Assembly: GCA_021789595.1 (NCBI GenBank)
Contig: JAJYJJ010000005.1
Location: 44,495-108,494 of the forward strand
Direction: 5' to 3'
Source: Nitrospirota bacterium
GTDB lineage: Bacteria; Nitrospirota; Thermodesulfovibrionia; UBA6902; JAJYJJ01
Length of the DNA: 64,000 bases
Below the pieces are notes generated by a model. It was not told the DNA's origin, made no database searches, and saw only the letters and a program-made list of their open reading frames with translations. A program made the position numbers and the translations under genes. Of the stretch, positions 1 to 64,000 are shown piece by piece (the stretch's first letter is position 1; each line of letters starts with the position of its first letter).

Positions 1-116
1 TCGGCAATACAATAGATAAGGTTATAACAGATCGTATCCCCTATAATAAATTCAGCGATGCATTTGCACATCACGGTTCTGAAGAGATTAAAACTGTTGT
101 GGAGTGGATGCCATGA
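1..116 (+). CDS. C-terminal fragment of a gene running in from the left edge, probably a Zn-dependent glucose 1-dehydrogenase (MDR family)
   Basis: Frame from nt 3 reads GNTIDKVITDRIPYNKFSDAFAHHGSEEIKTVVEWMP*, resembling an MDR C-terminus (IT-x-R...F...IKxVxEW). Its TGA (114-116) overlaps the glucoamylase ATG (ATGA). The product is inferred from this short tail and the neighbourhood. Confidence 0.55.
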   Translation, partial: GNTIDKVITDRIPYNKFSDAFAHHGSEEIKTVVEWMP

Positions 117-2506
117 GTATAATAGAAGCACCTGGCAATCCAGGTATTGAGCCAAAATGGACATCAAGTGCTAAAAGTGCAGTAGGAACAGATATCCGTG
201 ATAAAAGCCATGTATGGTTTACACTGAGTCACGGGATAATCAACGAGATCTATTATCCACGCATCGACCAGGCATGCACAAGGGATATGGGGCTGATTAT
301 AACAGACGGCAGCTCTTTTTTCTCTGAAGAAAAGAGAGATGCCAATCACGAGATAAAATACCTTGTTGACGGAGTCCCTGCATTCAGTCTTATAAACACA
401 TGCAACCTATCCCGATACAGGATATATAAAGAGATAATTACTGATCCTGAAAGGAATACCCTGCTCCAGTGGATTCGTTTTGAACCGCTTAAAGGTGATA
501 TAGGCGATTATCATGTATATGCCTTGTTTGCCCCCCATATATGGAACAGAGGCTATGGGAATAATGCTGTCGTTGATGAATACAAGGGCATTCCAATGCT
601 CTTTGCATACAGGGAGGGTGCTGCACTTGCACTTGCATGTTCAACAGGATTCCTGAAGAGGTCAGTTGGCTTTGTCGGGGTATCAGATGGCTGGCAGGAT
701 ATTTATCAGCACAAGACAATGCAATGGGAATATACATCAGCAAAAGATGGTAATGTAGCCGCTGCCGCTGAGATAGACCATATTAAAAACAATGGAGAAT
801 TTATCCTGTCTCTTGGATTTGGCAGGACAATGGCTGAGGCAGGCAATAATGCAATCGCCTCGCTTTTAAAAGGCTTCAATAGATGCAGGGTAGAATATAT
901 TGAAGGCTGGAGATCCTATCAGGAGAGCCTGCCTTACATAAAAAGAACAACCTTAACAAAAGACATTGATATATACCGCACAAGCATCTCTGTCTTGAAA
1001 ATACACGATGCAAAACATGTCCCGGGGGCAGTAATCGCCTCTTTATCCATACCATGGGGGCAGGCAATGGGGGATGATGATATAGGCGGGTATCATCTGA
1101 TCTGGCCGAGGGATCTTGTAGAAACAGCAGGAGGCCTTCTTGCAGCAGGTGATCACAGGGCTGCAAGAGATATCCTCTTTTATCTTATGACTACCCAGGA
1201 AGCAGATGGACACTGGCCGCAGAATATGTGGATAGATGGTATACCATTCTGGGGCGGTATACAGATGGATGAAACAGCCTTCCCAATACTGCTGGCAGGT
1301 ATGTTGAAACGAGAGGCCGCCCTGGATAAACTTGACCCGTGGAACATGATTGAGAAGGCGGCCAGGTTTATTATCTGTAATGGCCCTGTTACACAACAGG
1401 ATCGATGGGAAGAGGATCCTGGTTATTCGCCATTTACGCTGTCAGTTGAGATATCCGCTCTTGTTGTGGCTGCTGAATTTGCAGAAGAAAAGGGGCAATA
1501 CAATAAGGCCATTTACATGAGAGAAACAGCAGATATGTGGAATGCCTCCATAGAGAGGTGGGCATATGTAACCGATACGGCTATAGCCAGAGAATTAGGG
1601 ATAGACGGCTATTATGTAAGGATTTCACCACCTGAGGTGGCTGATGCAGGCTCACCTATAAATGGCTTTGTCCCTATTAAAAATAGACCGCCTGGAAAGG
1701 ATGTTGAAAGTGCTACACATATTATAAGCACTGATTTCCTTGCACTTGTCAGGTTTGGTTTAAGAACACCTGATAATCCTCGCATCCTGAATACACTAAA
1801 GGCTGTAGATGCTATACTTAAAGTAGAAACACCTTGTGGTACATCATGGCACAGGTATAATGATGATGGCTATGGTGAGCATAACGATGGAGAGCCCTTT
1901 GATGGCACAGGTATAGGTCGGCTCTGGCCCCTTCTCACTGGCGAAAGGGCACACTACGAACTGCAGAGCGGCAATACTGAACAGGCAAAAAAACTGCTTT
2001 CTGACATGGAGAGGTTCAGTAACGAATCTGGATTGATGGCTGAACAGGTCTGGGATTCAGATGATATTAAGGAAAAGGAATTATCCTTTGGTCGTCCTTC
2101 TGGTTCTGCCATGCCTCTTGTATGGGCACACTCAGAGTACATCAAGCTTGTTCGTTCAATACAGGATGGAAAGGTCTTTGATATGCTGCCACAGGTATAC
2201 AGGAGATATGTGCTTGAAAAACATGATTCGAACATCTGGTCATGGAAATTCAATCAGAAATGCAGGGCAATCAAAAAAGGCAATAACCTCAGGATAGAAA
2301 CAATCTCACCTGTAATTGTTCATTGGAGCACTGATGCATGGCAGACAACCCATGATGCTGAATCGAGGGACACAGGATTGGGCACGCATGTTACTGATAT
2401 CGAAACTGAACACCTGCCATCAGGTTCAAACATCCTCTTTACATTTTACTGGATAACAGAAAATCGGTGGGAAGGCAAAGATTACAAGGTTGAAATAAAA
2501 GATTAA
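113..2506 (+). CDS. glucoamylase / glucan 1,4-alpha-glucosidase (GH15 with glucodextranase-like N domain)
   Basis: APG-PG...WTSSAK N-terminus, GGYHLIWPRDLVE, QMDETAFP, QDRWEE, GRLWPLLTGE, SAMPLVWAHSEY. Start placed at ATG 113 (GGAG 8 nt upstream) rather than GTG 104. Confidence 0.92.
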   Translation: MSIIEAPGNPGIEPKWTSSAKSAVGTDIRDKSHVWFTLSHGIINEIYYPRIDQACTRDMGLIITDGSSFFSEEKRDANHEIKYLVDGVPAFSLINTCNLSRYRIYKEIITDPERNTLLQWIRFEPLKGDIGDYHVYALFAPHIWNRGYGNNAVVDEYKGIPMLFAYREGAALALACSTGFLKRSVGFVGVSDGWQDIYQHKTMQWEYTSAKDGNVAAAAEIDHIKNNGEFILSLGFGRTMAEAGNNAIASLLKGFNRCRVEYIEGWRSYQESLPYIKRTTLTKDIDIYRTSISVLKIHDAKHVPGAVIASLSIPWGQAMGDDDIGGYHLIWPRDLVETAGGLLAAGDHRAARDILFYLMTTQEADGHWPQNMWIDGIPFWGGIQMDETAFPILLAGMLKREAALDKLDPWNMIEKAARFIICNGPVTQQDRWEEDPGYSPFTLSVEISALVVAAEFAEEKGQYNKAIYMRETADMWNASIERWAYVTDTAIARELGIDGYYVRISPPEVADAGSPINGFVPIKNRPPGKDVESATHIISTDFLALVRFGLRTPDNPRILNTLKAVDAILKVETPCGTSWHRYNDDGYGEHNDGEPFDGTGIGRLWPLLTGERAHYELQSGNTEQAKKLLSDMERFSNESGLMAEQVWDSDDIKEKELSFGRPSGSAMPLVWAHSEYIKLVRSIQDGKVFDMLPQVYRRYVLEKHDSNIWSWKFNQKCRAIKKGNNLRIETISPVIVHWSTDAWQTTHDAESRDTGLGTHVTDIETEHLPSGSNILFTFYWITENRWEGKDYKVEIKD

Positions 2507-2507
2507 T

Positions 2508-3731
2508 ATGGGCAGATGGTATCAATGGCTGTCACCATGGTATATTGCATATGCCCTGCTTGGCGCAATTGCTGTTGGTATCCTGCCGATCCTTATCCCA
2601 CTTGCATCAAGTACAGGCGGAGCCGCCAGGATAGGCATGGTAATGGCAGCCTTAAATCTTGGCGGCATGTCTGCCTTAATATCTGGACTTTTATGCGATA
2701 GATTCAGATTGCACAAAACAGTTGCAATCTCAGGACTGCTGATCCTTACAATAAGTACAGCCTTATTCCCGTTTTTTACTGATCTAATCTCAAGGACAAT
2801 ACTTGCCATACTCATAGGCACAGGTATAGCCGCAGCATCCACAGTTGCCAATCTTCTGATCGTAGAGGTCTATCCTAAAGAGCAGTGGGACAGTCGTATA
2901 GGCTGGCTGCAGACAGCCTTCTGCATAGGTCAAGTTGCTGGATTAATACTTGCAAGCCCATTTAGCAATCATATTTCTGCTGGACTGTTGACAACATCCG
3001 TACTTGCAATCATCGCTGTTATTGTATCCGTTTTTACAATACATACACCAGGCAAACCATTGAAATCCCTAAGGGCAGAGCCAACCGGTATAAGACACGG
3101 TGAATGGGGGATAAGCAGTCCTGACAGGGCACACCATCATCTCAGTATAAAGGCATTAAGGGGTATAAAGATGGTTTTCACAACACCCTTTGGTATTTTT
3201 TTACTCGCCTGGCTGTTTGTGTATACAGGTGCTGCAGGCATATTCTCTCTGTATCCTGTGCTATACCAACATCTTTACAATGTTAATCCTCAGGTATCTT
3301 CTATCGGATTCGCTGCATCTGTAGCCATAGGTTTATTTCTGTATGCCCCTTCTGGAAAGCTGTCAGAACGCTTTGGTGCTAATCGTGTGCTGAATATCTC
3401 CATACTGATAAGATTAATAGCATTTTTATTACTGTGGTTATTAACATTCTCTAAAACTACACACACAGGCATTGCCTCATTATTGATATTCGGAATAGTT
3501 GTCTTGGCATGGTCACCATTAAGCGTAAGCAGCACAGCATTTACAGCCTCCTCTGCAGGTATCGGGGAAGGCGAGGCAATGGGGCTTTACACCACTGTAA
3601 GCAGCCTTGCTGGCGTTATTGGTTCATTGGCAGGAGGAGAAATCGCTCTCTTTTTTGGATATAGGGCTGTGCCACTGCTGGCGGTTATCTTATTAAGTAT
3701 AGGTTTGTTGGTCAATACACAGCACAAATAG
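2508..3731 (+). CDS. MFS transporter
   Basis: About 12 hydrophobic segments; motif-A-like GLLCDRF and GKLSERFG; 1 nt after the glucoamylase stop. Confidence 0.88.
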   Translation: MGRWYQWLSPWYIAYALLGAIAVGILPILIPLASSTGGAARIGMVMAALNLGGMSALISGLLCDRFRLHKTVAISGLLILTISTALFPFFTDLISRTILAILIGTGIAAASTVANLLIVEVYPKEQWDSRIGWLQTAFCIGQVAGLILASPFSNHISAGLLTTSVLAIIAVIVSVFTIHTPGKPLKSLRAEPTGIRHGEWGISSPDRAHHHLSIKALRGIKMVFTTPFGIFLLAWLFVYTGAAGIFSLYPVLYQHLYNVNPQVSSIGFAASVAIGLFLYAPSGKLSERFGANRVLNISILIRLIAFLLLWLLTFSKTTHTGIASLLIFGIVVLAWSPLSVSSTAFTASSAGIGEGEAMGLYTTVSSLAGVIGSLAGGEIALFFGYRAVPLLAVILLSIGLLVNTQHK

Positions 3732-3816
3732 GATATGACCTATCTAAAGATTCAGCAGAGTCCTATAATTGCTGTCTGGCTGTTTTGACTTTTCTGGTTT
3801 ATTTTCATTATTCTAA

Positions 3817-4479
3817 ATGATTATGATTGATCTCCACACACACTCGATATTCAGCGATGGTGAACTGCTTCCATCAGAGCTTGTAAGGCGCGGCCTTATA
3901 CACGGATACACTGCAATAGCCATAACAGACCACATGGATGCATCAAATATAGACCTTGTTATCCCGAGGATTGTAAAGGTGGCAGAGGGCCTCAGGGGGA
4001 AATGGGATATAGAGGTTATACCAGGCGCAGAGATTACACATGTGCCGCCATCATTGATAGGTGAGTTGGTAAAAGAGGCCAGAGTGCTCGGCGCAAGGCT
4101 TGTGGTATTACACGGTGAGACTATTGTAGAGCCTGTTGCACCAGGGACAAACAGGGCAGGCATCAATGCAGGGGTAGACATTATTGCACACCCTGGTATG
4201 ATTGCAGAAGAAGATGTTGTGCTTGCAAAGGCAAAAGGTATATATCTTGAGATAACCGCAAGAAAGGGGCACTGCCTTTGTAACGGCCACATCGCAGCCA
4301 TGGCAAAAAAGATTGGGGTAGGGGTCGTAATAAATACAGATGCCCACAGCCCTGATGATCTGATCACAAAGGAAAGGGCAAGGGAAATACTCACGGGCTC
4401 TGGCCTTTCAGATGACCTTGTCGAGGCTGTATTCAACAATGCGAATCAATTGATAGAAAGGATAAGGAGGGGAACTTAG
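3817..4479 (+). CDS. PHP-domain protein (histidinol-phosphatase-like)
   Basis: DLHTHSIFSDG, AITDH, AHPG, NTDAH motifs. Confidence 0.9.
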   Translation: MIMIDLHTHSIFSDGELLPSELVRRGLIHGYTAIAITDHMDASNIDLVIPRIVKVAEGLRGKWDIEVIPGAEITHVPPSLIGELVKEARVLGARLVVLHGETIVEPVAPGTNRAGINAGVDIIAHPGMIAEEDVVLAKAKGIYLEITARKGHCLCNGHIAAMAKKIGVGVVINTDAHSPDDLITKERAREILTGSGLSDDLVEAVFNNANQLIERIRRGT

Positions 4480-5172
4480 ATGCCAAAGGCCATCAAGAAG
4501 AAGGTAAAAAAGAAACCACTCAATGAGGCTGAGGTAAGGAGCCTTATATCAGGCATATCTTCACGGATAAAAGGGCATAAAAACACACTGAGATATGTTG
4601 TGCCATCTGTAATAGCCGTTATTGTTATTGTCGCAGGCATCTACGCCTATAATGTCATACAGGCAAGGAAGGCCGCTGCCCTTGAGCGGGAGGCATATAA
4701 CTACTACTACGGCATACAGATGAAAAACCCGCTACCCCCAACCGACAGGATAAGAAAGGCGTGGGAGCTTTACAAAAAGGCTGTAGATATCAGAGAAACG
4801 CCGGATGCCCTTTTCTATCTCGGCAATTGCTACTACCAGCTCGGTGACAATGTCAACGCATTGAAGATCTACAGGAGCTTCCTTGAAAAATATTCCTCCA
4901 ACAAATACTTAGCACCTATCGTTATGGAGAAGATAGCCGCTACAGACCTGAAGATGGGCAAAAACGATGCGGCTATAAAAGACCTCAAACAGTTGGCAGA
5001 TGCAAAGTTGGGGATCTTTGCTGACAGGGCATTGTATGAGATGGCTGGGATATACGAGGCATCGGGCAAACCTGATGAGGCAAAAAAGCTATACAAAGAG
5101 CTGATAGCTAAATTTCCATCATCTCCATGGGCAGGTGATGCAAAGGCAAAGGCAGAGACAAAGGCCTCTTGA
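4480..5172 (+). CDS. membrane-anchored TPR protein (YfgM-like)
   Basis: Basic N-terminus, one TM helix, TPR-like repeats (ALFYLGNCYY, ALYEMAGIYE). Confidence 0.8.
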   Translation: MPKAIKKKVKKKPLNEAEVRSLISGISSRIKGHKNTLRYVVPSVIAVIVIVAGIYAYNVIQARKAAALEREAYNYYYGIQMKNPLPPTDRIRKAWELYKKAVDIRETPDALFYLGNCYYQLGDNVNALKIYRSFLEKYSSNKYLAPIVMEKIAATDLKMGKNDAAIKDLKQLADAKLGIFADRALYEMAGIYEASGKPDEAKKLYKELIAKFPSSPWAGDAKAKAETKAS

Positions 5173-6570
5173 TCAGGAAGCCTTATCCTTCTTTACAGCA
5201 GATGTGACAATATATCGCTTCTTTGCTACCTTCCTCTTCAGATGGGTCTTCACAGCCCTGATGTGTTTAACATGGAGACGCTTCTTAAGGTTCTTAACCT
5301 TATGCCTTTTTGTATTCGTCTCATTATCTACAGACAATGGCCCCTTATCCTTTGGCGGGATTAGCAGGTAATCCCCTGCATGCGGCCTATAGTGTTTATC
5401 AAAGGAGTTTGCAGCAAGAATTACACTTGGAGGAATCCTGAATCTATTAGCAATCTTCTTAAGAGTATCTCCCCTCTTAACTTCATATCTGGTTACAGTG
5501 AAAAGCTCATTATCTGGAAGCTTGGAGAGGTTCTCCACGAATATATCCTTTGTGCCAGGGGGGATCCTGATCGTGTAATGCAATACATTGGGCGGCGTAC
5601 CCCACCTCTTTAGTTCAGGGTTAAGCTCCTTTATCTCATCTATGGTTGTCTCTGCGCACCGGGCAATAACATCGATATCCATTGGAGAATCTATAGTAAC
5701 CTCATCGTATTCAAGCGGTCTGTGGTATGCCACATTCTCAAAGCCGTAGTCTTCGGGGTCTTTGGCAATTGTTACAGCGGCCATGTAAAACGGAACATAG
5801 TTTTTCGTCTCCCTTTTTATATACCTCGTGTCCCTCAGTGCCCAGAAATCGTCTGTCTTGCTTTTACTAATGGCCTTCAGTATCTTGCCTTCTCCTGCAT
5901 TATATGCAGCAAGCGCAAGATTCCATGAACCGAACATATCATACAGGTCGCTGAGATATTCAGCAGCGGCAATGGTTGATTTCACAGGGTCCCTTCGTTC
6001 ATCCACCCACCAGTTTATCTTCAGGCCGTATCGCCTTGCAGTAGATGCTACAAACTGCCATGGGCCAACAGCCTTTGCCCAGGAATAGGCATAGGGATTA
6101 AAACCACTTTCTATCAATGGAAGAAAGACGAGGTCCCGTGGAAGCCCTTTTTCCTCGAATATGCCCCTCATAAGCTCCAAGTATCTGCCTGACCTGCTCA
6201 GCCATTCTGTAAACTTCTCCTTTAGCCTCCCTGTGAAAAACTTTATACTCTTCATGACAGGTTTATTTTCCGAAAGATTAAGTGATGGAGCTAATGATGT
6301 CCCATCACCTGTCTGCGCGTTCTGCACAGGCAGAGAGGACTCTGTCCCTTCAACCTTCGACAAACCCGACTCCGTATTAAGGGTTTTTATCTGTGTCGGA
6401 CTATCCTCATGCTGGTTTTGTTGGTCGGCTTTCTGAGTCTCTATGGATTGTGTATTATCCTTTATCGGGACATCATCTGCACCGAAGGCAGGCAAGGCAA
6501 ATAAAAAAGACATGATTATAGCTACTATGATCTTACGCATAGATATCCTTATCTCATTAAAAAATCGCAT
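5173..6570 (-). CDS. mltD: lytic transglycosylase with LysM domains (MltD-like)
   Basis: Signal peptide, LPLIESGF catalytic Glu, AVGPWQF, LAAYNAGE, LysM YEVKRGDTL. Confidence 0.88.
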   Translation of the reverse strand: MRFFNEIRISMRKIIVAIIMSFLFALPAFGADDVPIKDNTQSIETQKADQQNQHEDSPTQIKTLNTESGLSKVEGTESSLPVQNAQTGDGTSLAPSLNLSENKPVMKSIKFFTGRLKEKFTEWLSRSGRYLELMRGIFEEKGLPRDLVFLPLIESGFNPYAYSWAKAVGPWQFVASTARRYGLKINWWVDERRDPVKSTIAAAEYLSDLYDMFGSWNLALAAYNAGEGKILKAISKSKTDDFWALRDTRYIKRETKNYVPFYMAAVTIAKDPEDYGFENVAYHRPLEYDEVTIDSPMDIDVIARCAETTIDEIKELNPELKRWGTPPNVLHYTIRIPPGTKDIFVENLSKLPDNELFTVTRYEVKRGDTLKKIANRFRIPPSVILAANSFDKHYRPHAGDYLLIPPKDKGPLSVDNETNTKRHKVKNLKKRLHVKHIRAVKTHLKRKVAKKRYIVTSAVKKDKAS

Positions 6571-6753
6571 AAAACACCTATTTTTTACCCTATAAAGAGG
6601 TATTTGTCAAGAAAAAAGTTAGAGACCCGAAAGTTAGAGGTCGGTAATATTATCACCTTGCAGCCACAATTTCCCTTGACAGAATATTATTTCATGTGTA
6701 ATGTTTATCTCTAATAGTCTTTTAGAGATTCGGAATTAAAAGGAGGAAGATGT

Positions 6754-7365
6754 ATGTTTAAGAAAGTGTTTCTGTTAGTGGGCCTTTTAGTCTTTATCTT
6801 CTCAGCAAACGGCGTTTGGGCAGCGGCCATGAATAATTTCTCGGCTGATATGGAAACAACTACCAGCAGGGGGACTATGACCTCAAAGATGTATTACAAG
6901 GATATGAAACAAAGGATGGAGATTAACACAGAAAGAGGACAGGCCATCAACATCGTCAGGCTTGATAAAAAGCTGGTGTGGATGCTTATGCCTAAACAGC
7001 ATATGTACATGGAGATGCCCCTCAATATGCAAAAACAGGGTATCTCCTCTCAACTACACGACCCCCAGAGTAAAGTGACGAAGGAGTTTCTTGGTAACGA
7101 TACGGTTGACGGCCACCCTGCAAAGAAATACCATGTGACCGTAATTACAAACGGCAGGAAAGAATCAGGTTACATGTGGGAGGCTACAGACCTCAATAAT
7201 TTCCCTGTAAAGTATCAAAGCGAAGACAAGAAAACCACCGTTATCTGGAAAAACATCAAATTCGGCGGGATTCCTGACAGCCTTTTTGAGGTTCCTGCAG
7301 GATACAAAAAGATGGAAATGCCGATGATGCCTGGTATGGGCGGCCCTGGTATGCCGAGGAGGTAA
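6754..7365 (+). CDS. secreted DUF4412-like (LolA-like fold) protein
   Basis: Signal peptide, FSADM..., LGNDTVDGHPAKKY, LFEVPAGYKKM; RBS AAGGAGG; TTGACA upstream. Confidence 0.7.
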   Translation: MFKKVFLLVGLLVFIFSANGVWAAAMNNFSADMETTTSRGTMTSKMYYKDMKQRMEINTERGQAINIVRLDKKLVWMLMPKQHMYMEMPLNMQKQGISSQLHDPQSKVTKEFLGNDTVDGHPAKKYHVTVITNGRKESGYMWEATDLNNFPVKYQSEDKKTTVIWKNIKFGGIPDSLFEVPAGYKKMEMPMMPGMGGPGMPRR

Positions 7366-7411
7366 GGGACAGCGGCCGGCTTTCTTAAAAAATAAAAACC
7401 TTTAACCTCCC

Positions 7412-8755
7412 CTAAGCCGCCTTTGTTTTAAGGAATGTCGGCAGCCCGTTTGCTTCCCTCGGGCCGACAATAATCTTCCATCCCTCAAGCTTATCCTCCA
7501 GGGTGCCGCTCAATATTGCAACCTGCCCTGGGATTATAAGCTCCCTGTGTTTTACCTCGTTTTCAACCCCGCTTTCCTTTATAAACTGGGCTATCCTTGA
7601 TGCTGTGAACTTTCCTGCTGCCCATGCGGTAAGCACAGAAAGTCCCTCGCAATCCATAACAGCAAGCCTGCTTGGGACCTTGCTGTTTTCAACCTCCCCT
7701 GAGACTATGAAGTATGTCAGTGAGAAGTTGGTAGTAATCATCAGAGGTGCATCAGGCCCTGGCTCTCCTATCTTGTATATCTTCTGCTCAACCTGCATTG
7801 GGACCTGAGGGTCTGTATAGAGGTTCTGCCTTAATGTAAAGAGTGCAAGATTCTTCCACCGCTCTATGCTGCTCAGTACAACTATTGATGCATATTTTGC
7901 TATTGCAACAGAGGCAATGGCTGTCTCTATTAATGGGTCGTCCTTCATCACAATGTTTATGATTGGATAACCTAATGGCTTGAAGTTCTTTTTTATGGCA
8001 GCCCTTCTTATCTGGGTGTTGCCCTCAATAATGCCCTTTGCGCTTTTTGCACCTGGGTCTATAACAATATCCTCAACACCCATTGCCTTTGCCTTTTCCG
8101 CAAGGCTGCTTAATGCCTCAGGCCCCTCTGCATACAGGCCGAGCGGGGTCTTGTGTGCCTTTGCAATATTGACCATAGCATCTAAATTGTCTAACCTTGC
8201 CCCATACAGGAGAGGTTTCTTGTCAGCAATTGCCTTTACCGCTGCCTCCGCAGCCGATGCGTTAAAACAGTTAAGGATTATTGGCGTATCCGGTGCCCTG
8301 GAAGATACCATCCTTGTAACCGCCTCGTATCTGACAGCATCGTTAGAGGCGCATTCTATAGATATTGCATCAATCCTGAGTTTCTGCCCCACCCTGTCAA
8401 TCTCAGATGCAATAACCATAGCGACCTTCTTTTCTATCTCATTATCCGATTCACTGTCCTTTATATTCACTGCAAACGCACATGGGTTTACAAACCTCTT
8501 TTCATGTCTGAAAAGGACCGTCTCCTCTCCCATCTTGACTGCCTTATCCCCTGCACCAAGGATAATAGCCCTTACAGGCGGCGCAGATGCCTCACCGAGT
8601 ATCTTCTTTGCCTCCTCAGAGACATCAGGGCATGCATCCAGGGATGCCTGCCTCTGTGCAAGTTTCATGGCAAATGCAAGGCATGTAGGGAATCCGCATT
8701 TTTTACAGTTTGTTTTTGGAAGAAGTTTAAATATCTCAACACCACTTAGAGCCAT
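7412..8755 (-). CDS. acsC: corrinoid iron-sulfur protein large subunit (ACDS gamma)
   Basis: LPKTNCKKCGFPTCLAFA...CP Fe-S motif, LRQNLYTDPQ, TTNFSLTYF, SVLTAWAAGKF. Confidence 0.95.
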   Translation of the reverse strand: MALSGVEIFKLLPKTNCKKCGFPTCLAFAMKLAQRQASLDACPDVSEEAKKILGEASAPPVRAIILGAGDKAVKMGEETVLFRHEKRFVNPCAFAVNIKDSESDNEIEKKVAMVIASEIDRVGQKLRIDAISIECASNDAVRYEAVTRMVSSRAPDTPIILNCFNASAAEAAVKAIADKKPLLYGARLDNLDAMVNIAKAHKTPLGLYAEGPEALSSLAEKAKAMGVEDIVIDPGAKSAKGIIEGNTQIRRAAIKKNFKPLGYPIINIVMKDDPLIETAIASVAIAKYASIVVLSSIERWKNLALFTLRQNLYTDPQVPMQVEQKIYKIGEPGPDAPLMITTNFSLTYFIVSGEVENSKVPSRLAVMDCEGLSVLTAWAAGKFTASRIAQFIKESGVENEVKHRELIIPGQVAILSGTLEDKLEGWKIIVGPREANGLPTFLKTKAA

Positions 8756-8778
8756 TTTTACCTCCAGATTTATTAGAT

Positions 8779-8827
8779 TGAGGTTAAGGCAAAGGTTAAG
8801 AAAACCCTCAGCCTCAACCTTAGCCTT
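8779..8827. repeat. inverted array of degenerate hexamers (GGTTAA/GGCTGA-type) between acsD and acsC
   Basis: tgaggttaaggcaaaggttaag aaaac cctcagcctcaaccttagcctt. Confidence 0.45.
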
Positions 8828-9767
8828 TAGTCAATTCCTCGATTACCTTCTCCGCCTTCTCAACTGCCTTTGGATGCCTCATTATAAGGAGGTTGGCGCC
8901 TGCCAGTAACATCCCCATGGCTGTCACCACCTCCCATGCAATACCCCGCTCCTCAAGGCTTCCCCATTGCGGCATATCTTCCTCAGACGCAGAGACCTCT
9001 TTTGTCTTCCATACATACATGCCCACATCGCCGACAATAGGCGGCTGCATGGTCGTATCATTCTGTGTCAGTGCAGCAAGACGGATCCTTTCCATTACAG
9101 AATATGTATATTCAAGACCATAGCCGAGGGCAGAGCACATCGGGTCTGTAAGGAGTCTGTCTGTCTCAAAGCCCATCTGGGTAATGAGGATATTGAGCTG
9201 TTTTGCGAGGTTTATATCCAGCTCTGACATCGCAATGAGCTTGTGTTTATGGGCAAGTGCGGCTGCAACAATGGTCTTGTAATTACCCTCCTGTGCCTTG
9301 CCTATTATACAGTTCTTGCCTGTTGCTGCCTCTGCAGCAGCAACAATGACAGATGCATCCTTTTCAATATGGTTTGAGCCGAGGATGATTAAAGGCACAT
9401 CAACGACTGAGAGGACTTCCTTCACAGTCTTTGCTGCATCCTCTGCTGAACGGTCCTGCTTGTCAGGATGTGTTCCAACGAGCCTGAGGGCTATTGCCTT
9501 TGCATTCAGTTGTTCAACGCAGAACTTTGCCCACTTTGCAGCATCGTCATAGTATCCGTTGTAATATTTCTTGAGGTTATCAGGCCAGTCATCAGGGGTT
9601 ATATCCTGAATCTCCATAGCTATTACAGGCCTGTTTGGTATAGCCCCCTCAAATGAGAGAAAGGGCATTGTATTTTCTCCGCCGATGGCAATGGACTTTG
9701 CCCCCTCTCCGATTGTCATGCTGGCCACCTTTCCGCTATAGGTTTCCTTCGGGATTACATAAGCCAT
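8820..9767 (-). CDS. acsD: corrinoid iron-sulfur protein small subunit (ACDS delta)
   Basis: PFLSFEG, DINLAKQLNIL, ALGYGLEYTYSVMERIRLAAL, MRHP. Confidence 0.95.
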   Translation of the reverse strand: MAYVIPKETYSGKVASMTIGEGAKSIAIGGENTMPFLSFEGAIPNRPVIAMEIQDITPDDWPDNLKKYYNGYYDDAAKWAKFCVEQLNAKAIALRLVGTHPDKQDRSAEDAAKTVKEVLSVVDVPLIILGSNHIEKDASVIVAAAEAATGKNCIIGKAQEGNYKTIVAAALAHKHKLIAMSELDINLAKQLNILITQMGFETDRLLTDPMCSALGYGLEYTYSVMERIRLAALTQNDTTMQPPIVGDVGMYVWKTKEVSASEEDMPQWGSLEERGIAWEVVTAMGMLLAGANLLIMRHPKAVEKAEKVIEELTKG

Positions 9768-9777
9768 TTTCTCCTCC

Positions 9778-10566
9778 TTACATCTCTAAATAGGAATGGG
9801 CATAGAGTGTCTTACCCAGAAATATATCAGTGGTCTTCATTACTGCCATCAGGTCCTTATCGAGGGGATTCATTATAGCAGCGGTTAACCCTTCATGCAT
9901 CAAAAGCGTCAAAAAGGTTCTATCAATCAGGCTCCGCATATCCTTTGGAGCGCCATTAGATATATTGCTTAAACCAACGACGGTCTTCATCGGAGGGTCA
10001 TTCAACTCCTGGAACATCCTGACAGCCTTTATTGCATGCATTGCATGGGACTGCATTGTGCAGACCTGGAGTATCAACGGGTCTAAAAAAAGGTCCTCAA
10101 GGGGGAGGCCGTATTCCATTGCCCTTGCCATTATCTCTGAGGCAATGGCAGCCCTCTCCTCTGCATCTGCAGGCAGCCCGCCTTTGCCAAGGGTTAACCC
10201 GATTACCTGTGCATTGTGCCTTGCTGCAAGCTCAAGCATAACAAACCTCTCAGGCTCATTTGAAGTGGAGTTTATAAGTGCGCGGCCCCACTGATTGTTG
10301 TGGGCCTTCAGCCCTGCCTCAAGGGCATTGGAATTTGTTGTATCGAGACACAAAGGAAGGGGGACAACCTCCTGTATTATATTTACCATCCATGTCATCA
10401 GATCCTCGCCCTTTTCCTCTGCAGGCCCAATATTCACATCAATCATATGGGCGCCTGCCTTCCACTGCGCAGATGCAATCTCCTGGATGGGCTTGGGATC
10501 CCTGTTTGTCATTGCCTCCCTGACCTTCTTTGCAATGATACTTATCTTTTCACCTATTACAATCAT
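9778..10566 (-). CDS. acsE: methyltetrahydrofolate:corrinoid Fe-S protein methyltransferase
   Basis: Pterin-binding barrel (IGEK, DVNIGP, LDTTN, INS, GLSNIS); adjacent to acsD-acsC. Confidence 0.9.
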   Translation of the reverse strand: MIVIGEKISIIAKKVREAMTNRDPKPIQEIASAQWKAGAHMIDVNIGPAEEKGEDLMTWMVNIIQEVVPLPLCLDTTNSNALEAGLKAHNNQWGRALINSTSNEPERFVMLELAARHNAQVIGLTLGKGGLPADAEERAAIASEIMARAMEYGLPLEDLFLDPLILQVCTMQSHAMHAIKAVRMFQELNDPPMKTVVGLSNISNGAPKDMRSLIDRTFLTLLMHEGLTAAIMNPLDKDLMAVMKTTDIFLGKTLYAHSYLEM

Positions 10567-10805
10567 CTCCTGTTGCTCCTTTCAGTGTCTGTATGTCCTC
10601 TGTTTTTCTATCTTTAAAGCGAAAAATCCCATGATCTAATAATGGGTTTTACATCATAGCATAAACCACAGCATATGGTAAAGAACTTTTTAGAATTATC
10701 CTGTTGAAAAATATAAATCTTATGATATAATAGTTTGGAGGTAGGGGGTTGATACAAAAAGGGAATGGGCTATTTTTAAAAAAACCTGAAAACTAAGGAG
10801 AGTCG

Positions 10806-11339
10806 ATGGATCTATCAGATATTATAAAAAAATATCTACGGACAAAGGATTCAGGGCTTCTTTCGATTAAGATAGAAGGTGATAGCCATCTTTTAAAGAT
10901 ATACTTTGAGCATGGGGAAGTTGTTTTCCTAACCCACGGCATCTGTAAAAATGAAGATTGTCTTAAGAAATTAAGTGCCCTCGTTCCTGTAGAGCATTTC
11001 TTTTTAAGAGGTGTAAAATCCCCGACAACATCCAAGGCACCCTTAACTGGGAGGCTTATAGAACTTACCGGGATGGGTGATGTAGAGTTAAGTGTAGAAA
11101 CAATGCCTCCAAGCCCAGGCCTCAATATCCAACCCCATAGGATTACGGCTGTCGAAGAAGAATTTATTGAATTGATTGGTCCTATAGGGAAAATGATCGT
11201 AGATAATCTCTTCTCTGAGATATCATATAGCCGTGGGAATCCCATGCCATCAGAGGATTATTCGTATTTTTTAGCATCTCTTATAAAAGAACTACCAGCT
11301 CAGCAACAGAGTTCTTTCAGTGGAAAAAATAAAATATAG
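10806..11339 (+). CDS. hypothetical protein, DUF4388/PatA-N-like N-terminus plus C-terminal IGPIG helical module
   Basis: SGLLSI...IYFEHGEVVF resembles DUF4388; ELIGPIGKMIV near the C-terminus; RBS AAGGAG. Confidence 0.55.
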   Translation: MDLSDIIKKYLRTKDSGLLSIKIEGDSHLLKIYFEHGEVVFLTHGICKNEDCLKKLSALVPVEHFFLRGVKSPTTSKAPLTGRLIELTGMGDVELSVETMPPSPGLNIQPHRITAVEEEFIELIGPIGKMIVDNLFSEISYSRGNPMPSEDYSYFLASLIKELPAQQQSSFSGKNKI

Positions 11340-11409
11340 ATTAAAGTAAAGTATAGAGAAAAAGGCTGTGCTGATGCTGGCAAAATAAAGAGAATGGAGG
11401 TAATAACTT

Positions 11410-12294
11410 ATGTTTAGAAATCTGAAATTAAGGGCAAGATTTACAGTTATCATGCTAATTGTTTATGTTCTTTCCCTTCCTGTTATGATCGTTGGGAGCT
11501 ATTATATCCTTAAAAAGAATGCGGTGAGGGAGATACTTGAGGAGTCAAATCTTATGCTGGCTGCAATGGAAGGGGCAAGAAAATATACCAATGATGTTCT
11601 TAGACCCGCAGTCACAAAAGAACTGCCCGACAAGTTTATTATTGAGGCGATGTCTGCTACTTTTGTAGCAAAGGGTATAGAAAAGAGGATCAGGGAAAAG
11701 CTTCCGAACTACTCCTTCAAGGAGGCAACTCTCAACCCCCTTAACCTCGTATATAAGGCTGATGATTTTGAGAGTAAAAAGATAGAAGATTTTCGGACAG
11801 GCAAACTGACAAAGGAATGGAGGGGATATAAGCATACAGATGCAGGCAGCTTCTATGTGGTAATGCGGCCTGTAGTGGTACAATCTGGCTGTCTCAGGTG
11901 CCACGGCGACCCTTCACTTGCACCTCCTGAGGTCAGGGAAAGATACGGGACAACCCATGGTTATGGTTGGAAGGTGGGTGAGATCCAAACTGCCAACTCC
12001 GTTTATGTGCCTGCTGATGTTCCTATAGAGAATGCAAGAAAGGCCCTTGTCTTGTTTTCCATTATATATAGCCTATTTTTCTTTGCAGTGATGGTTATTA
12101 TCGATAGAGTCATCATCGGCAGCATCATCAAGCCCATAGAGCAGTTTGTGGATGCGGCGGATGAGATAAGTCGTGGGAGATTTGAGAGGGAGTTTACTGT
12201 TAAGACCAATGATGAGATAAAGACCCTTGCGGAGGCATTCACCAGGATGAAACTAAGCTTGGCTAAGGCAATGGATATTATGAGGAGGAAATGA
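11410..12294 (+). CDS. membrane sensor with periplasmic c-type heme domain (DUF3365/Tll0287-like) and HAMP, no output domain
   Basis: TM - FKEATLNPLN...ADDFE...CLRCHG (CxxCH)...GYGWKVGEI - TM - HAMP (DEIKTLAEAFTRM), then stop. Confidence 0.82.
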   Translation: MFRNLKLRARFTVIMLIVYVLSLPVMIVGSYYILKKNAVREILEESNLMLAAMEGARKYTNDVLRPAVTKELPDKFIIEAMSATFVAKGIEKRIREKLPNYSFKEATLNPLNLVYKADDFESKKIEDFRTGKLTKEWRGYKHTDAGSFYVVMRPVVVQSGCLRCHGDPSLAPPEVRERYGTTHGYGWKVGEIQTANSVYVPADVPIENARKALVLFSIIYSLFFFAVMVIIDRVIIGSIIKPIEQFVDAADEISRGRFEREFTVKTNDEIKTLAEAFTRMKLSLAKAMDIMRRK

Positions 12295-13580
12295 TGAGTA
12301 AGGGTAAGGTTGTTGTTATCGATGATAGCCCTACTGTGAGAAAACTGGCCGAGGTGGTTCTTACAGAAGAGGGGTATAAGGTTTATGCAGCCGAAGACGG
12401 AGAGGATGGTCTCAAGATAGCCGAGGAGGTACTGCCCTCTGTAATACTCGTCGACTTTATAATGCCGAGGATGAACGGCTATCAGTTCTGTAAGATGGTA
12501 AGGAGTAATCAGTTCCTCAAGGATGTCCCTGTTATACTCATCACAGCAAAAGGCGAGGATGTGGGAGAGAAGTTCACAGAGAAGTTCGGTGTGGTAGACT
12601 ATTTTTTAAAGCCCTTTCAGCCAGAGGAACTCGTAGAGAAGGTGAATTCCATTGTCCAATCCCGGAGGACTGAAGAGGTAGCTGTTTTTGATGCATTGGA
12701 AGAAACCGAGGTTGCGGAGGCAGTTTACACAGCCGATATCGGTGAGACGGTTGACAGGGTGATAAAGAGATATTTCTATAAGGAGTTCCCGTCTTTACTT
12801 CAGAAAAGCATTGTCGATATCCTGAAACAGGCAGGTGTGATTAAGGCATCGACTATAACCCTCTCAGGATATCTTTCTGATTTCAGTCTCTTTGATATCC
12901 TTCAGCTAATAGATGCCGCTAAATCTACCGGAAAACTCTCTGTTTATTCTCCTGCCATGAGCTCGGAGATGTGCTTTGACAAAGGAAATATTGTATATGC
13001 TACAACCAGCAAGCAGGGAAGAAACATCTTAACCGGAGACCTCCTCGAAAAAAGGAAAAACATCCCAAAGGAGGTATTCAACCGCGCCCTTAAACTATCG
13101 AGGGAAACAGGGATCCCCATTCTCAGGGCCTTTGTTAATGGGGGAATCCTCTCTGAGAATGAGGTCATGGCTATACTGAGGGAGCTGATAGATGATGCCA
13201 TATATTCCATAATGGAGCTCGAGGCAGGAAACTTCTTCTTTGAGAAGATGGTGATACCTGAAAATCTCCTTGACATCCCCTTAAGGGTTAAGGCCTCCCA
13301 GCTCATTCTCGAGGGCGCAAGGAAGGTTGACGAGAGGAGATTCGCTGCCAAGATGTTTCAGGACAACAGTATTGTCTTTATGAGGCTTATGACAGATGTG
13401 GCAATGGAAGACATCAATCTCGATGAGAATGAGCTGAAGATATTCTCCCTTGTTGACGGCAAAAGAACCCTCGGTGATATAATCAAGATGAGTGGCATAG
13501 AGGAAAGGGAGGCAAAGAGGATATTTTATACGCTGACAAAGGTCGGGATTCTAAAAAAGAAATACAAGGAGGAGGCTTGA
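12291..13580 (+). CDS. response regulator with DUF4388 domain (PatA/PilG-like)
   Basis: Receiver IDDS...VDFIMPRMNG...KPF; LSGYLSDFSLFDILQLI...TGKL DUF4388 signature. Confidence 0.85.
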   Translation: MMSKGKVVVIDDSPTVRKLAEVVLTEEGYKVYAAEDGEDGLKIAEEVLPSVILVDFIMPRMNGYQFCKMVRSNQFLKDVPVILITAKGEDVGEKFTEKFGVVDYFLKPFQPEELVEKVNSIVQSRRTEEVAVFDALEETEVAEAVYTADIGETVDRVIKRYFYKEFPSLLQKSIVDILKQAGVIKASTITLSGYLSDFSLFDILQLIDAAKSTGKLSVYSPAMSSEMCFDKGNIVYATTSKQGRNILTGDLLEKRKNIPKEVFNRALKLSRETGIPILRAFVNGGILSENEVMAILRELIDDAIYSIMELEAGNFFFEKMVIPENLLDIPLRVKASQLILEGARKVDERRFAAKMFQDNSIVFMRLMTDVAMEDINLDENELKIFSLVDGKRTLGDIIKMSGIEEREAKRIFYTLTKVGILKKKYKEEA

Positions 13581-13946
13581 ATGGCAAGGATTCTTATTGC
13601 TGAGGACAGCCCTACAGACATCCAGTATATAAAGTCTGTACTGGCTGACACAGGACACGACCTATCAGTAGCAATGGATGGGGAAGAGGCCGAGAGGATG
13701 ATCAAGAACGAGCCCTTTGACCTGGTGATCCTCGATATTGTAATGCCAAAGAAGAATGGCTTTCAGGTATGCAGGGAGATTAAGAAAGACGAGAGGTTGA
13801 AGAGTATCCCTGTGATCATCCTGACATCAAAGGACCAGGCAAGTGATAAACTCTGGGGCGAGAAGCAGGGTGCAGATGAATACCTCACAAAACCCTGCGA
13901 GCCCATAGACCTGCTGCTTGCCGTGAAGAAACATCTAAGTCAGTGA
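13581..13946 (+). CDS. single-domain response regulator (PilH-like)
   Basis: AEDS, LDIVMPKKNGFQVCR, DKLWGEKQGADEYLTKP, typical of PilH. Confidence 0.88.
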   Translation: MARILIAEDSPTDIQYIKSVLADTGHDLSVAMDGEEAERMIKNEPFDLVILDIVMPKKNGFQVCREIKKDERLKSIPVIILTSKDQASDKLWGEKQGADEYLTKPCEPIDLLLAVKKHLSQ

Positions 13947-14371
13947 AAAAGCAGGCAGAAGAAGGTCCGTTGGAAGAGTCAACCTACTGTGTCTTCAAGG
14001 TAGGTGAGAGGGATTTTCTCTTGCGGGTTGAACAGGTGAGAGAGGTCATAGATGTGTCGCCATTATTTCCTGTCCCGATGGCGCCTGAGTATATATATGG
14101 GGTGGTTCCTTTGCGTGGCAGGATAATCCCTGCCATAGACCTGTCAAAGATTTATCCAACAGGTGAAGCTGTATATAATGATGCAAAGCTCGTAGTCGTT
14201 GATGTAGAAGTTGAACTTATGAGGGAGGTTATAAATGAGAACATCGGCTTTATCTCAGAGGGTCTGCCATACTTTGTGACATTTGGTTCTGATATACCTG
14301 CTGATGATACTATAGATATAAAGAGTTTTTTCGAGACCTTTCGTGTAAAGGAGACGTATGGCAGAGTTTGA
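13943..14371 (+). CDS. cheW: CheW-like coupling protein
   Basis: VREVI...PVPMAPEYIYGVVPLRGRIIPAIDL. Confidence 0.88.
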   Translation: MKKQAEEGPLEESTYCVFKVGERDFLLRVEQVREVIDVSPLFPVPMAPEYIYGVVPLRGRIIPAIDLSKIYPTGEAVYNDAKLVVVDVEVELMREVINENIGFISEGLPYFVTFGSDIPADDTIDIKSFFETFRVKETYGRV

Positions 14372-16667
14372 CCGCTCAGAGCTTCTCGAGTATTTCCTTT
14401 CAGAAGCGGATGACCACATAACTACCCTTGACAGGGGAATATCTGAAATCGAGACTGCCTCTGATAGTGATGCACTTATAGAGGACCTCTTCAGGGCTGC
14501 TCACACACTTAAAGGTGCAGCAGCCCTTGTGAAACTCACCACCACAAGTAACATCGCCCACAGGATGGAGGATATACTCGAAGAGCTTAATGAGAAAAAA
14601 AGAAAACTAAGTAAGAATATCGTAGATTTGTTGTTATACATGCTTGATACAATAAAAGGGCTGATACATGATATAGCACAGGGCAGAGGAGAGGATCATA
14701 AAGTAGAACAACAGGTGTTCGCTAAAATTGATGAAATAATGGCCAAAGAGGAGGCAGTAGTTGTTTCTCCTGAACTTATACCCCAGAAAACCTCCGATCT
14801 TTCAGTTACCACTGGCCCAGCAGTTCCAGAAAAACGCGAGGCTATCGGCAGGAGAAAGGAGGACTTCGAATTCTTCTCAGGTAATTTTGTCAAGGTTGAT
14901 GTCCGGAAGGTCGAAGAGATGCTGAATCTAATAGGCGAAATAACTATTAAGAAGAATTACCTGATGCAGAGGACGAAGGAGACAGGAGAGATATCAGACG
15001 AGATATTTTTTGCAGGCAGAAGGCTGCTTAAGGAGATCACCGACTTTGCTGATAGATATGCATACTCTTTGCCTGACAATGTGAAATATATCGATCCCCT
15101 CCTTTCAGAGTTTGGTGAGCTTGAGTTCGATAGATACGACGAGTTGAATCTCTTTTCGAGAAAACTCTATGAGATAACAAATGATATAACAGAGGCGCTG
15201 AAAGAGCTCTCTGAGTTTTTTGAGTCCTTCGGTGATGATGTTAAGACAATAGGTAACATGATAAAGTTGTTAAGGTCTGACATCTCTGAGGCCAGGATGA
15301 TAGATATAGGCAGACTGTTTCAGCGCTTTGTGAGACCCATAAAGGAGATGGCAAGGCAACATGACAGGAAGGTCGAACTCCTTATATCGGGCGGTGATAC
15401 AAAGATCGATAAGGTGATATTTGAAAGGCTTTTTGACCCCCTTATGCATATAGTCAGGAATGCCGTAAGCCACGGAATAGAAAAGCCAGACGAGAGGCTA
15501 AAGAAGGGGAAGAAAGAGGAAGGTCTGATCTTTCTCTCTGCAAGGAGGGAAGGTAATACCGTTGTTATAGAGGTGAATGACAATGGTAGAGGTATAGATA
15601 TGGATAGGTTGTTTGAGGAAGCTATCAAAAAGGGTTTTTTAAATCCTGATAACAAGCCACTGAAGGAAGATCTTATTCCATTGATCTTTGTGCCTGGTTT
15701 TACAACCACAGAGAGCGCTGATATGGCATCAGGTAGAGGGATAGGGATGAGTGCTGTAAGGAGGCAGGTATCAGCCATTAATGGCGTGGTTGAAGTGGAT
15801 ACCGATGTTGGCTGGGGCACAACATTCAGGATTAAGGTGCCTTCATCTCTGGCGATAACGAATGTGATAGTCTTCCAATCGGATAATATAGAATTTGTAA
15901 TGCCTGCAAGCCTCATAGAGGAGATAATACAGACTGATATTACGGCTGAAGAAGAAACCCCTGGTATGATAGATTACAGGGGTAAGGATATTCATGCCAA
16001 GAATCTCTCGGAGATGTTCGGTATTACCCGGAAAGCAGACAAGTTAAACAGGCCTGTAATCATATGTAATATTACTGATAAAAAGGCTGGTTTGATTGTT
16101 GATGAGATAGTAGGACAGGAAGAGACCATAATAAAGCCCCTGAATCGTTTCCTGGGTGGATTACACATCTACTCTGGAACAACTATATCAGGTGATGGAA
16201 GGGTGAGATTCGTATTAAATCCCATGCGGATATTCGAAGAACAGATCCAGCCTGCTGCCATCAAGCCTATGGCTGATGAAGGTTACGAAGGCAGAAGGAT
16301 TCTCATTGTTGACGATTCTCTAAGTGTTAGAAAGTATGTGAGTACCTTCCTTGAGGCAAGGAGATTCAAGGTTTACAGTGCATCCAATGGTGCCGAGGCA
16401 TTGAATCTTCTTGAAGAGATACCTGTTGATATGATTATCACAGACCTCGAAATGCCTGTGATGCACGGCTATGAACTGATAAACAGAATAAAGAGTTCAG
16501 AAAGACTGAAGGAGATACCGGTCATTGTCCTTACATCGAGAAGCGCTGAGAAACATAGAGAAAAGGCCCTGGAGAGCGGAGCGGAAGACTACCTTGTGAA
16601 GCCTTTCGACGAGAAGTCCCTCTCGGAAATCTTGAGAAAATACCTATCCACTGCTGATCTGACGTGA
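14358..16667 (+). CDS. cheA: hybrid CheA-type histidine kinase with receiver (ChpA/PilL-like)
   Basis: Hpt LFRAAHTLKG, HATPase HIVRNAVSHGIE/DNGRG/SGRGIGM, CheW domain, C-terminal receiver. Confidence 0.92.
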   Translation: MAEFDRSELLEYFLSEADDHITTLDRGISEIETASDSDALIEDLFRAAHTLKGAAALVKLTTTSNIAHRMEDILEELNEKKRKLSKNIVDLLLYMLDTIKGLIHDIAQGRGEDHKVEQQVFAKIDEIMAKEEAVVVSPELIPQKTSDLSVTTGPAVPEKREAIGRRKEDFEFFSGNFVKVDVRKVEEMLNLIGEITIKKNYLMQRTKETGEISDEIFFAGRRLLKEITDFADRYAYSLPDNVKYIDPLLSEFGELEFDRYDELNLFSRKLYEITNDITEALKELSEFFESFGDDVKTIGNMIKLLRSDISEARMIDIGRLFQRFVRPIKEMARQHDRKVELLISGGDTKIDKVIFERLFDPLMHIVRNAVSHGIEKPDERLKKGKKEEGLIFLSARREGNTVVIEVNDNGRGIDMDRLFEEAIKKGFLNPDNKPLKEDLIPLIFVPGFTTTESADMASGRGIGMSAVRRQVSAINGVVEVDTDVGWGTTFRIKVPSSLAITNVIVFQSDNIEFVMPASLIEEIIQTDITAEEETPGMIDYRGKDIHAKNLSEMFGITRKADKLNRPVIICNITDKKAGLIVDEIVGQEETIIKPLNRFLGGLHIYSGTTISGDGRVRFVLNPMRIFEEQIQPAAIKPMADEGYEGRRILIVDDSLSVRKYVSTFLEARRFKVYSASNGAEALNLLEEIPVDMIITDLEMPVMHGYELINRIKSSERLKEIPVIVLTSRSAEKHREKALESGAEDYLVKPFDEKSLSEILRKYLSTADLT

Positions 16668-16696
16668 AATACTCGTTATCTATCATCCAGTATCAT

Positions 16697-18520
16697 CTAT
16701 ACCGTCGCACTTTCCGCTTCAGGCAATTTGAATCGTTCAACAGAGGATATAAGGGCATTGGATGTGCCTGAAAGGGATGCCGAGATGTTCGAGACATCCT
16801 TAACGAGGTCCAGCATCTCTCTGGTTATCCTCTGTACCTCCTCCGTAGAGAGAACGATTTTTGATGTGAGCTCCTTCTGAGTATCTACAGAGGTATTTAT
16901 CTCTGATATAACAGTCACCATATCTTTTATAGAGGTATCGATCTCTCTGAAGGCAACCCCTGTATCTGTTGCAAGCTTGGTCTCCATCTCGACATAGCTG
17001 GTCTCTTCTTCTATGTGTTTAGTAACCCCTGCGGACTCCACTTGAATGGTACTTGTTATCTCTCCGATCTGTTTCGCCGATTTTGAAGCCTTTTCAGCAA
17101 GACTTCTGATCTCATCGGCTATAACAACAAAACCCTTGCCCTGCTCACCTGCCCTGGCTGCCTCGATTGATGCATTTATGGCAAGGAGATTAGTTCTATT
17201 GGCAATCTCTGTGATGAGCTGTGAGATCGTCCCTATCTCCATCAACCTCTCGGAAAGATACTTCATCCTCTTATTTATGGCCTGAACGGTGACTCTTATA
17301 AGCTGTATTCCATCTATGGATTCAAGCACCAATTTATTACCTTTACCTATTGCCTCAACCACTAATCCAAAAATCCTCTGCGACTGTTTGGTCTTCTCAG
17401 TGATATCTGTTGCTGATTGAGCAGCGTCTTCCACAGCCTCCCTTGCATGCCTCACCTCTACAGTCTGCAGCTCAGAGCCCTCTTCCATTTCCTTCAAAAC
17501 ACTCAGTATCTTTGAACTCTCCCTGTTGACATCCTGGGCTGAGCTTCTAACTTTTTCAATTAGTTCTGTAAGACCCTCTACCATGAGATTAAAGGCATCC
17601 CCGATGGAACCAAAGATGTCAGGTGTAACCTCAGCATTTTGAGTGAGGTCTCCTTCAGAGGCAGAGCTTAAGAGGTTCAAGAAATTAATGATATTTTCCT
17701 GGGACCTAGTTCTTTCTTCCTCGCTCTGGACGAATACCTTAAGCCTGTCAATGGTATCATTAAGGGTCTTTGCCAGTTCGCCAAGCTCGTCACCCCTCGT
17801 CCACCTAATCTTTCTGGATAAGTCTCCTTCACCCATAGCCTTTGCTATCCTGGTCAGATCGTGGACAGGATATGTTATCTGCCTCAGGATGAACAGATAG
17901 AAGAGTCCACCGAACACCACCAAGGCGGATAGAGCAATAATTGCACCTAACTGTAGTCTTTTATATGTAAGTGCTTCCACCTGTTTTTGCATTGCTGTGG
18001 TTTTCTCTCTCTGGGTATTCATCATGTCCAGGATTTTCTCTCTGAAACTCCGCCACTTGGGCGTTTCAGCAGAGGTAAGGAGTGCAATCGCATCTTTTGG
18101 TTTTCCTTCGATAGCAAGACCCTGGATTTGCAGTCTTATTTTATGCAATTCATTCCATTCAGATAAAATGTTTTGTAATTCTCTGGCCATATCCTGTGGT
18201 GCAATCTTGATAGCCTCCTCATTGGCCTTTATAAACGCCTCATTGGCCTTTTTATAAAAATCTATAGCTGCACTATCATTAGGGGCCAAGATGATCTGTC
18301 TTGTTGTTCCACCCCCCTGGATTCCAAAGGCGTGCATGCTATTAAGGTAAATCAGCAGTGCCTCATCCTTTTGAACAAAATCCCTGAATGTGTCATTTAT
18401 ATCCCTTGCTGCTATAAGGGTAATTCCAATTGCCACAAGAAATGTGGCTATCATTACAAAACCACCGATAAGGAACTTTTTGGTAATGCTCAGCTTTACC
18501 ATACTAACCTCCCTAGCCAT
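16697..18520 (-). CDS. methyl-accepting chemotaxis protein (PilJ-like)
   Basis: Two TMs, [38 protein letters not shown]. Confidence 0.93.
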
Positions 18521-18702
18521 TCTTTAATTAAATTAAAGACTCAAAGCTGAAAGTCTTAATCATCGATAAATACTACTATAATATTAAAGGCTTGTCAATA
18601 AGGATTGTTGAGACCCCTTGAGGACTTTGAGCATATAATCAATCTGCCGATTATAAAAACTCTGAAACTTACCTACGCCTACATCCTGGAATACATTGAT
18701 AA

Positions 18703-18731
18703 TTGACAGATGCATGGAAATACTTTATAGT
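18703..18731 (+). promoter_or_regulatory. sigma70 promoter for nadB, probably leaderless
   Basis: TTGACA(18703-08)-N17-TATAGT(18726-31), 7 nt before ATG 18739; no SD. Confidence 0.7.
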
Positions 18732-18738
18732 TGCCTTT

Positions 18739-20310
18739 ATGAGGACAGAGGTTGTGGATTATCTTGTCATCGGCAGTGGGGTTGCAGGCCTGAGGGCCGC
18801 TATTGAGCTTGCACCCCATGGCAGGGTTCTTGTTGTCACAAAGGATAAGCCAACAGAGGGGAGCACAGAATATGCACAGGGCGGGGTTGCAGTTGCACTC
18901 AGCGATGAAGACGAGGTTCACATCCACCTGTCTGATACGATCAAGGCAGGCGACGGCCTGTGTAAGAGGGAGGCTGTAAAGGTCCTTGTGGAGGAGGGGC
19001 CGGCAAGGATCGTTGAGCTGATATCATGGGGGGCAGAGTTTGACAGAGAGGGCATGAGGCTTGCTTTCACGCTTGAGGCAGCCCATTCAAGGAAGAGGAT
19101 ACTCCATGCACATGGTGATGCAACAGGCAGAGAGATAGAGCGTGTCCTTTTAAAAAAGGTGCGTTCGATTAATACAATCTCCAGATACCCGTTTGCATTT
19201 ACCCTTGACCTCATTGTTGAGGATGGCAGGTGCTGTGGCGCCTTTCTGCTCAGGGAGGGAGAGGTTACTGCAATCCTCTCAAGGGCAGTAATCCTTGCAA
19301 CTGGCGGCTTAGGCCAGCTCTTTGCAAGGACAACCAATCCGCCTGTTGCAACAGGTGATGGAATGGCCATTGCATTCAGGGCAGGGGCCGTCCTGGAGGA
19401 TATGGAGTTTGTCCAGTTTCATCCAACAAGCCTCTATTATCCATCAGCCCCACAGTTTCTTTTAAGCGAGGCCATGCGGGGCGAAGGCGCAATACTCAGA
19501 AACATCCATGGAGGGCAATTTATGTCCTCATATCACCCTATGGCAGAGCTTGCACCAAGGGATGTGGTATCAAGGGCAATAATTTCAGAGATGGTAAGGA
19601 CAAAAAGCAAGAATGTATTTCTCGACCTCACCCACCTTGATGGAAGGTTTATAAAAAATAGGTTTCCAAGGATATATTCCACATGCCTTCAATATGATAT
19701 AGATATCACAGAGGAACCAGTACCTGTCTCCCCTGCCGCACATTATATGATGGGTGGCGTATGGACAGACCTTAATGGTCAGACCAGCATAGATGGACTT
19801 TTTGCAGCAGGTGAGGTTGCATGCACAGGTGTCCACGGAGCCAACAGGCTTGCCTCCAATAGTCTGCTTGAAGGGCTTGTGTATGGTGCAAGGGCAGGCC
19901 AGGCTGCTGCCTCCTATGGGGAGGCCGCTGGTCCTCAAAAAATGGATATTCCTGAGCCTGAATATAAAAGACCAAAAAGGGATTTTGACCCCGAAAAGAT
20001 AAGGAGTTCCCTTAGAAAGCTCCTGTGGGAAAGGGTTGGGATAATAAGGTGCGCCCGTTCGCTTACAGAGGCAAAGACAAGGCTGTCTAAATGGACAGTC
20101 ATATCAGAGATGGACTTCAGGGATAGGAGGCTGCTTGAGCTAAAGAATATGCTTACGGTTGCGATGCTGATAACAGAGGCAGCACTGAGGAGAGAGGGCA
20201 GCGTCGGTGCCCATTACAGGTCAGATTTCCCGGCAAGGGGTAAAAACTGGCAGAGGCACATAAACATAAGGAAAGAGGGTTCAGGATTCAGGATGAATAG
20301 TGCATCTTGA
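18739..20310 (+). CDS. nadB: L-aspartate oxidase
   Basis: IGSGVAG, YAQGG, EAAHS, EFVQFHPT, SEAMRGEG, APRDVVSR, HGANRLASNSLLE. Start moved to ATG 18739 because the track's TTG start is the -35 box. Confidence 0.95.
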   Translation: MRTEVVDYLVIGSGVAGLRAAIELAPHGRVLVVTKDKPTEGSTEYAQGGVAVALSDEDEVHIHLSDTIKAGDGLCKREAVKVLVEEGPARIVELISWGAEFDREGMRLAFTLEAAHSRKRILHAHGDATGREIERVLLKKVRSINTISRYPFAFTLDLIVEDGRCCGAFLLREGEVTAILSRAVILATGGLGQLFARTTNPPVATGDGMAIAFRAGAVLEDMEFVQFHPTSLYYPSAPQFLLSEAMRGEGAILRNIHGGQFMSSYHPMAELAPRDVVSRAIISEMVRTKSKNVFLDLTHLDGRFIKNRFPRIYSTCLQYDIDITEEPVPVSPAAHYMMGGVWTDLNGQTSIDGLFAAGEVACTGVHGANRLASNSLLEGLVYGARAGQAAASYGEAAGPQKMDIPEPEYKRPKRDFDPEKIRSSLRKLLWERVGIIRCARSLTEAKTRLSKWTVISEMDFRDRRLLELKNMLTVAMLITEAALRREGSVGAHYRSDFPARGKNWQRHINIRKEGSGFRMNSAS

Positions 20311-20367
20311 AGTATGGGGCATTGCGGGCAAGCTCACAATTCTGCGACAATTCAGGTATAATAATCC

Positions 20368-20775
20368 ATGGTTGAAAAGACAAGGCCGAACCTGAATTTT
20401 ATCCTCCTCTGCGATGATGTAAGACAGGAGATGGGAGGAAAGATAAGTCTTATGGGCATATTCGAGAGTATATATGCGACCAGCTTTCCTGCCATCCATC
20501 CAAAGCTGGCAATTGTAAATGAATGGGCTGACGGTATAGGAGAGTTTGATGCGGCCCTCAGGATACTTTCACCCGACAGAAAAACTATCATAAGGGAAAA
20601 TGTGACAAGGCTGAAACTCGTTAATGCCCGATACAGACACAGGGATGTATCCATACACCTGAACATCGAGTTCAAGGAGCCCGGGACATATTGGATAGAG
20701 AACTATCTTGACGGCGTTTTAATAAATTCAGTCCCTTTAAATGTAATCCATATAAAGGAGAAATCCTTCCATTAA
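20368..20775 (+). CDS. conserved beta-sandwich hypothetical protein (DUF6941-like)
   Basis: LLCDDVRQE-GGKISLMGIF...F--PGTYW pattern. Confidence 0.65.
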   Translation: MVEKTRPNLNFILLCDDVRQEMGGKISLMGIFESIYATSFPAIHPKLAIVNEWADGIGEFDAALRILSPDRKTIIRENVTRLKLVNARYRHRDVSIHLNIEFKEPGTYWIENYLDGVLINSVPLNVIHIKEKSFH

Positions 20776-20787
20776 GGGTGCCCCGCG

Positions 20788-21330
20788 ATGCAAGAGGGAT
20801 ACAGTCGCCAGAAACTCATCGAGGAAAGGATTAATAAAACAAAAGATGCGGCGGTGATGAGCCTCAAACTTATAAGGCAGATGGTCATGGACTTTCTTAT
20901 TAATCAAAAGGGCTATCACGCTGAGGACATCGAGTCTGACAGGGAATTTGAGATTATTATGGATGACAGAAAGACATCAACCTCTGCGGATTACATTATC
21001 AGACTCAACGCTAAGAGACTTATAGTTATAAAGTGTTCTCCAGGCGCGCTGGAGTCAAGGGACAGGCATCTGATATCCTTTGCAAGGGTTGTTGATTCAC
21101 ATCAGATCCCCTTTGCAGTGGTAACTGACGGCTCACATGCAAGGCTCCTCGATGCCGTATCAGGCAAGCTCATATCTGAGGGACTGGATTCTATACCCAA
21201 TAGGTCAGAGGCATTAAAGGCTTTAAATTCTATAGAGTTCATACCATATCCTGCAGAGCGGATGGAAAGAGAAAAAAGGATCCTCCTGGCCTTTGATACA
21301 ATTAAGTGCACTGAAGAGGCTTGCGAATGA
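20788..21330 (+). CDS. stand-alone HsdR N-terminal-like (PD-D/ExK nuclease-fold) protein
   Basis: LINQKGY--EDI...ADYII...IKC...FAVVTDG; no helicase domain and no hsdM/hsdS nearby. Confidence 0.65.
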   Translation: MQEGYSRQKLIEERINKTKDAAVMSLKLIRQMVMDFLINQKGYHAEDIESDREFEIIMDDRKTSTSADYIIRLNAKRLIVIKCSPGALESRDRHLISFARVVDSHQIPFAVVTDGSHARLLDAVSGKLISEGLDSIPNRSEALKALNSIEFIPYPAERMEREKRILLAFDTIKCTEEACE

Positions 21331-21384
21331 TCTATTTCCATATGAACAAGATTGAAAGGGAGTAATCATGAGAAGGGTTAAGCC

Positions 21385-22806
21385 ATGAGAAGGGTCAAGA
21401 TTGTATGCACAATAGGGCCATCTACAGCATCGAAAAAATCTATACACGCACTCATCAGGGCAGGGATGAATGTTGCCCGCCTTAATTTTTCCCATGGAAC
21501 CCATGAAAGCTATAGACAGGTAATCGAATATATAAGGGATATCTCGAGACAATTGCAGTCACCTGTTGCAATACTTCAGGACCTGCAGGGCATAAAGATA
21601 AGGGTTGGACGGTTAAAAAGCAGGGCGATCACTCTAAAAAAGGGCAGTGACCTTTTGATTACACCTGAGGACATTACAGGGGACAGCAGCAGGGTATCGG
21701 TCTCATACCCGCATCTTTTAAAGGATGCACGAAGGGGAGACAGGATACTCATGGATGACGGCCTTATACAGCTTAGCGTACTGGGTAAAGGCAGAGATGG
21801 GCTTCGCACAAGAGTTATTGAGGGCGGAATCCTGAAGGAGAGAAAGGGTGTAAACCTGCCTGGGGTGAATATCTCTGCCGCCACATTCACAGATAAAGAT
21901 AGGACCGACCTATTATTCGGCATAAAGATGGGTGTTGATTATATTGCCCTTTCTTTTGTAAGAACAGGGCGTGACATCGAAAGGGTAAAGGATTGGCTTA
22001 AAGAAAGGGCTGTAAAGATACCGATTATAGCTAAGATAGAAAAGCCAGATGCAGTCAGGAATATAGATGCGATACTCGAGGTTGCAGACGGCCTTATGGT
22101 GGCAAGAGGTGACCTCGGGGTTGAGGTCCCTGCTGAGGAGGTGCCGTTATTGCAAAAGGACCTCATAGAGAGGGCGAACAGATGTATGAAGCCTGTTATA
22201 ACAGCAACGCAGATGCTTGAATCCATGACAGAGCACCTTAGACCGACAAGGGCAGAGGTTACAGATGTGGCCAATGCTGTGCTTGACGGCACAGATGCCC
22301 TTATGCTTTCTGCTGAAACCGCCTCAGGGAAATACCCGACAGAGGCTGTCAGGATGATGGACAGGATTATTAGATATACAGAAGAAAGGGGGCTAAAGGC
22401 TGCTGCCCATTCCATGAAGGGGAGTTTCCCGGGTGCAGTTGCAGAGGGTGCGTGCACTGCTGCTATTGATATTGGAGCAAAGGCCATTGTCGTCTTCACA
22501 AGGTCGGGATTTACTGCACTGCTTGCCTCCAAATTCAGGCCGCCTGTGCCGATAATTGCCCTTACCACAAAAGAAGATGTTAGAACAAGGATGACTCTGT
22601 TCTGGGGTGTTATACCGAGGCTCATGAGGCCTGTTAAAAATACAGACCAGATGATCCTCGAGGTTGAAAGAAATCTGCTTATGGATAACCTTGCAAAGAA
22701 AGGCGATAAGGTAGTAATAATGGCCAGCTCACCGCTTTCAACAAGGGAAAAGACAAACTTTATGAAGCTCCATGTTATTGGCGAGGATAGAGGCTCAGGT
22801 CTCTGA
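21385..22806 (+). CDS. pyk: pyruvate kinase
   Basis: KIVCTIGP, RLNFSHG, IAKIEK, MVARGDLGVE, ATQMLESM, PTRAEVTDVANA. Confidence 0.97.
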   Translation: MRRVKIVCTIGPSTASKKSIHALIRAGMNVARLNFSHGTHESYRQVIEYIRDISRQLQSPVAILQDLQGIKIRVGRLKSRAITLKKGSDLLITPEDITGDSSRVSVSYPHLLKDARRGDRILMDDGLIQLSVLGKGRDGLRTRVIEGGILKERKGVNLPGVNISAATFTDKDRTDLLFGIKMGVDYIALSFVRTGRDIERVKDWLKERAVKIPIIAKIEKPDAVRNIDAILEVADGLMVARGDLGVEVPAEEVPLLQKDLIERANRCMKPVITATQMLESMTEHLRPTRAEVTDVANAVLDGTDALMLSAETASGKYPTEAVRMMDRIIRYTEERGLKAAAHSMKGSFPGAVAEGACTAAIDIGAKAIVVFTRSGFTALLASKFRPPVPIIALTTKEDVRTRMTLFWGVIPRLMRPVKNTDQMILEVERNLLMDNLAKKGDKVVIMASSPLSTREKTNFMKLHVIGEDRGSGL

Positions 22807-24144
22807 ATGCCCTGTGTTGGATGATCTATAGAGGGGCAATACAATGCTGAAGGTTGTCCCCTGCCCCATACTGCTTTCGACATCTATGGTGCCGCCGTGT
22901 GATACAATGATCTTCTGAACAAGGGCAAGGCCAAGGCCTGTGCCCTTTTCCTTTGTAGTAAAGAATGGAAGGAATATCTTTGACCTGATATCCTCGGGGA
23001 TGCCATGGCCTGTATCAGAGATTGTCAGCTCCAGGGATTCGTCCCTTAGTTTTGTATGGATCCTAAGCTCTCCACCCTCTGGCATGGCATCTATGGCATT
23101 CTGAAAGATATTTGTGAATGCCTGCCTTAAAAGGACTTCATCGCCCTTTATCTCTGGCAGGTTATCTGGAACCGGGAAATCTATCCTGATATTCTCCTGT
23201 ATGATCTTACATGCATCATTGATAATTCCCCTTAAATCAACAGCAGAGGGCAGAGGCTGGGTTGGTCGTGCAAATGACAGGAATTCAGAGATAATCCTAT
23301 CCATCCCCTCTATCTCTGTGAGTATGGAATCAACAAGCGGCCGTTGGGATAGATCTGCTTTCTTGGAAAGCAACTTTATATAGCCTGAGATGACTGCCAT
23401 GGGATTTCTTAACTCATGGGCAATGCCTGCTGACATCTCCCCAAGCTCTGTGAGCCTTTCTTTTAGCTCTACCTGCGCCTGCAGGGCCTTCATCTCTGTC
23501 AGGTCTGTAAATACAAGGATAATACCTATAACCTCTTCGTTTTTGTCCTTTAGAGGTGATGTGGTAAGCCCTATCCATATCCTTCTGCCGTCCCTTGTTG
23601 TAAAGGGATATTCGCCCCGTTCAACCGTCTTTTTCTGAGCTATAATCGATGCAAGGGGTTCTCCAAATATCACATGAAAACCCTTGCCGATAGCATCTTC
23701 AGCCCTTATACCAATAATCTCCTCCGCTGCCCTGTTTATGCTTACTATGCAGAGGGAGTTGTCTATACTCACAACACCGCTTGGAACACTCTGAAGGATA
23801 TTCTCATTATAGCTCTCAATGCTGCTTGCCCTGTCCTCTGCCAATGCCCTCATCTGTTCAAGCTCCCTTTCCTTTTCCTTGAGTTTGTTCACAAGGCCGT
23901 GAAAGGTATCAACTACAAAGCCTGTCTCCCCTGACTCAGGAGGCCTCTTTGACAGGCTAAGGAGCCGTTTCACATAGGCAAGTAGCACAAGGACAAGGAG
24001 CAGCCCAATACCTGTATACAGTAAAAGGTTTGTCCCTAATGGGCCTATGCTCTTGATATCATGGTATATCTGTATGTTTAGGGCAACAATGATGCCGATG
24101 AGGACTATAAGAAGAAATGCATGGGAGTATCTATATCCTGCCAT
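22795..24144 (-). CDS. PAS-domain sensor histidine kinase (PilS-like, no adjacent response regulator)
   Basis: Two TMs, PAS, AHELRNPM, NAIDAM, DTGHGI, FFTTKEKGTGLGL. Confidence 0.9.
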   Translation of the reverse strand: MAGYRYSHAFLLIVLIGIIVALNIQIYHDIKSIGPLGTNLLLYTGIGLLLVLVLLAYVKRLLSLSKRPPESGETGFVVDTFHGLVNKLKEKERELEQMRALAEDRASSIESYNENILQSVPSGVVSIDNSLCIVSINRAAEEIIGIRAEDAIGKGFHVIFGEPLASIIAQKKTVERGEYPFTTRDGRRIWIGLTTSPLKDKNEEVIGIILVFTDLTEMKALQAQVELKERLTELGEMSAGIAHELRNPMAVISGYIKLLSKKADLSQRPLVDSILTEIEGMDRIISEFLSFARPTQPLPSAVDLRGIINDACKIIQENIRIDFPVPDNLPEIKGDEVLLRQAFTNIFQNAIDAMPEGGELRIHTKLRDESLELTISDTGHGIPEDIRSKIFLPFFTTKEKGTGLGLALVQKIIVSHGGTIDVESSMGQGTTFSIVLPLYRSSNTGHSET

Positions 24145-24907
24145 GGAGATAAAACCTCAGTAATTCCTGCCCCAGGAAAAGACTTACCACTGCGCCAATA
24201 GCAAGGAAGGGACCAAATGGTATCTTTGCCTTTCTTCCCTTGCCCTTGAATATCATCAAGGAGACACCGATAACAGCCCCTGTAAGGCTGCCAATAAAGG
24301 TTGTAAGCAACACACCTTTCCAGCCGAGGAATGCGCCAACCATGCCCATCATCTTTATATCCCCTCCACCCATACCGCCTCTGCTTAACACTGCGATGAG
24401 GAGGAAAAGACCGGCTCCAAGGATGAGGCCAATCGCAGATGCCTTCATGCCAAGGAGAAGAGGCCTTGAAAACGGGTCTATAAGGATTGTTGAGCCGAGG
24501 ATAAAGCCAACTAAAATGCCCAGAAAGGTAATCCTGTCAGGGATTATCTGGTGGTCTATGTCTATAAAGGCTATAACGATCATTGATGAGACAAAGGCAA
24601 AATAGGCAATATCTATCCAGTCAAATCCAAATCTATATGCCACCAGGACATAAAGCAGGCCGTTTAAGAACTCTACGGCAGGGTATCTTAACGGTATCTT
24701 CCATTTACAGTTTCTGCATCTTCCCCTCAGGATTAAGAAGCTGATAATCGGGATATTGTCATAAAAGGCAATCGGCCTCTCACATGATGGGCAGTGAGAA
24801 GGAGGTGAGATTATGGATAGCCCCCGCGGCATCCTGTATATGCAAACATTCAGGAATGAACCTATGACTGCACCGAGAATAAATGTCACAGCATATGCAT
24901 ATGTCAT
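24131..24907 (-). CDS. pilD: prepilin peptidase / N-methyltransferase
   Basis: GSFLNVCIYR, SHCPSC, GRCRNC, GMGGGDIK, IPFGPFL. Confidence 0.95.
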   Translation of the reverse strand: MTYAYAVTFILGAVIGSFLNVCIYRMPRGLSIISPPSHCPSCERPIAFYDNIPIISFLILRGRCRNCKWKIPLRYPAVEFLNGLLYVLVAYRFGFDWIDIAYFAFVSSMIVIAFIDIDHQIIPDRITFLGILVGFILGSTILIDPFSRPLLLGMKASAIGLILGAGLFLLIAVLSRGGMGGGDIKMMGMVGAFLGWKGVLLTTFIGSLTGAVIGVSLMIFKGKGRKAKIPFGPFLAIGAVVSLFLGQELLRFYLHGRI

Positions 24908-24918
24908 CTTTAGCTCTC

Positions 24919-25236
24919 TTATAACTCTGGCTTGCTCATCTCAGCGGCCTTTTCCCTTAAAGCCTTGACCTCGTTGTCCAGCGTGTCTATCTCTGATAGT
25001 GCTCTGGTTATTATCTCATCCTTGAGCATCAGCCGCTCTCCAGATGCGTGCATCTCGTGAAGCCTCTTGCCAATGGACTTGTGCAGCTCCTCTATCTTCC
25101 TTTCAAGTTTGCTGGTTTCATAAAGTAATTTTGCAATAGAGGTCTCTGCCTTTGTCCTTTCCGCAACAAGGCTCGCTGCCCACTTAATGGTCTTGACACC
25201 CTCTGAAAAGTTTCTTCTTACCCTTTCCCACACCAT
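24919..25236 (-). CDS. small coiled-coil hypothetical protein
   Basis: ATG 25236 after GGGGAGG; helical and charged; sits between recG and pilD in the operon. Confidence 0.65.
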   Translation of the reverse strand: MVWERVRRNFSEGVKTIKWAASLVAERTKAETSIAKLLYETSKLERKIEELHKSIGKRLHEMHASGERLMLKDEIITRALSEIDTLDNEVKALREKAAEMSKPEL

Positions 25237-25247
25237 ATGCCCTCCCC

Positions 25248-27326
25248 TCAACTTACCCTTATCAAATCTATCCTGCCCTGCCACTTATGTTTAATGGCAT
25301 CCCTTAAAGATGGATAGGCCTTCAGTCCTGGGTCCTTATCTGTAATGGCAAACGCCTCACGCCTCGCTGCCTCAAGTATCCGTATATCCCTTATGAGATT
25401 GGCTGCCCTAAGGTCCGGAATGCCTGCCTGCCTTGTCCCGAAGAAATCTCCAGGCCCCCTTATAATGAGGTCCTCCTCTGCAATCCTGAATCCATCGGAT
25501 GTCTCCTCCATGACCTTGAGCCTCTTCTTTGCCTCATCGCCCATCGGCGGATATGCAACCAGCAGACAGTAGGACTGATGCCCTCCCCTTCCAACCCTCC
25601 CTCTTAACTGATGCAACTGTGCAAGGCCAAACCTCTCTGCATGAACAATCACCATTACAGTGGCATTGGGCACATCAACGCCAACCTCTATTACGGTTGT
25701 GGCGACAAGGATGTCTATCTTGCCCGCCTTGAATGAGGCCATTATCTCTTCCCTTTCACCCGGCTTCATCCTGCCATGGATAAGGCCGACATTTCTTCTC
25801 TGGAATATCTGCTGAAATGCCTTTGCACCTTCTATGGCAGATTTCAGATCAACCTTTTCTGACCCTTCAATTATAGGATAAACCACATATGCCTGTCTGC
25901 CCTTTTCAAGTTCCTGCCTCATAAGGCTGTATATCCTCTCCTTCTGGCTTGAGAAAAGGACCTTTGTCTCTACCCCATGCCTCATGGGCGGGAGCTCGTC
26001 AATCGTGGATACATCAAGGTCGCCATAGAGGGTAAGTGCGAGGGTCCTCGGAATAGGGGTTGCTGTCATGACAAGGACATCAGGGTTAAAGCCCTTTTTC
26101 CTCAGGCTTGCCCTCTGGATCACACCGAAGCGGTGCTGCTCATCTATGATGACGAGACCGAGTTTTTTAAAGGAGATCCCTTCCTGGATAAGGGCATGTG
26201 TTCCTATAACAATCTGTGTACTTCCCTCTGCAATATCCTGTATGGGTCTTTCCTTGAGGCTGCCTGTAAGCAGTGCCGCCTTCAGGCCAAGTGCTTCTAT
26301 CATATGATGGATGTTAAGGTAATGCTGTTCTGCAAGTATCTCTGTGGGAGCCATGAGGGCTGCCTGATAGCCGCTGTCAACTGCAAGGAGCATGCTCATA
26401 AGTGCAACTATGGTCTTACCGCATCCGACATCCCCGTGCATGAGTCTGTTCATTACCGTTGGGCCTGCCATGTCCCTTCTTATCTCGTCAAAGACCCTTT
26501 CCTGGGCCTTTGTCGGTTTGAATGGCAGCCTCTCCAGGAGTGCCCTTACAAGCGGACTTTCCGCCTTGAAGGTTATCCCCCTTTCAATGTCCTCCCCCCT
26601 CTTTATCATGGACAGGCCAAGCTCAAGTATAAAGAATTCATCAAAGATAAGACGCCTGTGCGCCGTGCTCACTCCCCTGTTGAGCTCTTCGATGGATGCA
26701 TCCTCTGGAAAATGTACATTCTTTATCGCCTCTCCGAGGGGCATAAGGGAATTCCTCAGGCGTATCTCCTCAGGAAGAAAATCCTTTATCTCATCGATAT
26801 GCCCTACAACCACCTCCATCATGATGGTCCTCAATTGTTTTGGGGACAGCCCTTCAGTGCCTCTATATATGGGGACGATCCTTCCTGTGTGGATGAGCCT
26901 GTCCTGTTCGTCCTTGATTATCTCAAATTCAGGGCTTTCCATCTCTATCCCAATGCCGTAATAGGCATTGCTCTTTACATGGCCGCTAAGTATAACCCTC
27001 TGGCCATGTTTGAAATACTGCTTCATAAAGGGCTGATTAAACCATTTTGCCTTAAGCACCCCTGTGCTGTCCATCAGGGTAAGCTCAAATATCTTTATCC
27101 CCTTCCTCGGCGTGGTGGTCACCTCTATTCCGACAACCTCGCCCATTGTTGTTTCAAGGCTGCCGTAGTTCAGTTCCCTGATCTTTTTAATATTCCTTCT
27201 GTCCTCATACCTTGAGGGTAAATAGTAGAGGGCATCCTCGATGGTCTTTATATCGAGGCGCTGCAGCAGTTTGGAGCGTCCTGGTCCGACCCCCTTCACA
27301 TACTGGATGGGATGGTCACTTACCAT
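25248..27326 (-). CDS. recG: ATP-dependent DNA helicase RecG
   Basis: Wedge domain, GDVGCGKT, DEQHRFG, TATPIPRT, QLHQLRGRVGRG. Confidence 0.97.
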   Translation of the reverse strand: MVSDHPIQYVKGVGPGRSKLLQRLDIKTIEDALYYLPSRYEDRRNIKKIRELNYGSLETTMGEVVGIEVTTTPRKGIKIFELTLMDSTGVLKAKWFNQPFMKQYFKHGQRVILSGHVKSNAYYGIGIEMESPEFEIIKDEQDRLIHTGRIVPIYRGTEGLSPKQLRTIMMEVVVGHIDEIKDFLPEEIRLRNSLMPLGEAIKNVHFPEDASIEELNRGVSTAHRRLIFDEFFILELGLSMIKRGEDIERGITFKAESPLVRALLERLPFKPTKAQERVFDEIRRDMAGPTVMNRLMHGDVGCGKTIVALMSMLLAVDSGYQAALMAPTEILAEQHYLNIHHMIEALGLKAALLTGSLKERPIQDIAEGSTQIVIGTHALIQEGISFKKLGLVIIDEQHRFGVIQRASLRKKGFNPDVLVMTATPIPRTLALTLYGDLDVSTIDELPPMRHGVETKVLFSSQKERIYSLMRQELEKGRQAYVVYPIIEGSEKVDLKSAIEGAKAFQQIFQRRNVGLIHGRMKPGEREEIMASFKAGKIDILVATTVIEVGVDVPNATVMVIVHAERFGLAQLHQLRGRVGRGGHQSYCLLVAYPPMGDEAKKRLKVMEETSDGFRIAEEDLIIRGPGDFFGTRQAGIPDLRAANLIRDIRILEAARREAFAITDKDPGLKAYPSLRDAIKHKWQGRIDLIRVS

Positions 27327-27329
27327 CTA

Positions 27330-28436
27330 TTACGGTTGGCCTTTTTGTCCTTGTTTTATTATGGTCTCTTGCAGATGCCTTTCTGTATCTTCATGCTTTA
27401 TCTTTTCATACTCTGATTCGCTTATTATGTCTATGTCCCAGCCTGTCAGCTTCATGGCAAGTCTGACATTCTGCCCCTTCTTTCCAATGGCTAAGGACAA
27501 CTGCTGTTCATTCACAACAACAACAGCCGATTTTTCTTCCTCGTTTACACCTATCTTCTCAACAGAGGCAGGACTCAATGCCTTGGCTATAAGCATCCTT
27601 GGGTCCTCTGTCCAGGGTATTATATCTATCCGCTCTCCCTTGAGCTCCCTGACTATGGTCTGCACCCTCGTGCCCTTCATCCCGACACACGCACCAACAG
27701 GGTCTACCATCGGGTCCTTTGACATGACCGTCAGCTTTGTCCTCTCCCCTGCCTCTCTGACAATGCCTTTTATTGCGACAATCCCCTCGTATATCTCAGG
27801 GACCTCCATCCTGAAAAGTTCTGCTACAAAGTTTGGATGCGTCCTTGAAAGGATGATGACAGGCCCGCGCAGTGTTGCCTTTACCTCTTCTATATACGCC
27901 CTTATCGTATCACCCCTTCTCAGGGATTCATTCGGCAATGTCTGTCTCTGCGGCAATACAGCCTCCGTTTTACCGAGATTCACAAAATAATTGCCCTTTT
28001 CCTTCTGCATAACCACACCGCTTACAATCTGTCCTGCCTTGTCCTTATATTCGCTGTATATGACATCCCTTTCCGCCTCTTTCACCTTCTGCAGTATGAC
28101 CTGTTTTGCGGTCTGAGCAGCAATCCGTCCGAAATCATGCATGTCGGTATAGGTCTCTATCTCCTCGTCAATACCCTTTGTATTATCAATCTTCTTTGCC
28201 TCCTCAAGCGATATCTCATTTTTAGGGTCAACAACCTTCTGGACAATCCTCTTGTTGACAATTAGATTCACCTTCCCTGTTGTTGGGTCTATCCTTATAT
28301 TTATATTCGGCCTGTTTCCATACCTCTTCTTTGCAGCAGACAAAAGGGCAGACTCCAGGGTCTCAAGGAGCAGCGCCTTTGGAATACCCCTCTCCTTACT
28401 CATGTGTTCTATAAGTTGTATAAGTTCATGGCCCAT
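27330..28436 (-). CDS. nusA: transcription factor NusA
   Basis: FGRIAAQTAKQVI, S1/KH domains, DPVGACVG, AIGKKGQNVRLA. Confidence 0.97.
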   Translation of the reverse strand: MGHELIQLIEHMSKERGIPKALLLETLESALLSAAKKRYGNRPNINIRIDPTTGKVNLIVNKRIVQKVVDPKNEISLEEAKKIDNTKGIDEEIETYTDMHDFGRIAAQTAKQVILQKVKEAERDVIYSEYKDKAGQIVSGVVMQKEKGNYFVNLGKTEAVLPQRQTLPNESLRRGDTIRAYIEEVKATLRGPVIILSRTHPNFVAELFRMEVPEIYEGIVAIKGIVREAGERTKLTVMSKDPMVDPVGACVGMKGTRVQTIVRELKGERIDIIPWTEDPRMLIAKALSPASVEKIGVNEEEKSAVVVVNEQQLSLAIGKKGQNVRLAMKLTGWDIDIISESEYEKIKHEDTERHLQETIIKQGQKGQP

Positions 28437-28903
28437 CAGAATTCAACCTCTAACCTTGCCCTTAATATATCTTCACAAGGGACTGTCACCGTCTTGTCCT
28501 TTGGCAGGCTTAGTATCAGGCTGCCATCAGATACAGATACAAGCCTCCCAACAAAAAAGCTCTGATTCTCTATAGGTGTCTTTGTTATTACTCTAACCAT
28601 CCTGCCTACAAATCGTTTGTATTCTTCTAAGTTTCTCAACGGCCTATCAAGCCCCGGAGATGATACCTCAAGGGTATACGAGGACGGTATTGGATCCTCT
28701 ACATCTAAAACAGCCCCTACCTCACGACTTACCATCTCACAGTCACCTATGTTTACTCCGCCCTCTTTATCTATAAATATCCTCAGCAGCATACCCCTTC
28801 CCCTGCCTGCAATCTCAATATCAACAAGCTGCAAGCCGAGGGACTGCAAAAGCGGCATAATCAAGCCGTTAATCCTATCTTTCAGTATCTCTAAATCCTT
28901 CAT
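28436..28903 (-). CDS. rimP: ribosome maturation factor RimP
   Basis: LRIFIDK-GGV, DC--VSR, YTLEVSSPGLDRPL. Confidence 0.96.
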   Translation of the reverse strand: MKDLEILKDRINGLIMPLLQSLGLQLVDIEIAGRGRGMLLRIFIDKEGGVNIGDCEMVSREVGAVLDVEDPIPSSYTLEVSSPGLDRPLRNLEEYKRFVGRMVRVITKTPIENQSFFVGRLVSVSDGSLILSLPKDKTVTVPCEDILRARLEVEF

Positions 28904-28914
28904 TACACAAAAAC

Positions 28915-28940
28915 AAAAGAGTGGGTTAACCCACTCTTTT
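28915..28940 (-). promoter_or_regulatory. rimP-leader-like hairpin/attenuator
   Basis: Perfect 26-bp palindrome AAAAGAGTGGG-TTAA-CCCACTCTTTT followed by a U-rich tract, between TATAAT (28948-53) and the rimP start. Confidence 0.7.
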
Positions 28941-28983
28941 ATAAGGAATTATAATATAAAAATACACAAAAAACAATAGCGTA

Positions 28984-29003
28984 GGGCGGGGTTCCCCCCG
29001 CCC
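28984..29003 (-). terminator. intrinsic terminator after the small lipoprotein gene
   Basis: GGGCGGGG-loop-CCCCGCCC stem; a U-rich tract follows within about 10 nt on the minus strand. Confidence 0.6.
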
Positions 29004-29012
29004 AAAGATATC

Positions 29013-29177
29013 TTACTTGCCCGGTGCTGGTGCAGGTGATGCTTCTGGTGCTGGTGCCGGTGCTGGTGCCGGTGCTGGAGCAGGTGCTGGTGCCTCTTCT
29101 TTCTTCTTGCAGCCCATTGTAAGAGTAAAAGCCACAACTAATATTAAAGAAAGGATCAGGGTTAAAACTCTCTTCAT
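29013..29177 (-). CDS. 54-aa Pro-Ala-repeat lipoprotein (absent from the ORF track)
   Basis: MKRVLTLILSLILVVAFTLTMG-CKKKEEAPAPAPAPAPAPAPAPEASPAPAPGK*; perfect SD AAGGAGGTGA; TTGACA-N17-TATTAA upstream; terminator downstream. Confidence 0.85.
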   Translation of the reverse strand: MKRVLTLILSLILVVAFTLTMGCKKKEEAPAPAPAPAPAPAPAPEASPAPAPGK

Positions 29178-29335
29178 TCTCAAATCACCTCCTTCCGCTT
29201 TTTAGATAAAACTAAGTTTGCAGTAAGTTATCACATTTAATAACATATAAGGCAAGTATTGTCAAGGGTTTTTTTATGTTTTTTCGTTTTTCCGATAGAC
29301 GATGCCAATAACGAGGGCCCCCATGTATATGCGGT

Positions 29336-29656
29336 TCAGCGTGAGGTTTCCTCATTCAGCCATGAGAGATATGGCCTGAAGCCTTTTACAACATGGATGG
29401 CTATAATCTCCGGGACAGTATAGCTGTGCATGTTCTTTACCTTTTCTGAAAGGGCATCAAAGAGTTCCTCCCTTGTCTTTACAATAAGGAGGGCCTCCTT
29501 TTCATCGCATATCCTCCCCTCCCAGCGATAGATAGAGCGTATCCCTGTGACAATATTCACACAGGCGGCAAGTCTCTCCTCAACAATGCTATTTGCAATC
29601 CTGGCCGCCTCTTCCTCGCTGCCTGCTGTGATCAAGACGACTATGGCGTCCATCAT
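29336..29656 (-). CDS. cutA: divalent-cation tolerance protein CutA
   Basis: RLAACVN, SIYRWEG, HSYTVPEII. Confidence 0.95.
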   Translation of the reverse strand: MMDAIVVLITAGSEEEAARIANSIVEERLAACVNIVTGIRSIYRWEGRICDEKEALLIVKTREELFDALSEKVKNMHSYTVPEIIAIHVVKGFRPYLSWLNEETSR

Positions 29657-30789
29657 GATAAAAGCCTTCCATCCCTCATTACGATTTTCTTCTCTCCACC
29701 CCTATAGAAAAGTGTGACCGTAGGCTTAAAAAATACAAAGTCCTGATGAAATGGTGTCCTCACCTTCCCGCCAAATGAACTGTTATCACCAAGGGCAATG
29801 TGGATGGTCCCGAGTATCTTCTCAGATTCAAGGATATTATCAGGTCTTTTTGCCATATCATTTGTTCCTATCCCAAGCTCTGCAATATTGCTGTTTTCCT
29901 TCCTCTCCTGAAGTCTATGCCTCAACACTTCGACATATTCCTCATCTCCGTCAATGCCGACAACACAGCCGTCCCTTACATCCAGTCTGATCGGCGACCT
30001 TAACTGCCTCATTGGTGCCCACTGAATGACCAACCTGCCTTTTGCAGTCCCTTCCACAGGTGCTAAGAAGACCTCGCCGGAAGGCAGATTCCCAAAGGAG
30101 CCTGCCTTTTTCAGGTTGCCTGTATCTGCCAATGCCCTTCTACCCATCTTTGAAAACACAATATCGGTTCCATTAGGTGTTGTTATCCTTATAGAGACTG
30201 CTTTATTTATAACCATCGTGAGTGACCTTGTCCTTTTTTCCATCTCCTTCCAGTCAACATCCATAGGTCCTTCAAACATCGTTACATCAAAAAGGGGCAT
30301 GCTTGCATACCGTGTGCCGCAGAGTCTTGTAAGCATATCCCTGAACCTCGTGTGGCTTGTCGAATAGTTGGAAAGTGCAATCACAACATCTACAGCGCCC
30401 TTTGAATACCGCCTTACAATCTCTTCTATGCGATTGAGCCCTTTTTCATTAACCCTCTTTTCAAGGAGTGATGTAAAGAGCCGCTCCTTTTTTATGGCCT
30501 TGACAGCCTTTTCCGGGTATGCTGTCTCCCAGAGCACAGGAGGCGGCTCTATGCCGTGGCCGCCTGTGGAGGGATATTCGATATAACGGAGGTCTTTCAC
30601 GAATGTCTTTCCTATCTCAGATACGAGTCTTGCAATATCCCTCAGCCTTTCACGCCTTTCCCTCTCCCCTCTGTCTATCTGCTCAAGGCTGCCAATCCTG
30701 TCTGTAAAGACAATGACCCCTTCATCTGGTCTTACCCCCAAGTTTATCTCATATATATTCTTTATTACTTCTATAATCTTTTCTGTCAT
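29653..30789 (-). CDS. M29-like metallo-aminopeptidase
   Basis: GNLPSGEVF-AP, AELGIGTN, ESEKILGTIHIALGDN, HQD. Confidence 0.85.
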   Translation of the reverse strand: MTEKIIEVIKNIYEINLGVRPDEGVIVFTDRIGSLEQIDRGERERRERLRDIARLVSEIGKTFVKDLRYIEYPSTGGHGIEPPPVLWETAYPEKAVKAIKKERLFTSLLEKRVNEKGLNRIEEIVRRYSKGAVDVVIALSNYSTSHTRFRDMLTRLCGTRYASMPLFDVTMFEGPMDVDWKEMEKRTRSLTMVINKAVSIRITTPNGTDIVFSKMGRRALADTGNLKKAGSFGNLPSGEVFLAPVEGTAKGRLVIQWAPMRQLRSPIRLDVRDGCVVGIDGDEEYVEVLRHRLQERKENSNIAELGIGTNDMAKRPDNILESEKILGTIHIALGDNSSFGGKVRTPFHQDFVFFKPTVTLFYRGGEKKIVMRDGRLLS

Positions 30790-30796
30790 GGCAGTG

Positions 30797-32149
30797 TTAC
30801 AGTATATTTATGCCGAGGGCCTTTATCTTTCTGTGGAGATTGCTCCTCTCTATCCCGAGCTCCTCTGCAGTCCTGGATACATTCCAGTTGTTGTCCTTGA
30901 GCCTTTTTGTTATGAAGTCCCTCTCAAATACATCCCTTGCCTCTTTCAAGGACTTAAGATTGAAATAATCAGACGAAGTCCTCGTTTCCTTCAGTAATGG
31001 GATATCCCTCGCCTCGATGACCTTTGATGGGCTCATTATAACCATGCGCTCCACGACATTTCTCAGCTCCCTTACATTGCCTGGCCAGTCATAGGACATC
31101 AGGGCGTCAATGGTTGCCCTTGAGAATGCCTTTGGCATCTGGCCATACTGCTGTGCAAATATATGCAGGAAGTGTTCAACGAGAAGCGGTATATCCTCTT
31201 TCCTTTCCCTGAGCGGCGCTATATTTATCGGGATTACATTAAGCCTGTAATAAAGGTCTTCCCTGAATGTCCCTTTCTTTATCTCGGCCTGAAGGTCTTT
31301 ATTTGTAGCAGCAATCAGCCTTACATCAACCTTTATATTCCTGCTGCCTCCAACCCGCTGAAATTCCTGCGTCTCTATAACCCTGAGCACCTTTGCCTGT
31401 GTCCCTGGCGCCATATCCCCTACCTCATCAAGGAACAGGGTCCCTCCATCTGCCAGCTCAAACTTGCCCTTCTTTTTCTCGAATGCGCCTGTGAAGGAGC
31501 CTTTTTCATGGCCGAATAGCTCGGATTCTATAAGTTCGTGGGGGATTGCAGCGCAGTTCACCTCCACAAACGGCATTGCATTTCTCTTGCTTGCCTCATG
31601 CAGTGCCCTCGCAACAAGCTCCTTGCCTGTGCCGCTTTCTCCAAGGATTATCACCCTGCTGTTGGTTGGCCCGGCTATCCTTATCTGTGCCTTGAGGGAC
31701 TCTATTACAGGGCTTTTGCCAACGATATCCCATTCCCTTCTTATGCTCTCCCTTAATTCCCTGTTTTCTGTCTCGAGCCTCTTTCTCTCAATTGCCCTCT
31801 CTACAGCGATTATCACCTTTTCAAGGGACAGGGGTTTTTCAAGGAAGTCATATGCGCCGAGCTTTGTTGCCTTCACTGCAAGGTCTATATTGCCGTGGCC
31901 TGATACCATCAGCACAGCGATGTCAGGCCATTGCTCCTTCATCTTCTTAAGGGTTTCTATGCCGTCAATGCCAGGCAGCCATACATCGAGTATTACAAGG
32001 TCTATATCTGCATCGCTGATTATATTGAGTGCGTCCTCGCCTGTAGTTGTGGTGATTGTATCATAGCCCTCATCTCCCAGTATGCCTGAGATGCTCTCAA
32101 GTATGCCCTCTTCATCATCAACTACAAGGATCCCCGCTTTCCTGTTCAC
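30797..32149 (-). CDS. ntrX: sigma54-dependent response regulator, NtrX-like
   Basis: Receiver, [33 protein letters not shown], Fis-type [13 protein letters not shown]. Confidence 0.88.
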
Positions 32150-34209
32150 TTTCCGCTCTTCACTGTTTCAGGGAGCTCGATTATAAATCGTGTCCCTTTT
32201 GGTTCGTTATCCTTAACCCTTATATAACCCCTGTGCTCTGCGATTATCCTGCTTACAATGGCAAGGCCGAGGCCTGTGCCGCCCTTCTTTGTTGAAAAAT
32301 ACGGCAGAAAGAGCCTTTCCTTATCCTCTGGTTTTATTCCAATGCCCTCATCTGCCACCTCTAATTTTACCATACTGATGGTCGGCTCATACGATACATC
32401 TATCCAGAGCCTGCCTTTTTTATCATTGGCCTCAATAGCATTGTCAATAAGATTTATCAATGCCCTCTTGAGATGCTCCCTGTCTGCATCTACAGGCGGC
32501 ACCTCTTTGAGGTCTGTTATTATGCTCACATCCTTAAAGTTTTTGTAAAGCTCAACAACCTCATCCACCACAGTGCGTATGTCAATGGGCATTAGATTGA
32601 CCTCAGGCATCTTTCCAAACCTCGAGAATTCGTTGACAAGATTCCTCAGGCCGTCAACCTCTTTGATTATAGTGTTTGTTGCCTGTTTGAGTATACTGCC
32701 AAAGTCCTCTGCTTCCTTCCCGCTGTTTATGGCTTCCCACCTCTTTGCAAGCCGTTCTGCCGAGAGTTTTATCGGTGTGAGGGGGTTCTTTATCTCATGC
32801 GCCATCCTCCTTGCAATCTCCTGCCATGCAAGCGCCCTCTGTGCCTTTATAACCTCTGTAAGGTCATCAAACACAGCCAGGACCCCCAGGGGATTGCCCA
32901 TAGAATCCCTCAGGGCGCTCAGGTATATCCTGAGGATAGCTACCCTGTCAGCGATATTAACATGTATCTGCCGCTCAATCCCCCTGAAATCCTTTTCCCC
33001 TATCTTCCTTACCATCTCCCTTAGCTCTTCAGACTGTATCCTCTCAAGTATCTCCCTGTAGCCTTTGTTCCGCAGAGATTCCTGGTCAAGGTCAAGGATG
33101 TTACAGGCTGCCCTGTTTATGGTAAGGATATTGCCGGCATTGTCAAGGGAGATAACCCCTGTAGCGGTATTCTCTATGATGGATTCCATACATATCCTTC
33201 TTCTGTCAGATTCCATGTAGGCAGATTCAAGCGATGCCTTGTTTTCCTTTAACTGCCTTATCATGCTGTTGAATGAATCTATAAGCATGCCTATCTCGTC
33301 CTGTCTTTTTATGTCTATGCTGAAGTCGAGGTTTCCCCTTGCAACCTCCTCTGTTGCCTCTGCGAGGCCCTGTATAGGGACAGTGATGCCTTTGGCAATA
33401 TGCAGAGAGACCCAGAGGGCAAGGAACATTATAAGAGAGCTGAAGAGACTCGGTATGAGGAGATATAATCGTTTGATAGGCACCTTCAATGCCTCAAGCT
33501 GCTTATAATCTTCATATGCCTGGCTTACTGCCTTCATCTTTCCGACGATCTCTTTCGGGAATGAGGACTCCACAACCACAATGCCTGAAACCCTTGCATT
33601 AGAGACAACAGGTGCAACAGCCCTTATAATATCGCCTGATTCATTGGAGGACACCTCTGTATCTGCCTTGCCCTTAAACCCCTCTTTTATAAGGTCATCA
33701 GCGTTATGAGGCAGGCTTTTTATTATCATAACCTTATAAGGCGATACAACCGCCCCACGATTTTTTGCATACTCCATTGCAAGATGCAGGGTATTTTCCC
33801 TCTCCCTTTCGTAGAATGCCTTTGCCACATCCATGGAATCCTTGATCGGTCTCTGCACCTGCAGGGAGAACCACCTGTCAACAGCATTGGTTATAACCCT
33901 GTTTGAAAGGGAAAAAAGCAGGATAGACGGAATGAGCGTAAGCCCGACGAATATGACAACGAGCTTTGTCTTAAACCTTGAGCCCAGAAGCCTCCGCTTT
34001 CTCTCGAGGTAGAGTTTTATAAGACTTCTGCTCACAAAGAATATGAGTGTGAGCAGGGCAATGATATTGAGGTTTATGAAGACAAAGACTGCAACCTTGC
34101 TGAAAAACGGGCTGCTCTTAAGGCCGAGGTATTTAAGCTCCAGTGCAGTGCCGATAATACTTAGCAGGAATGCGGCAAAGATAATGAGGGTAGCCCTCAG
34201 GTGTCTCAT
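32146..34209 (-). CDS. ntrY: NtrY-like sensor histidine kinase
   Basis: Multiple TMs, HAMP, PAS, AWQEIARRMAHEIKNPLTPIKLSAER. Confidence 0.9.
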   Translation of the reverse strand: MRHLRATLIIFAAFLLSIIGTALELKYLGLKSSPFFSKVAVFVFINLNIIALLTLIFFVSRSLIKLYLERKRRLLGSRFKTKLVVIFVGLTLIPSILLFSLSNRVITNAVDRWFSLQVQRPIKDSMDVAKAFYERERENTLHLAMEYAKNRGAVVSPYKVMIIKSLPHNADDLIKEGFKGKADTEVSSNESGDIIRAVAPVVSNARVSGIVVVESSFPKEIVGKMKAVSQAYEDYKQLEALKVPIKRLYLLIPSLFSSLIMFLALWVSLHIAKGITVPIQGLAEATEEVARGNLDFSIDIKRQDEIGMLIDSFNSMIRQLKENKASLESAYMESDRRRICMESIIENTATGVISLDNAGNILTINRAACNILDLDQESLRNKGYREILERIQSEELREMVRKIGEKDFRGIERQIHVNIADRVAILRIYLSALRDSMGNPLGVLAVFDDLTEVIKAQRALAWQEIARRMAHEIKNPLTPIKLSAERLAKRWEAINSGKEAEDFGSILKQATNTIIKEVDGLRNLVNEFSRFGKMPEVNLMPIDIRTVVDEVVELYKNFKDVSIITDLKEVPPVDADREHLKRALINLIDNAIEANDKKGRLWIDVSYEPTISMVKLEVADEGIGIKPEDKERLFLPYFSTKKGGTGLGLAIVSRIIAEHRGYIRVKDNEPKGTRFIIELPETVKSGK

Positions 34210-34754
34210 CTCCTACCGCCTATTGCAAAGGGCTGAGAGGACTTCTCAACCTTGAACTCCACCTCAGGGATAAAAAACAGCATATACCCGATAACAGGAG
34301 GGAGCTTCCTCAGCCTTGATTCAACGGTTACCTTCACAAGGTAGGTGCCAGGCTCAAGCTCCTTCCTATTGATAAGCCTAATATCTCTTATAAAGAGAAA
34401 CCACTGCATCATACTGTTATAGTCCCTGAAGCTCCTTTTTATGAGGTAAAGGCCGTCATATGATGATGCCTTATATTCAGATTTAAGGGGGTCGTATTTT
34501 ACTATCTTCTCTATCTTCTTGCCTGACACAAACTCGTTTGGCCAGATATGCCATACCCTGAAGAGGTCAACATAAAATACGAGTTCCTTCTCTACGCCTG
34601 CCTTCAGGTTGTCCTCAAATTCCCTGTCAAGCCCTGTCAAAGATGCATTGACAATGATCTGACCATTGGAGATCGTGACATCCGGCCCTGATATCTCCAC
34701 TGCATATGAAGACAATGGGATAAGTAAAAGGGATATAATTATTAAGATCTTCAT
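34206..34754 (-). CDS. DUF4390 periplasmic protein
   Basis: Signal peptide, YDPLKSEY, LPP; usual position upstream of ntrY. Confidence 0.75.
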   Translation of the reverse strand: MKILIIISLLLIPLSSYAVEISGPDVTISNGQIIVNASLTGLDREFEDNLKAGVEKELVFYVDLFRVWHIWPNEFVSGKKIEKIVKYDPLKSEYKASSYDGLYLIKRSFRDYNSMMQWFLFIRDIRLINRKELEPGTYLVKVTVESRLRKLPPVIGYMLFFIPEVEFKVEKSSQPFAIGGRR

Positions 34755-34822
34755 TAAAAACTTGAACCTTTCCAGGCATTATTATACCATAAGAGGGGTA
34801 AACTATAAGACAGGAGGCCAAT

Positions 34823-35305
34823 ATGGAGATAAAGACTGTAAGGCTCGAAATACCGGAAGGAACTAATATCATCCTCGGTCAGACGCATTTTATCAAGACA
34901 GCAGAGGATCTGTATGAAATAATAGCCACAGGAGTTCCACAGGCTAAATTTGGCGTGGCCTTTACAGAGGCATCAGGGCCGTGCCTTATAAGGACAGAGG
35001 GCAATGATGATGGGCTTATCAGGGCATGTGCAAAAAACCTTGAGGCCATAGGTGCAGGCCATGTCTTCTGCATACTGCTGCAAAACGCATTCCCCATTAA
35101 TATCCTGAACCAGATAAAGGGCTGCCCTGAGGTATGCACGGTCTTCTGCGCAACAGCAAACCCTGTGGAGGTTATAGTTGCCGAGACAGATATGGGAAGA
35201 GGGGTGCTCGGGGTTGTTGATGGTTTCTCGCCGAAAGGCATGGAAACTGCTGAAGACAAAAAACACAGGAAGGAGTTTTTGAGAAAGATAGGGTATAAGC
35301 TGTAG
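34823..35305 (+). CDS. adenosine-specific kinase-like protein (DUF355)
   Basis: GQTHFIKTAEDL, FTEASG, CATANP, GRGVLGVVDG, FLRKIGYK. Confidence 0.88.
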   Translation: MEIKTVRLEIPEGTNIILGQTHFIKTAEDLYEIIATGVPQAKFGVAFTEASGPCLIRTEGNDDGLIRACAKNLEAIGAGHVFCILLQNAFPINILNQIKGCPEVCTVFCATANPVEVIVAETDMGRGVLGVVDGFSPKGMETAEDKKHRKEFLRKIGYKL

Positions 35306-35311
35306 CAGAAG

Positions 35312-35656
35312 ATGAGCGATTGCATATTCTGTAAGATTGCTGATAAAAAGGTCCCGGCAAGGATCATCTATGAGGATGAGGATGCCCTTGCCTTTGAGGA
35401 CATTAATCCCCAGGCGCCTGTGCATGCACTTATCATACCTAAAAGACATATAGCAAACACCCTCGATATAACAGAGGACGATAACCATATTGTCGGGCAT
35501 CTTATCCAGATTGCAAACAGGATTGCATCCGACAAAGGCATTGCTGAGAGGGGATTCAGGCTTGTTATCAACTGCAACCCCGAGGCCGGCCAGACAGTAT
35601 ATCATCTCCACATCCACCTCCTCGGCGGGAGGATTATGCACTGGCCGCCTGGGTAA
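35312..35656 (+). CDS. hinT: histidine triad nucleotide-binding protein
   Basis: CIFCKI, DINPQAPVH, GQTVYHLHIHLLGG, WPPG. Confidence 0.93.
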   Translation: MSDCIFCKIADKKVPARIIYEDEDALAFEDINPQAPVHALIIPKRHIANTLDITEDDNHIVGHLIQIANRIASDKGIAERGFRLVINCNPEAGQTVYHLHIHLLGGRIMHWPPG

Positions 35657-35833
35657 CTTGCATATGACATTGCATTTCTGCCTCACCTCAAGTTGCAGAA
35701 TAACCACACGGCAGTCAGGCAAGAGGATCAGGGAGTTCAAAATTTAGGATATTCTAAACCCTTAACCTATTGTAACGCCTTTATTTTCAAGGTTTTATGG
35801 AGGGGTTGGATGCCTGTCTATTTCAGAGAAAAG

Positions 35834-35850
35834 CTGGCTCAATTATTGCT
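35834..35850 (+). promoter_or_regulatory. candidate sigma54 -24/-12 promoter upstream of the porin
   Basis: CTGGCTCAATTATTGCT has exact GG-N10-GC spacing; IHF-like TTTCAAGGTTTTA at 35785-97. Confidence 0.55.
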
Positions 35851-35884
35851 TTTCCTGAACAGGGTATATACCCAAATTTTATAC

Positions 35885-35913
35885 TTGACAAAGATGACAA
35901 TAGATGCTATAAA
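35885..35913 (+). promoter_or_regulatory. candidate sigma70 promoter upstream of the porin
   Basis: TTGACA-N17-TATAAA with TGn extension. Confidence 0.6.
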
Positions 35914-36133
35914 ATTGTCAGGCTTAATAGGGTGGAGGCAGGTTGGCAATTTTGCTACAGGCTATAGGAATGAATCTATGTTTCCCAGAGGCCGTCGGCA
36001 TCTGGCCAGAGGCATCGGGATGCGGGGGAGGTGATACGGCAAAAGAAAAAAAAGGCAGAAGGCTTTTTGGCGCCTGGTTTCCAGGCAGGATCTTAGAACT
36101 AACCTTAAAAATTAAGAAGGAGGTTAGCAGTAG

Positions 36134-37408
36134 ATGAAAAAGAGATATTTAGTATTAGTTTTTGGTATTTTGCTTCTTATCGGATTGTCTGCCAGCGCAT
36201 ATGCCACTGATATAACATTAAGCGGTGACATAAGGGTAAGAGGTGAGCTCAGGAACAACACCACGGATTTCAATAGTAGTAATGCAGACAATTATGCTGC
36301 ATACGATGAGAGGATAGGGCTCAACATTGATGCAAAGGTGACACCTGACATAGAGGGTTATATACGGCTTGAGAGTGCCGATTCTCCTACATCTCCATAT
36401 GGCTATATCTGGGGAAACTCAGGAAATGGCGCAAAAGGTGGATATCCATATGGCGACAGCAGAGTAGGCAATGTCTACTTCCAGCAGGCATGGATACTCT
36501 ATAAAGGCTCAGGCCTTCTCGGTATCCCGGCAGGAATCAAGGTTGGTCATCAACTGCTAAAACTGGGTAATGGTCTTTTCTTTGACCACACACTGTTAGG
36601 CGATGATGCCATCGTGCTCTTTGCAAATCCCTCAAAGGAGCTCACAACAGCTTTAGTGGATGCAAAGTTCAGAGAAAATTCTCTAATACACCCTGATGAT
36701 TCCGATGCATATGTCGGCCTGTTTAATTATGCAATCGACAAAAATAGCGCTGTGAGCGCGGATTTAACCTACCTCAATGACCAAAGTGCAGCGCCAGGCG
36801 GGCTCCATTTCTGGAACTTAGGTTTAAGGGGTAATGGAAATGTCTCAGGTCTCGGGATAAAGGCAGATGTGGAGTTACAGACAGGTAAGGCGAGGAATGC
36901 CATTCCTACAGGCGATCTCAAATATACAGGTTGGGCTGCACTTGCAGGCCTCGATTACAAGCTTGAGCCTGTGACCCTCAGCCTTGAATACGCCTATGGA
37001 AGCGGCGACAAACCAGGGACAACAGATAAGAATGAAGGGTTTGTCACCAGTGTTGACCCACAGCAGCACTTCACATATGTCTATGAGTATCGTACTGTAA
37101 ATGCGGCAGGTACCCAGTTCGGCGGTATCACCAATACCCAGTATGTAAAGCTCGGCGCAGCAGCAGATCTTGCCAAGGACCTGAGCGGTAATATAGGCCT
37201 TTACTGGTTAAGGGCAAACAGGGTTTTACCAGGTCAAAGCAAGAGCATCGGAACAGAAATTGATGCAAAGGTAACCTATAAGATTGAGAAAAACCTCGTC
37301 TACTGGGTTGAGGGCGGCTACCTCGTTGCAGGTGGTTTCTTTGATACACCAACACACAGTTCTGACAACGCCTATGCAGTAAGGCACGGGATCCAGCTCA
37401 CCTTCTAA
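36134..37408 (+). CDS. outer-membrane beta-barrel porin (alginate-export-like)
   Basis: Signal peptide, LSGDIRVRGE, amphipathic strands, GTEIDAKVTYK, C-terminal Phe (HGIQLTF); RBS AAGGAGG. Confidence 0.85.
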   Translation: MKKRYLVLVFGILLLIGLSASAYATDITLSGDIRVRGELRNNTTDFNSSNADNYAAYDERIGLNIDAKVTPDIEGYIRLESADSPTSPYGYIWGNSGNGAKGGYPYGDSRVGNVYFQQAWILYKGSGLLGIPAGIKVGHQLLKLGNGLFFDHTLLGDDAIVLFANPSKELTTALVDAKFRENSLIHPDDSDAYVGLFNYAIDKNSAVSADLTYLNDQSAAPGGLHFWNLGLRGNGNVSGLGIKADVELQTGKARNAIPTGDLKYTGWAALAGLDYKLEPVTLSLEYAYGSGDKPGTTDKNEGFVTSVDPQQHFTYVYEYRTVNAAGTQFGGITNTQYVKLGAAADLAKDLSGNIGLYWLRANRVLPGQSKSIGTEIDAKVTYKIEKNLVYWVEGGYLVAGGFFDTPTHSSDNAYAVRHGIQLTF

Positions 37409-37413
37409 ATTAA
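37364..37413 (+). repeat. direct repeat copy 1 (porin 3' end)
   Basis: 47/50 identical to 38035-38084. Confidence 0.9.
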
Positions 37414-37414
37414 C

Positions 37415-37461
37415 GCCCCCTCTTATCCCCCTCTTAATTTAAGCGGGGGGAAAGGGGAGTT
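37415..37461. repeat. REP-like C/G-tract palindrome
   Basis: ccccctcttatccccctcttaatttaagcggggggaaaggggag. Confidence 0.5.
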
Positions 37462-37493
37462 AAAAGGCGGCGGGCAAATGCCCGCCGCCTTTT
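37462..37493 (+). terminator. intrinsic terminator of the porin gene
   Basis: AAAAGGCGGCGGGCA-AA-TGCCCGCCGCCTTTT. Confidence 0.85.
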
Positions 37494-37532
37494 CTGTTTG
37501 CAAATTTTACTTTATTGTGATACTTTATAACC

Positions 37533-37817
37533 ATGCAAGCAAATGAGTTTATTTTTACCGGTATTATCTTTAAAGATGACGAACGATATACATCTCTCTG
37601 TCCTGAACTTGATGTGGCATCAGAAGGTGATACACCTGATGAGGCGTCAAAAAATTTATTAGAAGCTGTTGCACTTTATCTTGAAACAGCAATTGAAGCA
37701 AATCTTCCATATCTTCGCCCTATCCCATCTGATGAAGACCCAAGAATAATAGACCCTGAATCCATCATAAAAACTTTTAATCTAAAGGTAGATTTTCAAA
37801 TAAAGGCTTATGCCTGA
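37533..37817 (+). CDS. hicB: HicB-family antitoxin (short, no DNA-binding domain)
   Basis: YTSLCPELDVASEGDTPDEASKNLLEAVALYLE. Confidence 0.85.
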   Translation: MQANEFIFTGIIFKDDERYTSLCPELDVASEGDTPDEASKNLLEAVALYLETAIEANLPYLRPIPSDEDPRIIDPESIIKTFNLKVDFQIKAYA

Positions 37818-38028
37818 ACTTCCTGCTGTAAAACCGCATGAAATTGTCAGGGTTTTAGAAGGTCTTGGTTTTTATAAAGTCCGCCAAAAGGGGAGCCATC
37901 TTCAAATGAAGCGAGGCAATCTTTTGGTAACAATACCCATTCATTCTGGAGATTTAAATCCAGGCACATTAAGGTCTATTCTCCGTCAGGCTAAGTTAAG
38001 CATTGATGAGTTTTTAAGTCTATTATAG
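37810..38028 (+). CDS. hicA: HicA-family mRNA interferase toxin
   Basis: LEGLGF--VRQKGSH, VTIPIH, GTLRSILRQA. Confidence 0.92.
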   Translation: MPELPAVKPHEIVRVLEGLGFYKVRQKGSHLQMKRGNLLVTIPIHSGDLNPGTLRSILRQAKLSIDEFLSLL

Positions 38029-38034
38029 ATTACA

Positions 38035-38084
38035 GACAATGCCTATGAAGTAAGGCACGGAATCCAGCTCACCTTCTAAATTAA
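38035..38084 (+). repeat. direct repeat copy 2 (degenerate duplicate of the porin 3' end)
   Basis: gacaatgcctatgaagtaaggcacggaatccagctcaccttctaaattaa. Confidence 0.9.
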
Positions 38085-39031
38085 TCCCCTCTTGCCCCCC
38101 TGTGTGAAATAGCCTCTTTATGATCTGATAAAGGCGCATTGAGGGTTATCTCCTCTGCGGTACCATCCTTTTTCTTGATAACATCTGCAACCCTGTCCCA
38201 GTCAACCCTGTCACTGAGCCCGTTTGCCTCAACGATATCCCTCACAATCCTCCGTTGGTCCTGCCCCTTATGATAAAAATCTCTATAGACCTCAAGGAAT
38301 ATCCTTCCATCAGCAGTCCTGGCAACCTTGACTGTCTGGTATATAAGCCTGCCTTCTGTCCCAACAGGTACAATGTCAAAGAGGCTTTTTGCATTGTCTG
38401 GCAAAAGCCTTATACAGCCGTGGCTCCTGAATTGATATATACTGTTTGGCAGTATTGTTGCATGCAGGCCAACACCCTTTATCGAAAGACCTAACCAGTA
38501 TTTTCCAAGGGGGTTGTCAGGCCCGGGCGGCACAATGGTCTTTATATCCTCACCTTTTTTCACCATCTCATCCTGTATAGATATGGGGACAACCCATGTA
38601 GGGTCCTTTATCTTCTTCACAACCTCGAAGGATACGGCTGACGGCGTCTGCCATTCAGGCTTTATCATCCCAAGACCAACAGGATAGTAGGCAATCAATC
38701 TGCCGTTTTCAAAATAATAAAGGCTCCTGTCAGGTATGTTTATCAGAATACCGTTATCAATACCTGATGGGATTATCTTGCTTTTAACAATCCTTAGTTC
38801 CTCACCTTTTCTGAGCCTTGCATCTATCTTGAGATGATTAAGAGCCGCTATCTGCCTCCAGTCAACCCCAAACCTGGCTCCAACAAGCTGAAGCGAATCC
38901 CCTTTTTCGGCTCTGTAGAGAAGGTCCTGCTGGATAACATCCTTATAAAGCATAGTCTGTGAATCTGCAGCCATACATGCATCTACAGACACAGGAAGGA
39001 GAAGAAAAAGCCATATAAGATTCACTCGCAA
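38081..39031 (-). CDS. L,D-transpeptidase with LysM (ErfK/YbiS-like)
   Basis: LysM, INIP, YPVGLG, PPGPDNPLG, GLHAT...SHGCIRL. Start placed at TTG 39031 (AAGGAG 7 nt upstream) because the track's 39103 start runs through a terminator. Confidence 0.88.
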   Translation of the reverse strand: MRVNLIWLFLLLPVSVDACMAADSQTMLYKDVIQQDLLYRAEKGDSLQLVGARFGVDWRQIAALNHLKIDARLRKGEELRIVKSKIIPSGIDNGILINIPDRSLYYFENGRLIAYYPVGLGMIKPEWQTPSAVSFEVVKKIKDPTWVVPISIQDEMVKKGEDIKTIVPPGPDNPLGKYWLGLSIKGVGLHATILPNSIYQFRSHGCIRLLPDNAKSLFDIVPVGTEGRLIYQTVKVARTADGRIFLEVYRDFYHKGQDQRRIVRDIVEANGLSDRVDWDRVADVIKKKDGTAEEITLNAPLSDHKEAISHRGARGD

Positions 39032-39060
39032 GGTAATGCTCCTTAAACAATCAGATATAA

Positions 39061-39093
39061 AAAAAGGCCCCAGGGTTTTCTCCGGGGCCTTTT
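39061..39093 (-). terminator. intrinsic terminator directly after the small Cys-rich ORF
   Basis: Minus strand AAAAGGCCCCGG-AGAAAAC-CCTGGGGCCTTTTTTT. Confidence 0.8.
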
Positions 39094-39096
39094 GCC

Positions 39097-39159
39097 TTAA
39101 CAAGAGCCTTTACATTTACAGGTTGTTGCCGTCCTTTTTGAGAGCTTCTTGATTGTCAT
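39097..39159 (-). CDS. putative RiPP precursor peptide, 20 aa MTIKKLSKRTATTCKCKGSC
   Basis: Hand-translated; SD AAAGGGGGTGA 4 nt before ATG; terminator 3 nt after the stop; 41 nt downstream of the radical SAM/SPASM gene. Confidence 0.78.
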   Translation of the reverse strand: MTIKKLSKRTATTCKCKGSC

Positions 39160-39200
39160 AGGCTCACCCCCTTTCTCAGGGCACAGACCCTTCATGGGCA

Positions 39201-40367
39201 TTATGGTTTTATTATATCATATGCATAACATTTAATCGAATCCCTGCCAAGCGGGTCGCCATCTATATATGCCCTGAACCTGCAGCCACCCCTGCAATCT
39301 GCTTTATGTATACAATCACATTCAAGCTCATCGAGTTTAATCGGCCTTAACCTCTTCCAGCAGACCTCAAGCCCATCCTCTGCCGTACCAAGCGGCATAT
39401 CGCCAAAATAGCCGCATTTTGCCAACCTCCCATCGGCCAGCACAGCCATAAGATGGGCGCCGCAGGCATAGAGGACCGGGTTATCCCCATCCAGCTCATC
39501 AGGGTCGCTATGGAGACTGCTGCCAAAACCATAGCTGAGGTATCTGCCTGCAATATCAGGCGGAGGATTAAACTCGGTATTCTCCCTCAGGTTTCCCTGC
39601 ATACAGAGGGCATCAACACTCCAATCCTTTATCCCGAGTCTCCTGAACATCTCATCCATGGCGTCGAAATCATCGAGGTTCCTGGAATGGATGATTGTGG
39701 CAACCGATACTTCTATCCCCATAGCAAGTGCATCTATGAGGGCAGACATTGCCTTTTTAAAAGAACCTTTCCCCCTCAAGGAATCATGGGCATGCTCCAT
39801 GCCATCAATACTGATCTGTATCTCATTAACCCTGAGTCTTTTTAACGACTCCCTTGTAAGAAGGGTCCCATTGGTCAGAAGGACGCTTCTGAGGGCAAGG
39901 CCCGGGAGCATCTCATTAATCTCCCAGAATCCTGGATGCAGAATGGCCTCTCCACCTGAAATCAGGACCCTGAGCCCCTGCATGGCCTCAAATTCCTTCA
40001 AGACCTGCTTTATCGTATGCAGGGGCAGGTCTATGGCCTTTGCATCGCCGAGATAGCAGTGACTGCATCTGAGGTTGCATCGGTTTGTTATCAATAATTC
40101 AAGGTATCTCAGCGAGGGAGTTGGCGATTGTCTTAAGGGGGCTGTAAGCAGCTCAGGCCTTTCTGAAATGGCAAGGATGCCTTCATTAATGCAGTATTCT
40201 ATGAATTCCTTTTCTCCTTCACGAACATCTGCTTCGCCGCGGGAGCATTGCAAAAGGAATTCAAAGGCAGCATCATCAAGTTTATAAAGCTCATCAGTTC
40301 TTATATCGTAGAGACAGGGCCTTCCCAGGAGTTTCAAGACACATCCATTTCTCAGGGAATATTTCAT
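39201..40367 (-). CDS. radical SAM/SPASM enzyme with RRE(PqqD)-like N-terminus, putative peptide maturase
   Basis: CNLRCSHC, SGGE, TNG, QISIDG, HDSLRG; SPASM region CG...DG----C and CDC-x5-C-RGG-C...C; N-terminal about 65 aa strand/helix pattern resembles an RRE. Confidence 0.88.
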   Translation of the reverse strand: MKYSLRNGCVLKLLGRPCLYDIRTDELYKLDDAAFEFLLQCSRGEADVREGEKEFIEYCINEGILAISERPELLTAPLRQSPTPSLRYLELLITNRCNLRCSHCYLGDAKAIDLPLHTIKQVLKEFEAMQGLRVLISGGEAILHPGFWEINEMLPGLALRSVLLTNGTLLTRESLKRLRVNEIQISIDGMEHAHDSLRGKGSFKKAMSALIDALAMGIEVSVATIIHSRNLDDFDAMDEMFRRLGIKDWSVDALCMQGNLRENTEFNPPPDIAGRYLSYGFGSSLHSDPDELDGDNPVLYACGAHLMAVLADGRLAKCGYFGDMPLGTAEDGLEVCWKRLRPIKLDELECDCIHKADCRGGCRFRAYIDGDPLGRDSIKCYAYDIIKP

Positions 40368-40434
40368 GAATATATTTCGCTCTTAAGGCCCTGCTTACTA
40401 AGAATCTCATAATAATGAAGACAAACAATATGAA

Positions 40435-40505
40435 AATTCCTCCTTACCTCCCTTTGGCAAATGGAGGAATCCCCCCTCTTTGGAAAAGAGGGGCGAGGGG
40501 AGATT
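40435..40505. repeat. REP-like composite palindrome
   Basis: Two hairpins, ctccctttggcaaatggag and cccctctttggaaaagagggg, inside imperfect inverted ends. Confidence 0.6.
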
Positions 40506-40547
40506 CTTGAATAAGATGTCCGCACTATTTTGAGAACCTTGATTATA

Positions 40548-40633
40548 TGGCGGAGGGGGTAGGATTCGAACCCACGGGACTTTCGCCCTGCGGTTTTCAA
40601 GACCGCCGCCATCGACCACTCGGCCACCCCTCC
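40548..40633 (-). tRNA. tRNA-Ser (anticodon UGA)
   Basis: GGAGGGG acceptor stem, TGGCCGAGTGG D-arm, CT-TGA-AA loop, long variable arm GGGCGAAAGTCC, GTTCGAATC, encoded CCA. Confidence 0.97.
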
Positions 40634-40780
40634 ACGATTGTTAATTATACAAAACAGCATCGTTGTTTTTCCACAAATAGTAGTAATTTAAGTTAGGGGC
40701 GTCTCCTGCCTGTTGCAGTAGTATCATCTCTTGATTTATGATAAGATTGCTATGAAAAGTTTTTTGTTAGGAGGTCGGGA

Positions 40781-41839
40781 TTGGAAAATATATCACCAAT
40801 CGTGATGCATCTTAAAGAGATACTTGCTGAAAACCCTGCACTGAGTGTATTCCTCGATGCCGTAAAAGAATTCGGAGATATAATTGAACCCGAAAACCTC
40901 TTTCAGCAGATACTGAAGATATGCATCAGGATATTCAAGGCAGAGGGGGGCTCTGTGATGCTACTTACAGGGGACAAGCAGGAACTGGTTATAAAGAGCG
41001 CTGAAGGACTTAGAGCCGACATAGTCGGTCAGGCGAGGATAAAATTTGGCGAGGGTATTGCCGGCTGGGTAGCCAAAGAGATCGAACCGCTTTTAATTAT
41101 TGGAGAAAATACTGATACAAGATTCCGGTCCCTGAAGGATAAAAACAGGATAATAAGGGATTCCATAATATCGCCCATCACCATAGGGCAAAGGGTCTAT
41201 GGCGTTATAAGTCTGAACAATAAGATAGGTGGGATGTTCACAAACAGAGACAAGGAACTGCTTGCTGTAATTGCAACCGTTGCTGCTATGGCCATTGAAA
41301 AGATAGAGCTATCAAAAAGGGCTGCATTACAGCTCAGGGAATTAGACATAACAAATGATATAACCAGAAGCCTGGACTCATTGATAGAAAAGGATGTCTA
41401 CCGTGCCATTATCGAAATCCTGAAAAGGCGTATAACATTCTCACTCTTATCTATGCTCTTCATCAATGACAGGGTTATAAAGATAACACCGCTTGAGCCA
41501 ATAGATGACACATTTATTGAAGAGATGGCTGCGCAGGTGTGCAAAACTGCCAGCATCCTGAGCCGTGAGGAGATGAAGGCATCCCAGATGAGGCTTCAGG
41601 TAGAAAGCGATTTCCCGCCCTTTAAACTCAAGGAGCCCTGCCATGTCGGCTCCTTCTTGGACATGCCGCTTTCAAGCAGGGCAAAGGTCTTTGGCGTCCT
41701 TTATATTGGAAGCACTGTGGAGAATGCCTTTACAGAGGACAATCTCAGGTTCTTCACAATAGTAGCAGAACAGGCAGGTATATTCCTCGGCAATGCAAGG
41801 CGATACGCAGAGGCCATAGAAAAATTAAACCTCCCTTAG
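40781..41839 (+). CDS. tandem-GAF-domain protein without output domain
   Basis: GEGIAGWVA, GVISLNNK, FT--D-ELL; second GAF GVLYIGS...FTEDNLRFF; RBS AGGAGG before a TTG start. Confidence 0.8.
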   Translation: MENISPIVMHLKEILAENPALSVFLDAVKEFGDIIEPENLFQQILKICIRIFKAEGGSVMLLTGDKQELVIKSAEGLRADIVGQARIKFGEGIAGWVAKEIEPLLIIGENTDTRFRSLKDKNRIIRDSIISPITIGQRVYGVISLNNKIGGMFTNRDKELLAVIATVAAMAIEKIELSKRAALQLRELDITNDITRSLDSLIEKDVYRAIIEILKRRITFSLLSMLFINDRVIKITPLEPIDDTFIEEMAAQVCKTASILSREEMKASQMRLQVESDFPPFKLKEPCHVGSFLDMPLSSRAKVFGVLYIGSTVENAFTEDNLRFFTIVAEQAGIFLGNARRYAEAIEKLNLP

Positions 41840-41843
41840 AGAA

Positions 41844-42827
41844 GTGAAAAAGAAGATAGCCATTACACAGGGTGATATGCAGGGCATCGGCCCTGAGGTC
41901 ATTGTCAAGGCCATTTATCATACAGAGATAAGGGATTGCTGCATCCCTTTTGTTATAGGCGATATCGATGTAATGGCCGAAGCTGTGAGGCTTACAGGAC
42001 TGCCTATAAACATCAGAGAGATTAAATCCCCTGAGGAGGCAAAGGCAGACAGTATTGATGTAATGCATATAATATATCCACAGTCAAAGGGCAGGTTTCT
42101 TAAGGATGCCGTGCCTACCCAGGAGGCAGGCTATGCAGTTGCAGCATATATAAAGAAGGCTGTCAGGGTTGCCATGGAAAAGAAAGTGGATGCCATAGTC
42201 ACCGCCCCGATCTCAAAAGAATCCCTGAGGCTTGCAGGCTATCCATGGCCAGGGCATACCGAACTATTAGCCGAGCTGACCGGTGTAAAGGACTATGCCA
42301 TGATGTTTGTTGGAGGCCGCTTAAGGGTAATCCTTGTGACAATACATACTGCATTGAGAAATGTCCCTGCTCTTATCACAAAGGATGCTGTGCTTAAGAC
42401 AATCCGCCTTGCCAGAAGGGCATGTGATATGATGGGTATTGGAAGGCAAAGGATTGCTGTCTCAGGATTAAATCCTCATGCAGGGGAGGCAGGGCTTTTT
42501 GGCGATGAAGAGATAAGGGAGATAACCCCTGCCATAGAGGAGGCAAAGAAAGAAGGCATTAATGTCTCTGGCCCCTATCCTCCTGATATAGTATTCCACA
42601 AGGCATACAGGAAAGAGGTTGATATAATAGTTTCCATGTATCATGATCAGGGGCTTATACCACTAAAGATGATTGCCTTTGATAAAGGGGTGAATGTCAC
42701 CGTCGGACTGCCAATAATAAGGACATCCCCTGACCACGGCACAGCCTTTGACATCGCATGGAAAGGGATTGCCAGCCCATCAAGCATGATTGAGGCAATA
42801 AAGATGGCAGTGAAGCTGAGCAGCTAA
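41844..42827 (+). CDS. pdxA: 4-hydroxythreonine-4-phosphate dehydrogenase
   Basis: GIGPE, TAPISK, GHTE, GLNPHAGE, MYHDQG, RTSPDHGTAFDIA. Confidence 0.96.
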   Translation: MKKKIAITQGDMQGIGPEVIVKAIYHTEIRDCCIPFVIGDIDVMAEAVRLTGLPINIREIKSPEEAKADSIDVMHIIYPQSKGRFLKDAVPTQEAGYAVAAYIKKAVRVAMEKKVDAIVTAPISKESLRLAGYPWPGHTELLAELTGVKDYAMMFVGGRLRVILVTIHTALRNVPALITKDAVLKTIRLARRACDMMGIGRQRIAVSGLNPHAGEAGLFGDEEIREITPAIEEAKKEGINVSGPYPPDIVFHKAYRKEVDIIVSMYHDQGLIPLKMIAFDKGVNVTVGLPIIRTSPDHGTAFDIAWKGIASPSSMIEAIKMAVKLSS

Positions 42828-42839
42828 GGAACTACCTTC

Positions 42840-44159
42840 TTAAGCCTTGCAGGTGCCATCAAAATCAAAGGTAAAGGTACCCCAGCTCCTGCACTGAGGA
42901 CATCTGCCAAACCAGTTTTTTGTCTTAAAACCGCACCTTGAACAGCAGTATGGAACAACCACGATCTTTCTGAATCCCAGGGCCTTTTTGAATTCTTCAG
43001 CAGCCCTTGAGACCTGGTTCCACCTGAGGTATATATTCCCAATAAGCTTGTGGAGGGCAGGATATATAATTCCACCTGTATCGATTGCAGACAGGACATC
43101 ATAGGCATCATCTATCATCTCAAGTCTGTAATAGAGTTTTCCGAGGAAAAACTGCGGCCCTGGGTCCTTTGGATTTGCAGCTACAGCCTTCTGATAAAGC
43201 TCTATTATGCGGCCTGGCTCTCCGATACCTATGAAGAGGTCTTCAAGCCTTATAAGCGGTATAAGAGACGATGTCTGTTCAATGCCCTTCAAGAGTATGG
43301 AGATGCCCTCTTCTGTATCGCCCTCTCTCAGATATACCTCCGCAAGGCCAAGATATGCAGGGACGAAGTTTCTGTCAAGCCTCAGGGCTGTCCTGAATGC
43401 CTTTTTTGCCTGTTCAAACCTACCGCTTTCAAGGTTGTGCCTGCCATACTCATATTCGTATCCAACAAATTCTTTCTGCTCCTTGTTTTTTTCTGCTAAT
43501 GGAAGGCCGCTCTTTATAATCCTGTGCTGAATAGCAATTATATCTTCCCATCTTTCATTTTTCTCAAGTATCTGCCTCTTACGATAAAGGGCATAAAGAT
43601 TATTGCCGTCTATCTCAAGGATCCTGTCAAGGTTCCCTAATGCCTCCTGATAGCGACCTGCCTCTTCATAATCCCCTGCAAGTGAAAATAACACCTCAAC
43701 ATTCCTCGGTGCAGTCTCCTTCGCCTTCTTATGATATGAGACCGCCATTTCTGTAGCGCCCTGTTTCAGGGCAATATCGCCGAGCCTTATAAGGCTATCT
43801 ACATGGGAAGGCTCATCATCAAGGACACGGCTAAAACCCTCCTTTGCCTCGTTATACCGCATTGCAAGAAGATGCTGCATCCCCCTTGCATATATCTCCT
43901 GAAGTCTTGCATGCCTCTTCTGCTGCTTAAGGTTCTGCCAATTCTCTATATATCTCCTGACATCCCTCAATGCCACTACCAGGAACAGGGCAAATGCCCC
44001 GGCTGTGCTTGATATAAGAATAAGTGCAATCTCAGACACCTCATACACAGAGTTCGGTCCGAGCTTTACGATTACTGTTTCCTTATTAAGATAGGACAGG
44101 TAACCGAGGATTCCTGCAAAAACTATAAAGAGAAATATAACAAATTTATTCATAATCAA
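42840..44159 (-). CDS. LapB-like TPR protein with LapA-like N-terminal TM hairpin and C-terminal Zn ribbon
   Basis: Two N-terminal TMs, TPR repeats, CSRCG...W-GRCPQCRSWGT. Confidence 0.78.
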   Translation of the reverse strand: MIMNKFVIFLFIVFAGILGYLSYLNKETVIVKLGPNSVYEVSEIALILISSTAGAFALFLVVALRDVRRYIENWQNLKQQKRHARLQEIYARGMQHLLAMRYNEAKEGFSRVLDDEPSHVDSLIRLGDIALKQGATEMAVSYHKKAKETAPRNVEVLFSLAGDYEEAGRYQEALGNLDRILEIDGNNLYALYRKRQILEKNERWEDIIAIQHRIIKSGLPLAEKNKEQKEFVGYEYEYGRHNLESGRFEQAKKAFRTALRLDRNFVPAYLGLAEVYLREGDTEEGISILLKGIEQTSSLIPLIRLEDLFIGIGEPGRIIELYQKAVAANPKDPGPQFFLGKLYYRLEMIDDAYDVLSAIDTGGIIYPALHKLIGNIYLRWNQVSRAAEEFKKALGFRKIVVVPYCCSRCGFKTKNWFGRCPQCRSWGTFTFDFDGTCKA

Positions 44160-44602
44160 TGGTGATAGGGCTTACCCCTGATTATGGTAAATGCCCTGTA
44201 AAGCTGTTCAAGAAAGAAAAGCCGCGCCATCTCATGGGTCATGGTCATGCGGGAAAGGGAAATGGTCATCCCTGCCTTTCTCTTAACCTCATCCGATACA
44301 CCAAAGGCGCCGCCGAGGACAAAATCCACATCCTCTGCCTCCAGAGACCTTATAAGACCTGCAAACTCCATAGAGGTCTTCTCCTTTCCTGTCTCATCAA
44401 GGAGGATGTAATTGCTATGGCCCCTGAGTATTCTCTCGCCTTCCTTTTCCCTGAGCCTTTGTGCAGATACGAATGCCTTTTCACTGCCAAACTCTATAAT
44501 CTCAAGAGGGACATATGGATGTAAGAGCCTGAGATACTTTTTTATCCCCTCATTTAGATATGGCTCTTTTGTCCTTCCCACCCAGAGTATCCTTATCCTC
44601 AT
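44156..44602 (-). CDS. rlmH: 23S rRNA pseudouridine-1915 N3-methyltransferase
   Basis: LDETGK--TS, FVLGGAFG, SLSRMTMTHEMARL, EQLYRA, PYHH. Confidence 0.96.
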   Translation of the reverse strand: MRIRILWVGRTKEPYLNEGIKKYLRLLHPYVPLEIIEFGSEKAFVSAQRLREKEGERILRGHSNYILLDETGKEKTSMEFAGLIRSLEAEDVDFVLGGAFGVSDEVKRKAGMTISLSRMTMTHEMARLFFLEQLYRAFTIIRGKPYHH

Positions 44603-44957
44603 CTAAGGCAATCCTCGGTGCATCAAGCCAGAGTTTCTCAAGGCCATAGTATGCCCTTGTCTCCTCATCGAATATATGAACCACCACATCACCATAATCC
44701 ATGAGAACCCATCTTGCATACGGCAGACCTTCAATGCCTGATGGGTGAAGCCTCTTTTTAGAAAGCCTTTCATCTACGGCATCAGCTATGGCCTTAACCT
44801 GGGCGGAGCTTTCCCCTGAGCATATAACAAAATAATCGGCAATGATCGTTAAGTCCTTTAGCTCAATGACCTGGATGTCCTTTGCCTTTTTGTCCTGGGC
44901 AACCTCTGCTACAAACACGGCCTTATCCTTGCTCTTTAAGTGTATCCCTCCTTTCAT
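44550..44957 (-). CDS. rsfS: ribosome silencing factor
   Basis: DKKAKDI, DYFVICS, WVLMDYGDVVVHIF, R-YY-LEKLW. Confidence 0.95.
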   Translation of the reverse strand: MKGGIHLKSKDKAVFVAEVAQDKKAKDIQVIELKDLTIIADYFVICSGESSAQVKAIADAVDERLSKKRLHPSGIEGLPYARWVLMDYGDVVVHIFDEETRAYYGLEKLWLDAPRIALDEDKDTLGGKDKRAISK

Positions 44958-45643
44958 CTATATAGTCTATTGGCAATTATATAAGATTCAACATCCTCTG
45001 GCAAGAGATATTTTACACTTCTGCCCTCAGCTATTAGATTTCTTATCCTGCTTGCAGATATATCAAGGGCAGTTATCCTGAAAAGACAGATAGACCTGCC
45101 GCCTGAGGTTATTCCACAGATGCTGGTCGTATCGCCTTTATCAAGGTCGGCAAAGGATATATCCTTAATGTATGGCGATGCTTCCAACTCTCTAAACATA
45201 TGCGGCGGCCTTGAGATAACTATAAAATTTGTGCTGGATATCAGCTCCTCAGGCTCCCTCCAGTTTGGGACATCAAGAAAGGCATCTATACCGACAATAA
45301 AGAATATCTCTACATCTGGATAAAGCCTGCTAAATTCCCTGACCGTATCAATAGAATAGGAAGGGCCATTTCTTTTAATCTCTATGTCAGATACCTCAAA
45401 CGCAGGGTTTCCCCTTGCCGCAATCAGTGTCATTTCATATCTATGAATAGCATCTATAGGTTGCTGCGGCCCAGAAGTCCTGCTGTCATCTGACAACCCC
45501 AGGACATGTGCCTTATGCGGCGGCCTTGCCGATGGTATAAATACAATCCTATCAAGGCGAATGACCTCTCTTATCTCCTCTGCTGCCCTTAAATGGCCGT
45601 AGTGTATGGGATTAAATGTCCCTCCAAATATGCCTATCTTCAT
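44954..45643 (-). CDS. nadD: nicotinate-nucleotide adenylyltransferase
   Basis: GGTFNPIHYGH, PPHK, SYSIDT, ISASRIR. Confidence 0.96.
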   Translation of the reverse strand: MKIGIFGGTFNPIHYGHLRAAEEIREVIRLDRIVFIPSARPPHKAHVLGLSDDSRTSGPQQPIDAIHRYEMTLIAARGNPAFEVSDIEIKRNGPSYSIDTVREFSRLYPDVEIFFIVGIDAFLDVPNWREPEELISSTNFIVISRPPHMFRELEASPYIKDISFADLDKGDTTSICGITSGGRSICLFRITALDISASRIRNLIAEGRSVKYLLPEDVESYIIANRLYR

Positions 45644-45666
45644 ATTTTCATCTTACAGATGTTGCT

Positions 45667-46482
45667 TTATACCTCTGCAGCAGTATTGCCGGCCTGCTGT
45701 TTCAATATCCAGATTGTACCGAATTCCTTTTCCTGATAGACCCTTGCTATTCCGAGTTTAAGGATCTCAAGAAGGGCAAGGAATGTCACTATGAGTTGCG
45801 GCCTTGTCACATCCCCTTTAAAAAGGCCTTCAAAGCTGATACTCTTGGCATCTGAAAGACTTTCGAGTATAAAGGCAATCCTGTCCTTAACTGTCAGGAC
45901 CTCTCTCGTAATCTCGATAATCTCCTCAGGCGCCTTTTCAAGGAGCCTTTTAAAGGCGGCTATGAGGTCAAAGAGGCTCAGTTCAAATAGCATTGGCTCC
46001 TGCTCAAAGACGATGTCCGCTGCCTCTTCAGTCGCATACCTGTAGAAGATACCCTTCCACAGGTCTTCCCTCTCCCTGAAAAAGCCCGATGTCTCTTTAA
46101 ATGATTGGTACTCAAGGAGCCTCTGAACAAGCTCTGCCCTCGGGTCTGTCTCTGGTTCCTCCTGTGTCTCATCAACAGGCAAAAGCATCCTTGATTTTAT
46201 GTGGATGAGTGTTGCTGCCATGAGGAGGAACTCACCTGCAATGTCGAGGTCCAGATCCTTCATAAGGGCGAGGTATTCAAGATACTGCTCAGTAATTAAA
46301 GCAATGGGTATGTCATAGATATCTATCTTATTCTCTTTAATAAGATGAAGGAGCAGGTCGAGCGGGCCCTCAAATACAGGAAGTCTAATCCTGTAGGGAG
46401 ACTCTGCGGCCTCTGAAACTACTGAACCATATGTATCTTCTGTATCCTGACCAATGTCTTCTATATTGCTATTTATATCCAC
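45667..46482 (-). CDS. scpA: segregation and condensation protein A
   Basis: FEGPLDLLLHLI, AATLIHIKSRMLLP, DPRAELV, IVTFLALLE. Start uncertain; GTG 46482 chosen because a TATAAT lies in the upstream extension. Confidence 0.93.
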   Translation of the reverse strand: MDINSNIEDIGQDTEDTYGSVVSEAAESPYRIRLPVFEGPLDLLLHLIKENKIDIYDIPIALITEQYLEYLALMKDLDLDIAGEFLLMAATLIHIKSRMLLPVDETQEEPETDPRAELVQRLLEYQSFKETSGFFREREDLWKGIFYRYATEEAADIVFEQEPMLFELSLFDLIAAFKRLLEKAPEEIIEITREVLTVKDRIAFILESLSDAKSISFEGLFKGDVTRPQLIVTFLALLEILKLGIARVYQEKEFGTIWILKQQAGNTAAEV

Positions 46483-46572
46483 TGTTAGTCCGTTTGTTTT
46501 TTCTACAGTTTTAATTATAGCATACAACACTCATAGCACAAAAGCAGTCGAATGGTGTAGTATATTTTTTAG

Positions 46573-49170
46573 ATGTCAGAGGTAACCCCATTGATGAGGC
46601 AATACAGCGAGATAAAAGAGCAGTATCCTGATACGATCCTCTTTTTCCGCCTCGGTGATTTTTATGAGATGTTCGGTGAGGATGCCGTTACCGCATCAAA
46701 GGTGCTTCAGATAGCCCTTACAACAAGGGACAAAGGGAAAGAAGACCCCACACCAATGTGCGGCATCCCTTATTTCACAGCGGACACATATATCGGGAAA
46801 CTCATAAAGGCAGGGCATAGGGTTGCTATATGCGAGCAGGTAGAAGACCCGAAAGAGGCAAAGGGGATTGTTAAAAGAGAGGTCGTCAGGGTCATTACAC
46901 CTGGGACATACTTTCCCGAGGATTCAAGGGAGAATGCATATATTGCAAGCTGCTATCCGAAGGACAATATCTACGGCATTGCAGTTGCCGATCTGTCTAC
47001 AGGCGAGTTCTTTCTCTATGAAACACCAGGGCCACTTGATGACGAGCTGGCAAGGTTTGAACCGAGAGAGGTCATCTATCCAATGAGCATGAAATTAAAC
47101 TCCTCATTTACAGAGCCTCTTTCATCATATTATCTCACTGCCTATGATGACTGGTATTTCGACTACCTCGAGGCATACAGGGCGCTCTTAAAGCAGTTCA
47201 AGGTTGCATCCCTTGAGGGTTATGGCTGCGAAGGTATGATCGTGGCTATCTCTTCAGCAGGGGCACTCATCAACTACCTTTCTGAAAATCAGAAGGACAA
47301 TCTCAGTTTCAAGAGGATAAGGCCATTGCAGCAGTCCTCTTACATGTTCCTTGATGCGCAGACACAGAGAAACCTTGAGATAACGAAAAACCTGAGGGAC
47401 GGTTCAAGGGATGGAAGCCTCCTTGGTGTAATGGATGAGACACTTACACCTATGGGTGGAAGACTCCTGAGGGCATGGCTGACAAATCCGCTTTTAGACC
47501 TGAATGAGATATCCGCAAGGCAGGAGGCAGTGGCAACACTGAAGGACGATTATATGCTGCTTGAGGAGATACGGTTTCCCCTCAGGGGGATTTATGATAT
47601 AGAAAGGCTGGCATCAAGGATAGAGCTTGGCAGTGCAAATGCCAGGGATGTAGTATCACTTAAGACATCCCTGAAGGCAATCCCTTCCTTAAAAAAGGCG
47701 CTTACGGAAAAAGACAACCCAAGGCTGAGACGCATATGTGATAACCTCCATGACTTCTCCGGGATTGTCAGCCTCATAGATAAGGCAATAGTGAATAATC
47801 CACCCATAGGTCTCAGGGATGGCGGGATTATCAGGGATGGGTTTAATGCAGAGATAGATGACCTGAGAAAGTTGAGCTCAAGCGGAAAGGACTTTATAGC
47901 ATCCATAGAGCTAAAGGAGAGGCAAAAGACAGGGATTAACTCCCTCAAGGTCGGCTATAACAGGATCTTCGGCTACTACATCGAGATAACAAAAGCAAAC
48001 CTTGAGCAGGTTCCAGCAGACTACATAAGAAAACAGACCCTTGTGAATGCAGAGAGGTTTATAACACCTGAGCTCAAGGAATATGAGACAAGGGTCATCG
48101 GCGCAGAGGAGAGATTAAAGACACTGGAATACGATGTCTTTCAGGATGTAATAGAGACAGTAATAAGGGAGGCCGAGGCCATACACATCACTGCATCTGC
48201 TGTTGCAGAGCTCGATGTCATATGCTCCCTTGCCATAATTGCAAAGAAATACAGATACGAAAGGCCTGTCCTCTATGACGGCGCTGATATATGGATTGCA
48301 GAGGGCAGGCATCCTGTGCTTGAGCGGCTTGAGCTTGGTGAGAGATTTATCCCGAACGACACACTCCTTGATGATGAAAACAGGATGTTGATCATAACAG
48401 GGCCAAACATGGCTGGAAAATCTACATATATGAGGCAGACTGCCCTTATAGTGCTCATGGCACAGATAGGGAGTTTCGTCCCTGCATCTGATGCGAGGAT
48501 AGGGATCGTTGACAGGATATTTACAAGGATCGGGGCATCGGACATAATAACAAAGGGCCAGAGCACATTCATGGTAGAGATGATAGAGACGGCAAATATC
48601 CTGAATAATGCCACAGAGAAAAGCCTTATCATACTCGATGAGGTAGGCAGGGGTACAAGCACATTCGACGGGATCAGTATTGCATGGGCAGTAGCAGAAT
48701 ACATAGCAAAGAGGATAAATGCACGCACCCTGTTTGCAACCCATTATAACGAGCTTACAGAGCTTGGCATTATCATTGATGGCGTGAAAAATCTCAATGT
48801 TGTAGTCAGGGAATGGGGCGATGAGGTCATCTTCCTGAGGAAGATAGAAAATGGCCCTGCTGACAAGAGCTACGGCATCCAGGTTGCAAAACTTGCAGGC
48901 ATCCCTGACGATGTTATCAGCCGGGCAAAGGAGGTCCTTTCAAACCTCGAAAAGACAGAGCTTAACGAGATTGGCGTGCCGAAGATTGCCTATACCCCAG
49001 GTCAGACAAAGGCTGAGAGACAGCTTGACCTTTTTACAACACAGGCAGACCCGCTGATAACAGAACTCCTTGGCCTTGATGTAGCGCAGATGACACCGCT
49101 TGAGGCGCTGAACAAGCTCAATGAGATGAAAAAGAGGATAGGATGGGTCAAGAAAAGGGGCATAGCATGA
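46573..49170 (+). CDS. mutS: DNA mismatch repair protein MutS
   Basis: TPLMRQY, GDFYEMF, TGPNMAGKST, STFMVEM, DEVGRGTS, SYGIQVA. Confidence 0.98.
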   Translation: MSEVTPLMRQYSEIKEQYPDTILFFRLGDFYEMFGEDAVTASKVLQIALTTRDKGKEDPTPMCGIPYFTADTYIGKLIKAGHRVAICEQVEDPKEAKGIVKREVVRVITPGTYFPEDSRENAYIASCYPKDNIYGIAVADLSTGEFFLYETPGPLDDELARFEPREVIYPMSMKLNSSFTEPLSSYYLTAYDDWYFDYLEAYRALLKQFKVASLEGYGCEGMIVAISSAGALINYLSENQKDNLSFKRIRPLQQSSYMFLDAQTQRNLEITKNLRDGSRDGSLLGVMDETLTPMGGRLLRAWLTNPLLDLNEISARQEAVATLKDDYMLLEEIRFPLRGIYDIERLASRIELGSANARDVVSLKTSLKAIPSLKKALTEKDNPRLRRICDNLHDFSGIVSLIDKAIVNNPPIGLRDGGIIRDGFNAEIDDLRKLSSSGKDFIASIELKERQKTGINSLKVGYNRIFGYYIEITKANLEQVPADYIRKQTLVNAERFITPELKEYETRVIGAEERLKTLEYDVFQDVIETVIREAEAIHITASAVAELDVICSLAIIAKKYRYERPVLYDGADIWIAEGRHPVLERLELGERFIPNDTLLDDENRMLIITGPNMAGKSTYMRQTALIVLMAQIGSFVPASDARIGIVDRIFTRIGASDIITKGQSTFMVEMIETANILNNATEKSLIILDEVGRGTSTFDGISIAWAVAEYIAKRINARTLFATHYNELTELGIIIDGVKNLNVVVREWGDEVIFLRKIENGPADKSYGIQVAKLAGIPDDVISRAKEVLSNLEKTELNEIGVPKIAYTPGQTKAERQLDLFTTQADPLITELLGLDVAQMTPLEALNKLNEMKKRIGWVKKRGIA

Positions 49171-50375
49171 TAGAGGTGAGCATAAACAGGGGTATCGGTA
49201 TATCAGGCCAGAGGGTTGAGATTGTTGAGAGAAAGGGATTAGGCCATCCTGACTATATCTGTGATTCTATAATGGAGGCAATCTCAGTTGCCATTTCAAA
49301 GGAGTATCTAAGGGAATTCGGTGCTGTCTTACACCACAACATAGACAAGGGCCTGCTTGCAGCAGGTGAGGTGAGGATAGATTTCCAGGGCGGAGATGTC
49401 ATAAGACCCATGGAGCTTACCATAGGCGACAGGGCAACCTTTGAGGCAATGGGCAAGAGGATCCCTGTTACAGAGATTGCCATAGAGGCTGCAAAGAAAT
49501 GGATTAAAGAAAACCTGAGATTTGTCAGGCCAGAGGAGCATGTAACCTATCGTCTGGTCCTTGCACCTGGCTCCATAGAACTATCGGATATATTTAAAAG
49601 GAGGGGCGAAGTCCTTGGTGCAAACGATACATCAGCAGCAGTTGGCTATTATCCCCTCAGCCCAACAGAGATGGCAGTCCTCAGTCTTGAAAGATACCTG
49701 AATTCCAGTGCATTTAAAGAAATGCATCCTGAAACCGGCGAGGATGTAAAGGTGATGGGTCTAAGGAATAGCAGGAGACTTGATCTGACAGTTGCCATGC
49801 CCATGCTCTCAGCTTATATATCATCAGAAGGGGAGTATTTTCAAAAGAAGGAAGAACTTCATTCTGAGATGTACAGATTTACTGAGAAGGATTCTGGGAA
49901 TCATTTTGAGGACATAGAAATACACTTTAATACCCTTGATGAAAAAGGCAGGGGCATTGGCGGCATATATCTCAGCCTTCTTGGGACATCAGCAGAGGAT
50001 GCGGATTCAGGTCAGGTTGGAAGGGGAAACAGGGTCAATGGACTTATATCCATGAACAGGCCCATGGGCACAGAGGCAGCCGCAGGGAAAAACCCGGTAA
50101 GCCATGTTGGAAAGATATACAATATCCTGTCCCACAGGATTGCAAAGGAGATATATGATAAGGTTCAGGGCATTGAAGAGGTCTATGTCCTTCTGTTAAG
50201 CAGGATAGGCACACCAATAGACAAGCCCCAGGTTGCATCCATACAGATTACAGCAGAGGAAGGGCTATCAGAAGAGGATGCAGTAAGACAAAGCAGGGCC
50301 ATAATGGAAGATGCATTATCAAAGATAGGGTCTTTCTGTATGGAGCTGTCTCAAGGCAGATACCCTGTCTGTTGA
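49167..50375 (+). CDS. mat: archaeal-type S-adenosylmethionine synthetase
   Basis: EIVERKGLGHPD, LHHNIDK, ANDTS, GEDVKVMG, DSGQVGRGNRVNG, GKNPVSHVGKIYN; ATG overlaps the mutS stop. Confidence 0.92.
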   Translation: MIEVSINRGIGISGQRVEIVERKGLGHPDYICDSIMEAISVAISKEYLREFGAVLHHNIDKGLLAAGEVRIDFQGGDVIRPMELTIGDRATFEAMGKRIPVTEIAIEAAKKWIKENLRFVRPEEHVTYRLVLAPGSIELSDIFKRRGEVLGANDTSAAVGYYPLSPTEMAVLSLERYLNSSAFKEMHPETGEDVKVMGLRNSRRLDLTVAMPMLSAYISSEGEYFQKKEELHSEMYRFTEKDSGNHFEDIEIHFNTLDEKGRGIGGIYLSLLGTSAEDADSGQVGRGNRVNGLISMNRPMGTEAAAGKNPVSHVGKIYNILSHRIAKEIYDKVQGIEEVYVLLLSRIGTPIDKPQVASIQITAEEGLSEEDAVRQSRAIMEDALSKIGSFCMELSQGRYPVC

Positions 50376-50388
50376 GTAATACCTTGGC

Positions 50389-51372
50389 TTATATCCTCAT
50401 TGCCTCTCTTGCCATGGTCATGGTCACTGTAGCGGCCTTCCTGGCCTTTTTTATCCCTTCCTCCACTATGTCGCTTAAGACATCCGGATGCTGTAAAAGT
50501 TCATTCCTCTTTTCCCAGATGGGCTCCATTACCCCAAAGATATTCTTTATAAGAATCCTCTTGCATTCGATACAACCAATGCCAGCGGTCCTGCAGCCTG
50601 AGGCACAGAACTGCTGCTCCTCCTTTGACGAGAATATCTTATGCATGGTAAAGACAGGGCATATCTCAGGCTCTCCAGGGTCTGTCTTTTTTACCCTTGC
50701 AGGGTCTGTCATCATTGTAAGAAGCTTTTGCTCTACATCCTTCGGCGGATCTGAAAGGTAGATGGCATTTCCATAGCTCTTGCTCATCTTTCTCCCATCA
50801 ATACCGGGGAGCTTTGGAAATTCTGTCAACATGGCCTCTGGCTCTGGAAAGATATTTCCATAGAGGAAATTAAATCTCCTTGCAATCTCCCTTGTAATCT
50901 CAAGATGCGGGATCTGGTCTATTCCAACAGGCACATATTGCGCCCTGTATATCAGTATATCAGCGGATTGAAGCACAGGATAACCAAGGAATCCGTATGT
51001 ACCCAAGTCCCTGTCCTTAATCTCCTCCTGCTTTTCCTTGTATGTGGGAACCCTCTCAAGCCATCCAAGCGGTGTTATCATGGAAAACAGCAGATGAAGT
51101 TCTGCATGTTCAAGAACCCTTGACTGGATGAATATGGTGCACTTCTGAGGGTCAATGCCTGCTGCAAGCCAGTTAATGAGGACATCCTTTACATTCTCCC
51201 TTATCAGGCTTGTATCTGTGTAAAGGGTTGTAAGGGAATGCCAGTCCGCAATAAAATAGTAGCAGTCATAATCCCGCTGAAGCCTTACCCAGTTTTGAAG
51301 TGCACCTACAAGATTGCCGAGGTGGAGCCTTCCGCTTGACTGCATGCCGCTTAATACCCTTTGTTTTGCCAT
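50389..51372 (-). CDS. trpS: tryptophanyl-tRNA synthetase
   Basis: SGRLHLGN, YPVLQSADIL, VPVGIDQ, KMSKS. Confidence 0.97.
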   Translation of the reverse strand: MAKQRVLSGMQSSGRLHLGNLVGALQNWVRLQRDYDCYYFIADWHSLTTLYTDTSLIRENVKDVLINWLAAGIDPQKCTIFIQSRVLEHAELHLLFSMITPLGWLERVPTYKEKQEEIKDRDLGTYGFLGYPVLQSADILIYRAQYVPVGIDQIPHLEITREIARRFNFLYGNIFPEPEAMLTEFPKLPGIDGRKMSKSYGNAIYLSDPPKDVEQKLLTMMTDPARVKKTDPGEPEICPVFTMHKIFSSKEEQQFCASGCRTAGIGCIECKRILIKNIFGVMEPIWEKRNELLQHPDVLSDIVEEGIKKARKAATVTMTMAREAMRI

Positions 51373-51380
51373 ATAAGAAC

Positions 51381-52052
51381 TCAGAATCTAATAACAGACA
51401 AGATGTCAAGGATTAATCTTGCTAAGGGCATCACAAAATAATCTGTCATGCCTGTTGCAATCAGTATCAGAAGGATTACCATGCCGTATGGTTCTATCTT
51501 GCTAAAGGCAATTGCCTGCCTATACGGAAGGATTCCTGTTAAAACCCTGCCTCCATCAAGCGGAGGGATCGGGATAAGGTTAAATGCGGCAAGGAATATA
51601 TTCATCATAACACTCGCCTTTAACATGAGGATAATTGGTTTTAGCACCTTACCTGCTATCATATGGGATGAGATATCCCCTGCAAATGGGAATATAAACC
51701 TCAGGATGAGCATGCTTATTGCGGCAAGGATGATATTTGTAACAGGCCCTGCTGCAGCGCTGATTGCCATGTCCTTTCTGGGGTTTTTAAAGTTCAGGGG
51801 ATTAATGGGCACGGGCTTTGCATATCCGAATGCAAACTGCCCGTCTGAAAGGACAAGCAAGAGAATTGGCATTATTATCGTCCCGAATATGTCAATATGG
51901 GCTATAGGATTCAGCGTAAGCCTGCCCATAAGTTTCGCTGTCTTATCACCAAGCATATAGGCCACATATCCGTGTGAAAGCTCATGGAGGGTTATACTCA
52001 CAAGGATTGGCAGAAGGTAGACGGAGACCCGTTGTATTATTGTGTCGTTCAA
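51381..52052 (-). CDS. site-2 protease (M50)
   Basis: HELSH, AAAGP, FNLIPIPPLDG. Confidence 0.93.
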   Translation of the reverse strand: MNDTIIQRVSVYLLPILVSITLHELSHGYVAYMLGDKTAKLMGRLTLNPIAHIDIFGTIIMPILLLVLSDGQFAFGYAKPVPINPLNFKNPRKDMAISAAAGPVTNIILAAISMLILRFIFPFAGDISSHMIAGKVLKPIILMLKASVMMNIFLAAFNLIPIPPLDGGRVLTGILPYRQAIAFSKIEPYGMVILLILIATGMTDYFVMPLARLILDILSVIRF

Positions 52053-53897
52053 TTATTTTACCTTTATCAGGGCCTCATCTGGATTTACCATGTCGCCCTC
52101 TGCAACATATATATCCTTTACAATACCGTCTATTGGCGTATGTATCTCGTTTTCCATCTTCATCGCCTCAACGACCAAAACCGTATCCCCTGCCTTTACC
52201 TTATCACCCCTCTTGACCCTGAGTTTCACAACAGTGCCTGGCATCGGGCTTGTAACATCCCCTTCTTCCTGCGCCTTTGGCCTTGTGGACTGGCCAAGGG
52301 CCTTTACATCAATCTTCCCTTCTTCGCTCGGCAGCACCTCAGTGAGGGGCTCGACAAGCACCTCTACGAGCTGGTCGTCCACATAGAGGAAATACGGCCT
52401 CTTGCCCTCTGATTTGTGGCCCTTGCCTCCAACCTTTATGTGGTATGTCTCACCGTGCACATGAACCATAAACTCTGAAGGCGCAAGATGAGGGCCTGCC
52501 TCCTCTGTCTTTGGCGGTTCCGGTTTCTTTATCTCCTCAGGAGGAAGTCCCTTTTCCCTCAGCTCTGCAAACTCAAGGAATATCTTCGGGAATAAGGCAT
52601 AGGATATGACATCCTCAATACTCTTTGCCTTGTCGCCAACCTCTTTTTTAGCCTTCTGCATCTCAGGCTCAATAAGGTCTGCAGGCCTCACCGTTACAGG
52701 CTCTTCATCGCCGAGCACCTTTTTCAGCACCTCTTTATTAACAGGTGCAGGCGGCTTTCCATAAAGTCCTTTAAGATATGCCTTGACCTCGCTTGTCACA
52801 ACCTTATACCGCTCGCCGGTGACGATGTTCAATGTAGCCTGGGTTCCAACAATCTGGCTTGACGGCGTGACAAGGGGGGGATAACCGAACTCTTCCCTCA
52901 CCCTTGGAACCTCATTCATCACATCGGTCATCCTGTCAAGGGCATTCTGCTCCTTAAGCTGTGTGGCAAGGTTAGAGAGCATCCCTCCGGGAACCTGGTA
53001 TATCAGGGCATTAGGGTCTATCCATGTATATTCGCTTTCATAGGCGTGGTATTTCCTGCGGACATTCCTGAAATAATCCGCAATCTCGCCAAGCAGTATA
53101 AAATCAAACTGAGGGTCGTACTCCGAGCCCCTCAGGATGTTTACAATCGTCTCAAGCGGCGGCTGGCTCGTCCCGGATGCCATGGAGGATATGGCCGTAT
53201 CAATTATATCAATTCCTGCCTCTATGGCCTTGAGGGTTGTTGCAGTAGCCATGCCGCTTGTATCATGGGTATGCAGGTGTATAGGCACGCCGATTGCTTT
53301 TTTAAGCCTGCTGACAAGGTCATAGGCATCAAGCGGCGAAAGCAGCCCTGCCATATCCTTTATGCATATGGTGTCTGCACCCATGTCCTCAAGCCGCCTT
53401 GCCATATCGACAAAGACATTGTTGTTGTATATGGGGCCAAGCGTGTAACAGAAGGCAGTTTCAACCTTTCCGCCGTGTTTCAGGGTGGCCTTGACCGCCG
53501 TCTTTATATTTCTGAAATCATTGAGGGCATCAAATATCCTCATTATATTTATGCCGTTTTCTATAGCCTTCTCAACAAAGGACTCTACAACATCATCTGC
53601 ATAATGCCTGTAGCCGACAATATTCTGTCCTCTCAGAAGCATCTGAAATGGGGTCTTTGGCATGACCTCCTTGAGCTTCCTCAACCTCTCCCATGGGTCT
53701 TCCCTTAAAAATCTAAGGCATGTATCAAAGGTTGCTCCGCCCCATATCTCCACAGACCAGTAGCCAACAGAGTCAACCTTCTCTGCAATAGGCAGCAGGT
53801 CATCAAGACGCATCCTCGTTGCAAGCAAGGACTGATGGGCATCCCTGAATGTGGTATCCATTACCTTGATCTTCTTATTATTCTGTCTCTTTGGCAT
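52053..53897 (-). CDS. pycB: pyruvate carboxylase subunit B (carboxyltransferase + biotin carrier; OadA-like)
   Basis: RDAHQSLLATR, WGGATFD, KDMAG, HTH, VTPSSQIVG, EAMKM. Confidence 0.88.
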   Translation of the reverse strand: MPKRQNNKKIKVMDTTFRDAHQSLLATRMRLDDLLPIAEKVDSVGYWSVEIWGGATFDTCLRFLREDPWERLRKLKEVMPKTPFQMLLRGQNIVGYRHYADDVVESFVEKAIENGINIMRIFDALNDFRNIKTAVKATLKHGGKVETAFCYTLGPIYNNNVFVDMARRLEDMGADTICIKDMAGLLSPLDAYDLVSRLKKAIGVPIHLHTHDTSGMATATTLKAIEAGIDIIDTAISSMASGTSQPPLETIVNILRGSEYDPQFDFILLGEIADYFRNVRRKYHAYESEYTWIDPNALIYQVPGGMLSNLATQLKEQNALDRMTDVMNEVPRVREEFGYPPLVTPSSQIVGTQATLNIVTGERYKVVTSEVKAYLKGLYGKPPAPVNKEVLKKVLGDEEPVTVRPADLIEPEMQKAKKEVGDKAKSIEDVISYALFPKIFLEFAELREKGLPPEEIKKPEPPKTEEAGPHLAPSEFMVHVHGETYHIKVGGKGHKSEGKRPYFLYVDDQLVEVLVEPLTEVLPSEEGKIDVKALGQSTRPKAQEEGDVTSPMPGTVVKLRVKRGDKVKAGDTVLVVEAMKMENEIHTPIDGIVKDIYVAEGDMVNPDEALIKVK

Positions 53898-53952
53898 CTC
53901 TATCTCTCCAGTCGGTTTTCAGGCTATATCTAATCCTTATATAAATTATAAA

Positions 53953-55368
53953 TCATGTCCTTGAATGCGCTGCAATAGCAGCAGAGATCGCAAGCACAAG
54001 GTCTGCGGGGTCTCTTTCACATATATAACTCAATTGTTCAAGCCGTTCATCTATATAGCTCGTTGAGAATTCTCCTTTTATGAACTTTTCATCCTCCATC
54101 ACCTTTTTATAGAAAGGTATAGTCGTCTTAACTCCTCTGATCACATACTCACTGAGACATCTATGCATTCTTTTGACAGCCTCCTGCCATGTCCTTCCCT
54201 TTACAGTGAGCTTTGCAAGCAGGGAATCATAGTAAGGCGGTATAGTATAACCCCTATAGACATTGCCGTCGATCCTGACGCCAGGGCCGCCAGGGGAATA
54301 ATAGCCTGTAACCCTGCCTGTCACAGGAAGAAAACTATTCATAGGGTCTTCTGCATTTATCCTGCATTCAATAGCATAGCCATTTATCTTTACATCATCC
54401 TGCCTGATCTCAAGGGGTTCGCCTGCTGCAATCCTTATCATGGTCTGCACAATGTCTATACCTGTGACCTCTTCCGTGATTGTGTGCTCCACCTGTATCC
54501 TTGTGTTCATCTCAATAAAGTAGAAGTTCTTTTGCCTGTCAACAAGAAATTCAATAGTCCCAACATTGTCATAGTTGACTGCCTTTGAAATCCTTATTGC
54601 AGCCTCACCCATCCTGTTCCTTGTCTCTTCATCAAGCAGAAGAGAAGGGGCTATCTCTATCAGCTTCTGGTGTCTCCTCTGTATGGAGCAATCCCTCTCG
54701 CCCAGGTGTATAACATTGCCATACCTGTCAGCAACGATCTGGAACTCGATATGATGCGGCTCTTCGATGTATTTCTCGAGGAATATGCTGTCATCCCCAA
54801 ATGCCTTTTTTGCCTCTGACATTGCAATAGGTAAAAGTCTCCTCAGGTCTTTCTCATCTCTGCATATCCTCAATCCCCTGCCGCCTCCGCCAGCAGAGGC
54901 CTTAAGCATCACAGGGTAGCCTATATCCTTTGCAGCCCCGGCTGCACTATCAACAGATGGGATGGAATCTGTTCCAGGGACAATCGGCACCCCAACCTCC
55001 TTTGCTATCTTCCTTGCCCTTATCTTATCACCCATAGCCATTATCGCATTGGAATTAGGCCCTATGAATGTAATCCCTGCATCCTCGCATGCCTTTGCAA
55101 AATCGGCATTTTCTGCAAGAAACCCATATCCAGGATGGATTGCATCTGCGCCCCTTTGCTTTGCAAGGTCTATGATCCTGTATATATTGAGATAACCTGC
55201 AAGGGGGCCAGGGCCGACAAGACAGGCCTCGTCTGCCTTTTTTACATATAAGGTTGTTGCATCGGCCTCTGAGTGGATAGCAACCGTTGTAAGGCCAAGC
55301 TCCTTACATGCCCTTATTATCCTCAGGGCAATCTCTCCCCTGTTTGCAATCAAAATCTTATTGACCAT
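53953..55368 (-). CDS. pycA: biotin carboxylase (pyruvate carboxylase subunit A)
   Basis: ANRGEIA, HPGYGFLAEN, GGGGRG, ERDCSIQRRHQK, EMNTRIQVEH; start moved to ATG 55368. Confidence 0.88.
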   Translation of the reverse strand: MVNKILIANRGEIALRIIRACKELGLTTVAIHSEADATTLYVKKADEACLVGPGPLAGYLNIYRIIDLAKQRGADAIHPGYGFLAENADFAKACEDAGITFIGPNSNAIMAMGDKIRARKIAKEVGVPIVPGTDSIPSVDSAAGAAKDIGYPVMLKASAGGGGRGLRICRDEKDLRRLLPIAMSEAKKAFGDDSIFLEKYIEEPHHIEFQIVADRYGNVIHLGERDCSIQRRHQKLIEIAPSLLLDEETRNRMGEAAIRISKAVNYDNVGTIEFLVDRQKNFYFIEMNTRIQVEHTITEEVTGIDIVQTMIRIAAGEPLEIRQDDVKINGYAIECRINAEDPMNSFLPVTGRVTGYYSPGGPGVRIDGNVYRGYTIPPYYDSLLAKLTVKGRTWQEAVKRMHRCLSEYVIRGVKTTIPFYKKVMEDEKFIKGEFSTSYIDERLEQLSYICERDPADLVLAISAAIAAHSRT

Positions 55369-55538
55369 AGAAGAAAATAATAAGTTTTTACCGTGTCCTT
55401 TGTCAAGCAACAGCGTTGTAAGTCTGCAAAAGGGTTATCAAGGTTGTGCATCAAGGATTAGAAAACCTGCCTCTTGCAAGGCCTTCTGACTGTTTCAGAC
55501 CTTAGGTCTTCAATGTCTGTTATATGTTATTATAAAAG

Positions 55539-56156
55539 ATGTTTGAGGCGATCATAAAGGCCCTCGGTCTGTTTGCAATAGGTATTATCTCAAGGCTTGG
55601 ATACTGGGGCATCATTGCAGGCATGGCCATAGAAAGCGCCTGCATACCCCTTCCAAGCGAGGTAATAATGCCGTTTTCTGGGTACCTTGTTTTCAAGAAC
55701 CGTCTTGACCTCTGGTATGTGAGTCTTAGCGGCGCACTGGGCTGTGTTATCGGCTCAGTTATCGCCTATATTGCTGGCGCATACGGAGGAAGGCCATTTC
55801 TTGAGAGATACGGCAGGTATGTGCTTATCAGCCACAGGGATATTGCAACAGCAGACAGATGGTTTGAAAAATATGGCGACAGGGCCATCTTCATGAGCCG
55901 GCTCATGCCTGTAATAAGGACATTTATCTCGCTTCCAGCAGGGATTGCGAGGATGAACTTTCTCAGGTTTGTCCTTTACACCTTTCTTGGTTCCCTGCCG
56001 TGGTGCTTTGCGCTTACATTCATAGGACTAAAACTTGGGAAAAACTGGGATACGCTCGGCAGGTATTTCCATAGATTAGACATGATCATCGTCATCGGGC
56101 TTATAGCAATAATTATGTATTTCATATGGAGGCATTGGCCTGGGAAAAGGAGATAG
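55539..56156 (+). CDS. dedA: DedA family membrane protein
   Basis: ESACIPLPSEVIMP, SRLMPVIRTFISLPAG. Confidence 0.92.
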   Translation: MFEAIIKALGLFAIGIISRLGYWGIIAGMAIESACIPLPSEVIMPFSGYLVFKNRLDLWYVSLSGALGCVIGSVIAYIAGAYGGRPFLERYGRYVLISHRDIATADRWFEKYGDRAIFMSRLMPVIRTFISLPAGIARMNFLRFVLYTFLGSLPWCFALTFIGLKLGKNWDTLGRYFHRLDMIIVIGLIAIIMYFIWRHWPGKRR

Positions 56157-56164
56157 ACAGGCAG

Positions 56165-56884
56165 ATGGAAACAAAAGAGTTCACCACCGACACCATAAGG
56201 GACATAAGGATATTGCAGAGTAAAAGAGGTTATCGCTTCTCTGTTGATGCACTCTTGCTCTATCATTTTGTAGATCTGCCGCGATGTAGAAGGATAGCGG
56301 ACATTGGCGCAGGCTCGGGGATCATATCCATTCTTCTTGCAAAGAAATACCCTGATGCAAAGCTCTCAGCCATAGAGATCCAAAAAGTGCTCTATGAGCT
56401 TGCCCTGAGGAATATCCACGAAAACGGGCTGCAAAAACAGATAGAGGTCTTACAGAGGGATATTAAGGCATACAGGAAGATATTTAAACCAGGGACATTT
56501 GACCTTGCTGTATCCAACCCGCCATTCAGAAGGCCGCTGAGCGGCCTTGTAAGCCCAGAGGCAGAAAGGGCAATTGCAAGGCATGAGATAAAGATAACCC
56601 TGTCAGATCTGATAAAGGCCGCATCCTACCTACTAAAGGTAAGGGGCCGTTTTGACATCATCTATCACCCATCAAGGCTAACCGAGCTGATAACGACAAT
56701 GAAAAGGCATGACCTTGAGCCAAAGAGGCTGAGGTCTGTCCATTCAAAGCCTGGTGATGAGGCAAAGATGATACTCCTTGAGGCAGTTAAATCAGGAAGG
56801 ACTGAACTAAGGGTTGAGCAGCCTCTATACATCTATAACGAGGACGGCAGCTATTCTCCTGAGATGGTGGAAATCTATGGATAA
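56165..56884 (+). CDS. tRNA1(Val) A37 N6-methyltransferase-like
   Basis: GYRFSVDALLL, DIGAGSG, SNPPF, ARHE; start uncertain (track gives 56126). Confidence 0.85.
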   Translation: METKEFTTDTIRDIRILQSKRGYRFSVDALLLYHFVDLPRCRRIADIGAGSGIISILLAKKYPDAKLSAIEIQKVLYELALRNIHENGLQKQIEVLQRDIKAYRKIFKPGTFDLAVSNPPFRRPLSGLVSPEAERAIARHEIKITLSDLIKAASYLLKVRGRFDIIYHPSRLTELITTMKRHDLEPKRLRSVHSKPGDEAKMILLEAVKSGRTELRVEQPLYIYNEDGSYSPEMVEIYG

Positions 56885-56898
56885 GCAGGAATAGATCT

Positions 56899-57366
56899 CT
56901 ATTCGGTATTGCATGGTGGGATGGTCTCCTTCAGTCTTTTTAGCCTTGAAGGTGTAAATTCAGCCTTGAGTTTGAATCCAGGATCGGCATATCCATCCCT
57001 TTTCTTTATCAAGAGCCATTCCTTTTTCTTTCCGTGCATCCGTGTCAGAACAAAGCCGCCCTTGAGTTTTTTCCCGTGGAGTATGAACTCTATCTTTCCC
57101 TGATTCAGATCCCCGGAGATAGGTTCATAGCCTCCAGTATCCCAGATAATCACAGGCCCTGCGCCGTAATAGCCTTTTGGTATTATTCCCTCAAAGGTGC
57201 CATATCCCAGCGGATGGTCATCAACAATTACTGCAAGCCTCTTTTCTGAGGGGTTCATCGAAGGCCCCTTTGGTACTGCCCAGGATTTCAATACCCCATC
57301 AATCTCAAGCCTGAAATCGAAATGGAGGTTTGTTGCATGATGCTCATGGACAACAAATACTGGCAT
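56899..57366 (-). CDS. stand-alone LigD 3'-phosphoesterase domain
   Basis: FVVHEHHATNLHFDFRLE, SWAVPKGP, DHPL-Y--FEG-IP, WD-G-Y, WLLIK. Confidence 0.92.
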   Translation of the reverse strand: MPVFVVHEHHATNLHFDFRLEIDGVLKSWAVPKGPSMNPSEKRLAVIVDDHPLGYGTFEGIIPKGYYGAGPVIIWDTGGYEPISGDLNQGKIEFILHGKKLKGGFVLTRMHGKKKEWLLIKKRDGYADPGFKLKAEFTPSRLKRLKETIPPCNTE

Positions 57367-57380
57367 ATCACCTCAATTTT

Positions 57381-58220
57381 TCAAAGCTCCCTGCACACCA
57401 TATTTACCTTGTAACCGCGCTTTTGAAGAAATTTAAAGACCTCCTCGGCAATAACAGGCGAGCGGTGTTTGCCGCCTGTGCAGCCGATTGCAATGGTAAG
57501 ATATGTCCTGCCCTCCCGCTGGTAAAGTGGAATGAGAAATCTCAAAAATGAGAAGAGCCTTGTAAGAAAGTCCTTTGTCTCCTTCTTGGCAAGGACGAAT
57601 CTACTGACCTTTGCATCTCTGCCATTAAGTTGTTTCAGTCCTTCAATGAAATTCGGGTTTGGCAGAAACCTTACATCAAAGACAAGGTCTGCATCGTGGG
57701 GAAGCCCGTATTTATAGCCAAAGCAGATAACCGTGATAGACAGCTCTTCTCCAACTGTCTTTTCTTCATAGCCCTCAAGGATATATGCCCTCAACTGGTG
57801 GGGCGTAAGGGAGGATGTATCCACAATCCTGTCTGCCGCCTCCCTTAAGCCTGACAGCATCAGTCGTTCCTTCTTTATGGCCTGAGCAAGGTCCATATTA
57901 CCCAGCGGATGCGGCCTCCTTGTCTCCTTGTACCTGCGCATGAGGATTGCATCCTCTGCCTCAAGAAAGATGACCTCAACCGTATACTGCTGCTTTAACC
58001 TCCTTTGAACCTGCTCAAAGTTTGTAAGGAAGTCCCTTTCCCTTATGTCTATTCCAAGGGCAATCTTGGTAATATCGCCTGAGCGGCTGCATACATCCAC
58101 AAATGTCCCGATAAGGGATGTGGGAAGGTTATCAACACAGAAAAAACCAATGTCCTCAAACGCCTTGAGTGCAACACTTTTGCCTGCACCAGAAAGCCCG
58201 GTGACTATTACAATAAGCAT
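57381..58220 (-). CDS. rapZ: RNase adapter protein RapZ
   Basis: GLSGAGKS, VDNLP, ETRRPHPL, DVRFLPNP, GCTGGKHRS. Confidence 0.96.
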   Translation of the reverse strand: MLIVIVTGLSGAGKSVALKAFEDIGFFCVDNLPTSLIGTFVDVCSRSGDITKIALGIDIRERDFLTNFEQVQRRLKQQYTVEVIFLEAEDAILMRRYKETRRPHPLGNMDLAQAIKKERLMLSGLREAADRIVDTSSLTPHQLRAYILEGYEEKTVGEELSITVICFGYKYGLPHDADLVFDVRFLPNPNFIEGLKQLNGRDAKVSRFVLAKKETKDFLTRLFSFLRFLIPLYQREGRTYLTIAIGCTGGKHRSPVIAEEVFKFLQKRGYKVNMVCREL

Positions 58221-58227
58221 TGAAGAT

Positions 58228-58755
58228 CTATGACGCTCCCCCCCGTGGTTCTATGAGCCCTATATTGCCGTCATCCCTTTTATAGACGACATTTATATCT
58301 CCTGAGGATGAGTTGGTAAAGACAAAGAACGCCTTGGAAAGCAAATCCATCTGCATTGCAGCCTCTTCTGGAGTCATGGGCTTCATCTCAAAACTCTTCC
58401 TCTTTATTATCTCAGGCTGCCGCTCTTCTTCTTTTGATTCAACCTGGAATGTCTTTCCCTCTCCTTTTCTGTGAGATACGAGTTTTTCCTTGTATTTCTT
58501 AACCTGTTTCTCCAGCTTCTCTACAACATTATCAATGGATGAATACATCTCACCCGTAGTCCCCTCGGCCTGTATAAGGACACCGTTAACCTTAAGAAGC
58601 ACCTCGGCCTTGTGCCGGTATTTCTCAACGCTGAGGGTAACCATGGCCTCCGAGATATTACTCAGGTATTTTTCAAACTTCCTTACCTTCTCCTCTGCGT
58701 AATTCTTAAGATTCTCCGTGACATCCATGTGCCGTCCTGTTACGATCACATTCAT
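58228..58755 (-). CDS. hpf: long-form ribosome hibernation promoting factor
   Basis: VTGRHMDVT, MYSSID, KPMTPEEAAMQM, VVYKRDDG. Confidence 0.95.
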   Translation of the reverse strand: MNVIVTGRHMDVTENLKNYAEEKVRKFEKYLSNISEAMVTLSVEKYRHKAEVLLKVNGVLIQAEGTTGEMYSSIDNVVEKLEKQVKKYKEKLVSHRKGEGKTFQVESKEEERQPEIIKRKSFEMKPMTPEEAAMQMDLLSKAFFVFTNSSSGDINVVYKRDDGNIGLIEPRGGAS

Positions 58756-60212
58756 AGTGTTACCTCCTTAACGGTTGCCTTTTTCCGCCTGTTCTGCGGC
58801 GGGATCTTGAGTTCTGTCCTATACTTTGCTATAGTCCGTCGGGCTACAACTATACTTCTTGCCTTGAGCATCTTAACAAGCTCGCTGTCGCTGAGGGGTC
58901 TGCTTGCATCCTCCTCTGTGATAATCTTTCTTATAATATCCTTCACGCTTGTAGAAGACACCGAACCCCTATCGCCCTTAATGGCAGTGCTGAAGAAGAA
59001 CCTGAAACTGAATATCCCATGTGGGCATTGGACATATTTATTGGATGTGACCCTGCTTATGGTACTTTCATGCATTCCAAGGTCAAGGGCAACATCCCTC
59101 AGGTTCAGCGGTCTTAGAAATTCTATGCCTTTGTCAAAAAACTCCCTCTGAAACTTAAGTATGCTCTCGGCAACTCTATAGATAGTGCTGTTCCTCTGGT
59201 CAAGGCTCTTAAGAAGCCATATGGCAGACTTTAGGCGTTCGTTAAGAAACTGCCTCTCCTCGGGGGACAGCAGTGCCTTATTTGAAAGAAGTCTTCTATA
59301 GTAATTACTCAATCCCAGCCTGGGTATGCCCTCATCATTCAGCACAATGTTATAACCGTCCTCTGTCTTAATAAAATAGACATCAGGGACTATATAATTA
59401 GTCACGCTGTGAAAGAAATTTCTTCCCGGTCGAGGTTCAAGCCCTTCTATGACCTTTACAGCGGATAAGACATCATCGAGGCTTACATCAAGTCTCTTTG
59501 CTATGTTATGGTATCGCTTCTTTTCAAGGTCATCAAGGCAGTCCTTTACAATCCTCTCAACAATGGAACCCTCAAGTCCAAGTTGTCTTATCTGTATGAG
59601 GAGGCACTCGGATACATCCCTGGCACCCACGCCAGGGGGATCAAACCCGTGGATTAGTCTAAGCGCCTTGTTGACAGTCTCAAGCCTGGCAGAGCCAAGC
59701 TCTGCAATCTCCTCTATCGATGCCCGGAGGTACCCATCATCATCCAGATTGGCTATAATAATCTCAGCAATCCCCTTTACCTCCTCTTGTGCATCCGCAA
59801 ACCTCAACTGCCAGAGCAAGTGGTCTGTCAGGTCAGGCTGCCTGGTTAATGTCTGCTCTATCGGAGGTGGTGTTTCTGCGCCTGGTGTAAAATAACCGAG
59901 ATCCCTGCCGTCGCTCCCTCTTTCATCAAAATATTCATCTACCCCAAATCCGAACATCTTATCAAGCATCTTATCAAGGGGAGCCTCTGCATCCCCTATG
60001 AGATCTGTTGATTCAGGAGGTGTTTCTTCCGACTTCTCACCTGCCTCGGCCTCAATAACCTCTTCCAAAAAGGGATTCTCCATCAGCTCCTGACTTAATG
60101 CCTGAGTAAGCTCAAGCTGCGGCAGCTGGAGCAGCTTCAGCGCCTGTTGAAGCTGAGGTGTGAGGATAAGCTTCTGCGCTAACTTAAGTTCAAGTCTATT
60201 TTCAAGCGGCAT
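58752..60212 (-). CDS. rpoN: RNA polymerase sigma-54 factor
   Basis: LTPQLQQAL, DPPGVGAR, HESTISR, RpoN box ARRTIAKYR. Confidence 0.97.
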   Translation of the reverse strand: MPLENRLELKLAQKLILTPQLQQALKLLQLPQLELTQALSQELMENPFLEEVIEAEAGEKSEETPPESTDLIGDAEAPLDKMLDKMFGFGVDEYFDERGSDGRDLGYFTPGAETPPPIEQTLTRQPDLTDHLLWQLRFADAQEEVKGIAEIIIANLDDDGYLRASIEEIAELGSARLETVNKALRLIHGFDPPGVGARDVSECLLIQIRQLGLEGSIVERIVKDCLDDLEKKRYHNIAKRLDVSLDDVLSAVKVIEGLEPRPGRNFFHSVTNYIVPDVYFIKTEDGYNIVLNDEGIPRLGLSNYYRRLLSNKALLSPEERQFLNERLKSAIWLLKSLDQRNSTIYRVAESILKFQREFFDKGIEFLRPLNLRDVALDLGMHESTISRVTSNKYVQCPHGIFSFRFFFSTAIKGDRGSVSSTSVKDIIRKIITEEDASRPLSDSELVKMLKARSIVVARRTIAKYRTELKIPPQNRRKKATVKEVTL

Positions 60213-60934
60213 TACAGTCTAAAATCCTCTCCGAGATACACCTTCCTGACCCTCTGATTATGAACGAGCTCAGAGGGGGTACCAGTTTCAAAGACCCTTC
60301 CATCATTTATTATGTATGCCCTATCTGTAATAGACAGTGTATCCCTCACATTGTGGTCTGTGATTATTACCCCTATGCCCCTGTCCCTGAGGTATCCAAC
60401 GGTCTTCTTCAACTCACCTACGGTTATAGGGTCTATCCCGGCAAATGGCTCATCAAGAAGTATAAAAAGAGGGTCAAGGGCAAATGCCCTCGCTATCTCA
60501 ACCCTCCTTCTTTCACCCCCTGAAAGCATATGCCCCTGCCTTTTAAGGATCGGTTCGAGGTTGAATTCAGCAATAACCGCCTCGGCCTTTTCCATCTGTT
60601 GTCCTTTATCCATTCCCCTTATCTCAAGCACTGCCAGGATGTTTTCCTCAACAGTAAGTTTCCTGAATATAGAGGGCTCTTGCGGAAGATACCCTATTCC
60701 CCTCCTTGCCCTCTCATACATTGGGAAGCTGCTTATATCTTCATCGTCAAGAAATATCCTGCCTGCATCCTGTCTTATTGCGCCAACAATCATATAAAAA
60801 CTTGTGGTCTTGCCTGCGCCATTTGGCCCAAGTAGCCCTATTATCTCTCCTGATGCTATCCTTACATCGAGGTCTGTTACTACTATTTTACCATCATAGC
60901 CCTTTCTGAGTCCCTTAGTCTCAAGAACATGCAT
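60212..60934 (-). CDS. lptB: LPS export ABC ATPase
   Basis: GPNGAGKT, YLPQEPSIFRKL, LSGGERRR, LDEPFAGIDP, TDHNVRDTL. Confidence 0.96.
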   Translation of the reverse strand: MHVLETKGLRKGYDGKIVVTDLDVRIASGEIIGLLGPNGAGKTTSFYMIVGAIRQDAGRIFLDDEDISSFPMYERARRGIGYLPQEPSIFRKLTVEENILAVLEIRGMDKGQQMEKAEAVIAEFNLEPILKRQGHMLSGGERRRVEIARAFALDPLFILLDEPFAGIDPITVGELKKTVGYLRDRGIGVIITDHNVRDTLSITDRAYIINDGRVFETGTPSELVHNQRVRKVYLGEDFRL

Positions 60935-60935
60935 C

Positions 60936-61388
60936 TTAATCCTTTTTCTTGAGGATAGCCTTACTGTCCTTCACTACGGCCATGTCCTCCTTGATGATGT
61001 AGAGTATCTCGCTTCCAGTAATGATATTGTCGCCCTGCGTAGCCATTGGCTCACCTGTAAATATGACCCTGCCGTCCTGCCAGTATGTTGCCTCTTTTGA
61101 TGTTATTATCCTGTCACCCTTTACCACCTTTACATTGCCTGATGCATCAATCTTTCTGATCTCGCCTTTTTTCTCATCGTAATATACGAGCATCCTGTCT
61201 GCATATATCGTCATATCATCTGTCTTTGCAACAACAGAACCCTCAAAGAGCGCTGTATGGGCCTTATTATCTGCGGTGAGGCTCCTTGATGTAATAACCA
61301 CGGTGCTCTTGCTATCTGCCTCTGAGGAGACCACGAGTATAAGAACTGCCATAAGAGACAGGCTAATTATAGAAGATACCCTTGACAT
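60936..61388 (-). CDS. lptA: LPS transport periplasmic protein
   Basis: Signal peptide, FEGSVVA, I-AD, ASGNVK; upstream of lptB. Confidence 0.85.
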   Translation of the reverse strand: MSRVSSIISLSLMAVLILVVSSEADSKSTVVITSRSLTADNKAHTALFEGSVVAKTDDMTIYADRMLVYYDEKKGEIRKIDASGNVKVVKGDRIITSKEATYWQDGRVIFTGEPMATQGDNIITGSEILYIIKEDMAVVKDSKAILKKKD

Positions 61389-61872
61389 CCTGTAAGACCC
61401 TCACCTTCTGCTCCCTTGCCTTTATTATCAGCCCCTTGCCGTCTATGGAGAAATTCTTGCCCTTAATATTTATAGTGTCTTCTGTGGTTATCTCTTCATC
61501 AGCGGCCTTCCATAACAGGGAATCCGTATCAAGGGACATATCATCAACAGTTGCCCTGACATCCTTTATCTTCAAGTTTTTATTCTTAAAATCATATATC
61601 CCCTCTTTACCATTAAGGACAAGACTCCTGCCCTGGTAGATATTTAAGGTCAGGGCATATAGATGTGCATCCTCGCCTCCCTGCCCTATCTCGGCCCTCC
61701 TTGATGTGAGCTCCCACTTCAGGGCACCGTTTTCTGAATGATTTAGCTTTAGCCCGCTGATAGATGAACCTTCTTGTCTGATTCTCACTGTAAAGGGTTT
61801 ATCCTTGTGGAGAAAAATGAATCCTGCTATAGACACGACAATCACCGTCAATATATAAAACCATTTTCTCAT
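61363..61872 (-). CDS. lptC: LPS export protein LptC
   Basis: N-terminal TM, W-L-S--A, L-TDSL-W, position before lptA; start placed at ATG 61872. Confidence 0.8.
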   Translation of the reverse strand: MRKWFYILTVIVVSIAGFIFLHKDKPFTVRIRQEGSSISGLKLNHSENGALKWELTSRRAEIGQGGEDAHLYALTLNIYQGRSLVLNGKEGIYDFKNKNLKIKDVRATVDDMSLDTDSLLWKAADEEITTEDTINIKGKNFSIDGKGLIIKAREQKVRVLQDVKGIFYN

Positions 61873-61940
61873 ATTAAATTCTATCATTTGGACAATGGCA
61901 TTGTAAAGGATGCGACAAGTATAAATAGAAGGAGGAATCT

Positions 61941-63494
61941 TTATCTATGCATCAAACCCTTGCCTATCATTACCCTTGCAACTGCCCTCTGTGCAAGCTC
62001 TGAATCCCAATAGGCAGCAATAAGGTTGTCTGCTTTTAACCCATCAAGGATATAGGGCGAGCCAAAAGAGACTATGGTTGAGCGTTTTGCAATGGCCAGG
62101 GCATCGGTCAAAAAATCATGAAGGGAACTGTCAAGTCCACTTCTGCCTTTCCATGCCGCTATCTTTGAAAATATTGCTATAACAGTATCCCTGTCCTTTA
62201 TATGATTCAGCATCTCCTGCTTCTCCTTATTGAGATTGTCTCTATCAATATAAAAGGAATTGACATCTGGAAATCCTTCCCTGACGGCATCTGTGAAGAA
62301 ATCTCCTGCGCCTGAATTATCGTCATCTACAATCACCACTACTGAATTGCTGACAAGAGATGCCCTGCCTTTAATCACCCTGACAGCCTTTTCTGTTATA
62401 AGCCTCGAAATCTCCTGATGCCGATGTTTGCCTATAAAAGATTCCCACTCTTTCCTGGACAGGACAGGATACTGCGATAGCTTTAACTTCTGTTTTATGG
62501 CCTTTATACGGATATTAGACTCCTCCACCCTCTTATTTATGCCAGGGGCATTTGATAACAGTGACCCTATAATAGTCTCTGCAGAGGTTGGATGAAGCAG
62601 TATGTCAGCGCCTGACTTAATGGCCAGGAGACATGCCTCTTGCTCGGAATAATAATTCCTTATCCCTCCCATGTTCATGGCATCAGTAAGGACAAGGCCG
62701 TTGAAACCCATCTGCCTTCTAAGAAGTCCCCGGATAACCTTTTCTGAGAGGCTTGAGGGCATGTCCGGGTCTACTGCATCTACTCTGAGATGACCCACCA
62801 TTATCATGTCAACCCCCTGTTTTATCGCCTGTAAAAAGGGCATCAGCTCTACCTTCTTGAGCCTTTCCATATCAGCCTTTAGAATCGGCAGGGCATTGTG
62901 TGAATCCATCTCAGTGTCGCCATGCCCGGGGAAGTGTTTTGCACATGCAGAAAGTCCTATCGGGAAATCTGGCAGGGACTGCGTTTCCACAGCCGAGGTC
63001 CTTTGATGCTGAATCCCTTTAATAAACTCCTTCCCAAACCATGCAACCTTTTCAGGGTCGCTGGAAAATGAACGGGTGCATATGATAGGATTCCTGGGGT
63101 TTGTATCTACATCAAGGACAGGCGACAGGATTACATTAATACCGACAGCCCTTGCCTCCATCGCCATGATGTATATAGCATCTCTGAGAAGTCTTACATC
63201 CTCCTTATCCTCGTGGTCTATTGCCTCTGCAATGGCCCTTGCCTTTGGAAACAATGTACCGCCTTTTACCTGCTGGCCAAGCCCCTGCTCAAGGTCTGAG
63301 GCTATAAACAGTGGAATCTCGGATGCCTTCTGGAGGTCATTGATTGCCCTTATAACCTCTTCCAATCCACCGCCAAAGAGTATGAATCCACCTATGCCTT
63401 GTTTAACAAGGCTCAGGTAGTGGTCAAATCTCTCATGGAGTCTGTCCCCATCAAGCCTTGCAATGACAAGCTGTGCAACATCCCCTGGAAGCAT
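61941..63494 (-). CDS. nagZ: GH3 beta-N-acetylhexosaminidase (NagZ-like, two-domain)
   Basis: SDLEQG, PVLDV--NP-NP, KHFPGHGDTEMDSH, LTDAMNM. Confidence 0.88.
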   Translation of the reverse strand: MLPGDVAQLVIARLDGDRLHERFDHYLSLVKQGIGGFILFGGGLEEVIRAINDLQKASEIPLFIASDLEQGLGQQVKGGTLFPKARAIAEAIDHEDKEDVRLLRDAIYIMAMEARAVGINVILSPVLDVDTNPRNPIICTRSFSSDPEKVAWFGKEFIKGIQHQRTSAVETQSLPDFPIGLSACAKHFPGHGDTEMDSHNALPILKADMERLKKVELMPFLQAIKQGVDMIMVGHLRVDAVDPDMPSSLSEKVIRGLLRRQMGFNGLVLTDAMNMGGIRNYYSEQEACLLAIKSGADILLHPTSAETIIGSLLSNAPGINKRVEESNIRIKAIKQKLKLSQYPVLSRKEWESFIGKHRHQEISRLITEKAVRVIKGRASLVSNSVVVIVDDDNSGAGDFFTDAVREGFPDVNSFYIDRDNLNKEKQEMLNHIKDRDTVIAIFSKIAAWKGRSGLDSSLHDFLTDALAIAKRSTIVSFGSPYILDGLKADNLIAAYWDSELAQRAVARVMIGKGLMHR

Positions 63495-63584
63495 GTTTTA
63501 GTATAACAGAATCTTCATAGCCAAAGGTTTCTCATGACGGCCTCCCCTTGACTTATTAGCGTCAATTAAATTATTTTTTATCTA

Positions 63585-64000
63585 ATGGAAGAAAGCATAA
63601 CAAGGGCATTTCAGGAGAGCATTCGGGTAAAAGAGAGGTTCTTCAGGGACAACATTGCCAACATAATAGATGTATCGAGGCTTATTGCAGATACCTTTAT
63701 AAAGGGCAATAAACTCGTCCTCTTTGGCAATGGCGGAAGCGCAACCGATGCATCACACATAGCAGGGGAGTTTATAAACAGGTTTAAGAGAGACCGGCCA
63801 GGACTTCCAGCCATTGCGCTTAACACAGATATGGCTGTTATAACATCCATCGCGAATGACTATGACTATTCCGAGGTATTTGCCCGACAACTGAAGGCGC
63901 TTGCTGTGGAAGGCGACATAGCTATCGCTATAAGCACAAGTGGAAGCTCGCCCAATGTCCTCAAGGCTGTTGATGCGGCAAAGAAAAGGAGGCTTAAGGT
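63585..64000 (+). CDS. gmhA: phosphoheptose isomerase, truncated at the window edge (absent from the ORF track)
   Basis: MEESITRAF...FGNGGSATDASHIAGEFINRF...ALNTD...IANDY...ISTSGSSPNV. Confidence 0.93.
   Translation, partial: MEESITRAFQESIRVKERFFRDNIANIIDVSRLIADTFIKGNKLVLFGNGGSATDASHIAGEFINRFKRDRPGLPAIALNTDMAVITSIANDYDYSEVFARQLKALAVEGDIAIAISTSGSSPNVLKAVDAAKKRRLK

Follow-up and report, generated by a model that had tools for sequence, protein, structure and literature searches.

A conserved 20-residue gene that accompanies a radical SAM enzyme with RRE-like and SPASM-type domains in Nitrospirota: an apparently undescribed, probable modified-peptide system

Described relatives and the layout of the locus

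The closest described parallel to the genes considered here is SCIFF with its maturase ScfB/CteB (ranthipeptides; TIGR03973 and TIGR03974; structures 5wgg and 5why). SCIFF is conserved lineage-wide in Clostridia, where its role is unexplained. As in our locus, a short cysteine-rich peptide with a basic, (I/V)K-rich N terminus is encoded beside a single radical SAM enzyme with an RRE and a SPASM-type C terminus. Both systems are lineage-wide, with about one copy per genome, and neither has an exporter or a protease next to it. CteB is also among the best structural matches of our enzyme (Z of 23.8-23.9; Foldseek E of 8e-14). However, SCIFF has about 45 amino acids and six cysteines and is found in Clostridia, whereas our peptide has 20 amino acids and three cysteines and is found in Nitrospirota and Thermodesulfobacteriota. 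In our system, moreover, the two genes frequently lie apart, and a third protein (the 7-Cys protein, below) co-occurs with them. The initial annotation had likened the peptide to a miniature SCIFF, which holds as an analogy only, since both proteins fall short of the models for the SCIFF families (TIGR03974 is absent from the best 25 of the enzyme's 81 matches).

Other comparisons are with SkfB (the maturase of sporulation killing factor; 6efn) and SuiB (Lys-Trp crosslinking of streptide; 5v1q and 5v1t), which are the top whole-chain matches, N-terminal RRE included. In a sequence-profile search, SkfB again comes first among PDB entries (E of 2e-38). Nevertheless, these enzymes share just 15-22% sequence identity with ours, their substrates are unrelated (the 20-mer has no Trp), and SkfB has a shorter "twitch" domain, whereas all seven cysteines of a SPASM-type array are present here. 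The SkfB and SuiB systems are operons with exporters or proteases. PqqA/PqqE/PqqD and MftA/MftB/MftC share three traits with our system: the precursor is very short, a PqqD-like RRE serves (by prediction, in our case) to recognize it for a SPASM-type radical SAM enzyme, and the distribution resembles that of housekeeping genes; they differ in that our RRE is fused to the enzyme. Sactipeptides and ranthipeptides are classes set by the chemistry of the product: the sulfur of a cysteine is linked to the alpha carbon of another residue in the former and to a beta or gamma carbon in the latter. What our system offers for comparison is the architecture of the enzyme and the Cys-rich core.

Enzymes of the NxxcB type reportedly form beta-thioethers at NxxC motifs. 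Three X-x-x-C spacings can be read in our peptide (A/S11-C14, T13-C16, and K17-C20). The latter two lie in its core and recall the NxxC peptides, which is a lead only, and the core has no Asn. The name NxxcB occurs in the abstract of PMC11851443.

We analyzed a 64,000-nucleotide stretch of a Nitrospirota genome (the window), which contains these features:

39201..40367, minus strand: radical SAM enzyme gene (P0001), an ORF of 388 amino acids with TAA stop at 39203-39201 and domain order RRE, radical SAM core, SPASM-type domain
40143..40367, minus strand: N-terminal RRE-like (PqqD-like) domain, residues 1-75, by predicted fold
40056..40079, minus strand: CxxxCxxC motif (C97, C101, and C104) of the SAM-binding [4Fe-4S] cluster, read off the translation
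39204..39470, minus strand: SPASM-type C-terminal domain, residues 300-388, by cysteine array and structural alignment
39164..39174, minus strand: AAAGGGGGTGA, the small ORF's Shine-Dalgarno site, 4 nt upstream of its ATG at 39159
39097..39159, minus strand: gene for the 20-amino-acid precursor-like peptide (P0002), translated as MTIKKLSKRTATTCKCKGSC, with basic leader residues 1-12 and core T13-C20
39052..39093, minus strand: intrinsic-terminator-like hairpin and T run (stem 39093..39062, then TTTATATCTG), at the 3' end of the two-gene unit
40548-40633, minus strand: tRNA-Ser(tga), a neighbor in the window
38081-39040, minus strand: LysM + YkuD L,D-transpeptidase-like protein, a neighbor in the window

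The sequence contains everything that had been pointed out at the start: a gap of exactly 41 nt on the same strand between the enzyme's stop and the peptide's ATG (39159), a ribosome-binding site for the 20-residue ORF itself, a hairpin followed by a T run, and the cysteine motifs of the enzyme. Similarly, the two neighbors listed above agree with the claim that no exporter or protease adjoins the pair within the window. The hairpin has 12 pairs (7 of them G-C) and begins 3 nt past the peptide's stop; this single match is weak evidence because the whole region holds 3 terminator-like sites, versus 2.8 expected from shuffling. Across homologous loci, the 55 nt past the peptide's stop fold at -12 kcal/mol or below in 49 of 81 cases (a count made without a shuffle control).

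The 20-residue gene and its distribution

The 20-residue gene is real; it is conserved and found together with the enzyme. As the initial annotation had anticipated, there is a conserved small ORF beside homologous enzymes: in 59 of the 83 homologous loci, the consensus M[TK]I[KR]K[VI][ST][KR][KR]x[AS]xTCKCK[SGNA]SC is encoded downstream, 40-250 nt past the enzyme's stop and on the same strand. Both of the true orthologues that were detected among 40 same-order relatives have the adjacent peptide. Of the 83 loci, 18 have no adjacent peptide although their downstream DNA extends for 290 nt or more. We checked five genomes with non-adjacent cases: four encode the peptide elsewhere, and in the fifth, the peptide pattern matched nowhere. 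Often, the gene for the peptide is found by itself, at a distance from that of the enzyme and in different contexts.

The 77 peptides that we collected include 69 distinct sequences, in which M1, I3, C14, K15, C16, S19, and C20 are invariant. Pairwise differences among 57 distinct ORF DNAs were 0.17, 0.19, and 0.54 at codon positions 1, 2, and 3, and the codon differences in the core were 4,879 synonymous versus 698 nonsynonymous, which is the clear mark of a coding sequence. A Shine-Dalgarno-like motif lies within 20 nt upstream of 80 of 81 homologous ORFs. All three stop codons occur (38 TAA, 11 TGA, and 10 TAG), and no UGA/Sec variants of the peptide were seen. Neither Pfam nor NCBIfam has a family that names the peptide (NCBIfam gave 0 matches at E ≤ 1).

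Could the small ORF be a chance, untranslated frame in a terminator-proximal spacer? It has only 20 codons, and an exact look-up of six such peptides in a collection of 15 billion proteins found none of them, although that collection may hold no products so short. This explanation is already contradicted, and we give it next to no chance: both the length and the sequence are conserved despite synonymous drift, the Shine-Dalgarno site is kept in all but one of the homologues, the gene persists by itself in different contexts, and a reversed pattern has no matches in genomes where the peptide's pattern is common, as described next.

We searched 301 genomes of the Nitrospirota class with a degenerate DNA pattern for CKCKx[S/T/C]C-stop and used the reversed pattern as a control. 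The enzyme is encoded in 178 genomes and the peptide pattern is present in 176: 170 genomes have both, 117 have neither, 8 have the enzyme only, and 6 have the peptide only. There was usually one match per genome, and the reversed control had 0 in every row shown. These counts overstate the independence of the observations, since the sampled genomes are related. In three families where the system is patchy, both genes are in the same genomes (5 of 9 in f12, 6 of 16 in f15, and 2 of 10 in f16). Five of the eight enzyme-only genomes are from one genus, and the two of those that match a looser pattern encode a variant, MTIKKITKKKALTCKCHSSC. More broadly, the enzyme is encoded in at least 379 species genomes.

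Some candidates were rejected. Matches of the type CKCKCCC or CKCKSCC in two loci (L106 and L109) lie inside the region of a longer ORF and have no start codon, Shine-Dalgarno site, or leader. Identical DNA strings in four genomes (G113, G226, G239, and G268) were assumed to be the same artifact; G268 has solely such a match, so the peptide-positive count of 176 includes one such genome. We also considered, and rejected, a separate paralogue made up of the enzyme genes without an adjacent peptide: in a quick tree, they are scattered among the peptide-bearing ones over at least 8 to 12 changes.

These distributions also bear on the idea that the pair makes an ordinary RiPP of the bacteriocin-like or quorum-sensing kind, secreted as an antimicrobial or a signal. 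The translated peptide is strongly cationic, and most of the characterized peptides that are modified by RRE-bearing radical SAM enzymes (subtilosin, sporulation killing factor, and streptide) are exported. Antimicrobial precursors usually diversify, however, whereas here there is one copy per genome, with a core that is invariant over the 69 distinct sequences and a gene that is often alone and distant from that of the enzyme. Furthermore, no exporter, leader protease, or immunity gene adjoins the pair in the window or is among the 25 largest neighbor families of 80 loci. We consider a secreted product of this kind to be very improbable.

The enzyme and its predicted complex with the peptide

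The enzyme belongs to the radical SAM superfamily (71.1 bits against Pfam Radical_SAM, PF04055, with a cut-off of 29.5), and C97-x3-C101-x2-C104 is invariant in 53 diverse homologues. The SPASM motif has seven cysteines, arranged as CX9-15GX4C / CX2CX5CX3C / C. The enzyme's C-terminal array is C302-x10-G313-x4-C318, C350-x-C352-x5-C358-x3-C362, and C380, all invariant or nearly so; it differs from the motif in its middle block, which has CxC instead of the canonical CxxC. The Pfam SPASM model (PF13186) had no match in the enzyme at E ≤ 1. When the model is superposed on ChlB and on SuiB, anSME, and PqqE, which are SPASM enzymes, the aligned part reaches residues 386-388. In the AlphaFold2 model (pLDDT of 94.7), the best solved whole-chain matches are SkfB (Z of 26.9, model residues 7..373) and SuiB (Z of 26.5, model residues 2..386); together with CteB, these are peptide maturases with an N-terminal RRE.

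No NCBIfam family reached its cut-off for the enzyme, and neither Pfam nor NCBIfam names a family for it. The enzyme is not one of the heme-modifying radical SAM enzymes AhbC, AhbD, and NirJ, which have no peptide-recognition domain. Its scores were 84.2 bits for TIGR04545 (cut-off of 500), 74.7 for TIGR04546 (cut-off of 650), and 83.2 for TIGR04051 (cut-off of 515), with matches confined to the radical SAM core (residues 93-261), whereas the enzyme has an RRE besides. The scores for PqqE (TIGR02109, 50.9 bits versus 381) and MftC (TIGR03962, 82.2 bits versus 265) are also far below the cut-offs.

An RRE is a winged-helix domain, with a three-stranded sheet and helices, in which the leader peptide extends the sheet, lying next to strand 3 and helix 3. 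The N-terminal domain of the enzyme is predicted to have four strands, two helices, and a further strand, in that order. Folded alone (pLDDT of 83), it has as its top match the lasso-peptide B1 RRE protein 6jx3_B (Z of 8.7, rmsd of 1.7, 66 residues), followed by 5v1u (another lasso-peptide B1 RRE, Z of 8.5), the N terminus of TigE (8.0), and PqqD (5sxy, 7.1). Just 2 of 48,161 chains had Z ≥ 8. D25, L27, Y28, and D31 are invariant in 41 homologues. The N-terminal extension had initially been proposed to be an RRE, which stands by its modeled fold (Z of 8.7 to 6jx3_B and 7.1 to PqqD) and not by sequence, in that Pfam PqqD (PF05402) had no match in the enzyme at E ≤ 1. By predicted fold, then, it is a member of the RRE (PqqD-like) domains.

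Co-folding of the enzyme with the peptide, a check that had been suggested at the outset, supports binding at the RRE: the ipSAE was 0.82, versus 0.01 for the best control. All of the refutation checks named at the outset that were run favor the initial interpretation. Of 80 solved complexes, 58 pass the mark used, as do 2 of 110 mismatched pairs; the calibration set had no partner shorter than 30 residues. The runs share at least 46% of their contacts, with a pLDDT for the partner of at least 57. Similar complexes (CteB-CteA and SuiB-SuiA) have already been solved, so the pass may partly reflect memory. In the predicted binding mode, peptide residues 1-6 contact RRE residues 19, 25-34, 37, and 52-64. 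Residues 2-6 lie on the strand at 26-31 and the helix at 52-64, with contacts at 26-34 and 55-64, and later residues contact 282-289, C302, C318, and 358-364, which places the Cys core near the SPASM cysteines.

Neighboring genes and the proposed function

A protein of about 110 amino acids, the 7-Cys protein, is probably a third partner. It is encoded in 168 of the 178 enzyme-positive genomes, as compared to 12 of the 123 enzyme-negative genomes, and its gene is divergently adjacent to that of the enzyme in 31 of 80 loci. It was not found in 10 genomes that carry both the enzyme and the peptide. Pfam and NCBIfam have no family that names it, and an Atlas look-up gave solely "hypothetical protein" clusters, from Nitrospirota and Thermodesulfobacteriota. 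An in-frame TGA or TAG in several genome matches raised the idea of selenocysteine, which we rejected. Of the 13 sequences fetched for this check, two were readable over an N-terminal piece only; in the 11 that were readable over the whole protein, the codon is just the natural stop of a shorter C terminus, about 12 residues past the CGG motif.

Among the other neighbors, there is a recurrent theme: rubrerythrins (33 and 26 loci), a superoxide-dismutase-like protein (19 loci), and a flavodiiron-like protein (11 loci), the last two named by eye. This theme may reflect the shared ancestry of related genomes and is a hint only. Of 80 loci, 19 have a second radical SAM/SPASM gene (about 330 amino acids, without an RRE) at a distance of 1-2.3 kb downstream, and in one locus (L003), it is directly 3' of the peptide. 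It matches no family model at cut-off, and the window's genome does not have an orthologue (best E of 3.9e-7 at 22% identity). We leave it out of the core system.

We think it likely that the two genes form a unit for a ribosomally made, enzyme-modified peptide, in which the 20-mer is acted on by the neighboring radical SAM enzyme with its RRE and SPASM-type domain. As modeled, the basic N-terminal half of the peptide (M-x-I-K-K-V-S-K-K) would add a beta strand to an RRE strand (residues 26-29) and pack on a helix (residues 50-61), and the invariant Ile3 would sit in a hydrophobic pocket. Docking of the leader would bring the invariant core, T-C-K-C-K-x-S-C, into the radical SAM barrel near the SPASM auxiliary clusters, where the 5'-deoxyadenosyl radical would abstract a hydrogen. 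At least one Cys sulfur might then be joined to a nearby residue by a thioether. The thioether is our best guess: the data do not discriminate it from a C-C crosslink on Lys, epimerization, or chemistry at the C-terminal Cys. The chemistry, the fate of the leader, the location of the product, and its biological role are inferred, and so is the intracellular, metal-binding or cofactor function that had been suggested initially. Most likely, the product stays associated with the cell and has a conserved physiological role instead of acting as an antibiotic.

The same observations can be read in two other ways. First, the peptide might be a precursor that is consumed in making a small-molecule redox cofactor, as with PqqA and PQQ or MftA and mycofactocin. 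The enzyme would crosslink or decarboxylate the C-terminal residues, and unlinked housekeeping peptidases would free the product. A precursor that is this short, single-copy, nearly invariant across the class, often unlinked from its enzyme, and co-occurring with the 7-Cys protein would suit such a role. So would the lack of an exporter or protease adjoining the pair in the window or among the 25 largest neighbor families, as well as the invariant C-terminal Cys, which resembles the C-terminal site of action in mycofactocin. Yet the tailoring genes of PQQ and mycofactocin are missing from the conserved neighborhood, the enzyme scores far below the cut-offs for PqqE (51 versus 381) and MftC (82 versus 265), and all 20 residues are conserved, not the tail alone (although a leader would also show that). 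We view a cofactor precursor as unlikely.

Second, the peptide might be a stable small subunit or regulator that provides, for example, Cys ligands for an auxiliary cluster, while the enzyme targets something else, such as the 7-Cys protein. We judge this to be quite improbable. The co-fold does set the Cys core against the SPASM cysteines, and the 7-Cys gene does track the enzyme across genomes and adjoin it in many loci, as counted above. However, an RRE fold with a leader-like binding mode indicates substrate recognition in the solved maturases, the 10 genomes with enzyme and peptide where the 7-Cys protein was not found do not fit, and we know of no precedent for such a peptide subunit of a radical SAM enzyme.

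The peptide, the enzyme, and the 7-Cys protein could be the three parts of a housekeeping system that is lineage-wide in anaerobic Nitrospirota and also present in some Thermodesulfobacteriota. It would convert the 20-mer to an intracellular thiol-active or metal-active micro-protein or cofactor, not an antibiotic, that serves redox or oxidative-stress metabolism with an Fe-S-type partner. This broader proposal is tentative, and we consider it doubtful as a whole.

We found no published description of the peptide or the enzyme family in the literature that we searched. The available part of PMC10288494 does not mention Nitrospir or Thermodesulfovibrio, and its approximately 15,000 listed enzymes could include this family. 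A 20-residue precursor goes unreported by gene callers, so a survey by genome mining would list the enzyme as an orphan. To our knowledge, a ribosomal precursor of 20 residues would rank among the shortest. Because the 20-residue gene travels with the radical SAM enzyme through the Nitrospirota class, we conclude that the two form a real system, probably for a modified peptide, that has apparently not been described.

Overall, the system is present in about 58% of the 301 genomes sampled from the class, and it is accompanied by a further Cys-rich protein that has no name. With a 20-mer as the substrate and a 388-residue enzyme that models well, the chemistry is directly testable in a heterologous host. 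The precursor and its maturase are apparently a widespread family without a name, and the single copy, the invariant core, and the frequent unlinking are unlike bacteriocin-type clusters and like the unexplained SCIFF of Clostridia.

A small gene beside the enzyme gene

The 388-residue radical SAM enzyme is followed, on the same strand, by an ORF for a peptide of 20 amino acids. The features of the locus are:

40548-40633 (-), tRNA-Ser(tga), directly upstream of the enzyme gene
40367..39201 (-), enzyme, 388 aa (ORF reading)
39174-39164 (-), Shine-Dalgarno (SD)-like string AAAGGGGGTGA, 4 nt ahead of the small ORF's ATG
ATG at 39159, stop at 39099-39097 (-), small ORF, translated as MTIKKLSKRTATTCKCKGSC
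39093..39062 (-), hairpin of 12 pairs and then a T run, starting 3 nt past the small ORF's stop
Downstream of the small ORF, a LysM plus YkuD protein

The initial annotation had described the enzyme's stop, the gap of exactly 41 nt to the small ORF's ATG, the SD string, the small ORF, and the hairpin, and all of these are exact to the base. The hairpin is a single match and weak evidence for a terminator, as 3 kb contained 3 terminator consensus sites versus 2.8 in shuffled sequences. Stretches resembling tRNA-Ser(tga) also lie upstream of the enzyme's orthologue in another genome of the order (G003; L002, about 1373-1456), so this short run of synteny is shared within the order. By eye, the wider window has a housekeeping appearance (PdxA-, RlmH-, RsfS-, NadD-, ScpA-, and MutS-like ORFs), and a 94-aa ORF at 37533-37817 (+) resembles a HicB-type antitoxin.

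All 40 of the same-order relatives contain paralogous radical SAM matches; only 2 of them encode a true enzyme orthologue, with identities of 56% and 54%. Both orthologues have the peptide downstream (...MIKKVLKKLLNTCKCKGSC and MIIKKVSRKSATTCKCKSSC). More broadly, 379 species genomes contain a relative of the enzyme; the best 80 of these are almost exclusively MAGs from Nitrospirota or Thermodesulfovibrionales (three are labeled Thermodesulfobacteriota or Desulfovibrionales). We combined the best 80 loci with the window and the two same-order orthologue loci, for a total of 83. A conserved small ORF beside homologous enzymes, which the initial annotation had proposed to look for, is present within 250 nt downstream and on the same strand in 59 of the 83 loci. 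Among the 24 loci without an adjacent peptide, the downstream DNA is shorter than 150 nt in 6 and extends for at least 290 nt in 18.

Pooling the loci gave 77 peptides with 69 distinct sequences. These are all 20 amino acids long owing to the method of collection; 19-aa forms, with one N-terminal residue fewer, also exist (L002, L127, and L128). Met1, Ile3, Cys14, Lys15, Cys16, Ser19, and Cys20 are invariant, and Lys5, Thr13, and Lys17 are nearly so. Pairwise differences between the peptide genes at codon positions 1, 2, and 3 are 0.17, 0.19, and 0.54, and the seven core codons show 4879 synonymous versus 698 nonsynonymous codon differences. The genes mix TGT with TGC and AAA with AAG, all three stop codons occur, and 80 of 81 have an SD-like motif. 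Judging from these comparisons, the DNA drifts in the manner of coding DNA, and the small ORF is genuine and conserved as a gene. A collection of 15 billion proteins, which may exclude products this short, contained none of six such peptides; this is consistent with the earlier expectation that gene callers miss the ORF.

Enzyme family, fold, and predicted peptide binding

In Pfam, the enzyme matches the radical SAM core alone (PF04055, 71 bits, residues 92-239), and the SPASM model does not match. NCBIfam returned 81 families, none of them near its own cutoff: the top scores were for ScmE (91 bits versus 400), WgkB (90 versus 650), and AhbD (84 versus 500), and these matches span the enzyme's core only. 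Because all of the scores are far under the cutoffs, the enzyme lies outside every curated family and does not belong to AhbC, AhbD, or NirJ, which the initial annotation had raised as examples of an alternative assignment. The family includes 1579 proteins at E<=1e-30 among 8000 candidates scored, each named just "radical SAM protein." In clusters at 50% identity, 339 matched at E<=1e-30. Its C-terminal cysteines (C302-x10-G313-x4-C318, C350-x-C352-x5-C358-x3-C362, and C380) are all invariant or nearly so; this array resembles the SPASM pattern, save for CxC where CxxC is usual.

The AlphaFold2 model of the enzyme, from an alignment of 53 homologues, has a pLDDT of 94.7 and a pTM of 0.93. Its best solved matches by Foldseek are peptide maturases: SkfB (E = 5e-17), CteB (8e-14), and SuiB (2e-13). 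VIA-align matched the model to SkfB (Z = 26.9, rmsd 5.0, 330 residues, model 7..373) and SuiB (Z = 26.5, rmsd 4.2, 361 residues, model 2..386), and both alignments include the N-terminal domain. The next matches, to CteB, anSME, ChlB, and PqqE, run from about residue 82 to 384-388.

We also folded residues 1-80 alone, with 41 homologues (pLDDT 83), and aligned the result to 48,161 representative chains. Only two chains reached Z 8, and both are lasso-peptide RiPP recognition element (RRE) proteins with bound leader (6jx3_B, 8.7; 5v1u, 8.5). Further matches were the N terminus of TigE (8.0), PqqD (7.1), and the RRE regions of MibB, NisB, PbtF, CteB, and SuiB. A Z of 7-9 is modest as a lone match; the predicted RRE assignment is sound because RRE domains are enriched at the top of the list and because SkfB and SuiB align over the whole chain. 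The predicted fold supports the earlier suggestion that the N-terminal extension is an RRE.

We also folded the enzyme and the peptide together, with alignments of 53 and 33 rows, respectively. The score was 0.82 (0.81-0.83 across three runs), versus 0.01 for the best control. Of 80 solved complexes, 58 reached this mark, as did 2 of 110 mismatched pairs; the calibration included no partner under 30 residues, and our alignments were custom. Similar complexes already have solved structures, so the passing score may in part reflect memorization. The runs share at least 46% of contacts, with a partner pLDDT of at least 57. The contacts with the lowest error link residues 1-6 of the peptide to enzyme residues 26-34, 55, 58, 59, and 64, that is, to strand 26-29 and two helices of the N-terminal domain. 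Ile3 is predicted to touch residues 19, 28, 30, 34, 55, 58, 59, and 64, in keeping with its invariance. In the model, the remaining peptide, up to residue 17, touches 90, 135, 223, 250-252, 282-289, C302, C318, and 358-364. The model supports binding of the peptide by the enzyme.

Co-occurrence in Thermodesulfovibrionia

We sampled the class evenly and searched the resulting 301 genomes for the peptide (by a degenerate core pattern) and the enzyme (at E<=1e-60). The pattern matched 176 genomes, and the enzyme was found in 178. Both were present in 170 genomes and neither in 117, with 8 enzyme only and 6 peptide only; the genomes are kin, so these counts are not independent. In the results listed for the 301 genomes, a reversed-pattern control had zero matches. 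Both genes are entirely missing from two families (50 and 7 genomes), and in patchy families the enzyme and peptide occur in the same genomes.

Five of the eight enzyme-only genomes belong to one genus. A looser pattern matched two of the three of these that were searched, both encoding MTIKKITKKKALTCKCHSSC, which the original pattern excluded. In one genus (L133 and L134, from G159 and G182), the core is CKCHSSC, with Lys17 replaced by His and an otherwise typical leader (MTIKKITKKKALT). In one peptide-only genome, the pattern match was spurious.

The peptide gene need not adjoin the enzyme gene: among five genomes searched where it does not, the pattern finds it elsewhere in four, each time with a leader and an SD site. 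Stand-alone peptide genes occur in at least three different contexts. Despite the kinship of the genomes, repeated joint presence or absence and the persistence of stand-alone peptide genes in different contexts argue for a functional pair.

In one genome family, the unlinked gene follows an HD-domain (HD_5) protein (L105, L107, L108, L110, L114, and L116). A gene for a small cytochrome c with a SoxA/TsdA-type domain comes after it at five of the six loci, and at three it also precedes a DUF6529 membrane protein bearing a C-terminal cytochrome c. Elsewhere, in other families, the ORFs that come after it are, by eye, a long one and an IspE-like one.

Companion genes and the possible role of the peptide

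A protein of about 110 amino acids with seven invariant cysteines (the 7-Cys protein) is encoded divergently from the enzyme gene, no more than 500 nt upstream of it, in 31 of the 80 loci, and anywhere in the locus in 35. In the numbering of the window's genome, the cysteines are C16, C20, C32, C73, C76, C83, and C94, with GG after C94. The protein matches no family in Pfam or NCBIfam, and its look-alikes are all "hypothetical protein." Two examples are:

G000:C19:5604-5939 (L111 1480-1851), 7-Cys gene of the window's genome, on another contig than the window, between RtcA-like and endonuclease-III-like ORFs (by eye)
L025 3612-3956 (-), 7-Cys homologue

The 7-Cys protein is present in 180 of the 301 genomes, including 168 of 178 enzyme-positive versus 12 of 123 enzyme-negative genomes. 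All three components are found in 160 genomes, and 107 have none of them. Our guesses are that it might donate electrons as a dedicated Fe-S protein or act as the product's receptor.

Some loci have an apparent 7-Cys domain in a longer ORF, either a fusion or read-through from an assembly error: at the C terminus of a 475-aa ORF that opens with a response-regulator-like receiver (L071 2376-3803 (-), and L076), or joined to about 115 aa of cupin-like sequence at the C terminus (L080 3266-3955 (-) and L099 3258-3959 (-)). The cupin-like part is a separate neighboring ORF in L038 and L052. Another radical SAM/SPASM gene (about 330 aa, without an RRE, with a Pfam SPASM match, and outside every curated family) directly follows the peptide gene in one relative (L003 235-1305 (-)) and lies 1-2.3 kb downstream in 19 of the 80 loci (such as L033 6312-7295 (+)). 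The window's genome contains no orthologue of it.

Taken together, the enzyme's architecture, the adjacency of the two genes, their co-occurrence, and the predicted binding indicate that the small ORF and the enzyme are most likely a precursor peptide and its maturase. SkfB and CteB, which act on Cys-rich substrates, form Cys-derived thioether crosslinks. By analogy, we favor thioether crosslinks for this peptide, since these are the closest solved enzymes with Cys-rich substrates and since the core keeps three invariant cysteines and X-x-x-C spacings. Other radical chemistry, at the invariant Lys15, at Lys17 (His in one genus), or at Ser19, could equally occur.

Systems that pair a short Cys-rich precursor with an RRE-radical SAM-SPASM enzyme are well known as a kind. 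Neither Pfam nor NCBIfam has a curated model for this enzyme family, the 20-aa precursor, or the 7-Cys companion, and we did not find them in literature searches, which did not cover the supplementary lists of large enzyme compendia.

The neighborhood of the peptide and enzyme contains no exporter, protease, or immunity gene; together with one copy per genome, the invariant core, and frequent unlinking, this argues for a conserved cellular role and not an antibiotic. Such a role would parallel the one suspected for the SCIFF peptides of Clostridia. Frequent neighbors of the locus (rubrerythrins and superoxide-dismutase-like and flavodiiron-like proteins) hint at a link to redox or oxygen stress, or may reflect shared ancestry. 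A bolder reading is that the enzyme, the peptide, and the 7-Cys protein would form a three-part housekeeping system.
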